Positions 1 to 64,000 of a stretch of 64,000 nucleotides of DNA are shown here, piece by piece. The position numbers were made by a program, and so were the translations under genes. Each line of letters begins with the position of its first letter. Position 1 is the first letter of the stretch. The stretch covers positions 39,742,001 to 39,806,000 of the forward strand of contig OZ024756.1 of NCBI GenBank assembly GCA_964016885.1, read 5' to 3'. Under the pieces are notes generated by a model that worked only from the letters and a program-made list of their open reading frames with translations, did no database searches and was not told the origin of the DNA. The DNA comes from Eledone cirrhosa. Taxonomy: Eukaryota.

Positions 1-20
1 AACATGATGCAGTTATGAAT

Positions 21-940
21 GCATCCTATCCCCCTCCCGCCATTCTTCTGTGACCCTAGAGCATCCTATCCCCCTCCCGCCATTCTTCTGTGACCCTATG
101 CATCCTATCCCCCTCCCGCCATTCTTCTGTGACCCTAGAGCATCCTATCCCCCTCAAGCCATTCTTCTGTGACCCTAGAGCATCCGATCCCCCTCCCGCC
201 ATTCTTATGTGACCCTAGAGCATCCTATCCCCCTCCAGCCATTCTTCTGTGACCCTAGAGCATCCGATCCCCCTCCCGCCATTCTTATGTGACCCTAGAG
301 CATCCGATCCCCCTCCAGCCATTCTTCTGTGACCCTAGAGCATCCTATCCCGCTCCTGCCATTCTTCTGTGACCCTAGAGCATCCTATCCCCCTCCCGCC
401 ATTCTTCTGTGACCCTAGAGCATCCTATCCCCCTCCCGCCATTCTTCTGTGACCCTAGAGCATCCTATCCCCCTCAAGCCATTCTTCTGTGACCCTAGAG
501 CATCCGATCCCCCTCCCGCCATTCTTCTGTGACCCTAGAGCATCCTATCCCCCTCCAGCCATTCTTCTGTGACCCTAGAGCATCCTATCCCCCTCAAGCC
601 ATTCTTCTGTGACCCTAGAGCATCCTATCCCCCTCCAGCCATTCTTCTGTGACCCTAGGGCATCCTATCCCTCTCAAGCCATTCTTCTATGACCCTAGAG
701 CATCCTATCCCCCTCAAGCCATTCTTAGGTGACCCTAGAGCATCCTATCGCCCTCCAGCCATTCTTCTGTGACCCTAGAGCATCCTATCCCCCTCCAGCC
801 ATTCTTCTGTGACCCTAGAGCATCCTATCCCTCTCAAGCCATTCTTCTATGACCCTAGAGCATCCTATCCCCCTCAAGCCATTCTTCTGTGACCCTAGAG
901 CATCCTATCCCTCTCAAGCCATTCTTCTGTGACCCTAGAG
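21..940. repeat. 40-bp minisatellite (GAGCATCCTATCCCCCTCCCGCCATTCTTCTGTGACCCTA), ~23 copies
   Basis: Direct 40-nt periodicity with minor variants. Confidence 0.97.
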
Positions 941-1559
941 CCCTAGGTCAGGCTTCCCTTTTTTTTCAGTTTTTTAATATTTGTAGTTATTTGTCTATAT
1001 ATAAGTTTCTATTAACTATAACTATTCTCTCTTTTTCTTGTTTGAAGCTAAATAAATATTTTATAGAAATACTACTGACATTCCATTGAACAAATTCTTC
1101 TCTAGAACCCCGTTGAATATAGCATAGAATTTTTAGTTTAACACTTACCTTCTGATGCTTTAAAAGGAGTTTTCCCTGGCAGACATACAATTATTTAATC
1201 CGTAAGCATGTTGTAACTACTCCAAAGACTGAGTATTGAACTGAGTGCGGAGTTTGAGCCAGAGATCAGTGTTTATTGGCAAACGACTTCATTCTAATCA
1301 GTCAACTGGCATCCTTTGAATTTTGCCAATCTACTGTCTCGTTCAATGTATAATGAGGTTTTGATATTTGGTTCTCAGACAAATATTTATGCTGACAGTT
1401 TCAGTGGTATTTGGGGAATATTTTCCATCGCAATGCCGTTCTTAATGTACAAAAGTCCAGAATGTTTTATTGGAATAAATATAAAAAGATTCAATATAAT
1501 TTCTCTCCTTTTCAGATTAATTAATCAACTAATATTTTCTAGTTAGTCTTTCCAATACT

Positions 1560-1840
1560 TTTTATATCGGCAGCAATAGCCAGCAGGCGTTTGGGTAATA
1601 CTGCCAAATTCTTCATTATCTAATTGAATTCAATGCTAGGTTTGAATCATCTTGTCAATAAGATCTGTTTCCATTGTTATCTTGAGCTCAAGAAAATAAG
1701 CATTTGTACATTGTTATCTCTCTTTCAAAGTCAAATCATTATACCTGCTTTGAATACGTCCAGAGTGAATATGAAAAATTCTTTGTTTGTAGCATCAGTT
1801 GCTCTAAAATCGATAAACTACGTGTTAAGAATAATGCTCT
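1560..1840 (-). mobile_element. Possible highly decayed Penelope-like RT fragment
   Basis: Broken minus-strand reading gives NT*FID...NKEF, YFLELKI..TDLIDK and FGSITQTPAG. These loosely recall the PLE RT motifs RYIDD, FLDL.I, YDK and SNIP..PAYG. Many stops and frameshifts. Confidence 0.25.
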
Positions 1841-2513
1841 TTATATTGTATACATTATACAGTGTTATGGGAGTATCAAGAATCACTCTGTAAACCTCTG
1901 TTGGTTCACTATTGAGCAGATAAAATCTAGTATTCACTTAATGATATATGAATGCCTTTCTCTGCTAGTTATTAGATTTCTTTAACACAAAGTCGAGAGG
2001 AAGGACAATGCCCATAGCCCTTTCTAGACAACAAGGACCAGTGGGATGGGCTGAGAGAGTGGTATCCTCAAACCGGAGACAAAAATAGACGCCACTGAAG
2101 CACTGAAGCACTCAAGAACAAAATTTGGATGTTAAATTAAACCGGGCGATGGATGAAAACTACTACCCAAGTATGCCACGGTGGGACTTTAACTCAGAAC
2201 ACGAAGAACCAAAGTAAAATGCCACAAGGCATTCAGTCCAATGTTCTAACAATTCCGCCATTCGATGGCCCTAGATTGGAACTTTATTTATCGACTCTGA
2301 AAGGATGAAAAGCAAACGTGAACTCGGAAGCATTTGAGTACAGATCGCGGGGAGTAAACAAAGAAATATAAAAATGTAATAGAAATAGAATCTTTTGTCG
2401 TATTTCGACTAGGGTTTTAAACCCCACTATCAAGCTAATTTCTTTAGTCCAAATAAGGCCTTAATTGCTGGCCTTGTGCCAAAAGTAGAAACATTATTAT
2501 TATTATTATTTAA

Positions 2514-2706
2514 GGGCGGTGGATTGGCTGTATCGGTAGAGGGTCGGACGCCATGCTTTCCAGTATAGTTACGTCCCTTTACGGTCTGAGTTCAAATCCC
2601 GCCGAGGTTAACTTTGCCTTTCATCCGTACGGGGTCGATAAAATAAAGTACCAGTAATGTACTGGGTAATTGCTGGCCTTGTGCCAAAAGTAGAAACAAT
2701 TATTAT
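2514..2706 (+). mobile_element. tRNA-derived SINE family 1 (Meta-domain-like core), short form
   Basis: B-box GAGTTCAAATCC, core TTGCCTTTCATCC..GGGGTCGATAAAATAAAGTACCAG and ATT tail. More than 10 homologous copies in the window. Confidence 0.85.
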
Positions 2707-3146
2707 TTAAAAATTAAATATAGAATGTAGTAGTATGGGAGTCTGATCTTTAGTTGGACTGAAACTAATTCGTATTTCTACGTCATAAAATATCTAAATA
2801 CAAACCATGCAGATCTCTGAAAAATTCTAATACAATTAACATATTCAAACTGGCTTGCACTCGGGACTTCTATACCTTTGTCTTGCGAGTCGATCATTTC
2901 AGATATAATGCTTTGATAAACATTGTGATGTTATCAATTGTGTCTCCACAAGGCTTCTCTCAAGCATCTCCGATCATAATCAGGTGAGATCTCAATGAAG
3001 TTGTCTTACATATATTACTGAAACGAATACTGATCAATTTAAAGGATATATGTATTGATTCCACTTATTTGAAATGCAAATGATAAAGGTATATAACTAG
3101 AATATATAATAAAGTTCTAAGGGATAAATACACACACATACACACT

Positions 3147-3202
<56 letters not shown>

Positions 3203-3204
<2 letters not shown>

Positions 3205-3416
3205 GGAAAATGTTTAACCCCGACGGCAGAGCTCAAGCCGTTTCGACGGCTATTTCTGGAAATATGATTTGTAATGATTGTCCAGAAATAGCTGTCGAAA
3301 CGGCTTGAGCTCTGCCGTCGGGGTTAAACATTTTCCTATTACCCACTCTACTACCCCAAGTATTGAGTACTCTGGTGCGTTATGGTCCATCAGTTTCCTT
3401 ACCACACTTTCTTCGT
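3203..3416 (+). mobile_element. (TA)n-embedded foldback element, family A (hammerhead 3' half)
   Basis: 58-bp inverted arms 3203-3260/3281-3338, a 20-nt spacer and a 78-nt tail. Homologues at 6481-6533, 35820-35915 and 36989-37187. Confidence 0.8.
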
Positions 3417-3489
3417 TATATATATATATATATATATATAAAATAAAGTTAAATAAAAGTCAAATGATTAAAATTTAGCTTCGTTTATT

Positions 3490-3544
3490 ACTGCTATATA
3501 TATTTCAGTGACAGCCATCTTTGGCTGTGACCTCTTCAGGCAGT
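3490..3544 (-). ncRNA. Type I hammerhead ribozyme motif
   Basis: Minus strand reads ACTGC CTGAAGA GGT-C-ACAGCCA AAGA TGGCTGT-C-ACT GAAA TATATAT A GCAGT. Intact core, 5-bp stem I and palindromic stem III. Confidence 0.8.
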
Positions 3545-3655
3545 TTGAATTAGTATGGTATAGACAAGTACATATGTTGTTTAGGTGTATGATATTGTCA
3601 ATACTCTGATATGCCCAGTTCCTTGCTGGGTTGTTAATTCACTGGGGAACTGGAG

Positions 3656-4280
3656 TCATATGACATATTTCGAGTATATTTTTTTGACCGGCCACCTTCC
3701 TGGTGGCAAGGTTGTAAAAGAAAAGAAATTGTCATCCCTTGAATCGCAAGAATGTTTTGCAAATTTGAAGGTGCCAGCTATCGCAGCCATTTGTAGACTA
3801 TGAATTAGGGAGCTGCGCTCTTTGTCCGCAAATCCAAGTTCAGTCATACTTTGGTCCAAGCGGGTAGCTCTAATAATGATGGGTATGAAGCTAAAGGTGT
3901 ATCTTGGATACTGGATTTGTAAACTCCTCATCAATGGTCCGTAGATGTCCTCCTTCTCCTGTATTTTTCTGACAACGTTTACATCAAATGGGCAGCTGAT
4001 CTCCACAACAGAACACGTTTTCAATGTGTGGTGCCAAACAACAATATCAGGCCCGTTGTGCTTTAATTTGGTGGCAGTTTTTATTTTCAGGTTCCACCAG
4101 TATTCCTTAGTGCCATCTTCCTCGTTTGTTGTTAATTTTGTTTTCCGAAGTGTGTTCCAGATGGTTCTAGCTATCCTATCGTGTCTCATGGGGAGGTAGT
4201 AGCGAGATGACATTCTTTCGCAGCTGGCAACAATGTGGCTTACATCCTCGATCTTTGTTTTACATAGCCTACATTGTTGA
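3656..4280 (-). mobile_element. RLE-type non-LTR retrotransposon 3' fragment (R4/Dong-like)
   Basis: CRLC..E...HIVASC zinc knuckle, RHD motif and PDIVV..VVEISCP..K...K..Y PD-(D/E)xK endonuclease motif. Abuts (TATG)n. Confidence 0.88.
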
Positions 4281-4756
4281 ATGTACGTACGTATGTATGT
4301 ATTTATGTATGTATGTTACCCATGCTAGCGTGGAAGATGGGTGTTAAACGATGATGATGATAATCGTGATGATAATGATGATGATGAGGATGATGAGGAT
4401 GATGATGATGATGATGCTGATGGTGATGATGATGGTGTATGTATGAATATATGTATTTATGTATACCAAACCATTAGTCAATCCATAAGGAAACATTGTT
4501 TCCTTGGTCCGATTTGACCAGTTCATCTCCACTCGGTAAGCGAATGAGGTTCAGTACTTCGATGGAGCATTGTTTTATTGACTACAAAAAAGACAAAACT
4601 GCACTTGGTGAGATTTGACCTCAGGGCGTAGACCCTTATTTAAATACGGCAAGTCATTTTTGCCTGACGATGTAACTGTTCTGCTAACAAAATCTTGACA
4701 TCGACTGGAAGCCTTCACAGAAAAAAGGAGCTAAAAAGCCTGTATATCACTGTCTA

Positions 4757-5082
4757 TGGGCGGCGAATTGATAGAGTCGTTAGAATGTTGGGTAAAATGC
4801 TTTATGGTATTCGTTTCGGCTCTCTGCTCTGAGTTCAAATCCCGCCGAGGTCAACGTTGCCTTTCATCCTATCAAGGTCGATAAAAAAAGGAGCCAGTCT
4901 TGTACTGGGAGTCTATTCTTCCTCAATATCTCTCTCTCACTTTCTATCTTTCTCTGGAAGAAATCTGCTGTAGTCAGGCCTGGGGAGGGATGGGCTTCGT
5001 CAGACTTAAAATGTCCAACAAAACGCCGTATGTCAATATGGGTAATTGCTGGCCTTGTGCCAAAAGTAGAAACAATTATATA
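4757..5082 (+). mobile_element. SINE family 1 copy interrupted by a ~135-bp insertion
   Basis: Head, B-box and core at 4757-4908. Tail resumes at ~5041 (GGTAATTGCTGGCCTTGTGCC). Confidence 0.75.
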
Positions 5083-5084
5083 AT

Positions 5085-6610
<1,526 letters not shown>

Positions 6611-6875
6611 GTATTGGCGCAGGCATGTCTAGATAATTATGGAGTCCACTCTATTACAAGCTATTTTATGCTGTTTCTGCCTGGCCTGTGTATTATTCCG
6701 TTAATATAACAACTGTCCGAGGAATACTCAGCCATTTACATTATAATTCAATAATCAGACTGTCCAGTTGATTTAAAGAATAGAGAAATACTCATCTTAA
6801 AAAATTGTTACACACATTGCATATGTACAGTATGCCCCGCCCCCAATATCCCCCAACCCCCTCCCTCCAGCCCAC

Positions 6876-7208
6876 ACGTAGCTAGAGTGTGTGCCACCTG
6901 GGGCAGCCCTTCAGTTTTTCCGCCCTTGGGCCCTTCACAAAAAATACATATTGCTCAGTGACTCACTCTTAAAGTTATATATATATAAAGTGGAAACGTA
7001 TGTAAAAGACGCAAAAAGCACCCAGCCCACACTGTACATGTGGTTGGCGTTAGGAAGGGCATCCAGCCGTAGAAAACCACCCAGAAACACCTCTATTTAA
7101 GCGAGACACGGTCACCCGACCCGACACAACTTGCCTCAAAATCGGATCCGTCTAGCCCATGCTAGCGTGGAGGATGGACGTTAATTGATGATGATGTTGA
7201 TGATGATA
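6876..7208 (+). mobile_element. Composite MITE end plus SINE family 2 3' half
   Basis: Near-identical inverted copy at 16294-16615. The SINE part ends CCCATGCTAGCGTGGA..GGACGTTAA(TGA)n. Confidence 0.75.
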
Positions 7209-7499
7209 ATTGCAAATGTACGGCCGTGTGCGCAACTGGCGGCTGAACCATCTCACAATTGTCTTGATTTCTCCCTGGGTCTTGTGACTTCAGATGGTCC
7301 ACAATTCCAGCTCTTGAGAGAAGAAATCGTTCATATATTCCTGCTGCTGTTCTAACGATGACTTTTTCTCATTTTTATATACAGTGTTTTAAAGGAACTG
7401 CATATATTTGAAAATTTTAATTAAGTTTGTGTTCTTATGTAATCAGAGATAAGCTTATTTCTAAATATCATACATCACTATTGCAACACGTTTCTCTGT

Positions 7500-7511
7500 A
7501 TGTGTGTGTAT

Positions 7512-7572
<61 letters not shown>

Positions 7573-7712
7573 CGTGCGTGTGTGTGTGTGCGTGCGTGTG
7601 TGTGTGTGTGTGTGTGTGTGCGTGCGTGTGTGTGTGTGTGCGTGCGTGTGTGTGTGTGTGTGTGCGTGCGTGTGTGTGCGTGCGTGCGTGTGTGTGTGTG
7701 AGTGTGTGTGAG
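7500..7712. repeat. (TG)n/(TGCG)n microsatellite
   Basis: Direct observation. Confidence 0.97.
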
Positions 7713-7754
7713 TGAATATGTGAGTTTGTATACTATTAAGCACAAGGAAACTCA

Positions 7755-7876
7755 CATACTGGTACTTTATTTTATCGACCCCGTAAGGATGAAAGGCAAA
7801 GTTAACCTCGGAGGGATTTGAACTCAGAATGGCAAGGGCCGTAACTCTATGCGTCAAAGCATGGCGTCCGACCCTC
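7755..7876 (-). mobile_element. SINE family 1 fragment
   Basis: Reverse complement of the core and B-box. Confidence 0.8.
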
Positions 7877-7898
7877 TATATATAGTGTATATATATAC

Positions 7899-7956
<58 letters not shown>

Positions 7957-8088
7957 TGTGTGTTTGTGTGCGTATGTGCCTGCGTGTGTGTGAGCATTTA
8001 GATATGTATCTTTCCTTATATAATGTATGTATGTATGTATGAATATATTATGTATGTATGTATGTATGTATGTATGTATGTATGTATG

Positions 8089-8912
8089 TGGCCGCGATCG
8101 CAGGTCGCACCCGGGAGTCGGGTTACAAACGCGCTCAGCGTTCGTCGCTGTCGTCGTTCCGTCTTCCCGCGCGGTCCCAACAGATCACGTCGACACGGTC
8201 GCGGCGCAAATATAAGACTGAGACCGACGACGCGTCAGATGCCGTCAGCGCCGTTCGCAGTTCGCTGCGTGCCGGTTGCGCGGCGTCGCGCATCAATTCG
8301 ACATATGTCAGGTCACCAGTTGGTGCTACTGGTAACATGTATCCCAGTACGACCTGTCTCATGGTCGGGTCGTTGGCGACTAAACTGGCAACCCCACCAA
8401 GTTTTATTGGTGAGGAGGGTGACTTTGGACATCCTGCAGGACTAAAAACAAAACCTGTCAAAGGGCAAAGGAGCTCTTAAGAGTCAATGGCCGTCCAAAA
8501 TCACCAGGAGAGATGACCCCTTAGCCTTTGTCAAGGCAGAATTCTAGAAGGAAAACTCTGATATAACACCTGCAACCCTGATGGTATCCAATGATGTTGA
8601 CTTGTTCTTCTTTTTGGTAAATATCATCTTGGTTAAGAGAGTGGGACTGGCTTTGTGCAGTGCCTTTGCTCACTATAAAAGCTTCACGGCACAGGCATTG
8701 CTTTATATCTGGAGATCTCTCTGCACTTGCCGTCACATGGTACCATGGGCCCAGCACTATGTGTCAATAATTGTCACAAGTGTAGTGTTTGTACCAGAGT
8801 TTTCAAGTCGCTGGCTGGACTAAAAAGTCACACTCGTTCAGCGCATCGGTAGGGGTTCTCCTACATGGATATAAAGTAGTGGCCGTACTCGAAAACGAGT
8901 TGGCAGCCACCA
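8089..8912 (+). mobile_element. Internally deleted (bipartite) RTE-type element
   Basis: CpG-rich 5' part. The 3' part encodes a C2H2 finger (CSVCTRVFKSLAGLKSHTRSAHR*), followed by the hairpin GTGGC..CTCG AAAA CGAG..GCCAC and a (TATG)n tail. Flanked by (TATG)n. Confidence 0.65.
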
Positions 8913-9231
8913 TGTATGTATGTATGTATTATGAATGTATTATGTATGTATGTATGTATACACACATACACACACATATACACACACACACGCAGACTCA
9001 AAGGAGAATTATAATCCTCATAAGTCCAATATATCAGATAGAATTTCTTGATCGAAGCCAATAAGATATCAATTTGTGTTAGCGGTATACTTGCCAAATC
9101 TATCGATCTGTATCCTATATTTGAATCAACCTTAAAGATTCCACAGATCATTGTGTGGGCATTTGGTTATGTAGTATAGCCTCTGGAGATCTGATTAAAC
9201 TCCTGTTTACCATATAACTCATACACACTTG

Positions 9232-9560
9232 TATACACATGTATATATATAAATACAGGCTTATATACACATGTATATATATAAATACAGGCTTATATAC
9301 ACATGTATATATATAAATACAGGCTTATATACACATGTATATATATAAATACAGGCTTATATACACATGTATATATATAAATACAGGCTTATATACACAT
9401 GTATATATATAAATACAGGCTTATATACACATGTATATATATAAATACAGGCTTATATACACATGTATGTGTATGAATACAGGCTTATATACACATGTAT
9501 GTGTATGAATACAGGCTTATATACACATGTATGTGTATGTGTATATGAATACAGGCTTAC
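9232..9560. repeat. 32-bp minisatellite (TTATATACACATGTATATATATAAATACAGGC)
   Basis: About 9-10 tandem units. Confidence 0.92.
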
Positions 9561-9986
9561 GCATATATGCATATATGTATATGAATACATGCTAATATAC
9601 ACATGATTATACATTTATGCATATATACACATGCATATATGTATATATATATATGTGTGTGTGTGTATAAATACATATTTACATACACAAGCTTATATGT
9701 ATATATATAAGTATATATATGCGTATGTATTTATGTGTGTGTTTTTGTGTATATATGCTTACATACACAGAGAGAGAGTTGTGGGGGGGGGGGAGCTATG
9801 TGTATGTTTGTATGTGTATAAATGTGTGCTTACATACACATGCATATATGTATATACATAGGGAGTGGGTGTCTGTGTGTGTAAATATATGTTTACATAC
9901 AGAAGCACAAATGCAGATCAGCAATGTTTTATTATATAAATTTGATAATATAATAAGAATGTTTGACTTCGGGTATAAAAGGTGGA

Positions 9987-10054
9987 CAGCCGAGAACAGC
10001 CGAGAATAGCCGAGAACAGTCGAGAACAGTCGAGAACAACCGACAACAGCCGAA
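9987..10054. repeat. 10-bp tandem repeat (CCGAGAACAG)
   Basis: About 6.5 units. Confidence 0.85.
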
Positions 10055-10423
10055 GGATATGGAACCAGATATCATTCTTATATCAGACGATCATGTTGTC
10101 GAATACACCATAGCGTCTCTGAAGAGTCTATACTATTAGATTAGCTCTTATAAACGTGTTAGTAGATAAACAACATTATCTACAACTTCGACTATTATCA
10201 TGTAACCACTTAATCACCCGGAGACATATTGCTTCATTGTCTTCTTGCATTGCACAGTCATTCTCTATCATATTGACATCTTTATACCTGAGGTTGTACT
10301 TGTAAATGTATTATGTGTGTGTATATATGTGTGTGTGTGTGTGTATGCATGTGTATGAGTACATACACACATGTATATTTATACATATGTATATGTGTGT
10401 ATGTGTGTGTGGTGTGTTTGTAT

Positions 10424-10469
<46 letters not shown>

Positions 10470-10576
10470 GTGTGTGTGTGTGAGTCCGGGTTCAATCTTG
10501 GGTAACCACAATAAGTAAACTCAATACATTAGTAGAGTGTAAACATTAAATTTAATATAGAAATGGTTTCTACAGA

Positions 10577-10625
10577 GCTTCCTGATGATTTCTCCCGAAT
10601 GAAACGGTTCTAGTCCTGTTGAAGC
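10577..10625 (+). ncRNA. Hammerhead ribozyme motif with weak stem II
   Basis: GCTTC CTGATGA TTTC TCCC GAAT GAAA CGG...CTG T T GAAGC. Followed by (TA)n, with an inverted partial arm upstream. Confidence 0.55.
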
Positions 10626-10634
10626 AATTTCTAT

Positions 10635-10720
<86 letters not shown>

Positions 10721-11170
10721 ATTGCAACCACTTTAATTTAAGCTACACGTTAGATTTGTTACAAGTAGTCACCAATCACTGTCATATCGACTTATTAATT
10801 CACAAACCACGCCTGTTTCAGGTAATACAGGTAAATCCCAGCTTGGATCTCATCATTTTAGTACTCCCACCCCATCACATGGAGCAGATACAGGTAACTC
10901 TATATGTACTTCTTGAACCATGCTAAAGAGCAACAGACCGAGGAAGACAAGCTAGAGTTATGTAAATATCGTCAAGAAGCTATCAAAGTATGCTTCACGG
11001 CTCCGATTAACATGACTGACTGCTCATTCAGAAAGCTATATATGCAATCACAGCTTCCATACTTGTTCAGCATGTTAAACAAATGTGTAATAAATGTGTG
11101 TATATCTGTTGACGTATATGCGTGAATACATGAGTACATGTATATGTATGTGTATACATGTATGTGTATA

Positions 11171-11233
<63 letters not shown>

Positions 11234-11279
11234 AATAAATAAGAGAGACGGTTTTATTCGTACATCTTTATTTTATATT

Positions 11280-11354
<75 letters not shown>

Positions 11355-11628
11355 CTTGCCTGTGGGTCCCTGACTGAACATTTCATCAAGGCACTTATGT
11401 CATATTATTTCTTATGACCAAAAAAATAATAATTTGGGGCCCTTTAAATATTGCGTACTGAGTTACCGTCCAGTCAGCCAACACCGCCACCACCATCACA
11501 TAGCAGCCACCCAACCTCTACCAACAACAACAGCAATATGAATGCCAATACCAAAACCACCACCTCCACCCCACCACCAACACTACAACATCCAGCCCAC
11601 CACCACCACCACCACTGGCGCTGAATTG

Positions 11629-11766
<138 letters not shown>

Positions 11767-12087
11767 GATCGAGTATCGAAAAATCGGCGCACGAGTTCAC
11801 GATAAACGAAATTCGATATGAGCGGCAGAGGGCTCAATAATTCAGATGAATCAGAGCTATAACTATCGTTAAAATACCGTCACATATAGAACAAGTCTAC
11901 AATCAACCATACGATTTAAAATCGATAAAGGAAGATTCGGGCCAAACAGATAAAAAATATCAATAAAACAATACGTCAATAATTTAAATGAATGTAAAAT
12001 CATACCCGGACCCACTAGACAGGTGTTAAATCTAGCTTCATGGGTTTCTGTAAATCCTTAGACTGTACTCTATCAGCTCACATATAG

Positions 12088-12209
<122 letters not shown>

Positions 12210-12709
12210 TTTTCTATATTCCATACGATCGATTCTCATTAATTAGTCTAATTTGCATTCTATAAACTTCTTCAGTATCTAATTATGCCATTTATCTTAC
12301 CATGATAATCAGACTAATGGGTACGGAACATCTGCTGGAGGAAGGATAAGAACAAAAATCTGATTTTCTTTTTTGTTTTAAATATCTGAAAACAAAATCA
12401 TTTTTAAATTATCCCAAACTAAAACCAAGAGACACATTATATAGCGGTGACAAGGAAGGAAAAGAGTTTTCGGATCACAATTGTATGAAATGGTTCATGA
12501 AACAAGTACTGATAAGCTCAAAACCACGTGGACCTCATTAGAAACTATGGAAGACATATGAATCAAAACATGGAATGTAGCTGAAATATATTTAAATATT
12601 TTAACAAAACTCAATCAAATTGTGAAACAGTCTTAGACCAAACAAACCGTTTAGAGATACATTGGCAAATACCACAATAACACCATTTATTTTTTCTATA
12701 GTGTACATT

Positions 12710-13080
12710 TCCTCCGAAGTCTTTGGTGTAACGTGACTGGATAAAGTGTGTAACTCAGAAATCAGAGAGTCAGTCCAGGTAGAACCACTACTTCTCTGAA
12801 TTGAGAGATCACAGCTCCAATACTATGGGCATGCGGTTAGAATGTCTCAGGAAAGAATCGCTGGACAGATTTTATGGGCAAAACTAACCGGTAGGAGACC
12901 CAGGGGTAGACCCACCCAGAGCAAGTTGGTTGGATAACATCCATGAGCTTGGTTGGTCTCGCTTGGAGATCCAGCCTGATCAGTTGGAGATAGTTGCTTC
13001 TGACCGGACCGGCTGAAAAGAGTGCTTGAGGACTCTACCCCCAGAACCCTATCAGGAATAAGTGGGAGAAGAAAAAGAAG
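12710..13080 (+). mobile_element. RTE LINE (Rex3/Expander-like) 3' fragment
   Basis: Encodes VEPLLL.IERSQL.YYGH.VRM...TGRRPRGRP...WLDNI, with a GAA-rich tail. Copies at 26959, 38120 and 61040. Confidence 0.85.
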
Positions 13081-13107
13081 TGTACACATCATTACAGCAT
13101 TCGTGCC

Positions 13108-13342
13108 TTTCGGAGAAGTAGCAGAGCTCTACCTGGAGTGACTCTCTCATCTCCGAACTACATATCTATCCAATGATTCCTGAGATATTCTAACCACATG
13201 TCCATAGTATCAGAGCTGTTATCTCTCAATTCGGAGATTCTTTCTTGAGAGATTCTAACCACATTCCCATAGTATCTGAGCTGTGATCTCTCAATTCGGA
13301 GAAGTAGCCGCTCTACCTGGAGTGACTCTCCGAGCTACGCAC
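13108..13342 (-). mobile_element. Rearranged inverted fragments of the same RTE LINE
   Basis: Reverse-complement pieces of 12750-12850, duplicated. Confidence 0.7.
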
Positions 13343-13736
13343 TTTTCTCTAAACAATAACTTACTTGTTGGTAAATGAAATGTATAGTGTTCCATGGGAG
13401 GTAACTGTAAAGAACTTTATGTGTTAATCAAATCTGAAATTTAGGTCTAAACATCAATTATATCCCTTTATATAAGGAGACTAAATAGCGAACTATAACA
13501 AAAAATATATATTTGATGTAAATATATACAGAGCGACGACCTCAGGTGATAATACAATAAGGTCACTAGAATTAAAGTCATTATGGATAACAGGAAGGAA
13601 ACTAACTGTATGTACATGTGTAGATACATACATTCCCAGCATAATCACCATTACAAGCAAGCCCGACACTTGGAGTGTGTGTGTGTGTGTACATATCTCT
13701 ATACCCACTATGTATCTTCTCATGCATTGAGTACTC

Positions 13737-13774
<38 letters not shown>

Positions 13775-13807
13775 AGCAGTGTTGAGACCGAGGAGACCAC
13801 TAATCAT

Positions 13808-13894
13808 AATATCACTACACCATCATATATATTTTTATTTTATAAAAATATATATGATGTTACTCCAGGTGACGGGCTTGCTTGTATGTTTTTT

Positions 13895-13940
<46 letters not shown>

Positions 13941-14067
13941 GTATATATATATATATATATATACGTATATATATAAATAAAAAAAATATACAAGCAAGCC
14001 CGTCACCTGGAGTAACATCATATATATTTTTATAAAATAAAAATATATATGATGGTGTAGTGATATT
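13808..14067. repeat. ~260-bp palindrome centred on (TA)n
   Basis: ~95-bp near-perfect inverted arms flanking a TA tract. Confidence 0.92.
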
Positions 14068-14122
14068 TTCCATTTATTACTATTAATAATATATATATTT
14101 AATGTATAATAAACAATACAGT

Positions 14123-14198
14123 ATAATTACCTCATTACTAGAGGTTTCCCGAATAAGACGAATACAAGACACGTCCGCATTCGTTCATCAGACAAGGC
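14123..14198 (-). ncRNA. Degenerate hammerhead-like motif
   Basis: Minus strand reads CTGATGA A CGAAT...ATTCG G GAAA CCTC TAGTAAT GAGG TA. Stem I pairs poorly. Confidence 0.4.
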
Positions 14199-15105
14199 AA
14201 ATATATATATATATAGAGAGAGAGAGAGAGGGAGAGAGAGAGAGAGGGGGGGGTAGATAGATATGTTTCTTTATTTGCCTCAAGGACGCACAAGAAATGG
14301 GACATTACAGGACGTATGGCGGTGGTTTTACAGTTTTACGGTTTTAAAATAAATAAAGAACGGTCGAAATCCCGAAATAGAAAGATAGATAGATAGGTAT
14401 AGGGGAAATAACTCTCTTTGACAAATTTACCTTGGTTTGGGAGAGTATTTACCTCCGTTAGACGTGGTAATGTTATAACTACTAATAACAATTAGTTGCT
14501 GTTTATGTTTAATTACGAGTCCTGCCAACATAAAATGTATATGTCTAACAACAAACATGAAATTATTCTTGATGTTAAATCCGTTAAAATTATACATACT
14601 CAATTATTGAGAAAATTAATCTGAATTATATCGATTTTTTTAGGATAAGATTTTCACGTAATCCAAAGTTTGTTGAATCTTCAAAAGAAACTGAGACTAA
14701 TAATAGATCGTAAATCGATAACTATAGCTTGAAAGAAAGCAAAATAAGGTTTAAACAATATATTTATACACATCGTGTATTGTTTGCGATATTGGTGATC
14801 TATTTACCCTTAGCGGCGGTGTTATGAAGATTAGTTCCTAATAATTACAATTCCGTGTAATACGTGAGAAGAGTCTAAAGTTCAATTGATATTGACTATG
14901 TTGTTCTTATTTGACAAATCAGAATAGATTACACCCTAAAGGGAAAACAAAACGACTAGTATTCAAACATATACGTTTTGTTAGCTGTCACTGACTCCAT
15001 TGAAAACTTCTAGTGTCTTGCTAAAACCAAGCACCGTAGCGATCTATAGTCACTAATACAACGCTATCCACCCAACTGTACTGTACATGTGAACTGAGAA
15101 ATAAT

Positions 15106-15170
15106 TGTTTCTACTTTGGGCACAAGGCCAGCAATCACCGAGTGCATTACTGGTACTTTATTTTATCGAC
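15106..15170 (-). mobile_element. SINE family 1 (short form) remnant just upstream of the DECR1 ATG
   Basis: Reverse complement of GTCGATAAAATAAAGTACCAG...GCTGGCCTTGTGCC..AGTAGAAACA. Confidence 0.8.
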
Positions 15171-15188
15171 GAAATAATATCTACGAGA

Positions 15189-15275
15189 ATGTCTTCTATT
15201 TTGTTCCGTACCAGTTCGTTCCGTTGTCAAACCATTGCTCGGAACTGGAACTTTACTACTGATCTTTACAAACCA
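15189..15275 (+). CDS. DECR1: 2,4-dienoyl-CoA reductase, mitochondrial: exon 1 (presequence)
   Basis: MSSILFRTSSFRCQTIARNWNFTTDLYKP is Arg/Ser-rich like a mitochondrial targeting peptide. Ends phase 0 at a GTGAGT donor, compatible with exon 2. Confidence 0.75.
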
Positions 15276-15282
15276 GTGAGTC

Positions 15283-15650
15283 CGTCTTCGTATTTGTTGT
15301 TTGCGTGTGTGAGTGTATGAGTCTGTCTTCGTATTTGTTGTCTGCTTGTGTGAGTGCGTGTATGTGTGTGTTTGTGTGTGCTTGCATGTGTGTGTGTGTG
15401 TCTGTCTTCGTATATGTTGTCTGCTTGTGCGTGTATGTGTGTGTGAGTCTGTCTTCGTATATGTTGTCTGCTTGTGTGAGTGCGTGTATGTGTGTGTTTG
15501 TGTGTGCTTGCATGTGTGTGTGTGTGAGTCTGTCTTCGTATATGTTGTCTGCTTGTGTGAGTGTGTGTGTGTGTAAGTGTGCCGTTGATGTGTGCTTGTG
15601 TGTGTGTGTGAGTGTGAGTGTGCCTTCGTATTTGGTGTGTGCTTGTGTGT
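15283..15650. repeat. Compound repeat GTCTGTCTTCGTATATGTTGTCTGCTTG + (TG)n
   Basis: About 5-6 units in DECR1 intron 1. Confidence 0.85.
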
Positions 15651-16126
15651 GTTCTTTCCGAGTTTAGTATCAGGTCAAACATGATCCAAGAGGCCGATAT
15701 TCAAACGCATTCCAGCCATGACCATCCCGTCTGTTTACGGTTATGTGAAACTACATAATACATGTGACTTATCTATTTATAAAAAGGATAGGGTGAGGTT
15801 TGAGGGGTGTTTGGCTGCTATTTCTAGCAAATTCAGAGGCCGGTACTTCGGACAGTAAACTGGAAATTTTATTAAAATTTGATATTTATTTTTGATATTT
15901 ATTTTTTTTAGTTGTGCATATGTACCTGTGCCTTATTTACCTGTGTTATATTTACCTGTGTCGTTATTACCTACATCTACTTTTGATTAATCTAATGATA
16001 CGACGTGGTTAAATAACCTAGCAACATCAACCTATATTTTAACCTGACATTGTTTTGTTTGTTTGCTTTTCTTTTCATTTGTCATCTCTAATCCTGTAAT
16101 CTGGATGTCAACTTTCATATATAACC

Positions 16127-16620
16127 AGTAGTGTAGCTAGAGGGAGGGGGAGGGGTGATCCACACTGGGTGACACTTTTATGGGGGTAACACTTTTGTGG
16201 GGGCAACACTTTTGGGCTCTGCTGTAGGCTATAACTTCCTTTTAATACTGCAGCATAGTATTATAATTGTACACAGACTAGTTAATATATATATCATCAT
16301 CATCATAATCGATTAACATCCATCTTCCACGCTAGCATGGGTTAGACAGGTCCTATTTTGAGGCAAGTTGTGTCGGATAACCATGTCTCGCTCATATAGA
16401 GGTGTTTCTGACTGGTTTTCTATGGCTGGATGCCCTTCCTAACGCTAACCACATTTACAGTGTGGGCTGGGTTCTTTTTGCGTCTTTTACATACGTTTCC
16501 ACTTTATATATATATAACTTTAAGAGTGAGTCACTGAGCAATATGTATTTTTTGTGAAGGGCCCAAGGGCGACAAACTGAAGGGCTGCCCTGGGTAGCAC
16601 ACACTCTAGCTACGTAACTT
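16127..16620 (-). mobile_element. hAT-like MITE carrying a SINE family 2 segment
   Basis: Termini share inverted GTAGCTAGAG. SINE 3' half at 16294-16480. Matches 6876-7208. Confidence 0.6.
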
Positions 16621-16786
16621 AACAAGATTTGGACTCATTGGTTCATGTAGTGTAATTCTGCTGACCCTGGTGGGATTTAAACTCATTGACTCATATAGTG
16701 TGGTGAAGTCTGACTTACATAAAGGACCATGACTAGATTCACGGAATATTAAATCTATGAGAAAACAATTTCTATTGCCTTTCTAG

Positions 16787-17065
<279 letters not shown>

Positions 17066-17119
17066 TAACTATTGTTTCCTATTAATAGTAACACACTTTA
17101 GTATGGTATACAGTTTGAT

Positions 17120-17480
17120 TTCCATGTATCTAACACACGTGGGCATGCCTACAAAGTCAGAAAACTGCACAGCTCCCATGACTTTCAGAAACATTTTTCG
17201 CGCTCAGAGTTGTTGAATCATGGAACAAACTCCCTGCCTCAGTTGTTAGCTGTCGAGACACTGCATCTTTTAAAACCTCCATGCTTCCTGAGATTCGCCA
17301 ACACTACACCTGATATCCCCCCTCCCCCTCCAGACACACGCACACATGTATTTCATGACTCATATGCTGTTCATTTTCCTGACATTTGAACATTATTCTA
17401 TGTACTATACATGCACCTTTGATGAGTTGTAGTGCACCTGAGAATTCTACACAATAATTTCATTATCATTATTATTATAT
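17120..17480 (+). mobile_element. CR1-group LINE 3' end
   Basis: Encodes TRGHAYK.....RVVESWNKLPASVV....SFK, then a 3' UTR and (ATT)n tail. Small copy at ~19110-19210. Confidence 0.8.
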
Positions 17481-17577
17481 TGTAATACGAGACAAAACAA
17501 AGTTCTACGGCCAACATAACAGAAACATAAGCTTAAGTAAATGTATTCCACATGCCACCACCGTAAATTAAACTTAA

Positions 17578-17817
17578 CCCTTTACCATTTACATTACTCT
17601 ATATATACTATTGTATTTTTGCAGTAAAGGCTTTATCTCACACAATATCTCATATCTTACATAATTATCTCATATAATATCGAATTTATGAGATTTTGAT
17701 ATTTTTTATTTTGAGAACAATACCTTAACATCAGAATCAGTATCCAATTACAGCCGGTTTCAACAGAAATAGGTGAGAGAATTCTGGCCAGATATGGCTG
17801 GTTTAAATGCTAAAGGG
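17578..17817 (+). mobile_element. piggyBac-type MITE (~240 bp)
   Basis: TTAA on both sides. TIR CCCTTTA(G/C)CATTTA / TAAATGCTAAAGGG. At least 7 copies in the window. Confidence 0.88.
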
Positions 17818-18076
17818 TTAAGGGTCAGTCCCACTAAAGCAATTCAGTGTATGTACCATCTAGTTTCTTCTCAAGTGCTTGTGTCAGGGTCCATGTATCT
17901 GATCTGTACAACAACACTGATTCAATGAAATGGGAGTTGTGATTTCCATACTGTTACCAAATAAAAAGCAGGGGACTATCTAAATATACAGAAAATTCAC
18001 ATCAACTTTGTTATCAATAATTAATTGTTATAAATAATTAAATAATTAATTAACTTCAATGCTGGTTTACTTCCAG

Positions 18077-18134
18077 AAAAGAAGATATTTTAAAGAAAAC
18101 AGCTGAAGAAATCTCTGGGAAAACTGGAAATACA
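18077..18134 (+). CDS. DECR1: DECR1 exon 3
   Basis: 58 bp, (R)KEDILKKTAEEISGKTGNT. Phases 2/0 consistent with neighbours. Confidence 0.95.
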
Positions 18135-18322
18135 GTAATATAATTTCTATTTTAATATTTCGTGTCTGTGTCAGATGTGTCTATGACTGAAGCAGGATCA
18201 CTGTATCTGCTATGAATTAAAAGGAATGAATGGACTTTGATGAATGTGTTGAACATGTGATGGCAAGGAAGATGTATGAAGAAAACAACAGGAAATGAGT
18301 TAACAATATTGGTTATTTTTAA

Positions 18323-18662
18323 TCCTTTAACATTTACATTACTTTATATTTACTGTTATATTTTTATGGTAAAGGTTTTACCTCATATAATTATCTCACA
18401 TATAACTTTGACTTTCATCCTTACGGGATTGATAAAATAAAGTACCAGTAATGTACTGGGGTCGATTTAATCAACTTCCCCTCCCCTCAAGTTGCTGGCT
18501 TTGTGCCTAAATCAGAAACCATAATCGAATCTATGAGATTTTGATGTTATTTATTTTGAGAATAATACCTTAACATCAGTAGAAGTGGCTAGTTACAGCC
18601 AGTTTGACCGGAAAGAAGTAAGAGATTTCTGGCCGAATACGGAGGGTTTAAATGCTAAAGGG
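18323..18662 (+). mobile_element. piggyBac-type MITE with a nested 5'-truncated SINE family 1 (18403-18523)
   Basis: TTAA-flanked. MITE sequence resumes after the SINE tail. Confidence 0.82.
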
Positions 18663-18798
18663 TTAAAGGGGTTGTCACATTTTATGGCTAGATAAACAAG
18701 GTGGCCATATCTGGACTTGGATTCTATGATAGCACAATTTTGTATCCCTAAATATCATAATATTTACTGAAACTTTATATTTTCCTGTATATCTTCAG

Positions 18799-19033
18799 GT
18801 TCTTCCTGTTGCTGCCGATGTCCGTGATGTAGAAACTATATGTTCTGCTATTGACAAATGTGAATCTTCATTTGGTCTCCCCAACATTATCATCAATAAT
18901 GCAGCTGGCAACTTTATCTCCCCATCAGAACGGCTCTCTGTTAATGCTTGGAAGACCATCACAGATATTGCCTTAAATGGCACTGCCAACATAACTCTGG
19001 AAATCGGTAAACGACTCATTAAAGCTGAACAAG
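18799..19033 (+). CDS. DECR1: DECR1 exon 4
   Basis: 235 bp, VLPVAADVRD...INNAAGNFISPSERLSVNAWKTITDIALNGTA (SDR NNAG motif). Confidence 0.97.
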
Positions 19034-19555
19034 GTAAACTGACAACATTTCTTTTTGGATTTTATTTACTTGTTATATTTCTTTTATTTTTTTTTATTTT
19101 AGGTATTTTTGTGAAGCATGGAACAAACAAACTACCTACATCAGTTGTTAGCTGTTGGGACACTACATCCTTGAAAACTTCCATGCTTCCCAAAATTCAC
19201 CAACCTGGTGTATATTTGAGATGGGGAGAGCGGGAGAGACAGAGGCTGTGACAGTGGGAGTTTGGTTCCTTTGTGTTTGGACCTGGTGTATATGTGAGAT
19301 GGGGAGAGCAAGAGAGATGGAAGTAGTGACAGTAGGAGTTTGGTTCCTTTGTGTTCGGACCTGGTGTATATGTATACATTTATTTACCACACCACATTAA
19401 CTGCTTACAATTCTCCTCACCAATATTTCCAGCCCTACAGCCAAGCTTAAACCTTTTCAATGGTGAAATACTCTCAGGTCTGGAATAACCGTCCCAAACC
19501 CAAACCCCACCCTGCTTATTAATTTTTGAGATTTTTCTGCACCAGCAGGTCTTAA

Positions 19556-19690
<135 letters not shown>

Positions 19691-19916
19691 TAAGAAATTT
19701 TGATTTATCTTGTTCATATATATACAGAGTGTCCCCCGAAAATGTATACATACTTCAACAGCATTCTAATAAATATTGACTGTATGTGGTGACTTCTCTG
19801 CATTCATTGCCCATGTTTCACAAACATGCAACATCACACATCACACATCACACACAGGCATCATATTGATGTGATGACTCTATTCATGTAGAGTCATATT
19901 TACCTTGTGTTAGGTG

Positions 19917-20072
19917 CAGTGCCAAATTTAGGACAAATGAGGCCCTGTACTAGTTAAGTTATGAGGCCCCTTACTTGGGCCCTGGCTGGAAGATGCCCCC
20001 CACCCCCCCATCATCTGGCCAGCAGGGCCCTGTGCTTAAGCACACCTAAGCACAATAGTAAATCCGGCACTG
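19917..20072. mobile_element. hAT-type MITE (156 bp)
   Basis: TIR CAGTGCC..ATTTA / TAAATCCGGCACTG and 8-bp TSD GTTAGGTG / GTTATGTG. Confidence 0.85.
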
Positions 20073-20470
20073 GTTATGTGGTAGCCAAAGACTTGACAGA
20101 ACTTGAGGTTCAATCACCCAAGATACACACACACATACACACACTTATATATATATATAATCTTACATTTCCTTCAACATAACTACCATATGTCATCTAT
20201 TAGAGATAGTACAAATTCCTCCAGTCCTAAAGATAACCCCCACCTGTCTATATTTACTTTAGGTGTGTTGTTGTTTAGCTCCAGTTTATTTAATTACTCT
20301 CAGGTCTTGAATAACCACCTCTACCCCACCACTCATTAATTTTTCAGATTTTCTCCAACACCATCCCCAACCCCACTCCCCACTACGCTTATTAAATTTT
20401 GCTAATCTATCTTTGGTGAAATTTTATTGTAAGTGATTCATATTGATACAGCAGCTGGAGAATCTAATAA

Positions 20471-20660
20471 TTGTTTCTGCATTTGGCACAAGGCCAGCAA
20501 TTAGCCAGTGTATTACTGGTACTTTATTTTATTGACCCCATAAGGATGAAAGGCAAAGTTAACTTTGGCGGGATTTTAACTCAGACCATAAAGGGCCATA
20601 ACTCTGTGCTGCAAAGCATGGCGTCCGACCCTCTACCGATACTGCCAATCCACCACGCTA
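20471..20660 (-). mobile_element. SINE family 1 (short form)
   Basis: Near full-length reverse-complement copy. Confidence 0.82.
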
Positions 20661-21018
20661 ATAATGGTTTTATTTTACATTTAAAAAAAAACATTATATA
20701 TGACAAACAAAGAACATTACAAGAAATCACATATTTACGAACTTACACTATACAATTACCGACACCCCCCTCCCCCGTTATAAGAATTCAAGCAAATGTC
20801 CAACCCACCCCCATCCCGCTTATTCCGCCCCACCCCACCCCTATTATTTGGGACCCGAGAGTATTTTATGAAACAAAGTGGATCGTTATTCAATGTGCTT
20901 TTATTTTTTCTAACGGTAGAGAGCGAATTTTGCTGCTATTTATATAATAATAATAATAATGTAATTATCGTGTACAGTTCTGCGGTGCACTACAACAAAA
21001 AGTAGATCAGCCACCGGA

Positions 21019-21091
21019 TGCCGAAACCCAGGAATGAACCAGGGATCTTTAGATCTTCAGTGTAACGCTCTCCCAACTGAGCTATTTCGGC
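21019..21091 (-). tRNA. tRNA-Phe(GAA), probably degenerate or a pseudogene
   Basis: GCCGAAATAGCTCAGTTGGGAGAGCGTTACACTGAAGATCTAAAGATCCCTGGTTCATTCCTGGGTTTCGGCA. C.C mismatch in the anticodon stem and A58>T. T5 run 17 nt downstream. Confidence 0.9.
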
Positions 21092-21349
21092 TGATTTCTA
21101 GTAGATTGAGTGGTTGCATAGATTAACTTAGTTTGAGTGAGTGTGACTGTGTTTTAGACAATAACGTGTTATTTCTATCTCCGAACTTGTTTGAAGTCGT
21201 CTAATTTCATATTTCGTTTTATCTTCACAACTCCTGACACCAAAACAAACAAAAATTGCTAAATCACGGAAGTGAGTCGTAACAAATTCAAGGGAAGTAA
21301 TTCATGTAACCTTCTTGCTGGAGTACGGTTATTAGTTATTTCCCTTTAA

Positions 21350-21532
<183 letters not shown>

Positions 21533-21845
21533 TAACACCAACTTATATAGTTTTCACTATTTCTGCCATAAGATATGACTCTCGTGAATTCTAATCTTCC
21601 TCCTTTTGTTCTAGAGACGGCCTGTATTTACTTCACCGCTACCAAACTTTTTTTAATCTTCTATGTTAATCTTAACATTGCTTGCAATAAAAAATAGAAA
21701 AATAAAATAAATTTTAAGTAATGAATGTAAGGAGAATATATATATATTTATACACACACACACACACACATATATATATGTATATAGGTGTGTGTGTGTA
21801 TATATCTTCTTACATTCATTACTTAAAATTTATTTTATTTTCTAC

Positions 21846-21916
<71 letters not shown>

Positions 21917-21967
21917 AGCAAGTATAGCACCAAGAAAAATATAGACTTTGGCAAGAGGAGATAGAAA

Positions 21968-22025
<58 letters not shown>

Positions 22026-22084
22026 GCACACACATATTATATACATATATACACACACACATATATATACACACACATATATAA

Positions 22085-22342
<258 letters not shown>

Positions 22343-22382
22343 TAACCCTTTAGTATTAACATTACATTACTCTATATTTTGT

Positions 22383-22525
22383 GAAGGCGTATGGCTTAGT
22401 GGTTAGAGCATTGGGCTTGCAATCGAAAGGCTGTGAGTTCAATTCTTGGACCGGGTGATGTGTTGTTTCCTTGAGCAAGACACTTTATTTCACGTTGTTC
22501 CAGTTTACTCAGCTGTAGAAATGAG
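22383..22525 (+). mobile_element. tRNA-derived SINE with CORE-like domain (5' part)
   Basis: A-box TGGCTTAGTGG and B-box GAGTTCAATTC, then CCTTGAGCAAGACACTT...CAGCTGTAGAAATGAG. Confidence 0.78.
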
Positions 22526-22856
22526 ATGATAGGACTGGGGTCCCTATCATTAAAATCACCCAAGACACCTCCAATGAGATATACCTTGGAGGAGGCCAGC
22601 TAAACCTGCATAGGTGTGAGCTGTCACAACAACAACTCTATATTTACCCATCTCATAGGGCCTTTCTAAACTTATATTTAACCAAAAGGTCCTTTAGCTT
22701 CCAAATCCTCTATTTCTATGCACCTCTGCATCTCTTGTTCTGTCTTGTGTTTAATCTGAAGACAGTAATAACCAACTTGTGTTCGGTGGCACATTCTTCT
22801 CCAAGGAAGGCCTTAGCATTTATTACAGTCTGTTTATCTCATTGTCTTACAATTAA

Positions 22857-23124
22857 CCCTTTAGCATTTACATTACTCTATATATACTATTGTATTTTCA
22901 CAGTAAAGGCTTTATTTTACATAACATTTACATTACTCTATATATGCTATTGTATTTTCACAGTAAAGGCTTTATTTTACATAATATTGAATCTATGAGA
23001 GTTTGTTATTATTTATTTTGATAACAATACCTTAACATGAGTATGAGCAGCTAGTTACAGCTGGTTTGAACAGAAAGAGGTGAGACAATTCTGGCTGGTT
23101 ATGGCCGGTTTAAATGCTAAAGGG
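22857..23124 (+). mobile_element. piggyBac-type MITE with internal 60-bp duplication
   Basis: Same TIRs as 17578-17817. Confidence 0.85.
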
Positions 23125-23427
23125 TTTAGAAATCACCCTGGCTTGTGTAATTGTCCGATTGGTATGTAGTCAGATGGCTAGACAGTTTCCTTAAATTTAT
23201 ATTGTAAATGGTTGTTAATTCATTTACATCAAAGAATTCCAGGATGTATAATATTATTCTCTCTCCTTCACTCTATCTATCTATCCTTCTCACTTTCTTT
23301 CACCCTATCGCTCTCTCTCCTTTTCGCCCTCTTTCACCCTATCTATCTATCACCTTCTCACTGTCCTTCACTCTATCTATCTCATTCTCACTCTCTTTCA
23401 CCCTATCTCTCTCTCTTTCACACTATG

Positions 23428-23507
<80 letters not shown>

Positions 23508-23649
23508 ACACTATCTGTCTCTCTCTATCTCTCTCTTTCTCACTCTTTCACCTTATCTCTCTCTCTCTCCCTCTCTCACTCTCTCTTTCTAACATATCTC
23601 TCTCTAACATCTCTCTCTCTCTCTAACATCTCTCTCTCTCTATTCTCAG

Positions 23650-23772
23650 GTGTTCCGTTTTGATGGAGGTGAATATCCAAGTATGGCCGGAGAGTTCAAC
23701 AACCTCCTAGACATTACACCAGAACAGTGGGACATGATGGAGAAAATGATTCGTAAAGTGAAGGGTTCCTAA
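23650..23772 (+). CDS. DECR1: DECR1 exon 8 (terminal)
   Basis: VFRFDGGEYPSMAGEFNNLLDITPEQWDMMEKMIRKVKGS*. Acceptor follows a long (CT)n tract. Joined CDS is 1035 nt = 344 aa. Confidence 0.96.
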   Translation: MFRFDGGEYPSMAGEFNNLLDITPEQWDMMEKMIRKVKGS

Positions 23773-23844
23773 ATAGAATTCTCATTATTTTATAGTTACC
23801 TATGTACATAAAGCCCCAAATTGTATTATCATTGTTATTCAGCA

Positions 23845-24285
23845 GGGTGGTGGATTGGCAGTATCAGTAGAAGGTCGGACGCCATGCTTTGCAGCATAGA
23901 GTTACGGCCCTTTATGATCTGAGTTCAAATCCCACCGAGGTTAACTTTGCCTTTCATCCTTACAGGGGTCGATAAAATAAAGTACCAGTCATGCACTGGG
24001 GTCGGTTTAATCGACTTTCCCCTCGCCCAAAATTGCTGGCCTTGTGCCTATATAAGAAACCATTATTATTCAGCAGAATCGGTAGAGCGTCGGACGCCAT
24101 GCTTCGCGGCATAGAGTTACGGCCCTTTACGTTTTGATTTCAAATCTCGCCGAGGTTAGCTTTGCCTTTCATCCTTATGGTGTCAATAAAATAAAGTACC
24201 AGTAATGCACTGGGGCCGATTTAATCAATTTTCCCAGTCTCAAAAAATTGCTGGCCTTGTGCCTATAGTAGCAACACTTATTATA
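23845..24285 (+). mobile_element. Two tandem SINE family 1 copies (long form) in the likely DECR1 3' UTR
   Basis: 23845-24061 is flanked by repeated TTATTCAGCAG (TSD-like). Second copy at 24073-24285. Confidence 0.85.
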
Positions 24286-24444
24286 AAGTACTAGTTACAT
24301 ATTGGTTTGATATAATAACTTTCCCTTCCTCCCAAACTTCTGAGAACAACACCTTGACATCAGTATGAGGGGCCAGTTATCGCCGGTTTCAACAGTGAGA
24401 GAATTCTGGCTGGATATGGCCGGTTTAAATGATAAAGGAAAGGG

Positions 24445-24752
24445 TTAAAGTACTGGGACTGTCACCCTTAAAGTACTGGGACTGTCACCCTTAAAGTACT
24501 GGGACTCTCATCTTTAAAGTACTGGGACTGTCATCCTTAAAGTACTGGGACTGTCATCCTTAAAGTACTGGGACTGTCACCCTTAAAGTACTGGGACTGT
24601 CACCCTTAAAGTACTGGGACTCTCATCTTTAAAGTACTGGGACTGTAATCTTTAAATTACTGGGACTGTCATCCTTAAAGTACTGGGACTGTCACCCTTA
24701 AAGTACTGGGACTGTCACCCTTAAGTACTGGGACTGTCACCCTTAAAGTACT
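24445..24752. repeat. 23-bp minisatellite (TTAAAGTACTGGGACTGTCACCC)
   Basis: About 13 units, starting at the TTAA end of a partial MITE. Confidence 0.93.
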
Positions 24753-25035
24753 AGAGCTGATATAATTCATGAGTACCAATGATTTCCAAATATCTTTTTA
24801 CTCACAACAGACTGAGAGCAAATGAAAATATTTTTCTACACTTTGTATTAAAATATGTATTAAAAAAATATATTTATATAATTTAGTCAATAAATATAAA
24901 TATTTTGAACTATAGAAAATTAAGTACTTATTTCTTTATTCAATAAATGAAGCTGATTGTATTTTCCCCATGTATTAAAATATAATTATATTATTTTCAT
25001 GGTACACCAGTTTAGGAGCTACTTGAATAGGATGT

Positions 25036-25200
25036 CATCATCACCATCATCATCATCATCGAGTAACATCTATCTTCCACACTAACATGGGTTAGATGGG
25101 TCTCATTTAGAGGTAAGTTGGGTCAGGTGACCGTGTCTTGCTCATATAGGGGTGTTTCTGGCTGGTTTTCTACAGCTAGATGCCCTTCCTAACACCAACG
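25036..25200 (-). mobile_element. SINE family 2 3' half
   Basis: (CAT)n tail plus the reverse complement of TTGGTGTTAGGAAGGGCATC. Other copies at 36515, 39661, 42320 and 45885. Confidence 0.75.
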
Positions 25201-25789
25201 GAATTGTGAGTTAATATATATATATCATTATACATGACTGGATATATATATCATTATACATGACTGGATAAGGCCCAAACAGACATTCACCAAAGTAACT
25301 TACACAAGACACACACGCATATATATAGATATTCAAACACACAAGATATACACACACACATATAAACATAAAAATAAATAATACACCCACGTTCAGAGAC
25401 CTCAAAAATACAATCATACGCAGATACCCTACTTCACACACACTCATAAACATATACACACACACAGATATTCACAGGTTTATTTACATACGACACACAC
25501 ATACATCTACCTTAAAGAAAACAGAGAGAGAGACATTCACACTTACACAAACACTTTCACACATACTGACCTCCAACATACAACACATGTGTGTGTATAT
25601 ATATATATATACAGAGACATACAGAGAGCTCACTTCAAACACACACATCAACAGATATTCATATATATACAGCTGTAAGTTCCCAGGCTTCTACAAAATG
25701 TAATATTGATAACAGTACACTGTAAGAAAACAAAAGCAAATGTTTTCATATTTAAAATCAACACAGCAGATGTTCAATCATGTAAACAT

Positions 25790-26070
25790 ATGAGGAATAT
25801 AACATAGTGTAATATCTACCTCTCTCACGTCAGATGTTAAGACATACAGATATCATAATATAATACAGTGTGATATCTCTACCTCTCTCACGTCAGAAGT
25901 TCAGACGTACAGATATCATAATATAACACAGTCTGATATCTCTACCTCTATTAGTTCAGACGTGCAGATATCATAATATAACACAGTGTGATATCTCTAC
26001 CTCTCTCACTTCATATGTTCAGTTGTCTAACATAGGAATATAACACAGTGTGATATCTGTACACCTCTCT
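25790..26070. repeat. Imperfect ~55-62 bp tandem repeat
   Basis: Recurring ATAATATAACACAGTGTGATATCTCTACCTCTCT, about 5 units. Confidence 0.8.
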
Positions 26071-26169
26071 AGACAGAGCATTGATGGTCTTAGTTAAGTG
26101 AAATATCTTTCAAGAATAAAATTGATTTCACAAAGGTTATTAATAAGGTAAGCTCACACAACTTAAATA

Positions 26170-26395
26170 TTACCTTTAGCATTTACATTACTCTATATAT
26201 ACTATTGTATTTTTGTGGTAAAGGCTTTATCTTACATAATTATCTCACATAATATCAAATCTACGATATTTTGATGTTATTTATTTTAAGAACAATACCT
26301 TAATGTCAGTATGAGTGGCTAATTATGGCTGATTTGAACAGAAAGAGGTGAGAGAATTCTGGCTGGATATGGCCAGTTTAAATGCTAAAGATTTA
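26170..26395 (+). mobile_element. piggyBac-type MITE
   Basis: Homologous to 17578-17817. Confidence 0.82.
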
Positions 26396-26794
26396 AAGTG
26401 ATGAACAAAAGTGAATCAAGAGTTAAATGTAAGAAGCTTGGAATGTGATACTGGGAAGTTGGTAATTCCTATTTTGTCATTACAAGGAAATGCTATTAAA
26501 TTCATTGGTTGTAATGGTTTTATTGAATCTTTCATAATCTATTAAGTTGCTGAAACTTATAGGTTCTCATGGTCGCAGTTCTTCCTTCATTCAGATATTT
26601 TTTAGCTAAAGATTGGTTTAGTTTGATTACTAATGTGGGGGTGTAGATTATGTGGCTGATAATATTCACAGACAAACTGGTACCAAATAGATTGGAATAT
26701 AAGCTTATTATCCATAAATCAATGGTTTGTTTCAGAGATAAAACAGTTGCTAAAAGATAATCAATTAAAAAACTTACTTGTATTTGCAATCAAA

Positions 26795-27212
26795 TTCTTC
26801 TGGTCATTACTCAAGATTCATGACCATAGGTAAGGGTTGGCCTGAATACCGAATTGAAGAGAGCGAGTTTGGCTTTTTCACCTACCTCCCTTCTTCTGAT
26901 TACTGAATGCTGAAGCTGGCACATTACTGCACCAGCTCCTGCAATTCTTACACTTAATTCTTTGGAGTAACGTTGCTTGATAGAGTGTGTAGCTTGGAGA
27001 TGAGAATCACTCCAGGTAGAGCCGCTACTTCTCCGAATTAAGAGATCACAGTTCTGACACTATGGACATGTGGTTAAAATGTCTCAGGAAAGAATTGCTG
27101 GGCATATTTTATGGGAGAAACCAACCGGCAGGAGACCCATCAAGATAGTTGGATAACACCCCTGAGCTTGGCTGGTCTCACTTGAGGATCCAGCCAGATC
27201 AGTTGGAGACAG
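26795..27212. mobile_element. RTE LINE (Rex3/Expander-like) with 5' inversion
   Basis: 26795-26958 on the minus strand encodes ELSVRIAGAGAVM...KAKLALFNSVFRPTLTYGHES*VMT. 26959-27212 on the plus strand continues FGVTLLDRV. Confidence 0.82.
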
Positions 27213-27856
27213 TTATCAAAATGAGTAACTCCCAAACATGCTCAGGGTATTGATATGTGCTTAATGTAATCATCTGCTTAATGTAATCATCTGGTTAAGT
27301 AAAACAGTTCTGTCCCAAAATGACCACAATATGCGACTGTTGACAATCAATGTACAATCTTGTATATTTGCTGTGTGAGACTGCCATGACTATATTGGCA
27401 AGTACATCGAAGGTACTGGTTGTTAATGAGGTCATAATAAGACTGAAAAATGTTGAGAGTTGTCTCTCATACTTTCAGGTAAAACAAAAAATATTTGTCA
27501 ATGACTAATTTTGTCATTTCTTTTCTTGCAGAATTATTATTTTTACTTATTTGTTTTTTTTAATCCCCTTTCTTTACATATATTAAACGTAACTTAATAT
27601 TTTAGGGGTCAATTCAGTCACTAAAGAATCTTGATAGAAATGAATCTGTGTGCCTAAGCTAGAAATAGTATTTGTTGTTGTTGCTATTGTTATACAAGCC
27701 ACAATATCACATATTTTTACTATATAATCCAAGCTCAGATACACATATCTCTGGCTATGTAATGTAGGTCATAAATTGCTATTTGCTTTGATTTGTGTAA
27801 GTATCCAATCAGCTATAAAAAATTCAAGTGAACCAACAATAAAGCCAAAACATTAT

Positions 27857-28457
27857 CTGTTACCAACCCAGCCAAAACCAGTTCTGGTTCTATGAAATAA
27901 AACTACCTATTCTAACCCTTCTGTTACCAACCCAGCCAAAACCAGTTCTGGTTCTATGAAATAAAACTACCTATTTTATCCCTTCTGTTACCAACCCAGC
28001 CAAAACCAGTTCTGGTTCTATGAAATAAAACTACCTATTTTATCCCTTCTGTTACCAACCCAGCCAAAACCAGTTCTGGTTCTATGAAATAAAACTACCT
28101 ATTTTATCCCTTCTGTTACCAACCCAGCCAAAACCAGTTCTGGTTCTATGAAATAAAACTACCTATTTTATCCCTTCTGTTACCAACCCAGCCAAAACCA
28201 GTTCTGGTTCTATGAAATAAAACTACCTATTTTATCCCTTCTGTTACCAACCCAGCCAAAACCAGTTCTGGTTCTATGAAATAAAACTACCTATTTTATC
28301 CCTTCTGTTACCAACCCAGCCAAAACCAGTTCTGGTTCTATGAAATAAAACTACCTATTTTATCCCTTCTGTTACCAACCCAGCCAAAACCAGTTCTGGT
28401 TCTATGAAATAAAACCACCTATTTTAACCCTTTAGTTACCAACCCAGCTAAAACCAT
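27857..28457. repeat. 64-bp tandem repeat, ~9 copies
   Basis: Unit CTGTTACCAACCCAGCCAAAACCAGTTCTGGTTCTATGAAATAAAACTACCTATTTTATCCCTT. Confidence 0.96.
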
Positions 28458-28484
28458 ATCTATGTTTGTATGTATGTAATATTA

Positions 28485-28740
28485 GTAGACCTCATGTAGA
28501 TTATGATCTGAAAAGGTGTAAGGAATGTGCTAACATGGGAGGTCTTAAAAGACACATGAGAACACACAGCCAGAACAAAGCAATGGAAAGTCCCAGAGGA
28601 GCCTACAGTTGCCATTTATGTGCCAAAGGGTGCAAGTCTTTGGCTGGTTTAAAGAGCCACATTCATGCCTCATATTTTTGAGCATTTTATCAGGCGATGG
28701 CAATGCTCGAACATGAGTTTGCAGCCATCATGAGTGTATG
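28485..28740 (+). mobile_element. RTE (BovB-like) 3' end with C2H2 fingers
   Basis: CKECANMGGLKRHMRTH...CHLCAKGCKSLAGLKSHI, then a 3' hairpin and (TATG)n tail like 8780-8912. Confidence 0.7.
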
Positions 28741-28840
28741 TATGTATGTATGTATGTATGAATGTGTATATGTGTGTATATATGTATGTATGTACCTATA
28801 TATATATGTACCTATATATGTAATTATGTGTGTATGTATG

Positions 28841-29457
28841 TTCTTCTGGTTTTATAATTTCACAAAGTTTTACCAATAGAGAGAGAATCGGTTTCTAACA
28901 TAGACACAAGACTCTCTCAGAATTTACACAACATCAACTAGGTAGATATGTATGTATGCATTTGTAGATATGGATGTTATTGTATGTGTGGATGTGGATG
29001 TTTTGAGTTGTATGTGTGCATGTGTATATGCTTTGTATCTGTACATGTGTATATGCAGTTATTAGATGCAAAATTTTTGGAATGTTTTACATATTTTTAC
29101 TGTTCCATTAATGGATTGTACTTGTAGTTTCCTAACTAGTTGTGTTCTTTCTGTTCCTGTGAAGCCCAGCTTCTCAAGATTTGTATTGAGGCAGTTACTA
29201 ACATACCCCAGTGCCCCAATAATCACAGGCATAAATCTGAAGGTGTAATCAGGGTGGAGTATCTGCAAATTTCTCATCAGTTCTGCATAAATATTCTCCT
29301 TTTCACTAATCTTTGATATTATATTGGCATCTGCTGGGCAGCTAATTTCCACTACTGCGCATGTTTTCTTCTCCCTGTCCCATGTCATAATATCTGGTCT
29401 GTTATGCCTGCATTTTATTTGGGTTTTTACTGGAACATTCCACCAGTACTCTTTCAT
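28841..29457 (-). mobile_element. RLE-type LINE 3' fragment with 3' UTR (R4/Dong-like)
   Basis: YWWNVP...HNRPDIMTWD...VVEISCP...K..EKENIY endonuclease domain. Homologous to 3656-4280. Confidence 0.9.
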
Positions 29458-29739
29458 GTATGTATGTGTGTATATATGTATGTACCTATATATATATGTA
29501 CCTATATATGTATGTGTGTATGTATGTATGTTTGCCTGAGAATCTTGGCATGCAGATCAATTTAACTTGTAAAGAATGTGTCCGGTTATGACTAAGAAAG
29601 CAGGCGATGAAACTCATCAAGGAAGTCATATGCACAAGCAGTCAACTATACAGTGTATGGCATTTGTGTTTGCAAGGAGTCTGTAAAGGAATGTGACCCA
29701 GTTAGTGGACTGAGACGTTAATTAAAAGTCCACCAAAGC

Positions 29740-29905
29740 AGGACTGTAATGCCTACTATGAGAGGTCCCCACTGTTGCTATATCTGTGTAAAGGTGTGTG
29801 GGTCCCTAGCAGTACTAAAAAGCCATGTCCCTGTTTGCTCATGCTTAAGAGGAGTGTCAAGCAATGGCATTGCTCGATACTGAGTTGAGCCATCATCCTC
29901 ATCAT
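29740..29905 (+). mobile_element. Decayed RTE 3' end
   Basis: CYICVKVCGSLAVLKSH, then the CTCGATACTGAG hairpin and a (TATG)n tail. Confidence 0.55.
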
Positions 29906-30189
29906 GTATGTATATATGCATGTATATATGCATGTATGTATGTATATATGCATGTATATATGCATGTATGTATGTATATATATGCATGTATATATGTATC
30001 TATCTATCTATCTGTCTATCTATCTGTCTGTCTATGGCTCGAGTGATTGGGCCTTCTTTGTATATAAACCTGTAGGTTGAAGAAGAGAGCAAAAGGAAGG
30101 AAGGACCACTGGCACAACATGCTCCTGGAGTTGAGGGTTGTTCTGTCTACGGGGTATTAAACAACCCATTTGTAACGCCTCCCCCCTAT

Positions 30190-30320
30190 TGGCGATTTCG
30201 ATTGTTATATTTTCATGTTAAAACTTTTTTACATGGCTGTATGTAAAATCCCTGCCTTATGTCTTTGTATTGTCCCCTTTTCTTGTGCGCCTTTGTGGCA
30301 AATAAAGAAATATATCTATC
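30190..30320 (+). mobile_element. Unclassified retroposon 3' end with AATAAA and (TATC)n
   Basis: Homologues at 34450-34580 (+) and 14255-14385 (-). Confidence 0.6.
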
Positions 30321-31032
30321 TATCTGTCTATCTATCCACATATCTGTCTATCTATCTATCTATCCACCTATCCATCCATCCATCCACTCTGGATCTGTCA
30401 AAAAGTACTCAGGTAAATGACCTGACAGGTAAAAATGTACCTGAGGGACGGTGAGAGGAGTGAGAGAAAACGAAAGTAAATGAAGGGGAGGAAACAGATT
30501 GAGGGGTAAAATACAAACAGCAGGGGAAGGGGGGAGGAGAAGGAAGAGGAGGAGGAGGAGGAGGAGGAGGGGGAAATGGAAAGGGAGATAACTTTAAATT
30601 GTGGTGGACACAAACCTGTAGCATGTGTAGTAGTATGGTGTTGTGAGGGGGACATGAATGGCAGTTTAAGTGAGAACAAGTCTACTTTAAACATATATAC
30701 ACACGCTCACAGGAACACACATGCACACACACACACAAACATACTCATCTATACACATACACACATGTATATATATACATACATATATATATATTTAAAC
30801 ACACATACACACATGCACACATATATAAATGCACACATGTACACACACACACACATGTACATACACACATATATATATATATACACACATGTACATACAC
30901 CATGCTATAATCTCCCACCACGGCCATCACCACCAAATCAACTCATCATCCTGAACAGACATGATGGTCACAACTGGAATGTCTCTGGTCATATGGTGGC
31001 TCCATTGTACAGTGACCTCTGGAAATAGTGTG

Positions 31033-32674
31033 ACCACCACCACCACCACCACCACCATCACTACCACCACCATCACTACCACCACCATCACTACCACCAC
31101 CACCACCACCACCTCTACCATCACCACCATCACCACCACCACCATCTCTACCACCACCATCATCACCACCACCACCTCTACCATCACCACCACCACCACC
31201 ATCACTACCACCACCATCACTACCACCACCACCATCTCTACCACCACCACCATCACTACCACCACCATCACTACCACCACCACCATCTCTACCACCACCA
31301 CCATCACCACCACCACCACCATCACTACCACCACCATCACTACCACCACCACCACTACCACCACCATCACTACCACCACCACCATCTCTACCACCACCAC
31401 CATCACTACCACCACCACCATCACTACTACCACCACCACCACCACCACCATCACTACCACCACCACCATCTCTACCACCACCACCACCACCACCACCATC
31501 ACTACCACCACCATCACTACCACCACCACCATCTCTACCACCACCACCATTTCTACCACCACCACCATCACTACCACCACCATCACTACCACCGCCACCA
31601 TCACTACCACCACCACCATCACTACCACCACCACCACCTCTACCATCACCACCACCACCACCACCACCTCTACCATCACCACCACCACCTCTACCATCAC
31701 CACCACCACCTCAACCATCACCACCACCAACTCTACCATCACCACCACTACCACCAGGGTACCCAAAGCATCACAGAAGACCATCACAAGTGGATCACAA
31801 CAACAGAATCAGCAGCAATAACAACAACAACAACAGCAATATCATCATCAGCAACAGCAGTAATATCAGCAATAACAGCAGCAATATCAGCAATATCAGC
31901 AATAACAGCAGCAACAGCAGCAATAACAGCAGCAATATCAGCAATAACAGCAGCAACAGCAGCAGTAACAGTAGCAACAACAGCAGCAACAACAGCAATA
32001 TCAGCAACAGCAGCAGTAACAGCAGCAACAACATCAACAGCAGCAATATCAGCAGCAACAACAGCATTATCAGCAACAGCAGCAATATCAGCAACAGCAG
32101 CAGCAACAACAGCAGCAACAGGAGGTGGAGGAATTATAGGAGGAGGAGGCGGAGGAGAGGAATGAGTAGGAGTAGGAGAAGAGAGAATGAAGAGAGGGGG
32201 GAAAGTAGGGACCGGTTGAGTTGAGTATGAAAGAGTGTAATAGGGAGGGGGAGGAGAAGACAGAAGAAAAGACACGACGTGAGGGTAGGAGTGGGAGGAC
32301 AACGAAAGAAAGAAGAAGGAGGAGGTAAAGGGAAAGACTAATATAGAAAGAGGAGGAGGTGAATGAATGATAAGAATGGTATGGCGGTATGTTGGTGGTG
32401 ACAGTAGTAGTAGTAGTAGTAGTAGTAGTCACAGTGTAGTAGTAGTAGTCACATTGTAGTGGTAGTAATAGTAGTTGTAGTAGTAGTAATAGTCACAGTG
32501 TAGTGGTAGTAGTAGTCACAGTGTAGTGGTAGAAGTAGTAGTTGTAGTAGTAGTAATCACAGTGTAGTGGTAGTAGTAGTCACAGTGTAGTGGTAGTAGT
32601 CACAGTGTAGTGGTAGTAGTAGTAGTAGTCACAGTGTAGTGGTAGTTGTAGTAGTAGTAGTAGTAGTAGTTGTT

Positions 32675-32709
<35 letters not shown>

Positions 32710-33030
32710 TGCAGGGTTGATAAAAAAAACTAAAACTAAAATAATGATAATGAAAAATAAATAATTAAGATTTCTATAATTTTTTAAAATTTTCTTTGAT
32801 TTTTACTTCAGCCATTTCTTTTGTTTCAATAATGATAATATTAAAATAATAATGGTAATTCTTGTGGCGGTGTAGGTTTGGGGAGAAGTAAATATTGTAG
32901 TAGCAGTGAAAGGAAGGTGGCGGCGGGGGTGATGATGGCGGTGGTGGTGATGGCGGTGATGGTGGGGGACGACATTCGTTGCCGGTAGAGGAAGAGGAGA
33001 CGATATAAGACTAGAGAGCTTGAGACAGTT

Positions 33031-33063
<33 letters not shown>

Positions 33064-33800
33064 AAGAAAGACAGAGAGAGAGAGAGTGAGGAGCAAAGAA
33101 AGATAGAGAGAGGCAAAGAAAGACCGAAAGAGAGAGGGAAATAAAGACTGAGAGAGGGGGAAAGAAAAACAGAGAGAAGAAAGATAGAGAGAGAGGCAAA
33201 GAAAGGTAGAGAGAAAGGGAAAATAAGATAGAGAGAGAGTGGCAAAGAAAGACAGAGAGAGGCAAAGAAAGAGAGAGTGGCAAAGAAATATCCAGCCACC
33301 ATCACCACCATTAATATACCGCCATCACCACCATCACCACCATTATTATACCACCACCACCGCCACCATTATTATACCACCACCATTATTATACGACCAT
33401 CACCACCATCACCACCACCACCACCACTATTATACGACCATCACCACCATCACCACCACCACCACCATTATTATACGACCATCACCACCATCACCACCAC
33501 CACCATTATTATACGACCATCACCATCACCACCACCACCACAATTATTATACGACCATCACCACCATCACCACCATTATTATACCACCACCACCACTACC
33601 ACCATTATTATACAACCATCACCGCCATCACCACCATTATTATACCACCACCACCACCATTATTATACGACGACGACGACGACCACCACCACCACCACCA
33701 TTATTATTACCTCCATCAACAACAGCAGCAGTAGTAATAGTAACAACAACAACAATAAGAGCAGCAGCAACAGTAGTAGTAGTAGTTGTTGTTGTAGTGC
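31033..33800. repeat. Trinucleotide/low-complexity complex: (ACC/ATC)n, (CAG/CAA)n, (GTA)n, (GA)n, (CCA/TTA)n
   Basis: Successive cryptic triplet arrays. Confidence 0.93.
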
Positions 33801-33833
33801 TGTGGCTCTCACCGCTGTCTACTGACAGTAAGC

Positions 33834-33926
33834 ATGGAATCTTGTGCACAGTGCTTGAAGAATGAATTCAAACCAGAAAATGCTGGACTTAATCACGAAG
33901 ACCCATCGGTGTTTGTGAAATCACAG
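33834..33926 (+). CDS. Probable first coding exon of a rolling stone-like membrane protein
   Basis: AGCATGG Kozak context, MESCAQCLKNEFKPENAGLNHEDPSVFVKSQ, then a perfect CAG|GTAAGT donor. Resembles the rost N-terminal E(F/L)...G....F..SQW pattern (recalled). No downstream exon found in the window. Confidence 0.55.
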
Positions 33927-34835
33927 GTAAGTAAGTTCCTTTTTAATGGTTCCACTTTCAGTCCCTCAATTCGTGTCTAAAAACCATGCGCGGCAACATT
34001 TTTGCAAATAAATATACATAGATTTTCTTTTAAATCTGTTAGTCTCTATCATTATATACACACACATCCTGTTGCACATGACTAGTTTAAACATACTACA
34101 TTACTTTTGCATTCTCTCTTTCTCCCATTCTTTATTTCTCTATCTAGATATCTATATCTATATCTATATATCCATCTGTCAACATATCGATCTGATTATC
34201 CATCTATATATCAATGATTATCCGTCTATATGTCTAACTATCAATCTGTTTACCATATCACATACTTTCTCTTTATTTCTCTAACTAGGTATCTATATCT
34301 ATATATCCATCTGTCAACAAATCGATCTGATTATCTATCTATCTATCTATCTACATATCAATCATTATCCGACTATATGTCTAACTATCAACCTGTATAC
34401 CATTAGCTTTCTGACTATTTCTCTACATACACACTATCTATCTTTCTATTGGGGATTTCGATTGTTGTAATTGTTTGTTTTTATATTTTTTACACGACTG
34501 TATGTAAAATCCCCGGCATGTCTTTGTATTGTCCCCTTTTCTTGTGTGCCCTTGTGGCAAATAAAGAAATATATCTATCTTTCTATTGACATACACGACC
34601 GCCTGTTTAATCTGTCAACCTTTCCTTCTTTTGTACACACACACAGTTGAATAAGTTTAGTTACACAATTACACACATATACACATACACACAACTTTCT
34701 TCACTTCAGCTGTTTATATATATATATGTGTGTGTGTGTGTATGTATATATGTGCTATAATAATATACACCCCGTAAAGTGGTAGTGTTAGTTCCATAAA
34801 ATACACCCAGTGCACTCTGTAAATGTTTGTGTGTG

Positions 34836-34896
<61 letters not shown>

Positions 34897-35107
34897 GTGT
34901 GTATATGTATATATGTGTGTATATGTATATATATTTGTATATATGTGTGTGTGTGTATGTGCGTTGTACTACACACTACATACGAACCTGTTCCAATATA
35001 TTGAGAATATACATACATGTCTTTTAACACCCACTCATCCTCAACAACAAGCGAACCATCAACATAAACACCATCGCATCCACTGTTCTCTTCCAGTCTT
35101 GGATACA

Positions 35108-35185
<78 letters not shown>

Positions 35186-35742
35186 CATCACCATCACCAT
35201 CACCATCATCATCATCTACATTGTCGTTCGTTTCGATAGATTTTTATGTCACATCTGGACCATCTGTTAGAATCATGATACCTTCCCGTTCCACACACAC
35301 ACACACATATATATACACATATATATATATATATATACATATGGCAGCTATAAGAATAATGGTAATAACAACAACAACGACAATGATAAATTTATAATAA
35401 TAATATTAGTAATGATAATGATAATGGTAAATCTCTATCGTCTGCATTGTCATTCATTTCGGTAGATTTTTTTAATGTCACATCTGGACCATCTGTTAGA
35501 AGCAGGATTCCTGTCTCTGCATATACAACTTGCTCTACGTTATCTATGTGTGTGTATATGTATATATATGTATGTATATATGTGTGCATATATATGTATG
35601 TATATATGTGTGCATATATATGTATGTATATATATATATATGTGTGTGTGTATGTAACCAAGAAGGGATTTCTCAGTAGTATAAGTAGATTAATTTATTG
35701 AACACTAACTTCACAATTCTTTGCCCTATGATGATGATGATG

Positions 35743-35790
<48 letters not shown>

Positions 35791-36129
35791 ATGGATGGAT
35801 TATGTTTGAGACTGGTTAGACCATTACTCACCAGAGTACTCAATACTTGGGGTAATAGAGTATGGTTATATTACAGAGTCGGGACCCCGACGGCTGAGCT
35901 ATTGCCGTTTTAACAGTTCCATTATATATGTGTATGTATATATATATATATATATATAATTTAGTTACTTGCCTCAAGACTATCTCCACTGTAAGATGAC
36001 CCCCACTCCTCAGGTAAGCTACATGTAACGTGCCCTGTCTACACTATTCTCATCACTGCTTTCCTTGCCTAATTGAGGACATAACCAGTGTTGTTATGGG
36101 GTTGTGCAGGGGCTACAATGAAACACACC

Positions 36130-36345
36130 CAGGCTCCCTGTAAGGTGGTAGTGCTGGTGCCACAGTAAAATGCACCCAGCCCACTCTGTAAAGTGGTAGT
36201 GCTGGTGCCACAATAAAATGCACCCAGCCCACTCTGTAAAATGGTAGTGCTGGTGCCACAGTAAAATGCACCCAGCCCACACTGTAAAGTGGTAGTGCTG
36301 GTGCCACAATAAAATGTGGTCCCAGTACATGCTGTAAAGTGGTTG
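36130..36345. repeat. 48-bp tandem repeat derived from a SINE family 2 segment
   Basis: GTAAAGTGGTAGTGCTGGTGCCACAATAAAATGCACCCAGCCCACTCT x~4, continuing into the SINE tail. Confidence 0.8.
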
Positions 36346-36954
36346 GCATTATGAAAACTATCTAGCTATAGAAATCAAACTATAAAATGGAACGTATGGA
36401 CAAGATGTCATCTGACTGGTCCAGCCTGAGAATGTGACAACTCTTCTAGCTTAAACATGGAAAATAAACATTAAACGGTGATGGTGATCATCATCATGGT
36501 ATATATATATAAATGTGGCTGGCATTAGGAAGGGCATCCAGCCAGAAACACCCCTAATTGAGCGAGACACGGTCACCTGACACAACTTGCCTTAAAATAA
36601 AACCCGTCTAACCCATGCTAGCGTGGAAGATGGATGTTAATCGATGATGATGATGATGATGATATATATACATATATTTATATCAGTCTTCGACTTTTCT
36701 GTATTTATCACACTTTATTAATTGTTATGTTTTACTCTGGACGATAATGTTTAGCTTCTCATTCCATTGAGTGCTTTGTGATTGCCTCAAACAACTCGAT
36801 TAGTACCTGCTGTATGGCAGCTACAACTTCGATCCATACCCTATCATCATCATCATCATCATCATCATCATTTTACGTCCGCTTTTCCCTGCTTGCAAGG
36901 GTGGGACGGGTCTTATTTAGCACAGCATATATATTTATATATATATATATATAT

Positions 36955-36988
<34 letters not shown>

Positions 36989-36993
<5 letters not shown>

Positions 36994-37181
36994 AAAGAGT
37001 CAGGACTCTGATGACTGAACTCCAGCCGTTTCGACAGCTAGATCTGAAGAGTTCGGATCTAGCTGTCGAAATGGCTGGAGCTCAGCTGTCGGGGTCCTGA
37101 CTCTTTTCCTATTACCCACTCTACTACCCTAAGTATTGAGTACTCTGGTGCGTTATGGTCCACCTGGTATCTTACCACACC

Positions 37182-37187
<6 letters not shown>
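36989..37187 (+). mobile_element. (TA)n-embedded foldback element, family A
   Basis: ~60-bp arms 36989-37048/37052-37111. Tail nearly identical to 3339-3390. Confidence 0.8.
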
Positions 37188-37229
<42 letters not shown>

Positions 37230-37729
37230 TTTGTGTGTGTAGATGAAAGTGAGAAATTGCTTCCAAAGTTATGAAGTCCCAGGGGAGGGGATATTCTGTC
37301 TGATTTGAGACATGAGACACATTAGGGATATATGAGGGTAATAGTAAGAGATAACAGGGTCTGGGTAGCTTGGTAGAGTTTGGTGAGGGGAACAAAGGTG
37401 TGGTATTAGTGTGATATATGAAGCAGGGAAAGAAAAGTGCAACTTTGTGGTAGTTGTTGTAGCATTGTCAGGGGTTATAAAGGACTGTTGTGTCAGTACA
37501 ATGGTTTAAGGACAGTACAGCCTTGGAGGGGACCCAGCAATATGTGTTACCCCACTTGAAAAGAACCTCTCAACCCTCTTCTTTCCTAGGACCTGAAAGT
37601 AGTTTTATTCTACCTTTATGTTAGTGTATGAATCTTTACTCATCACCCGAATGGACTATTTTTTTAATGTGGTGTACAATGTTTGTGGGTGTAGCAACAG
37701 CACTCCAATGGGTGGATCTTAAAGGAGTT

Positions 37730-37990
37730 TTGTATAAGGTCAGCAACTGTTTCTGTATGTAACAGCATTACCTCAATTGGTGACTTTGTATAAGGTCACC
37801 AACAATTTGTAGGTGTAGCAGCATTACCTCAATTGGTGACTTTTGTATAAGGTCACCAACAATTTGTAGGTGTAGCAGCATTACCTCAATTGGTGACTTT
37901 GTATAAGGTCACCAACAATTTGTAGGTGTAGCAGCATTACCTCAATTGGTGACTTTTGTATAAGGTCACCAACAGTTTCTGGGTGTAGCA
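37730..37990. repeat. ~56-57 bp tandem repeat
   Basis: GTATAAGGTCACCAACAATTTGTAGGTGTAGCAGCATTACCTCAATTGGTGACTTT x~4.5. Confidence 0.88.
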
Positions 37991-38038
37991 GCAGCAATAC
38001 CTCGATATCGAGTTGAGCCATCATCTTCATCATGTTTG

Positions 38039-38093
<55 letters not shown>

Positions 38094-38119
38094 ACATGTA
38101 TGTATGTTTGTATGTTTGA

Positions 38120-38348
38120 AAGACTCGCTGGACAGATTTTACAGGCAAAACCAACTGGCAGGAGACCCAGAGGTAGATCTTGAACAAGGTGGTTTGATAA
38201 CATCCATTAGCTCAGCTGGTCTCACTTGAAGATCCAGCCAGATCAATTGAAGACGGTTGCCTCTAACAGGGCCTGCTGGAAGCCTTGCTTGAGGACTCTA
38301 CTCCACAACTTGTTCCTCCCACAGGAATATGTGGATAAAGAAGAAGAA
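38120..38348 (+). mobile_element. RTE LINE (Rex3/Expander-like) 3' fragment
   Basis: Homologous to 12860-13080, with a GAA tail. Confidence 0.78.
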
Positions 38349-38389
38349 ATTACATATCATACATAGCCCTCCCCCTATATACATATGTG

Positions 38390-38560
38390 CAATTCCAACC
38401 CACCTGTCCCCTCAATCTATCTTATTTCTCATTCTTTCTTCTGATGAAGGACTAGCGTCCAAAACGTTAAGACCCTATTCCTGCTATTTCAAGCGTTAAC
38501 CTAATATATCCCTGCCATATACTGTACCGATTGTGTTGTTATTTCTGTTTACCTTTTACA

Positions 38561-38562
<2 letters not shown>
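38390..38562 (+). mobile_element. Penelope-like terminal repeat with minimal hammerhead (core G12>A)
   Basis: TCTT CTGATGA A GGAC TAGC GTCC AAAA CGTT AAGA, ending in (TA)n. Twin at 40781-40945. Confidence 0.7.
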
Positions 38563-38599
<37 letters not shown>

Positions 38600-38861
38600 A
38601 GTCAGCCATTAAATGAGGATGGTGACAACATAAAAAAGCTCCCAGTACACACTATAAAATGGTGGGTGTTACGAAATGCACCCAGCTATAGAAAAGCAAT
38701 TAAAACTGGTCACTTAACTTAGTTAGCCAAATAATGTGACAACCTGTCTAACCCATGCAAGCATGGAAAATAGACACAATGATGATGTTGATGATGATGA
38801 TATATAGTTCAAGATAAGCGAGCATGTTGGAAAAGGAAAATGTCAGTATATATGTGTGTAT

Positions 38862-39628
38862 ATCATCATCATCATTTTACGTCCGCTCTTCCCTGCTCGC
38901 AAGGGTGGGACGGGTCTTATTCAGCACAGCATCTCTCCACTCGTCACGGTCCTTCGTCATCTCCCGATCTGAGGTCTGTTCTCACCACCTCCGCCCATGT
39001 TTTTCGTGGTCTACCTCTACCACGTCTTCCTTCAACTGGCATTTCCTGGCACTTCTTCACCCATCAGTCATCGTCCATGCGCATCACATGTCCATACTAC
39101 CTCAGTCTCCTCTCCCGTACACTACATTCTATCCCTCTCAGACACAGTTTCTCTCTCAACACATTCATGCTGGGTCGTTCACGCACATTTACACTGCACA
39201 TCCAGCGGAGCATGCTTGCCTCATTTCTCTCCAGCCGTCGCATATCCTCTGCAGTTGCTGCCCATGTCTCACTACCATGCAGCATCGCGCTCCTCACACA
39301 GGCATCATACAACCGGCATTTCATACGCAGGGAGAAATCCTTCTTCGTCAGCAGAGGAAGCAGCTCCCTAAACTTCTTCCAACCCGTCCTTATTCTAGAT
39401 ACTATGGCCTCGGAACACCCTCCTCCCATACTAATCTGATCTCCTAGGTACCGGAAGCTATCCACCACTTCTATAGCACCCTCCTGCATTTGAAAAATGT
39501 GTCTATCAATGCGACTTCTACTGTCTAATTTCCCTGTACATCTACTGCATACATATTTCTCCCTACCTGTTAGTTTGCCTGCTATCCCGCTACATCTCTT
39601 GTGTACCCAGGATCTGCATTCTGTGCAT

Positions 39629-39630
<2 letters not shown>
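38862..39630 (-). mobile_element. RTE-clade LINE 3' fragment
   Basis: IEVVDSFRYLGD...LYDACVRSAMLHGSETW...RRLR*YGHVMRM...GRGRPRKTW, with a (TGA)n tail. Confidence 0.92.
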
Positions 39631-39661
<31 letters not shown>

Positions 39662-40780
39662 CATTATCATCACCGTTTTACGTCCGTTCTTCCACGCTAG
39701 CATGGGTGGGCAATGTCCAGTCGGCTGACCTTGTCTTGCTCATACAGGAACTGATTCTGGCTTGATTTCTACATCTGGATGCTCTTCCTAACACCAACCT
39801 CATTTACAGTGAGTGCTGGGTGAATCAGGTGAAACTCCAGAGTAACAAGACTCACGTTTTAAGTCTTAATAATAACGAATATTTATAGACACACACATTT
39901 ATTTATATAGTGGTAAGAAACTGAAAGGAGAGCTGGACTGCAGAAGGTCTTCAGAGAAGAAACACCCCTCAAGCGAGATATTTTGCTGGTACAAATGCAA
40001 ATAAAGTTCTCTACTTATGTACACCACACATAACAACACTCCCAACACACATGTCCATATATAGAATATCTGTATTCTAGGTGTGTCTTTAAATCACCCC
40101 GCTCCTCACACACCCATCTGTCTATTTACCTAGTTATTTCTTATATCTATTTATTTACCCAGCACCTCTCATATTTCCCAGTCTATTTAACATTTTCTGT
40201 CCCACCATCCCACTCATTATTCCCAGCCTTGATAAAATCCTGTCCCACCACCCTCATGTCTCTCTGTCTATATAAAATCTACTGTAAGCCCATCCCTCAT
40301 GTCTCCAGCTTGATATAATCCTGTCCCACCACCCTCATGTTTCCCTTTCTATATAAAATATTTTCTCTATATATAAACATAGCTTACTGTCATTCAGATT
40401 TCACAATTATTTTCTAAAACAATGTTGAAGTTTGATTTATAATGTTCAGTATATTTTGACTCAGTGGCTATGATAATAGTAGTGTACTTATATAATCTTT
40501 ACAACTCTAGAAAACACCAATATTAAAATATCTCAACTGTGTCTATTCATTCAATCAGATTTGTCTACTAATAGTTTTTTCTACTCTTTCTTGTCTAACT
40601 ATTACAGCTCACACATTTCAAGATTAGATGCCTTTTTATAAGATTACATTTCATAGGAAATTTCTTGGGTGTTTGATGATAGGAATCTAAGACCAATCAT
40701 ATGATTATGGTAATATATATATATATATATGATGTCAACATGAATGGACCTGTTATTTTTATCTAAAGACATTTTTTTCC

Positions 40781-40945
40781 AATTCCATCCCGCCCGTCCC
40801 CTCAATCTATTTTATTTCTCATTCTTTCTTCTGATGAAGGACTAGCGTCTGAAACGTTAAGACCCTCTTCCTGCTATATCAAGCATTAACCTTCCATATA
40901 CTGTACCGATTTTGTTGTTATTTCTGTTTACCTTTTACATACATA
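40781..40945 (+). mobile_element. Penelope-like terminal repeat with minimal hammerhead (40827-40862)
   Basis: TCTT CTGATGA A GGAC TAGC GTCT GAAA CGTT AAGA, with palindromic ACGT stem III. Confidence 0.75.
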
Positions 40946-41472
40946 TATATATATAGTCGATCAACTTTATATATATATATATAAAGTTGATCGACTATAT
41001 ATATATATAAAGTTGATCGACTATATATATATATATATATATAGTCGATCAACTTTATATATATATATATAAAGTTGATCGACTATATATATATATAAAG
41101 TTGATCGACTATATATATATATATATATATATATAGTCGATCAACTTTATATATATATATATAAAGTTGATCGACTATATATATATATAAAGTTGATCGA
41201 CTATATATATATATAAAGTTGATCGACTATATATATATATAAAGTTGATCGACTATATATATATATAAAGTTGATCGACTATATATATATATAAAGTTGA
41301 TCGACTATATATATATATAGTCGATCAACTTTATATATATATATAGTCGATCAACTTTATATATATATATATAGTCGATCTACTATATATATATATATAT
41401 ATATATAAAGTCGATCGACTATATATATATATATATATATAGTCGATCAACTTTATATATATATATATATAT
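40945..41472. repeat. (TA)n array with a 13-bp unit in both orientations
   Basis: About 18 copies of GTCGATCAACTTT or its reverse complement, separated by TA runs. Confidence 0.95.
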
Positions 41473-41762
41473 CACCATAATCCTGTTGTTGAAGGAACAG
41501 TGAAGATCTGACCTGTCTTGTATGTGGCATCCCTGAGAAAATACATGTAAGGATCCAAAGACAGGATCTTCAGTTGCATGCAGTTCAATCATCATGTCTT
41601 TATATATTTATCTAAAAACCTTCCATCATAATTTTATCTAAGAACCTTTGTTAAGTTATGTTCCTAGCACCAATGTAATAATGTGAAAGTTAGTTATATA
41701 TCTAAATCCCTCTAAATGTTCGATTATTTTCAAAATGATTTGAAAATCATTGACAGTGTCTT

Positions 41763-41872
41763 TCAAATCCCGCCGAGGTTAACTTTGCCTTTCATCCTTA
41801 CGGGGTCGATAAAATAAAGTACCAGTAATACACTGGATAATTGCTGGCCTTGTGCCAAAAGTAGAAACAATT
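41763..41872 (+). mobile_element. SINE family 1 (short form), 5'-truncated
   Basis: Nearly identical to 2592-2700. Confidence 0.85.
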
Positions 41873-42577
41873 AAAAATATAGTAACCAAATGTTTAAAGA
41901 CAGACAGACAAAAGTGTGTGGCAGGTCATATGTATGTTTCTTAAGTTTAAAACAAAATATTCTAATGAAAAAAAAAAAAATTTGATTTCAAGTTCCCTCG
42001 TAATACTGCTACTCCCCCTTCCCACAGGACCTATTTTCTACATTGAGCACTCTTTTACCCCAAACACCCCCCCCCCCCCTCCATAAACAGGTGGACAATC
42101 ACACAGAATTTGTCAGTGTAAAGTGTTTATAAATTGATTATGATAACTTTTGTGTATCTATCGTGGGGGAGGGGGGGGGGGTATCTCCCTGTTAGTATTT
42201 CTCTAAAAGCTTTTTAATACAAGAACACAGACATACACACAGGTGTCGAATGTATTACATTACCAATGATTGTGTGTGTGGTATTTTCACAGGTGTGGAA
42301 GTATGTGCAAAAAATTGTGTCATCATCATCATCATCATCACCGTTTTTCGTCCATTCTTCCACGCTAGCATGGGTTAGATGGGTTGTCCTATTGTGGGCA
42401 GTGTCTGGTCGGCTGACCTTGTCTTGCTCATACGGGAACTGATTCTGGCTTGGTTTCTACAGCTGGATGCCCTTCCTAACACCAACCTCATTTACAGTGT
42501 GGGCTGGGTGCTTTTTTGCCGTGGCGCCTACACGACCACTTTACAGTGGGAGGGAGTGGGGGAATATTGTCTATATA

Positions 42578-42722
42578 ATAATGGTTTCTAGTATAGGCAC
42601 AAGGCCAGTAATTTGGGGGGAGGGGAAAGTCGATTAAATCAACCCCAGTACGTTACTGGTACTTTATTTTATCGACCCCTCGTAAGGATGAAAGGCAAAG
42701 TTAACCTCGGCAGGATTTGAAA
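42578..42722 (-). mobile_element. SINE family 1 (long form)
   Basis: Reverse-complement core and tail. Confidence 0.82.
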
Positions 42723-42789
42723 TTAACCTCATCCCACCCTTGCAAGCAGGGAAAAGTGGTCATAAAATGATGATGTTGATGATGATGAT

Positions 42790-43385
42790 ACAACCAAATA
42801 CCAATGACCTTGGAATCAATCCCTAAGACAGCTGTCATTACTCCATTTGGATTGAAAAATGCTGCTCTAGCTTTCCAAAGACCCATGGATAGTGTTCTTC
42901 ATGATATTCCTTTTACATTTGTGTATATTGCTGATGTTTTAGTCGTATCTCATTCCGGCAGTGAACAATTTTATCGTCTCAAAGAACTTTTCAGTCTTTT
43001 AACAACAAATGCTATGATAAACAACAAAAAGAAATGTGTTTTTGGAGTAAAACAGCTGGAATTCTTAGATGATCTCATCACAGATCAAAGCATTCAACCT
43101 CTTCCTTCAGGTATTACTTCGTTTCATGAATATCCCACACCAGATTCTCACACTGCTCTACAATGTTTCTCAGGAATGGTCAATTATTATCATAGATTTC
43201 TGCCTGGCATTGCAGAAATACTTCCTTCACTACACCAACAAGCTCATGGTAAAGGACAGGTCATCAGATTGTGAAAACCAGAACTATTAAGTGCCAATTG
43301 GTATGATGACCTACCCGTAATTCTGCCTGATCTTCGGTCATTCTGGAGATTTGGACATGATTGTTCCACAGCTGAACTCTCCAAG
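42790..43385 (+). pseudogene. Gypsy LTR retrotransposon pol remnant (RT fused to integrase tail)
   Basis: IPKTAVITPFGLKNAA..FQR.MD...VYIADVLV (YxDD lost)...KCVFG...GMVNYYHRFLP, then W.DDLPVIL..LR.....STAEL. Confidence 0.88.
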
Positions 43386-43643
43386 GTAAGGGGCTTTCCA
43401 AACTGAGAGTTTCCCTAAGCTGATGCCACAGTGAGGGTCTCCCCGAGGTGAGGGTCTCTGCCGCAGGTGAGAGTCTTTCCCCAGGTGACCCCCCACCTTC
43501 CCTAGGTAAGGGTCTCCCCGATGTGAGGGCCTCTGCCCCAGGTGAGGGTCTCCTCCCAGGTGAGCCCCCCCCCCCCCATCCCAGGTAAGGGTCTCCCTGG
43601 GGTGAGGGTCTCCCCGAGGTAAGGGCCTCTGCCCCAGGTGAGG

Positions 43644-43650
<7 letters not shown>
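43384..43650. repeat. Imperfect ~19-20 bp GC-rich tandem repeat (GGTGAGGGTCTCCCC)
   Basis: About 12 degenerate units. Confidence 0.8.
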
Positions 43651-43683
<33 letters not shown>

Positions 43684-44169
43684 ATGTATACATATATGTA
43701 TGTATTTATGTATATGTGTATATATATTATATATATATATGTATTTCTGTATATGCATGTATATATGTATATATATGTATATATATGTGTGTGAATGTGT
43801 GTGTGTATGTATGTGAATGAATGTGTGCGTATGTGTGTGTTTTATATACCTATTCAGCACATTGTACATTCCTAAATCTTTAAAAAACTTTTTTTAAATC
43901 AAAGTGTTGGATACTTTATGTTGAAATATTTTTTAGAGGAAGTGGCGGGGGGGGGGGGGGGGGGGTGCATGTGTGTTTCTTTATTGTAAACGTGTGTGCG
44001 CGTACACACACTCTCATTGATACATAGACGGATACACATATATATATACACACACACATACACAAATAGACAGACACATGCAACCATACACATAAACACA
44101 GATGCACACGTGCACACACACATTGACACATAGTCAGATACACACAAATATATATACACACACACACAT

Positions 44170-45012
44170 ACACACATACATCTACAGACATATACATACA
44201 TCTACACACAGATACATCTACAGACATACACACAGATACACATACATCTACAGGTATACACACATACACATACATCTACAGATATACACACATACATCTA
44301 CAGACATATACATACATCTACACACAGATACACACACATACATCTACAGACATACACACACATACACATACATCTACAGACATACACACACATACATCTA
44401 CAGACATACATACACATACATCTACAGACATACACACACATACACATACATCTACAGACATACACACACATACACATACATCTACAGACATACACATACA
44501 TCTACACACATACACACACATACACATACATCTACTGACATACACACACATACACATACATCCTCAGACATACACACACATACATCTACAGACATACACA
44601 CAGATACACATACATCTACAGACATACACACACATACATCTACAGACATACACACACATACACATACATCTACTGACATACACACACATACACATACATC
44701 CTCAGACATACACACACATACATCTACAGACATACACACACATACATCTACAGACATACACATACATCTACAGACATACACACACATACATCTACAGACA
44801 TACACACACATACATCTACAGACATACACACACATACACATACATCTACAGACATACACACACATACATCTACAGACATACACACACATACATCTACAGA
44901 CATACACACACATACATCTACAGACATACACACACACACACATCTACTGACATACACACACATACATCTACAGACATACACACACATACATCTACAGACA
45001 TACACACACACA
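44170..45012. repeat. (CATACATCTACAGACATACACACA)n minisatellite
   Basis: 24-30 bp CA-rich units. Confidence 0.93.
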
Positions 45013-45153
45013 CCTACTACTTCTTCCCCTCCACAACAGGTGGGAACTTTCTTTTTCCTTTATACTTAACATCACTTCTTGCTTAAACATTAATCAATAT
45101 CGATAGAAACTGATTGTGTGTGTGTGTGTATGTATTGCTAACTATACAGTTTC

Positions 45154-45213
<60 letters not shown>

Positions 45214-45557
45214 ATATAATATATATACATGTGTGTGTATATTTGTAGGTACACAGTTTCATATGTGTGTGTGTATGTATTGCTAGCTATACAGTTTTAT
45301 ATATATATATCATCATCACCGTGCTTTTTTTAAATGTGCTACCCACACGACCACTTTACAGTGTGGAGTGGGCGCTTTTTTGTTGTGACCCCTACACTAT
45401 ATATATATATATAATCAAATCTTAATATGGTTCATTGATTACTCAATGAATATAGTTTTACAATAGATTCAAAGCACTCAACAAAGAAGTTTTCTGGAGT
45501 TAGTAATATTATTCAAAATATTAATAAATGAAGACATTCACATAATCAAAATATATG

Positions 45558-45619
45558 TTTTATTATATATATTTCGGAGGTACTGTGCTGTTTTTTCAGT
45601 ACGTCCTCATCAGATAAAA
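45558..45619 (-). ncRNA. Type I hammerhead ribozyme motif (left arm of foldback element 45416-45810)
   Basis: Reverse complement of 45700-45761, with a CTGATGA core. Confidence 0.8.
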
Positions 45620-45699
45620 TACATGAATTGATGTATGACATACCTCAACTGTCTTGATGGTTTAATTTCAGTCTTGGCAGTCGTACATCAATTTATGTA

Positions 45700-45761
45700 T
45701 TTTATCTGACGAGGACGTACTGAAAAAACAGCACAGTACCTCCGAAATATATATAATAAAA
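45700..45761 (+). ncRNA. Type I hammerhead ribozyme motif
   Basis: TTTTAT CTGACGA GGA-C-GTACTG AAAAAACAGCA CAGTAC-C-TCC GAAA TATATAT A ATAAAA. Predicted cleavage after 45755. Confidence 0.82.
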
Positions 45762-45803
45762 CATATTTTGATTATGTGAACGTCTTCATTTATTAATATT
45801 TTG

Positions 45804-45887
<84 letters not shown>

Positions 45888-46181
45888 TCATCATTGTTTA
45901 ACGTGTCTTCCACACTAGCAGGAATTGTCCCATTTGAGGCAAGATTGGTAACTGTGTCTCGCTCGTATTGGACTATCTGGCAGGTTTTCTATGGCTGGAT
46001 GTCCTTCCTAACACCAACCACATTACAGTGTGGATATATATATAGTGTAGATATATATATACTGTAGATATAGATACTATGGAGATATAAAAGATACAGA
46101 AGCGAAAACCAATCCAAACCAGACAGTGAGTGTGTTTTATTATTATTTCTGGCAATATTATAACAATTTCATCCTCCCCAA

Positions 46182-46237
<56 letters not shown>

Positions 46238-46281
46238 CAATGATATTAAATAAAAGGAAACTATATTTATAAAACCATATT

Positions 46282-46344
46282 TATTTTATTATACATATTT
46301 CAAGGGTACCAAGACACTTTGGTACACTTTCTTCAGATAAAATA
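46282..46344 (-). ncRNA. Type I hammerhead ribozyme motif (left arm of 46236-46578)
   Basis: Minus strand reads TATTTTAT CTGAAGA AAG T GTACCAA...TTGGTAC C CTT GAAA TATGTAT A ATAAAATA. Confidence 0.72.
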
Positions 46345-46379
46345 CAAAGTTTGTTTCTCTATTTATAAAACAAACTTTG

Positions 46380-46442
46380 TATTTTATCTGATGAAAGCGT
46401 ACCAATGTGTCTTGGTACCCTTGAAATATATATAATAAAATA
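46380..46442 (+). ncRNA. Type I hammerhead ribozyme motif
   Basis: TATTTTAT CTGATGA AAG-C-GTACCAA TGTGTC TTGGTAC-C-CTT GAAA TATATAT A ATAAAATA. Confidence 0.78.
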
Positions 46443-46889
46443 AATATGGTTTTATAAATATAGTTTCCATTTATTTAATATCATTGAATATTTACTCCAA
46501 TTTCTGTTGAGTGCTATAAATCAGTTATAAACACTTATATTTGTCGGACTTCCAACAAATTAAATACCCCTTCTACTTATATATATATATATATATATAC
46601 ACAGACACACATATAAATATCCAACGATATAAATGTACAATAGAGCATATCAAACTTTAGCAAGAGACTGTATATAAGATCTCTATAGAATGTAAGAAGT
46701 TTGTTGAATTTCTTTTTAGTTTATTTTGGGAGACAAGACACATGTTTGAGATTATCTCAAACATGACATCTATAACTTTGACTGTTATATATATGATATT
46801 GTGTATATATATATACTATATACATCACATTCAAAGTTATAGATGTCATATATATATATGTGTGTATGTGTATTGTTAGCTATACAGTT

Positions 46890-46941
<52 letters not shown>

Positions 46942-47035
46942 GAGGTTATATTTAATTTAAAAAATTTTATAACTGATATAAAGCACTTAACAAATTAGTG
47001 GAGTAAATATACAATATATTATAAAACCATATTTA

Positions 47036-47097
47036 TTTTATTATACATATTTCAAGGGCAACCAAAGCAAATTATGGTGCGCTTTCATCAGATAAAA
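47036..47097 (-). ncRNA. Type I hammerhead ribozyme motif (left arm of 46939-47300)
   Basis: Reverse complement of 47195-47256. Confidence 0.72.
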
Positions 47098-47192
47098 AGA
47101 CAACCTTAACGGTTGGAACTTCCTGGAAGCTCCAACCGTTAAGGTTGTCTTTTTTTCCGGGTATGTCAATATTTATTTCTAAAACAAATCTG

Positions 47193-47258
47193 TATTTTAT
47201 CTGATGAAAGCGCACCATAATTTGCCTTGGTTGCCCTTGAAATATGTATAATAAAATA
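47193..47258 (+). ncRNA. Type I hammerhead ribozyme motif
   Basis: TATTTTAT CTGATGA AAG-C-GCACCA...TGGTTGC-C-CTT GAAA TATGTAT A ATAAAATA. Confidence 0.75.
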
Positions 47259-47414
47259 ATTATGGTTTTATAAATATAGTTTCCATTTATTAATATATTG
47301 TATATATATATATATGTATGTATATATATATATATGTATGTATATATATATATATGTATGTATATATATATATATGTATGTATATATATATATGTATATA
47401 TATATTTATATGTG

Positions 47415-47470
<56 letters not shown>

Positions 47471-47721
47471 GGTGTGTAATATATATGCATGTATGGGAGT
47501 GTGTGTATGCGTGAGGATGAAACATAACTGTTATTTAACACTGATTTCCCTCCCTCCCTGTTTCACTTTCGCACTAACACATACAAACACACACACTTAT
47601 GCACACACACATATAGAGACTCACACACACTTACACACACACAGAGACTCACACACTGATACACTTACACACAGTCACATATATACTGACACACTAACGC
47701 ATACACACAGTCACACACATG

Positions 47722-47753
<32 letters not shown>

Positions 47754-47964
47754 TATATACACACAGACTCATACACTGACATACACTTACACGTAGTCAC
47801 ATATATACTCACACACTAACACATACACACAGTCACACATACATATAGACACACACACATGTTCGTTCCTCCAGTGAGAATCTGTTAAAGACTTAGGAAG
47901 TCTGCCATATAATTCCATATGGCAGTATTGAATAATATTTTCAATACAAAGAAAAAAAGCTAAG

Positions 47965-48705
47965 AATGGTAATGGTGTGGTGGTATGGTGTGGTGGTGTA
48001 GTGGTGGTAGTGGTGTAGTGGTGTGGTGGTGGTAGTGGTGTGGTGGTGTAGTGGTGTGGTGGTAGTGGTGTGGTGGCATGGTGGTTGTGGTGGTATGGTG
48101 GTGGTGGTAGTGGTGTGGTAGTGGTGTGGTGGTGGTAGTGGTGTAGTGGTGTGGTGGTGGTAGTGGTGTGGTGGTGTAGTGGTGTGGTGGTAGTGGTGTG
48201 GTGGCATGGTGGTTGTGGTGTGGTGTGGTGGTATGGTGGTAGTGGTATGGTGTACTGGTAGTGGTATGGTGGTAGTGGTGTGGTGTGGTGGTATGGTGGT
48301 TGTGGTGGTATGGTGGTGGTGGTAGTGGTGTGGTAGTGGTGTGGTGGTGGTAGTGGTGGTAGTGGTGTAGTGGTGTGGTGGTGGTAGTGGTGGTAGTGGT
48401 GTAGTGGTGTGGTGGTAGTGGTGTGGTGGCATGGTGGTTGTGGTGTGGTGGTATGGTGGTAGTGGTATGGTGTGGTGGTATGGTGTAGTGGTAGTGGTAT
48501 GGTGGTAGTGGTGTGGTGTGGTGGTATGGTGGTTGTGGTGGTGTGGTGTGGTGGTATGGTGGTGGTGGTGTGGTGTGGTAGTAGTGGTATGGTGTGGTGT
48601 GGTGGTATGGTGGTAGTGGTGTGGTGGTGGTGGTAGTGGTGTGGTGTGGTGGTAGTGGTGTGGTGGTAGGGTGGTGGTGGTGGTGGTGGTATGGTGGTGG
48701 TAATG
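47965..48705. repeat. (GGT/GTGGT)n low-complexity tract
   Basis: Direct observation. Confidence 0.93.
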
Positions 48706-48829
48706 ATTGCGGTGATGGAGTGGTGTTTTTGCTTCTCCTTTTCCATGCTAGCATGGGCTGGAAGGAACTTTTTGAAGCAAAATTTTGTGACAAGATGCCC
48801 TTCATTAGACAGCGGGTATGTGAGTGTAG

Positions 48830-49130
48830 TTAGACACCTGTTCTAACACCCATGGGGCACAGGCGCCTCATTAAACAACAGGTGTGGTAGTGTAGGTTAG
48901 ACACCTGTTCTAACATCCATGGGGCACAGTTGCTTCATTAGGCACCAGGCTTGAGAGTATAGATAGAACACCTGTTCTAACAAGCACGGGGCACAGTTGC
49001 CTTGTTAGACACCAGGTGTGGGAATGTATGACACCTGTTCTAACAAGCATGGGACACAGTTGCCTCGTTAGACACCAGGTGTGGGAATGTATGACACCTG
49101 TTCTAACAAGCATGGGACACAGTTGCCTTA
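48830..49130. repeat. Imperfect ~63-70 bp tandem repeat (ACACCTGTTCTAACA..ATGGG.CACAGTTGCC)
   Basis: About 5 units. Confidence 0.82.
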
Positions 49131-49451
49131 TATACACAGAAAAAAAACAACATATTGGAAACTAATAAAAGTTGAATCTGTCTCCTATCTGAGGAGCTAA
49201 TCAATAGATCAATAAATCAAATGCAGAAACAACTTTAATCTGATTATTGTGACTAATATAACTGAAAATTCAAAAGATGTTGCAACAAGAAACTTCATAT
49301 AAACTATCTGTGACAAGAAATACTAACTTAGGTCACACCTTGCTATAATATTGACTATAGCTAGATATTTAGTGAAGGGGAAATAACATAACAAACTGTT
49401 GAAAGTAGGTGACATACCAGTTACCAGTTAGTACCAATATAGCATTGAATC

Positions 49452-52400
49452 TGACACTATATAGAACATGGGACCACTATATAGAACATGGTGATAATAT
49501 ATAGAACATGGTGATGTTATATAGAACATGGGACCACTATATGGAAGATGGAACCACTATATAGAACACGGGGCCACTATATAGAACATGGTGACACTAT
49601 ATAGAGCATGGGGCCACTATATAGAGCATGGGGCCACTATATAGAATATGGTGACACTATATAGAACATGGGGCCACTATATAGAACATGGGACCACTAT
49701 ATAGAACATGGGGCCACTTTATAGAATATGGTGACACTATATAGAACATGGGGTCACTTTATAGAATGTTGTGACACTATATAGAACATGGGACCACTAT
49801 ATAGAACATGAGGCCACTTTATAGAATATGGTGACACTATATAGAACATGGGACCACTATATGGAACACGGGGCCACTATATAGAATATGGTGACACTAT
49901 GTAGAACATGGTGATATTCCTTAGACCATAGAGACACTATAGAGAACATGGTGACACTATATAGAACACGGGGCCACTATATAGAACATGGTGACACTAT
50001 ATAGAACATGTTGACACTATATAGAACATGGTGACACTATAGAGAACATGGTGGCACTATATAGAGCATGGGGCCACTATATAGAACATGGTGACACTAT
50101 AGAGAACATGTTGACACTATAGAGAACATGGTGACACTATAGAGAACATGGTGACACTATATAGAACATGGTGACACTATAGAGAACATGGTGACACTAT
50201 AGAGAACATGGTGACACTATAGAGAACATGTTGACACTATAGAGAACATGGTGACACTATAGAGAACATGGTGACACTATAGAGAACATGGTGGCACTAT
50301 AGAGAACATGGTGACACTATAGAGAACATGTTGACACTATAGAGAACATGGTGACACTATAGAGAACATGGTGACACTATAGAGAACATGTTGACACTAT
50401 AGAGAACATGGTGACACTATAGAGAACATGGTGACACTATAGAGAACATGGTGACACTATAGAGAACATGTTGACACTATAGAGAACATGTTGACACTAT
50501 AGAGAACATGGTGACACTATAGAGAACATGTTGACACTATAGAGAACATGTTGACACTATATAGAACATGGTGACACTATATAGAACATGGTGACACTAT
50601 AGAGAACATGGTGACACTATAGAGAACATGGTGACACTATAGAGAACATGGTGACACTATAGAGAACATGGTGACACTATAGAGAACATGGTGACACTAT
50701 ATAGAACATGTTGACACTATAGAGAACATGGTGACACTATAGAGAACATGTTGACACTATATAGAACATGGTGACACTATAGAGAACATGGTGACACTAT
50801 AGAGAACATGGTGACACTATAGAGAACATGGTGACACTATAGAGAACATGGTGACACTATAGAGAACATGGTGACACTATATAGAACATGTTGACACTAT
50901 AGAGAACATGGTGACACTATAGAGAACATGTTGACACTATATAGAACATGGTGACACTATAGAGAACATGGTGACACTATAGAGAACATGGTGACACTAT
51001 AGAGAACATGGTGACACTATAGAGAACATGGTGACACTATAGAGAACATGGTGACACTATATAGAACATGTTGACACTATAGAGAACATGGTGACACTAT
51101 AGAGAACATGGTGACACTATAGAGAACATGGTGACACTATAGAGAACATGGTGACACTATATAGAACATGTTGACACTATAGAGAACATGGTGACACTAT
51201 AGAGAACATGGTGACACTATAGAGAACATGGTGACACTATATAGAACATGGTGACACTATAGAGAACATGGTGACACTATAGAGAACATGGTGACACTAT
51301 AGAGAACATGGTGGCACTATATAGAGCATGGGGCCACTATATAGAACATGGTGACACTATATAGAACATGGTGACACTATAGAGAACATGGTGGCACTAT
51401 ATAGAGCATGGGGCCACTATATAGAACATGGTGACACTATAGAGAACATGGTGACACTATAGAGAACATGGTGGCACTATATAGAGCATGGGGCCACTAT
51501 ATAGAACATGTTGACACTATAGAGAACATGGTGACACTATAGAGAACATGGTGACACTATAGAGAACATGGTGACACTATATAGAACATGGTGACACTAT
51601 AGAGAACATGGTGACACTATAGAGAACATGGTGACACTATAGAGAACATGTTGACACTATAGAGAACATGGTGACACTATAGAGAACATGGGGCCACTAT
51701 ATAGAACATGGTGACACTATAGAGAACATGTTGACACTATAGAGAACATGTTGACACTATATAGAACATGGTGACACTATAGAGAACATGGTGACACTAT
51801 AGAGAACATGTTGACACTATAGAGAACATGTTGACACTATAGAGAACATGGTGACACTATAGAGAACATGGTGACACTATAGAGAACATGGTGACACTAT
51901 ATAGAACACGGGGCCACTATAGAGAACATGTTGACACTATAGAGAACATGGTGACACTATAGAGAACATGGTGACACTATAGAGAACATGGTGACACTAT
52001 AGAGAACATGGGGCCACTATATAGAACATGGTGACACTATAGAGAACATGTTGACACTATAGAGAACATGGTGACACTATATAGAACATGGTGACACTAT
52101 AGAGAACATGGTGACACTATAGAGAACATGGTGACACTATAGAGAACATGTTGACACTATAGAGAACATGGTGACACTATATAGAGCATGGGGCCACTAT
52201 ATAGAACATGGTGACACTATAGAGAACATGGTGACACTATAGAGAACATGTTGACACTATAGAGAACATGGTGACACTATAGAGAACATGGTGACACTAT
52301 AGAGAACATGGTGACACTATATAGAACATGGTGACACTATAGAGAACATGGTGACACTATAGAGAACATGGTGACACTATAGAGAACATGTTGACACTAT

Positions 52401-53730
52401 AGAGAACATGGTGACACTATAGAGAACATGGTGACACTATAGAGAACATGGTGGCACTATATAGAGCATGGGGCCACTATATAGAACATGGTGACACTAT
52501 AGAGAACATGGTGACACTATAGAGAACATGGTGACACTATAGAGAACATGGTGACACTATAGAGAACATGGTGACACTATATAGAACATGGTGACACTAT
52601 ATAGAACATGGTGACACTATAGAGAACATGTTGACACTATATAGAACATGTTGACACTATATAGAACATGGTGACACTATAGAGAACATGGTGACACTAT
52701 ATAGAACACGGGGCCACTATAGAGAACATGGTGACACTATATAGAACATGGTGACACTATAGAGAACATGGTGACACTATAGAGAACATGGTGACACTAT
52801 AGAGAACATGGTGACACTATAGAGAACATGGTGACACTATATAGAACATGGTGACACTATAGAGAACATGGTGACACTATATAGAACATGGTGACACTAT
52901 AGAGAACATGTTGACACTATAGAGAACATGTTGACACTATAGAGAACATGGTGACACTATAGAGAACATGTTGACACTATAGAGAACATGGTGACACTAT
53001 AGAGAACATGGTGACACTATAGAGAACATGTTGACACTATAGAGAACATGGTGACACTATATAGAACATGGTGACACTATAGAGAACATGGTGACACTAT
53101 AGAGAACATGTTGACACTATAGAGAACATGTTGACACTATAGAGAACATGGTGACACTATAGAGAACATGTTGACACTATAGAGAACATGGTGACACTAT
53201 AGAGAACATGGTGACACTATATAGAACATGGTGACACTATAGAGAACATGGTGACACTATAGAGAACATGGTGACACTATAGAGAACATGTTGACACTAT
53301 AGAGAACATGGTGACACTATAGAGAACATGGTGACACTATATAGAACATGGTGACACTATAGAGAACATGGTGACACTATAGAGAACATGTTGACACTAT
53401 AGAGAACATGTTGACACTATAGAGAACATGGTGACACTATAGAGAACATGGTGACACTATAGAGAACATGTTGACACTATAGAGAACATGGTGACACTAT
53501 AGAGAACATGGTGACACTATAGAGAACATGTTGACACTATAGAGAACATGGTGACACTATAGAGAACATGGTGACACTATAGAGAACATGTTGACACTAT
53601 AGAGAACATGGTGACACTATAGAGAACATGTTGACACTATAGAGAACATGGTGACACTATAGAGAACATGGTGACACTATATAGAACATGGTGACACTAT
53701 ATAAAACATTGATATGTTATATAAAACATT
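49452..53730. repeat. 20-bp minisatellite (AGAGAACATGGTGACACTAT), >200 copies
   Basis: Exact 20-nt register over 4.2 kb. Confidence 0.99.
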
Positions 53731-54063
53731 TTGAGTCACATCAAAACATTGATATCAATCATGTGAAAAAATGGATGAATGTCTGTTAACCTGTGAAAGC
53801 TTATATTACCTGAAATATTGTGTTTTTTTTGTATCGTTGTTGTTTTTTTAATCCTAGGTCCGTCCTGATCAAGCCCACATCTATTATCAAAGATATTATA
53901 ATCATGACTATCCTAAACCACAGTGTACCCAGAACCACACCACACAATATGTCCTATTTTTTTAAAACAGTACAGTGTAATTTAGAGAGATCTGGGTGCT
54001 ATTTGTAGTTGGTTAGGGACCACATAGAAGACCTTGCACTGGCTTTTTACAATAAGGTTTTAA

Positions 54064-54272
54064 CCCTTTAGCATTTAAACTGGTCATATCCGGCCAGAAT
54101 CCTCTCACCTCTTTCTGTTCAAACCAGCCATAACCGGCCACTCATACTGATGTTAAGGTATTGTTTTCAAAATATTTAATATCAAAATCTTGTAGATTCG
54201 ATATTATGTGAGATAATTATGTGAGGTAAAGCCTTTACCACAAAAATACAATAATATATATAGATTAAAGGG
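54064..54272 (-). mobile_element. piggyBac-type MITE (inverted)
   Basis: TTAA-flanked reverse-complement copy. Confidence 0.85.
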
Positions 54273-54403
54273 TTAATGTTCATCTTTCCTGCTAGCAAGG
54301 GTTGAATGTGTTTCCATAGACTGAGGCAGAACTCATGTGGAACTACTCTGACCTGCTTCATCTGCCAGAATCTGTTAAGGATCTTTATAACCACCATCAT
54401 TTA

Positions 54404-54624
54404 CCCTTTAGCATTTACATTATTCTATATATACTATTATATTTTCATGGTAAAGTCTTTGCCTAACATAAATATCTCACATAATATTGAATCTATGAGA
54501 TTTTGATATTATTTATTTTTACAACAATACCTTAACATCAGTATGAGTGGCTGGCTACAGATGGTTTGAACAGAAAGAGGTGAGAGAATTCTGGCCGGAT
54601 ATGGCCGGTTTAAATGCTAAAGGG
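54404..54624 (+). mobile_element. piggyBac-type MITE
   Basis: Same TIRs. A further partial copy lies at ~54832-54937. Confidence 0.85.
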
Positions 54625-55361
54625 TTAAACCAGAGAAGGGCAGGTAGCCCCATAACATTTTGTAGGGACTCTAAGGCTTGTGGAAATATAAACAAGAGGT
54701 TGGAAACTCTGATTCATATCAGTACATCACGATATTGAGTTAACGCGGACTAAATGGTAGCAACAATACAGACTTTAGTAATTTATCAGACTCAGAAGTA
54801 ACTCATGAAGCAATGTGTTTAGTTATGGCTTAAAACCTTTAGTATTTACATTACTTTATATTTACTATTAGATTTCCATGGTGGAGGCGTTACTTCACAT
54901 AATTATCTCACGCAATATCGAATCTATGAGATTTTGATAATGATGGTAGTGGTGATGATGATGATGCAGTAACAGTAGCCACAGTATGTCCCAGTTTTTT
55001 CTAGGAGGGTGAGCTTCTTTTGAAATGTAAAGTTTTCTTTTCCTGGAAGAATTCAGGAAAGGTGTGTCCCATTTTATTTGAAAGTATTTTGGTTATTTCC
55101 ATATTTAGTATTTAGGTATCTGATGGAGCACTGAAACTGCTGACATTCACATCTAGTTCATATCTCTGGCTTTATAATATAATGTTCAGAGATAAGAGTT
55201 TGCACAAGTCTAACTTCGGTGTGTGTGTGTATGTACTAGTGCGTGTATGTACTAGTGTGTGTATGTACTAGTGTGTGTGTGTCTATAGAGATGTCTTTAG
55301 CTAATATATATATATATATACGTGCGTGTGTTATATATATATAACACACACAATATTATAT

Positions 55362-55406
<45 letters not shown>

Positions 55407-55715
55407 TAACACAATATATATATATATATGTTGAAAACAAAAGGCGAGGTTTAGTGGTTAAGTGGTTAACTAGTTCATATACAGTAACACCCATACACAC
55501 CCCCACATACATACATCTACATATACACATACATACACACATACGTACATACACATACATACATTCATACACATATATTTACATACATACACATATATAT
55601 ACACACACACACTTACATACATACAATTATCTTATAAATAATGTTGATTTTCGGAACAGAATGATATATAAATGTGGCTGTTCTAGTTTTTCCCTAAATC
55701 TTTCAAAGGTTACAC

Positions 55716-55767
<52 letters not shown>

Positions 55768-56009
55768 CTACAAACATACATATACACAGACAGACATACA
55801 CACTCAAACATACATATATACAGACATACACAAACATACATATATACTGACATACATACACACACTAACATATGTGGGACATATATTATTATGTGATGTA
55901 AGAGAAGAGATGTTTACTACTGGAGAACTGAGGAAATTTCACCTCTTCTCACTTGTGGTATTTTATACTGAGATAATAGGGAGGTTTAGAAGTTTACAAC
56001 ACAGTATAG

Positions 56010-56855
56010 ATGGGGTGGTAGTGGTGGTGGTAGTACTGTGGTGGGTCTACTGGTGTTCTGGTGGTAGTACTGTGGTGGTGGTGGTGGTGGTGGTGGGTCT
56101 ACTGAGGTTCTGGTGGTAGTACTGTGGTGGTGGTGGTGGTGGTGTGTCTACTGGTGTTCTGGTGGTAGTACTGTGGTGGTGGTGGTGGTGGTGGTGGGTC
56201 TACTGAGGTTCTGGTGGTAGTACTGTGGTGGTGGTGGTGGTGGTGGTGGTGGGTCTACTGGTGTTCTGGTGGTAGTACTGTGGTGGTGGTGGTGGTGGGT
56301 CTACTGAGGTTCTGGTGGTAGTACTGTGGTGGTGGTGGTGGTGGTGTGTCTACTGGTGTTCTGGTGGTAGTACTGTGGTGGTGGTGGTGGTGGGTCTACT
56401 GAGGTTCTGGTGGTAGTACTGTGGTGGTGGTGGTGGTGGTGGTGGTGGGTCTACTGGTGTTCTGGTGGTAGTACTGTGGTGGTGGTGGTGGTGGTGGTGG
56501 GTCTACTGAGGTTCTGGTGGTAGTACTGTGGTGGTGGTGGTGGTGGTGTGTCTACTGGTGTTCTGGTGGTAGTACTGTGGTGGTGGTGGTGGTGGTGGGT
56601 CTACTGAGGTTCTGGTGGTAGTACTGTGGTGGTGGTGGTGGTGGTGTGTCTACTGGTGTTCTGGTGGTAGTACTGTGGTGGTGGTGGTGGTGGGTCTACT
56701 GAGGTTCTGGTGGTAGTACTGTGGTGGTGGTGGTGGTGGTGTGTCTACTGGTGTTCTGGTGGTAGTACTGTGGTGGTGGTGGTGGTGGGTCTACTGAGGT
56801 TCTGGTGGTAGTACTGTGGTGGTGGTGGTGGTGGTGTTCTGGTGGTAGTACTGTA
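56010..56855. repeat. ~46-55 bp (GGT)n-containing minisatellite with alternating variants
   Basis: Units with TCTACTGAGGTTCT alternate with TCTACTGGTGTTCT. Confidence 0.92.
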
Positions 56856-57789
56856 GTAAAGATAGGGGTGGCTTCCTCCATGGCTATGAATGTGTTGTTT
56901 ACTAGACTGTGTTGGTTGTAGGAGCTGTAATAGTAGTAATGGGGGCATAGAAAGGATGGAAGTGGTGTTGGTAGTGGTGGTGTGGTGGTGGTGGTGTGGT
57001 GGTGGTGGTGGTGGTGTGGTGTGGTGGTGGTGGTTGTGGTGGTGGTGGTGGTGGTGGTTTTGGGGTGTTTTTGTAATTGTTTAGCTATATGCTGCTTGTA
57101 GATATATTAGAGACATAGACAATGTGATGGTGGTGGTGTTGGTGGTGGTGTGGTGGTGGTGGTGTGGTGGTGGTGGTGGTGTGGTGTGGTGGTGGTGGTT
57201 GTGGTGGTGGTGGTGGTGGTGGTTTTGGGGTGTTTTTGTAATTGTTTAGCTATATGCTGCTTGTAGATATATTAGAGACATAGACAATGTGATGGTGGTG
57301 GTGTTGGTGGTGGTGGTGGTGGTGGGGGGGGGGATTCTCTTTGTCACCATCACTGCCATCACCTCCACCACCACCACTTTACCATGTGGGCTGGAGGCTT
57401 CACTAGATATATGCTACAGTCTGTCCTCATGGGAGATGTATGGGAGGGTGAAGTGGTGGTGATGGTGGTGGTGGTGGTGGTGATGATAGTGGTGGTGGTG
57501 GTGGTGGTGGTGGTGATGATAGTGGTGGTGGTGGTGGTGGTGATGATAGTGGTGGTGGTGGTGATAGTGGTGGTGATGGTAGTGGTGGTGATGGTGGTGA
57601 TAGTGGTGGTGATGGTAGTGGTGGTGAAGTGGTGATGGTGGTGGTGGTGATGGTGGTGAAGTGGTGAAGTGGTGGTGGTGGTGATGATAGTGGTGGTGGT
57701 GAAGTGGTGGTGGTGGTGGTGGTGGTGGTGGTGATAGTGGTGGTGATGGTGATGATAGTGGTGGTGGTGGTGATGATAGTGCATACTAT

Positions 57790-59700
<1,911 letters not shown>

Positions 59701-60679
59701 GTATGTGAACTGATTAATCCGCATAATGATAATCTGTGAGAATTACTTTAAACTACTTGAAACACTTTAACTAAGAAGATTTGTTGAAATCTTTCTCAGA
59801 TTCTGTAGTTGTTTCCTCTGAGTAAGTATGAGGTCAATATATTTTTAATAAATATGTCATCTTTGCTGTAATGCACGTCCTGTTTACGTACCATTGTAGT
59901 GTTGTGATGAGGATAAGGAGGAGGAGGATCCTGTTGGTGGGGGGCTGCGCTGCTTGTTTTTTTGTGGTTTTTTGTTGTCTTTTTAGCAAAAAAAATAAAA
60001 GGGGTGGGGGTATGCTTTTTTTTAATTCCACCTTTAACACTTGACTATGTTCATCTGTCATCTCTCCGGAAGTCCCTCTCTCAACTTTAAATACTCTTCT
60101 TCTTTTCTTCTTCTTCTCTTTCTACTTCTCTTCCTTCTTCTTTCACTCTTCTTCTTCTTCTTCTTCTCTTGTCTTCTTCTTCTTTTGTCTTCTTCTCCTT
60201 CTTCTTTTCTCTTCTTCTTTCACCCTTCTTCTTTTCTTCATCTCTTCTCTTTGTTCTTCTCTTTGTTCTTCTTCTTTTCTCTTCTTTTTCTTTTTCTTCT
60301 TCTTCTTCTTCTTCTTCTTCTTCTTCTTCTTCTTCTTCTCCCCCTCCTCCTCCTCCCCCTCCTCTGACACCCCTCCCTACCCCCACTTATCCAGTAGACC
60401 CAGCTGTCTCCCAGGGATGTTAACCTCTCACCCTTTCCTGGACCCATATTTCTAACAACAATATTCTGGGGTTTTGTTGGTTTGTTTGTTTTTTGTTGTT
60501 TTTAATTATGAAAATAATTAAGAAATATGAGGAGATGGTTTAGTGAAATAATTAACTTTTAACTTAATAATAAAACAGCAGTATTTAACTAGTGACGACT
60601 CTGCCCTCCACGACCCTCTCAGGAATAAGTGGTTGAAGAGGAGGGAGAAGAAGAAGGAGTCTAATAATATCTGTTATGT

Positions 60680-60905
60680 AATAATGGTTTCTGATTTAGG
60701 CACAAGGCCAGTAATTTTAGGAGAGGGGGGAAAGTCGAGTAAATTGACCCCAGTGCATTACTGGTACTTTATTTTATTGACCCTGTAAGAATGAAAGGCA
60801 AAGCTAACCTCAACGGGATTTTAAAGCTGAACGTAAAGGGCCGTAACTCTATCCCGCTAAGCATGTTGTCCGATGCTCTAGCGATTCTACCCATCCATTG
60901 CCCTT
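60680..60905 (-). mobile_element. SINE family 1 (long form)
   Basis: Full-length reverse-complement copy. Confidence 0.83.
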
Positions 60906-61039
60906 ATCTGTTATGTCATGAGATTTCAGTACGAGGTTTGAATTTAAATTTGAACACTTTAACCCTTTTATGAGCATATTTCTAATGAAATACACTGCCC
61001 TTGTGTTTCATTTAATTTTGAAATTATTTAAGAATTTGG

Positions 61040-61365
61040 ATTAGCTCCGAGATGAGAGAGTCACTTCAGGTAGAACCACTCCTTCTCCGAATTGAGAGAT
61101 CACAGCTCCAATACTATGGACATGTGGTTAGAATGTCTCGGGAAAGAATCTCTGGACAGGTTTTACAGGCAAAAACCAACCAGTAAGAGATCGAGAGGCA
61201 GACCCCGAGCAAGATGGTTGGATAACATCCATGAGCTTGGTTGGTCTCGCTTGGGAGATCCAGTCGGATCAGTTGGCGACAGTTGCTTCTGACAGGACCT
61301 GCTGGAAGGAGTGTTTGAGGACTCTGTCCCCCTGACCCTCGCAGAAATAAGTGAGTGAAGACGAG
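61040..61365 (+). mobile_element. RTE LINE (Rex3/Expander-like) 3' fragment
   Basis: KPTSKRSRGRPRARWLDNIHELGWSRLG. Homologous to 12750-13080. Confidence 0.85.
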
Positions 61366-61647
61366 AGGGACAGGTTTAGTAAAATAACTAACTTTTTGTC
61401 ATTAAACATAACTGTATGAAAGGTTCACCACCACCACCACCACCACCACTATCATGTTACGCCCAACTTTCTATGGCAACATAAAGTTGAACAGGTTGTC
61501 ATGACCCAAGACTAGTCAGGTCAGAGAACCATACCTTGAACTACAGCTTGTTGAATGAAATTTAAATATCATCATCATCATCATTTCTCAACAGCTTACA
61601 CTTATGTTTAGCATTATGATGAACACACCACATATCTTGTTCTGTTA

Positions 61648-61860
61648 TTGGCAGAATCGGTAGAGTGTCGGACAACATGCTTTGCAACATAGAGTTACAG
61701 ACCTTTATGATCTGAGTTCAAATCCCGCCGAAGTTAACTTTGCTTTTCCTCCTTACGGGGTCAATAAAATAAAGTACCAGTCACGCACTGGGGTTGATTT
61801 AATTGACTTCCCCCTCCCCCAAAATTGCTGGTCTTGTGCCTATATAAGAAACCATTGTTA
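61648..61860 (+). mobile_element. SINE family 1 (long form)
   Basis: A-box TGGCAGAATCGG, B-box GAGTTCAAATCC, core and tail. Confidence 0.85.
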
Positions 61861-62024
61861 GGGTCCTAAATGGTCAACACCACTACTTTAGTATTAGTTC
61901 AACACATGTAGAGTTTCTGACCAACACAAAGTACTTCAGTATTTCTGCCATTTAAATATGAATTACATTTATTCGGTCATTATGTATCCTTGCCAACAGT
62001 ATTTTTTTCTTAAATACATTTAAC

Positions 62025-62066
<42 letters not shown>

Positions 62067-62434
62067 GAGAGAGAGAGAGTGTGTATGTGTGTGAAAGAGT
62101 TTGAGAGAGAGAGAGAGAAGGGAAAAATGTGGGTGTGAAAGAGAGAGAGCAAGGAACTGTGGATGTGTGTGTGAGAGAGAGAGTGTGTGTGTGTGTGCGT
62201 GTGCGTGTGTGTGAAAGAGTGAGAGAGAGAAGGGGAAAATGTGGGTGTGAAAGTGAGAAAGGAACTGTGGATATGTGTGTGAGAGAGAGAGAGAGAGAGA
62301 CCAAAAGGAACTATGGGTGTGTTTGACGCACTGAAAACCATTACAGGACTCAGCTGGGTGGCCTAAGAAACAATCTAGTTACTGATAAGTCAGCCATAAA
62401 CCAGTTTTTAACTTGAAACAGAGACATAGGTTGG

Positions 62435-64000
62435 TAATACAGTTACTATAGAGGGTTTAAGGCTATATGACCTAATATAGTTACTATAGAGGGTTTAAGG
62501 CTATATGACCTAATACAGTTACTATAGAGGGTTTAAGGCTATATGACCTAATATAGTTACTATAGAGGGTTTAAGGCTATATGACCTAATATAGTTACTA
62601 TAGAGGGTTTAAGGCTATATGACCTAATATAGTTACTATAGAGGGTTTAAGGCTATATGACCTAATATAGTTACTATAGAGGGTTTAAGGCTATATGACC
62701 TAATACAGTTACTATAGAGGGTTTAAGGCTATATGACCTAATATAGTTACTATAGAGGGTTTAAGGCTATATGACCTAATATAGTTACTATAGAGGGTTT
62801 AAGGCTATATGACCTAATATAGTTACTATAGAGGGTTTAAGGCTATATGACCTAATATAGTTGCTATAGAGGGTTTAAGGCTATATGACCTAATATAGTT
62901 ACTATAGAGGGTTTAAGGCTATATGACCTAATATAGTTACTATAGAGGGTTTAAGGCTATATGACCTAATATAGTTGCTATAGAGGGTTTAAGGCTATAT
63001 GACCTAATATAGTTACTATAGAGGGTTTAAGGCTATATGACCTAATATAGTTACTATAGAGGGTTTAAGGCTATATGACCTAATATAGTTGCTATAGAGG
63101 GTTTAAGGCTATATGACCTAATATAGTTACTATAGAGGGTTTAAGGCTATATGACCTAATATAGTTACTATAGAGGGTTTAAGGCTATATGACCTAATAT
63201 AGTTGCTATAGAGGGTTTAAGGCTATATGACCTAATATAGTTACTATAGAGGGTTTAAGGCTATATGACCTAATATAGTTACTATAGAGGGTTTAAGGCT
63301 ATATGACCTAATATAGTTGCTATAGAGGGTTTAAGGCTATATGACCTAATATAGTTACTATAGAGGGTTTAAGGCTATATGACCTAATATAGTTACTATA
63401 GAGGGTTTAAGGCTATATGACCTAATATAGTTGCTATAGAGGGTTTAAGGCTATATGACCTAATATAGTTACTATAGAGGGTTTAAGGCTATATGACCTA
63501 ATATAGTTACTATAGAGGGTTTAAGGCTATATGACCTAATATAGTTGCTATAGAGGGTTTAAGGCTATATGACCTAATATAGTTACTATAGAGGGTTTAA
63601 GGCTATATGACCTAATACAGTTACTATAGAGGGTTTAAGGCTATATGACCTAATATAGTTACTATAGAGGGTTTAAGGCTATATGACCTAATATAGTTGC
63701 TATAGAGGGTTTAAGGCTATATGACCTAATATAGTTACTATAGAGGGTTTAAGGCTATATGACCTAATATAGTTACTATAGAGGGTTTAAGGCTATATGA
63801 CCTAATATAGTTACTATAGAGGGTTTAAGGCTATATGACCTAATATAGTTGCTATAGAGGGTTTAAGGCTATATGACCTAATATAGTTACTATAGAGGGT
63901 TTAAGGCTATATGACCTAATACAGTTACTATAGAGGGTTTAAGGCTATATGACCTAATACAGTTACTATAGAGGGTTTAAGGCTATATGACCTAATATAG
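62435..64000. repeat. 38-bp satellite (TAGTTACTATAGAGGGTTTAAGGCTATATGACCTAATA), >=41 copies, running off the window end
   Basis: Exact 38-nt periodicity. Confidence 0.99.

Follow-up and report, generated by a model that had tools for sequence, protein, structure and literature searches.

Penelope-like elements (PLEs) of the Hydra clade have been described as having RWx and DKT motifs, a CxCx5C linker, a GIY-YIG endonuclease (EN) that sits at the C-terminus and lacks CCHH, a hammerhead in the pLTR, and (TA)n targeting (Craig et al. 2021, PMC8557442). The elements described here share these features with members such as Hydra-1_Obim and Penelope-13_HM, along with the inverted 5'-truncated copy and the tail at one end that the same description reports, but their copy number is far above the few copies noted for the clade, and their tails measure ~90-100 nt rather than 30-40 nt. 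They also reach an estimated ~3.5 kb (from leader, ORF and a 3' region of 1.0-1.4 kb, a length inflated by SINE-like inserts), whereas Hydra-clade elements are generally <3 kb. As reported by Cervera and De la Pena (2014, PMC4209133), PLE minimal hammerheads resemble those found here: helix II is long and has an unpaired 5' base, helix III is palindromic, and most occur as single truncated copies; up to ~9,000 motifs were reported, compared with ~27,000 exact ones here, and activity was low and dimer-dependent. In Schistosoma mansoni, dual hammerheads lie 100-700 bp apart on opposite strands, an arrangement whose origin that report leaves unexplained. For PAc, the Anolis carolinensis Poseidon element studied in vitro by Frangieh et al. 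(2024, PMC11167929), both strands are cut and extended, RT begins at two internal positions bordering the tail, and insertion is reported not to need the hammerhead. The two sites bounding the tail and the AT-rich target resemble what we find, but PAc has its two starts within a single AC-rich stem-loop of the ORF, whereas here the two ends lie ~95 nt apart in the 5' UTR, upstream of the ATG, each with its own predicted hairpin. Penelope of Adineta vaga (Arkhipova et al. 2013, PMC3846280) has in common with our elements a TATA box and an Inr-like TCACT in the pLTR, head-to-head pLTRs, a single tail, palindromic junctions and solo pLTRs; its inversions were put down to self-priming on an antisense template, and its solo pLTRs to recombination or deletion. 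For D. virilis Penelope, a TATA-less internal promoter has been reported (PMC2377424).

The family type, the ribozyme, the TA target, inverted pLTRs, the one-sided tail, opposite-strand hammerhead pairs and the TATA/Inr of the pLTR are therefore already published, and Craig et al. named the origin of PLE inverted repeats and one-sided tails an open task (PMC8557442). The main text of that description, which does not use the words 'hairpin' or 'stem-loop', makes no mention of twin hairpins, a long helix or short copies bounded by a start site. In the literature searched, we did not find twin hairpins, a mixed-end rule expressed as a count, or a start-site limit; subscription papers on PLE structure, Repbase and figures may hold some of these.

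We analyzed a window of 64,000 nucleotides from Eledone cirrhosa (contig OZ024756.1, positions 39,742,001 to 39,806,000, assembly GCA_964016885.1). Inspection of a 1.9-kb cluster in this window confirmed an initial sequence-only reading, which had noted three foldbacks bounded by (TA)n: the layout is that of three inverted elements with (TA)n on both sides of each (Table 1). Arm complementarity is 95-96% in elements 1 and 2, and the arms of element 3 share a 7-nt overlap at a short palindrome. We found that the cluster represents three independent insertions from three families (A, B and C). A tail motif common to the three longer arms, which that reading had also pointed out, is present in each and is, by sequence comparison, the hairpin motif R1 discussed below. 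The elements are new members of a known clade, and the striking look of the cluster is accounted for by ordinary Hydra-type PLE insertions. The inverted layout itself, which had been contrasted with a supposedly usual direct tandem arrangement of PLE hammerheads, is not unusual in PLEs according to published descriptions (PMC8557442, PMC3846280, PMC4209133).

Table 1. Features of the foldback cluster (positions within the window).
Feature	Position	Strand	Basis or remark
Remnant of the (TA)n target, left of element 1	45398..45413	.	sequence
Element 1 (family A) tailed arm, predicted +1 (exactly, 45681) to site 2	45414..45681	-	maps to natural full leader L268; offset 0 from +1
5' strand (B) of covarying long-range helix, element 1; partner beyond site 2, uncopied	45459..45469	-	leader alignment
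Hairpin motif R1, element 1, just 3' of site 1	45473..45500	-	motif scan
Minimal type I hammerhead, element 1, predicted cut 45564	45558..45619	-	descriptor scan
Tail-less arm of element 1, from leader +42 as far as site 1	45680..45809	+	leader mapping
Minimal type I hammerhead, element 1, predicted cut after 45755	45700..45761	+	descriptor scan
(TA)n, right of element 1	45810..45885	.	sequence
(TA)n, left of element 2	46186..46233	.	sequence
Tail-less arm of element 2 (family B), from leader +59 as far as site 1	46234..46356	-	maps to L242
Minimal type I hammerhead, element 2, predicted cut 46290	46282..46344	-	descriptor scan
Tailed arm of element 2, from leader +48 as far as site 2	46356..46578	+	leader mapping
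Minimal type I hammerhead, element 2, predicted cut after 46434	46380..46442	+	descriptor scan
Hairpin motif R1, element 2	46494..46515	+	motif scan
5' strand (B) of covarying long-range helix, element 2	46519..46529	+	leader alignment
(TA)n, right of element 2	46579..46599	.	sequence
(TA)n, left of element 3	46895..46938	.	sequence
Tailed arm of element 3 (family C), from leader +4 as far as site 2, without ~+38 to +76	46939..47127	-	maps to L280
Hairpin motif R1, element 3, one substitution in 3' strand	46982..47004	-	motif comparison
Minimal type I hammerhead, element 3, predicted cut 47042	47036..47097	-	descriptor scan
Tail-less arm of element 3, from leader +4 as far as site 1	47121..47301	+	leader mapping
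Minimal type I hammerhead, element 3, predicted cut after 47250	47193..47258	+	descriptor scan
(TA)n/(TATG)n, right of element 3	47302..47459	.	sequence

All six hammerheads that had been read on the two strands were recovered by a descriptor scan, and the cut predicted after 45755 is correctly placed by motif scan. Each motif combines a helix I of 6-8 bp with a CUGANGA core, GAAA and a UA cleavage site; helix II shows the customary unpaired base, and helix III is palindromic. None of 500 dinucleotide shuffles of the 1.9-kb region contained a hammerhead motif. Rfam at its gathering score gave no match in the cluster region, and the 150 of 308 Rfam matches listed in the window comprised just microsatellite or miRNA noise and one tRNA-like match. 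In copies picked by protein alone, core mismatches numbered 0/303, compared with 101/2883 elsewhere, and the helix II base varies in step across families. The core is thus conserved relative to its flanks, as the sequence-only reading had anticipated for a genuine ribozyme, and its invariance in protein-selected copies indicates that the source elements hold the ribozyme under selection. Since copies extend across the cleavage site, the template RNA was uncleaved, a feature shared with the Anolis element (PMC11167929). It had also been suggested that a transcript across a foldback could switch between cleavage and dsRNA. In predicted foldings of such through-transcripts, pairing between the arms amounts to -166 to -212 kcal/mol and helix I has a probability of 0.0 in all six; in every case transcription reaches the antisense arm first. 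No switch is thus indicated, and both ribozymes are predicted to be trapped in dsRNA.

The proposal that the cluster belongs to a non-coding, TA-targeted retroelement system related to PLEs holds for the relationship and the target, 54/63 site 1 or site 2 ends abutting a dinucleotide repeat, but not for the absence of coding capacity. A search for full-length RT/GIY-YIG elements with these arms, which had been suggested as a check, identified autonomous parents for all three families. Long family B arms run into a GIY-YIG frame, families A and C are joined to related ORFs, and full leaders lie upstream of the ATG for A, B and C; the window arms are 75-94% identical to these parental leaders, and a sense hammerhead lies 0.7-1.4 kb downstream of the GIY-YIG in 23/29 protein-selected loci. 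The parents have open frames of 636-699 aa, consisting of a single ORF with a TERT-like RT plus GIY-YIG at the C-terminus. Their motifs include YRDD, RLRWR, KSDKT (DKT in place of DKG) and the CxCx5C linker. CCHH is absent, the GIY-YIG lacking the internal cysteine pair, and CKLC..E and SCRH (CxxC and CxH beside conserved E and N) are found near the C-terminus. A model of the parent protein (pLDDT 88.8) has TERT 3du5 as its top fold match. The GIY-YIG match in Pfam is weak (E 0.004, falling short of the cut-off), the long ORF drew no match in Pfam or in PDB sequence searches, and homologues of the ORF are 30-49% identical and mostly unnamed.

Set against the published description, the RT, linker, GIY-YIG and hammerhead/(TA)n features place the elements in the Hydra clade. 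The Neptune clade (DKG, a CX2-5CxxC linker and CCHH in the EN) is ruled out by DKT, CxCx5C and the missing CCHH, and Naiad/Chlamys (N-terminal EN, no canonical hammerhead) by the C-terminal EN and the hammerheads. Asymmetric ends and variable centres exclude a MITE or foldback DNA transposon, which would have symmetric TIRs and a fixed interior. Non-LTR retrozymes share the type I hammerhead and a PLE origin with our elements, but they form direct tandem arrays and have no coding parent, whereas these elements are dispersed, head-to-head and products of coding parents. By these sequence criteria, the foldbacks are truncated insertion products of protein-coding Hydra-clade PLEs; the coding parents, together with central junctions specific to each copy, show that they do not form a non-coding system.

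In the assembly holding the window (3.0 Gb), exact matches to a 21-nt ribozyme pattern that covers helix I, the core and the beginning of helix II number 26,767, compared with 0 for a control pattern, and each of the three elements has many copies that are 86-99% identical (40 candidates scored per search). Six tight divergent pairs occur among the first 100 matches listed, which extrapolates roughly to ~1,600 tight foldbacks genome-wide, potential dsRNA sources if transcribed. Besides these pairs, 8 gaps <1.5 kb occur among 94 sites, compared with 0.54 expected, indicating that clusters of insertions are common; the likely cause is that every insertion leaves fresh (TA)n on both flanks. Outer ends are fixed while central junctions vary between copies, family A centres differing and measuring 70-95 nt in 28/30 loci. 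Therefore, each foldback arose at its own insertion, and the idea that it amplifies as a unit was rejected. The possibility that the inversions are assembly artefacts, raised earlier, is unlikely because the arms differ in sequence and raw reads carry both inverted joints and (TA)n ends. In three RAD-seq DNA runs, reads on the family C leader (88% likeness) include opposite-strand joints and loose ends that enter (TA)n near site 1, and depth falls more than tenfold past site 2; these reads, to which related families contribute, bear on inversions in general rather than on the exact cluster locus.

From 5' to 3', complete leaders comprise a TATA-like box, an Inr-like TCACT/CCACT, the hammerhead, site 1 followed by R1 and strand B, site 2 followed by R2 and strand B', and the ATG. 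In families A and D the TATA-like box lies ~31 nt ahead of TCACT, and families B and C have a weaker CATAA-type box ahead of CCACT. The hammerhead core lies 64-105 nt downstream of the Inr-like motif, and sites 1 and 2 are short alternating-AT runs. Since site 2 is ~55 nt 5' of the ATG, we rejected the idea that the tail is the ORF N-terminus. L268, L242 and L280 served as reference leaders for families A, B and C, respectively; a pattern for full family A leaders gave 6 matches, compared with 3 in the control, and one of them, L268, is a genuine leader. The foldbacks lack the TATA box, R2 and B'.

Where copies end was scored, irrespective of structure, in 60 regions around the earliest listed pattern matches, which yielded 71 arms. 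Their 3' ends fall at site 1 in 44 arms, at site 2 in 19 and elsewhere or unclearly in 8. An inverted partner without an intervening (TA)6 accompanies 41/71 arms (23 site 1/site 2, 9 site 2/site 1, 3 site 1/site 1, 0 site 2/site 2 and 6 unclassifiable), and the other 30 have no partner within the fetched DNA or are separated from one by a TA run. With five two-armed insertions counted once, 27/30 classifiable insertions have mixed ends, one arm tail-less and the other tailed; the remainder comprise 3 site 1/site 1 and no site 2/site 2 (p 4e-6 against 0.5). No reverse-strand match reached the tail among 40 scored family A loci or among 40 of a fourth family. Neither arm is always a subset of the other, in the unselected set as in element 3.

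The 5' ends point to a second limit. A usable reference was available for 50 of the 71 arms, with 21 lacking a good one. Six stop >45 nt inside the predicted +1 (5 of them artefacts), 8 run at least 40 nt upstream, and 34 of the remaining 36 stop at or inside 3 nt upstream of +1; 16 ends fall within 13 nt of it (p 3e-5). Family C lacks a good upstream reference, and its -53 values are artefacts outside the counted range. Among family B loci found with a query not covering the region, 22/26 stop by 1 nt upstream of +1, 4 run long and none falls between. Because the junction hot spot is where the +1 motif was initially noticed by eye, the test is partly circular, and it is in a supportive rather than blind sense that short arms appear to end at the predicted TATA/Inr start site. 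The expectation that tailed arms in ORF-bearing insertions also stop at +1 failed in 4/8, where the inverted tailed arms extend past it, so tandem read-through RNA is needed for these. We also show that both arms of one insertion come from the same source haplotype: in family A, arm pairs are discordant at 18/204 diagnostic sites (8.8%), compared with 45% in shuffled pairs, although this exceeds the 2.6% background. The corresponding counts are 5/52 in family C and 3/11 in family B, the latter uninformative.

Each of the two ends lies just 5' of a short RCYC...GRGY-RCT motif predicted to form an RNA hairpin. We found this motif in 39 complete leaders, at a chance occurrence of <=0.3% per 150 nt, and three distant families of the same genome also carry it. 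In an alignment of 33 hand-picked complete leaders, the putative helix B/B' is 93.6% paired, and 4/11 of its pairs carry changes on both sides. Placed on a tree built from the adjoining downstream coding DNA, three of the four changed once each on separate branches, one via G-U; compensatory events are few. An inner hairpin has two both-side changes and 79% pairing. The 4-5 bp stems of R1 and R2 are 91.5% and 97% paired without both-side change, and differ from each other by an A-U/G-C swap. Four leaders folded singly gave z of -2.9 to -5.0, with B/B' in 4/4 and both hairpins in 3/4. R2 is rarely copied into insertions: exact genome copies in families B and C number 14,713 for R1-B and 85 for R2-B'. 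A scan of the window found the motif at six places, two in the cluster, three in distant-family tails and one at 59065. The last belongs to a fourth, unrelated foldback (58898-59127) with a tail on just one of its two sides, and none of its 40 scored relatives is double-tailed. By eye, the hairpin is also recognizable in 4/6 published Hydra consensi (File S7, PMC8557442), from sea cucumber, coral and copepod, three other phyla. Two occurrences are visible in Hydra-1_Ajap and two in Hydra-1_Crog, of which one of the latter has a compensatory change and the other a mismatch, and the Hydra-2_Ajap and Hydra-2_Amil tails carry it as well; Hydra-1_Obim, from Octopus bimaculoides, has a single degenerate hairpin, and the Hydra-1_Amil consensus stops before the region. 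It is likely, judging from these predicted structures, that the hairpin pair beside the two copy ends tells the enzyme where copying starts.

The explanation we consider probable is that both nicked (TA)n strands prime RT on sense RNA, one per hairpin, and that the two cDNAs are joined head-to-head. A transcript would begin at the Inr, and the RT-endonuclease, probably as a dimer, would bind R1 and R2 and nick both strands of the palindromic (TA)n; the dimer idea rests on a published prediction for the Anolis element (PMC11167929). Each target 3' end could then base-pair with the brief alternating AU run lying on the 5' side of a hairpin, and the cDNAs would head for the RNA 5' end, spanning up to ~190 and ~280 nt on pLTR-initiated RNA. 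Host end-joining would fuse them via microhomology, with sequence lost from the centre, and longer arms and ORF-bearing copies would come from tandem read-through RNA. As part of the leader, the hammerhead would be carried as a passive passenger, any cleavage needing helix III dimerisation or protein help. In this model, the end rules found here connect with what has been published on in vitro activity, namely extension of both strands and two internal starts, and with a predicted dimer. A broader version, to which we give an even chance, is that Hydra-clade PLEs carry a clade-wide, previously undescribed twin RNA start signal, consisting of two hairpins behind AU runs that would pair with the nicked (TA)n, with a covarying helix between them, on which a dimeric telomerase-like RT-endonuclease would prime both target strands at once.

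Within this two-start model, the RNA might instead adopt crossed R1-3'/R2-3' pairing together with B/B', a pseudoknot topology, alone or in alternation with the local hairpins. RNAalifold favours this pairing, which is exclusive of the local hairpins, and 97% of cells are paired, with two pairs varying solely between Watson-Crick and G-U. Nevertheless, both-side change is absent, the pairing is impossible in Hydra-1_Ajap, in which both repeats end alike (PMC8557442), and linkers of 1-5 nt would probably make both helices together difficult. We retain it as an unlikely, though not negligible, variant of the two-start model rather than an exclusive alternative.

Among competing explanations, it is conceivable, if rather unlikely, that sites 1 and 2 mark where the endonuclease cuts a DNA intermediate, with R1 and R2 as DNA or ssDNA signals, AT-rich sites that mimic (TA)n, and a tail produced by resolving a longer cDNA. 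Both sites are indeed short alternating-AT runs, and the hairpin stems are almost invariant; moreover, Craig et al. ascribed the tail to EN-mediated resolution (PMC8557442), and recognition of plasmid DNA by the D. virilis EN depended on the tail (cited in PMC11167929). However, the long helix covaries and tolerates G-U, and so do the variable inner stems of the hairpins, a pattern that fits a folded single strand better than duplex DNA, and the RT starts of the Anolis element in vitro coincide with its tail ends (PMC11167929).

A single cDNA that folds back and self-primes, forming a palindrome that later loses its centre asymmetrically, would explain the common haplotype of the two arms and the short palindromes or templated snippets often found at junctions, as in element 3. 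Central deletion is a known fate of long palindromes. Against this idea, in the unselected set, counted by hand after 9 spurious flank matches were dropped, the tailed arm starts downstream of the ribozyme core and the tail-less arm reaches further 5' in 15 insertions, with the reverse in 3, and tail-less arms bearing the ORF pair with short tailed arms. In addition, the cliff of 5' ends at the sense TATA/Inr indicates a sense template. The end statistics thus favour two sense-strand primings over antisense self-priming, and we regard the latter as improbable. Finally, copying of the whole foldback as a non-autonomous retrozyme-like or MITE-like unit with a cleavage/dsRNA switch, as the sequence-only reading implied, is very improbable: many copies are alike end to end and retrozymes have been proposed to derive from PLE pLTRs (bioRxiv 10.64898/2026.07.22.740005), but the differing family A centres, the missing TATA box, R2 and B', the predicted lack of helix I in through-transcripts, the absence of tandem arrays and the asymmetric ends all argue against it.

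The value of these elements is mechanistic, since end statistics from thousands of copies, combined with a candidate RNA signal, make the mechanism directly testable. If the clade-wide twin signal is real, a single step would yield the one-sided tail, head-to-head inversions and tens of thousands of solo leaders bounded by a start site, and the tail would be a module that licenses the next round. These findings are relevant to how the sister group of telomerase selects its template start, and the start-signal reading would likely account for a long-unexplained feature of PLEs.

A fourth foldback in the window, from a family unrelated to the three Hydra-clade Penelope-like elements at 45416-47300, carries a minus-strand hammerhead in its tail-less arm, while its other arm holds a truncated hammerhead, the R1 hairpin (a predicted short RNA motif just 3' of the outer arm end called site 1; here at 59065) and the tail. 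This layout is common to all 40 of the relatives scored. Four other pieces of the window match a distant Hydra-type family in its leader, and R1 recurs in three of them.

Hammerhead and retroelement features in the window and at other loci (L) of the genome
Feature	Location	Strand	Remarks
Fourth foldback	window 58898-59127		(TA)n on both flanks
Minimal hammerhead, another family	window 3490-3544	-	Additional; ends at (TA)n run near 3420-3440
Distant Hydra-type family, leader-matching pieces	window 3217-3422, 35819-35861, 37060-37179, 6487-6525
Same family, full leader	L220 about 7675-7845		Matched by the window pieces
tRNA-like match	window 21019-21091	-	Above gathering score, with mismatches; among matches listed
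LINE (RTE-like) RT C-terminus-like fragment	window 39097-39660	-	By eye
LTR-type RT-like fragment	window 42789-43274	+	By eye
RT fragment, different PLE type (YVDD)	L217 5523-6263	-	By eye not Hydra-like

Upstream of the predicted start, families B and C share ATTTGCAT (L242 about 680-700; L280 about 1120-1130, minus strand), which we take to be an octamer-like motif; a clean TATA box is absent in both families. Within the ORF, asparagine-rich inserts of variable length occupy the thumb-to-linker region at four loci (L073, L226, L231 and L377), and similar inserts are described for Adineta Penelope elements (PMC3846280).

Younger insertions lie at or near site 2, the outer end of the tailed arm and a proposed RT start site, or within the ORFs of older copies (L234 about 948-1010, L020, L237, L244 and L248). 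Given where these new insertions land, the AT-rich start sites of older copies may also be cut as targets.
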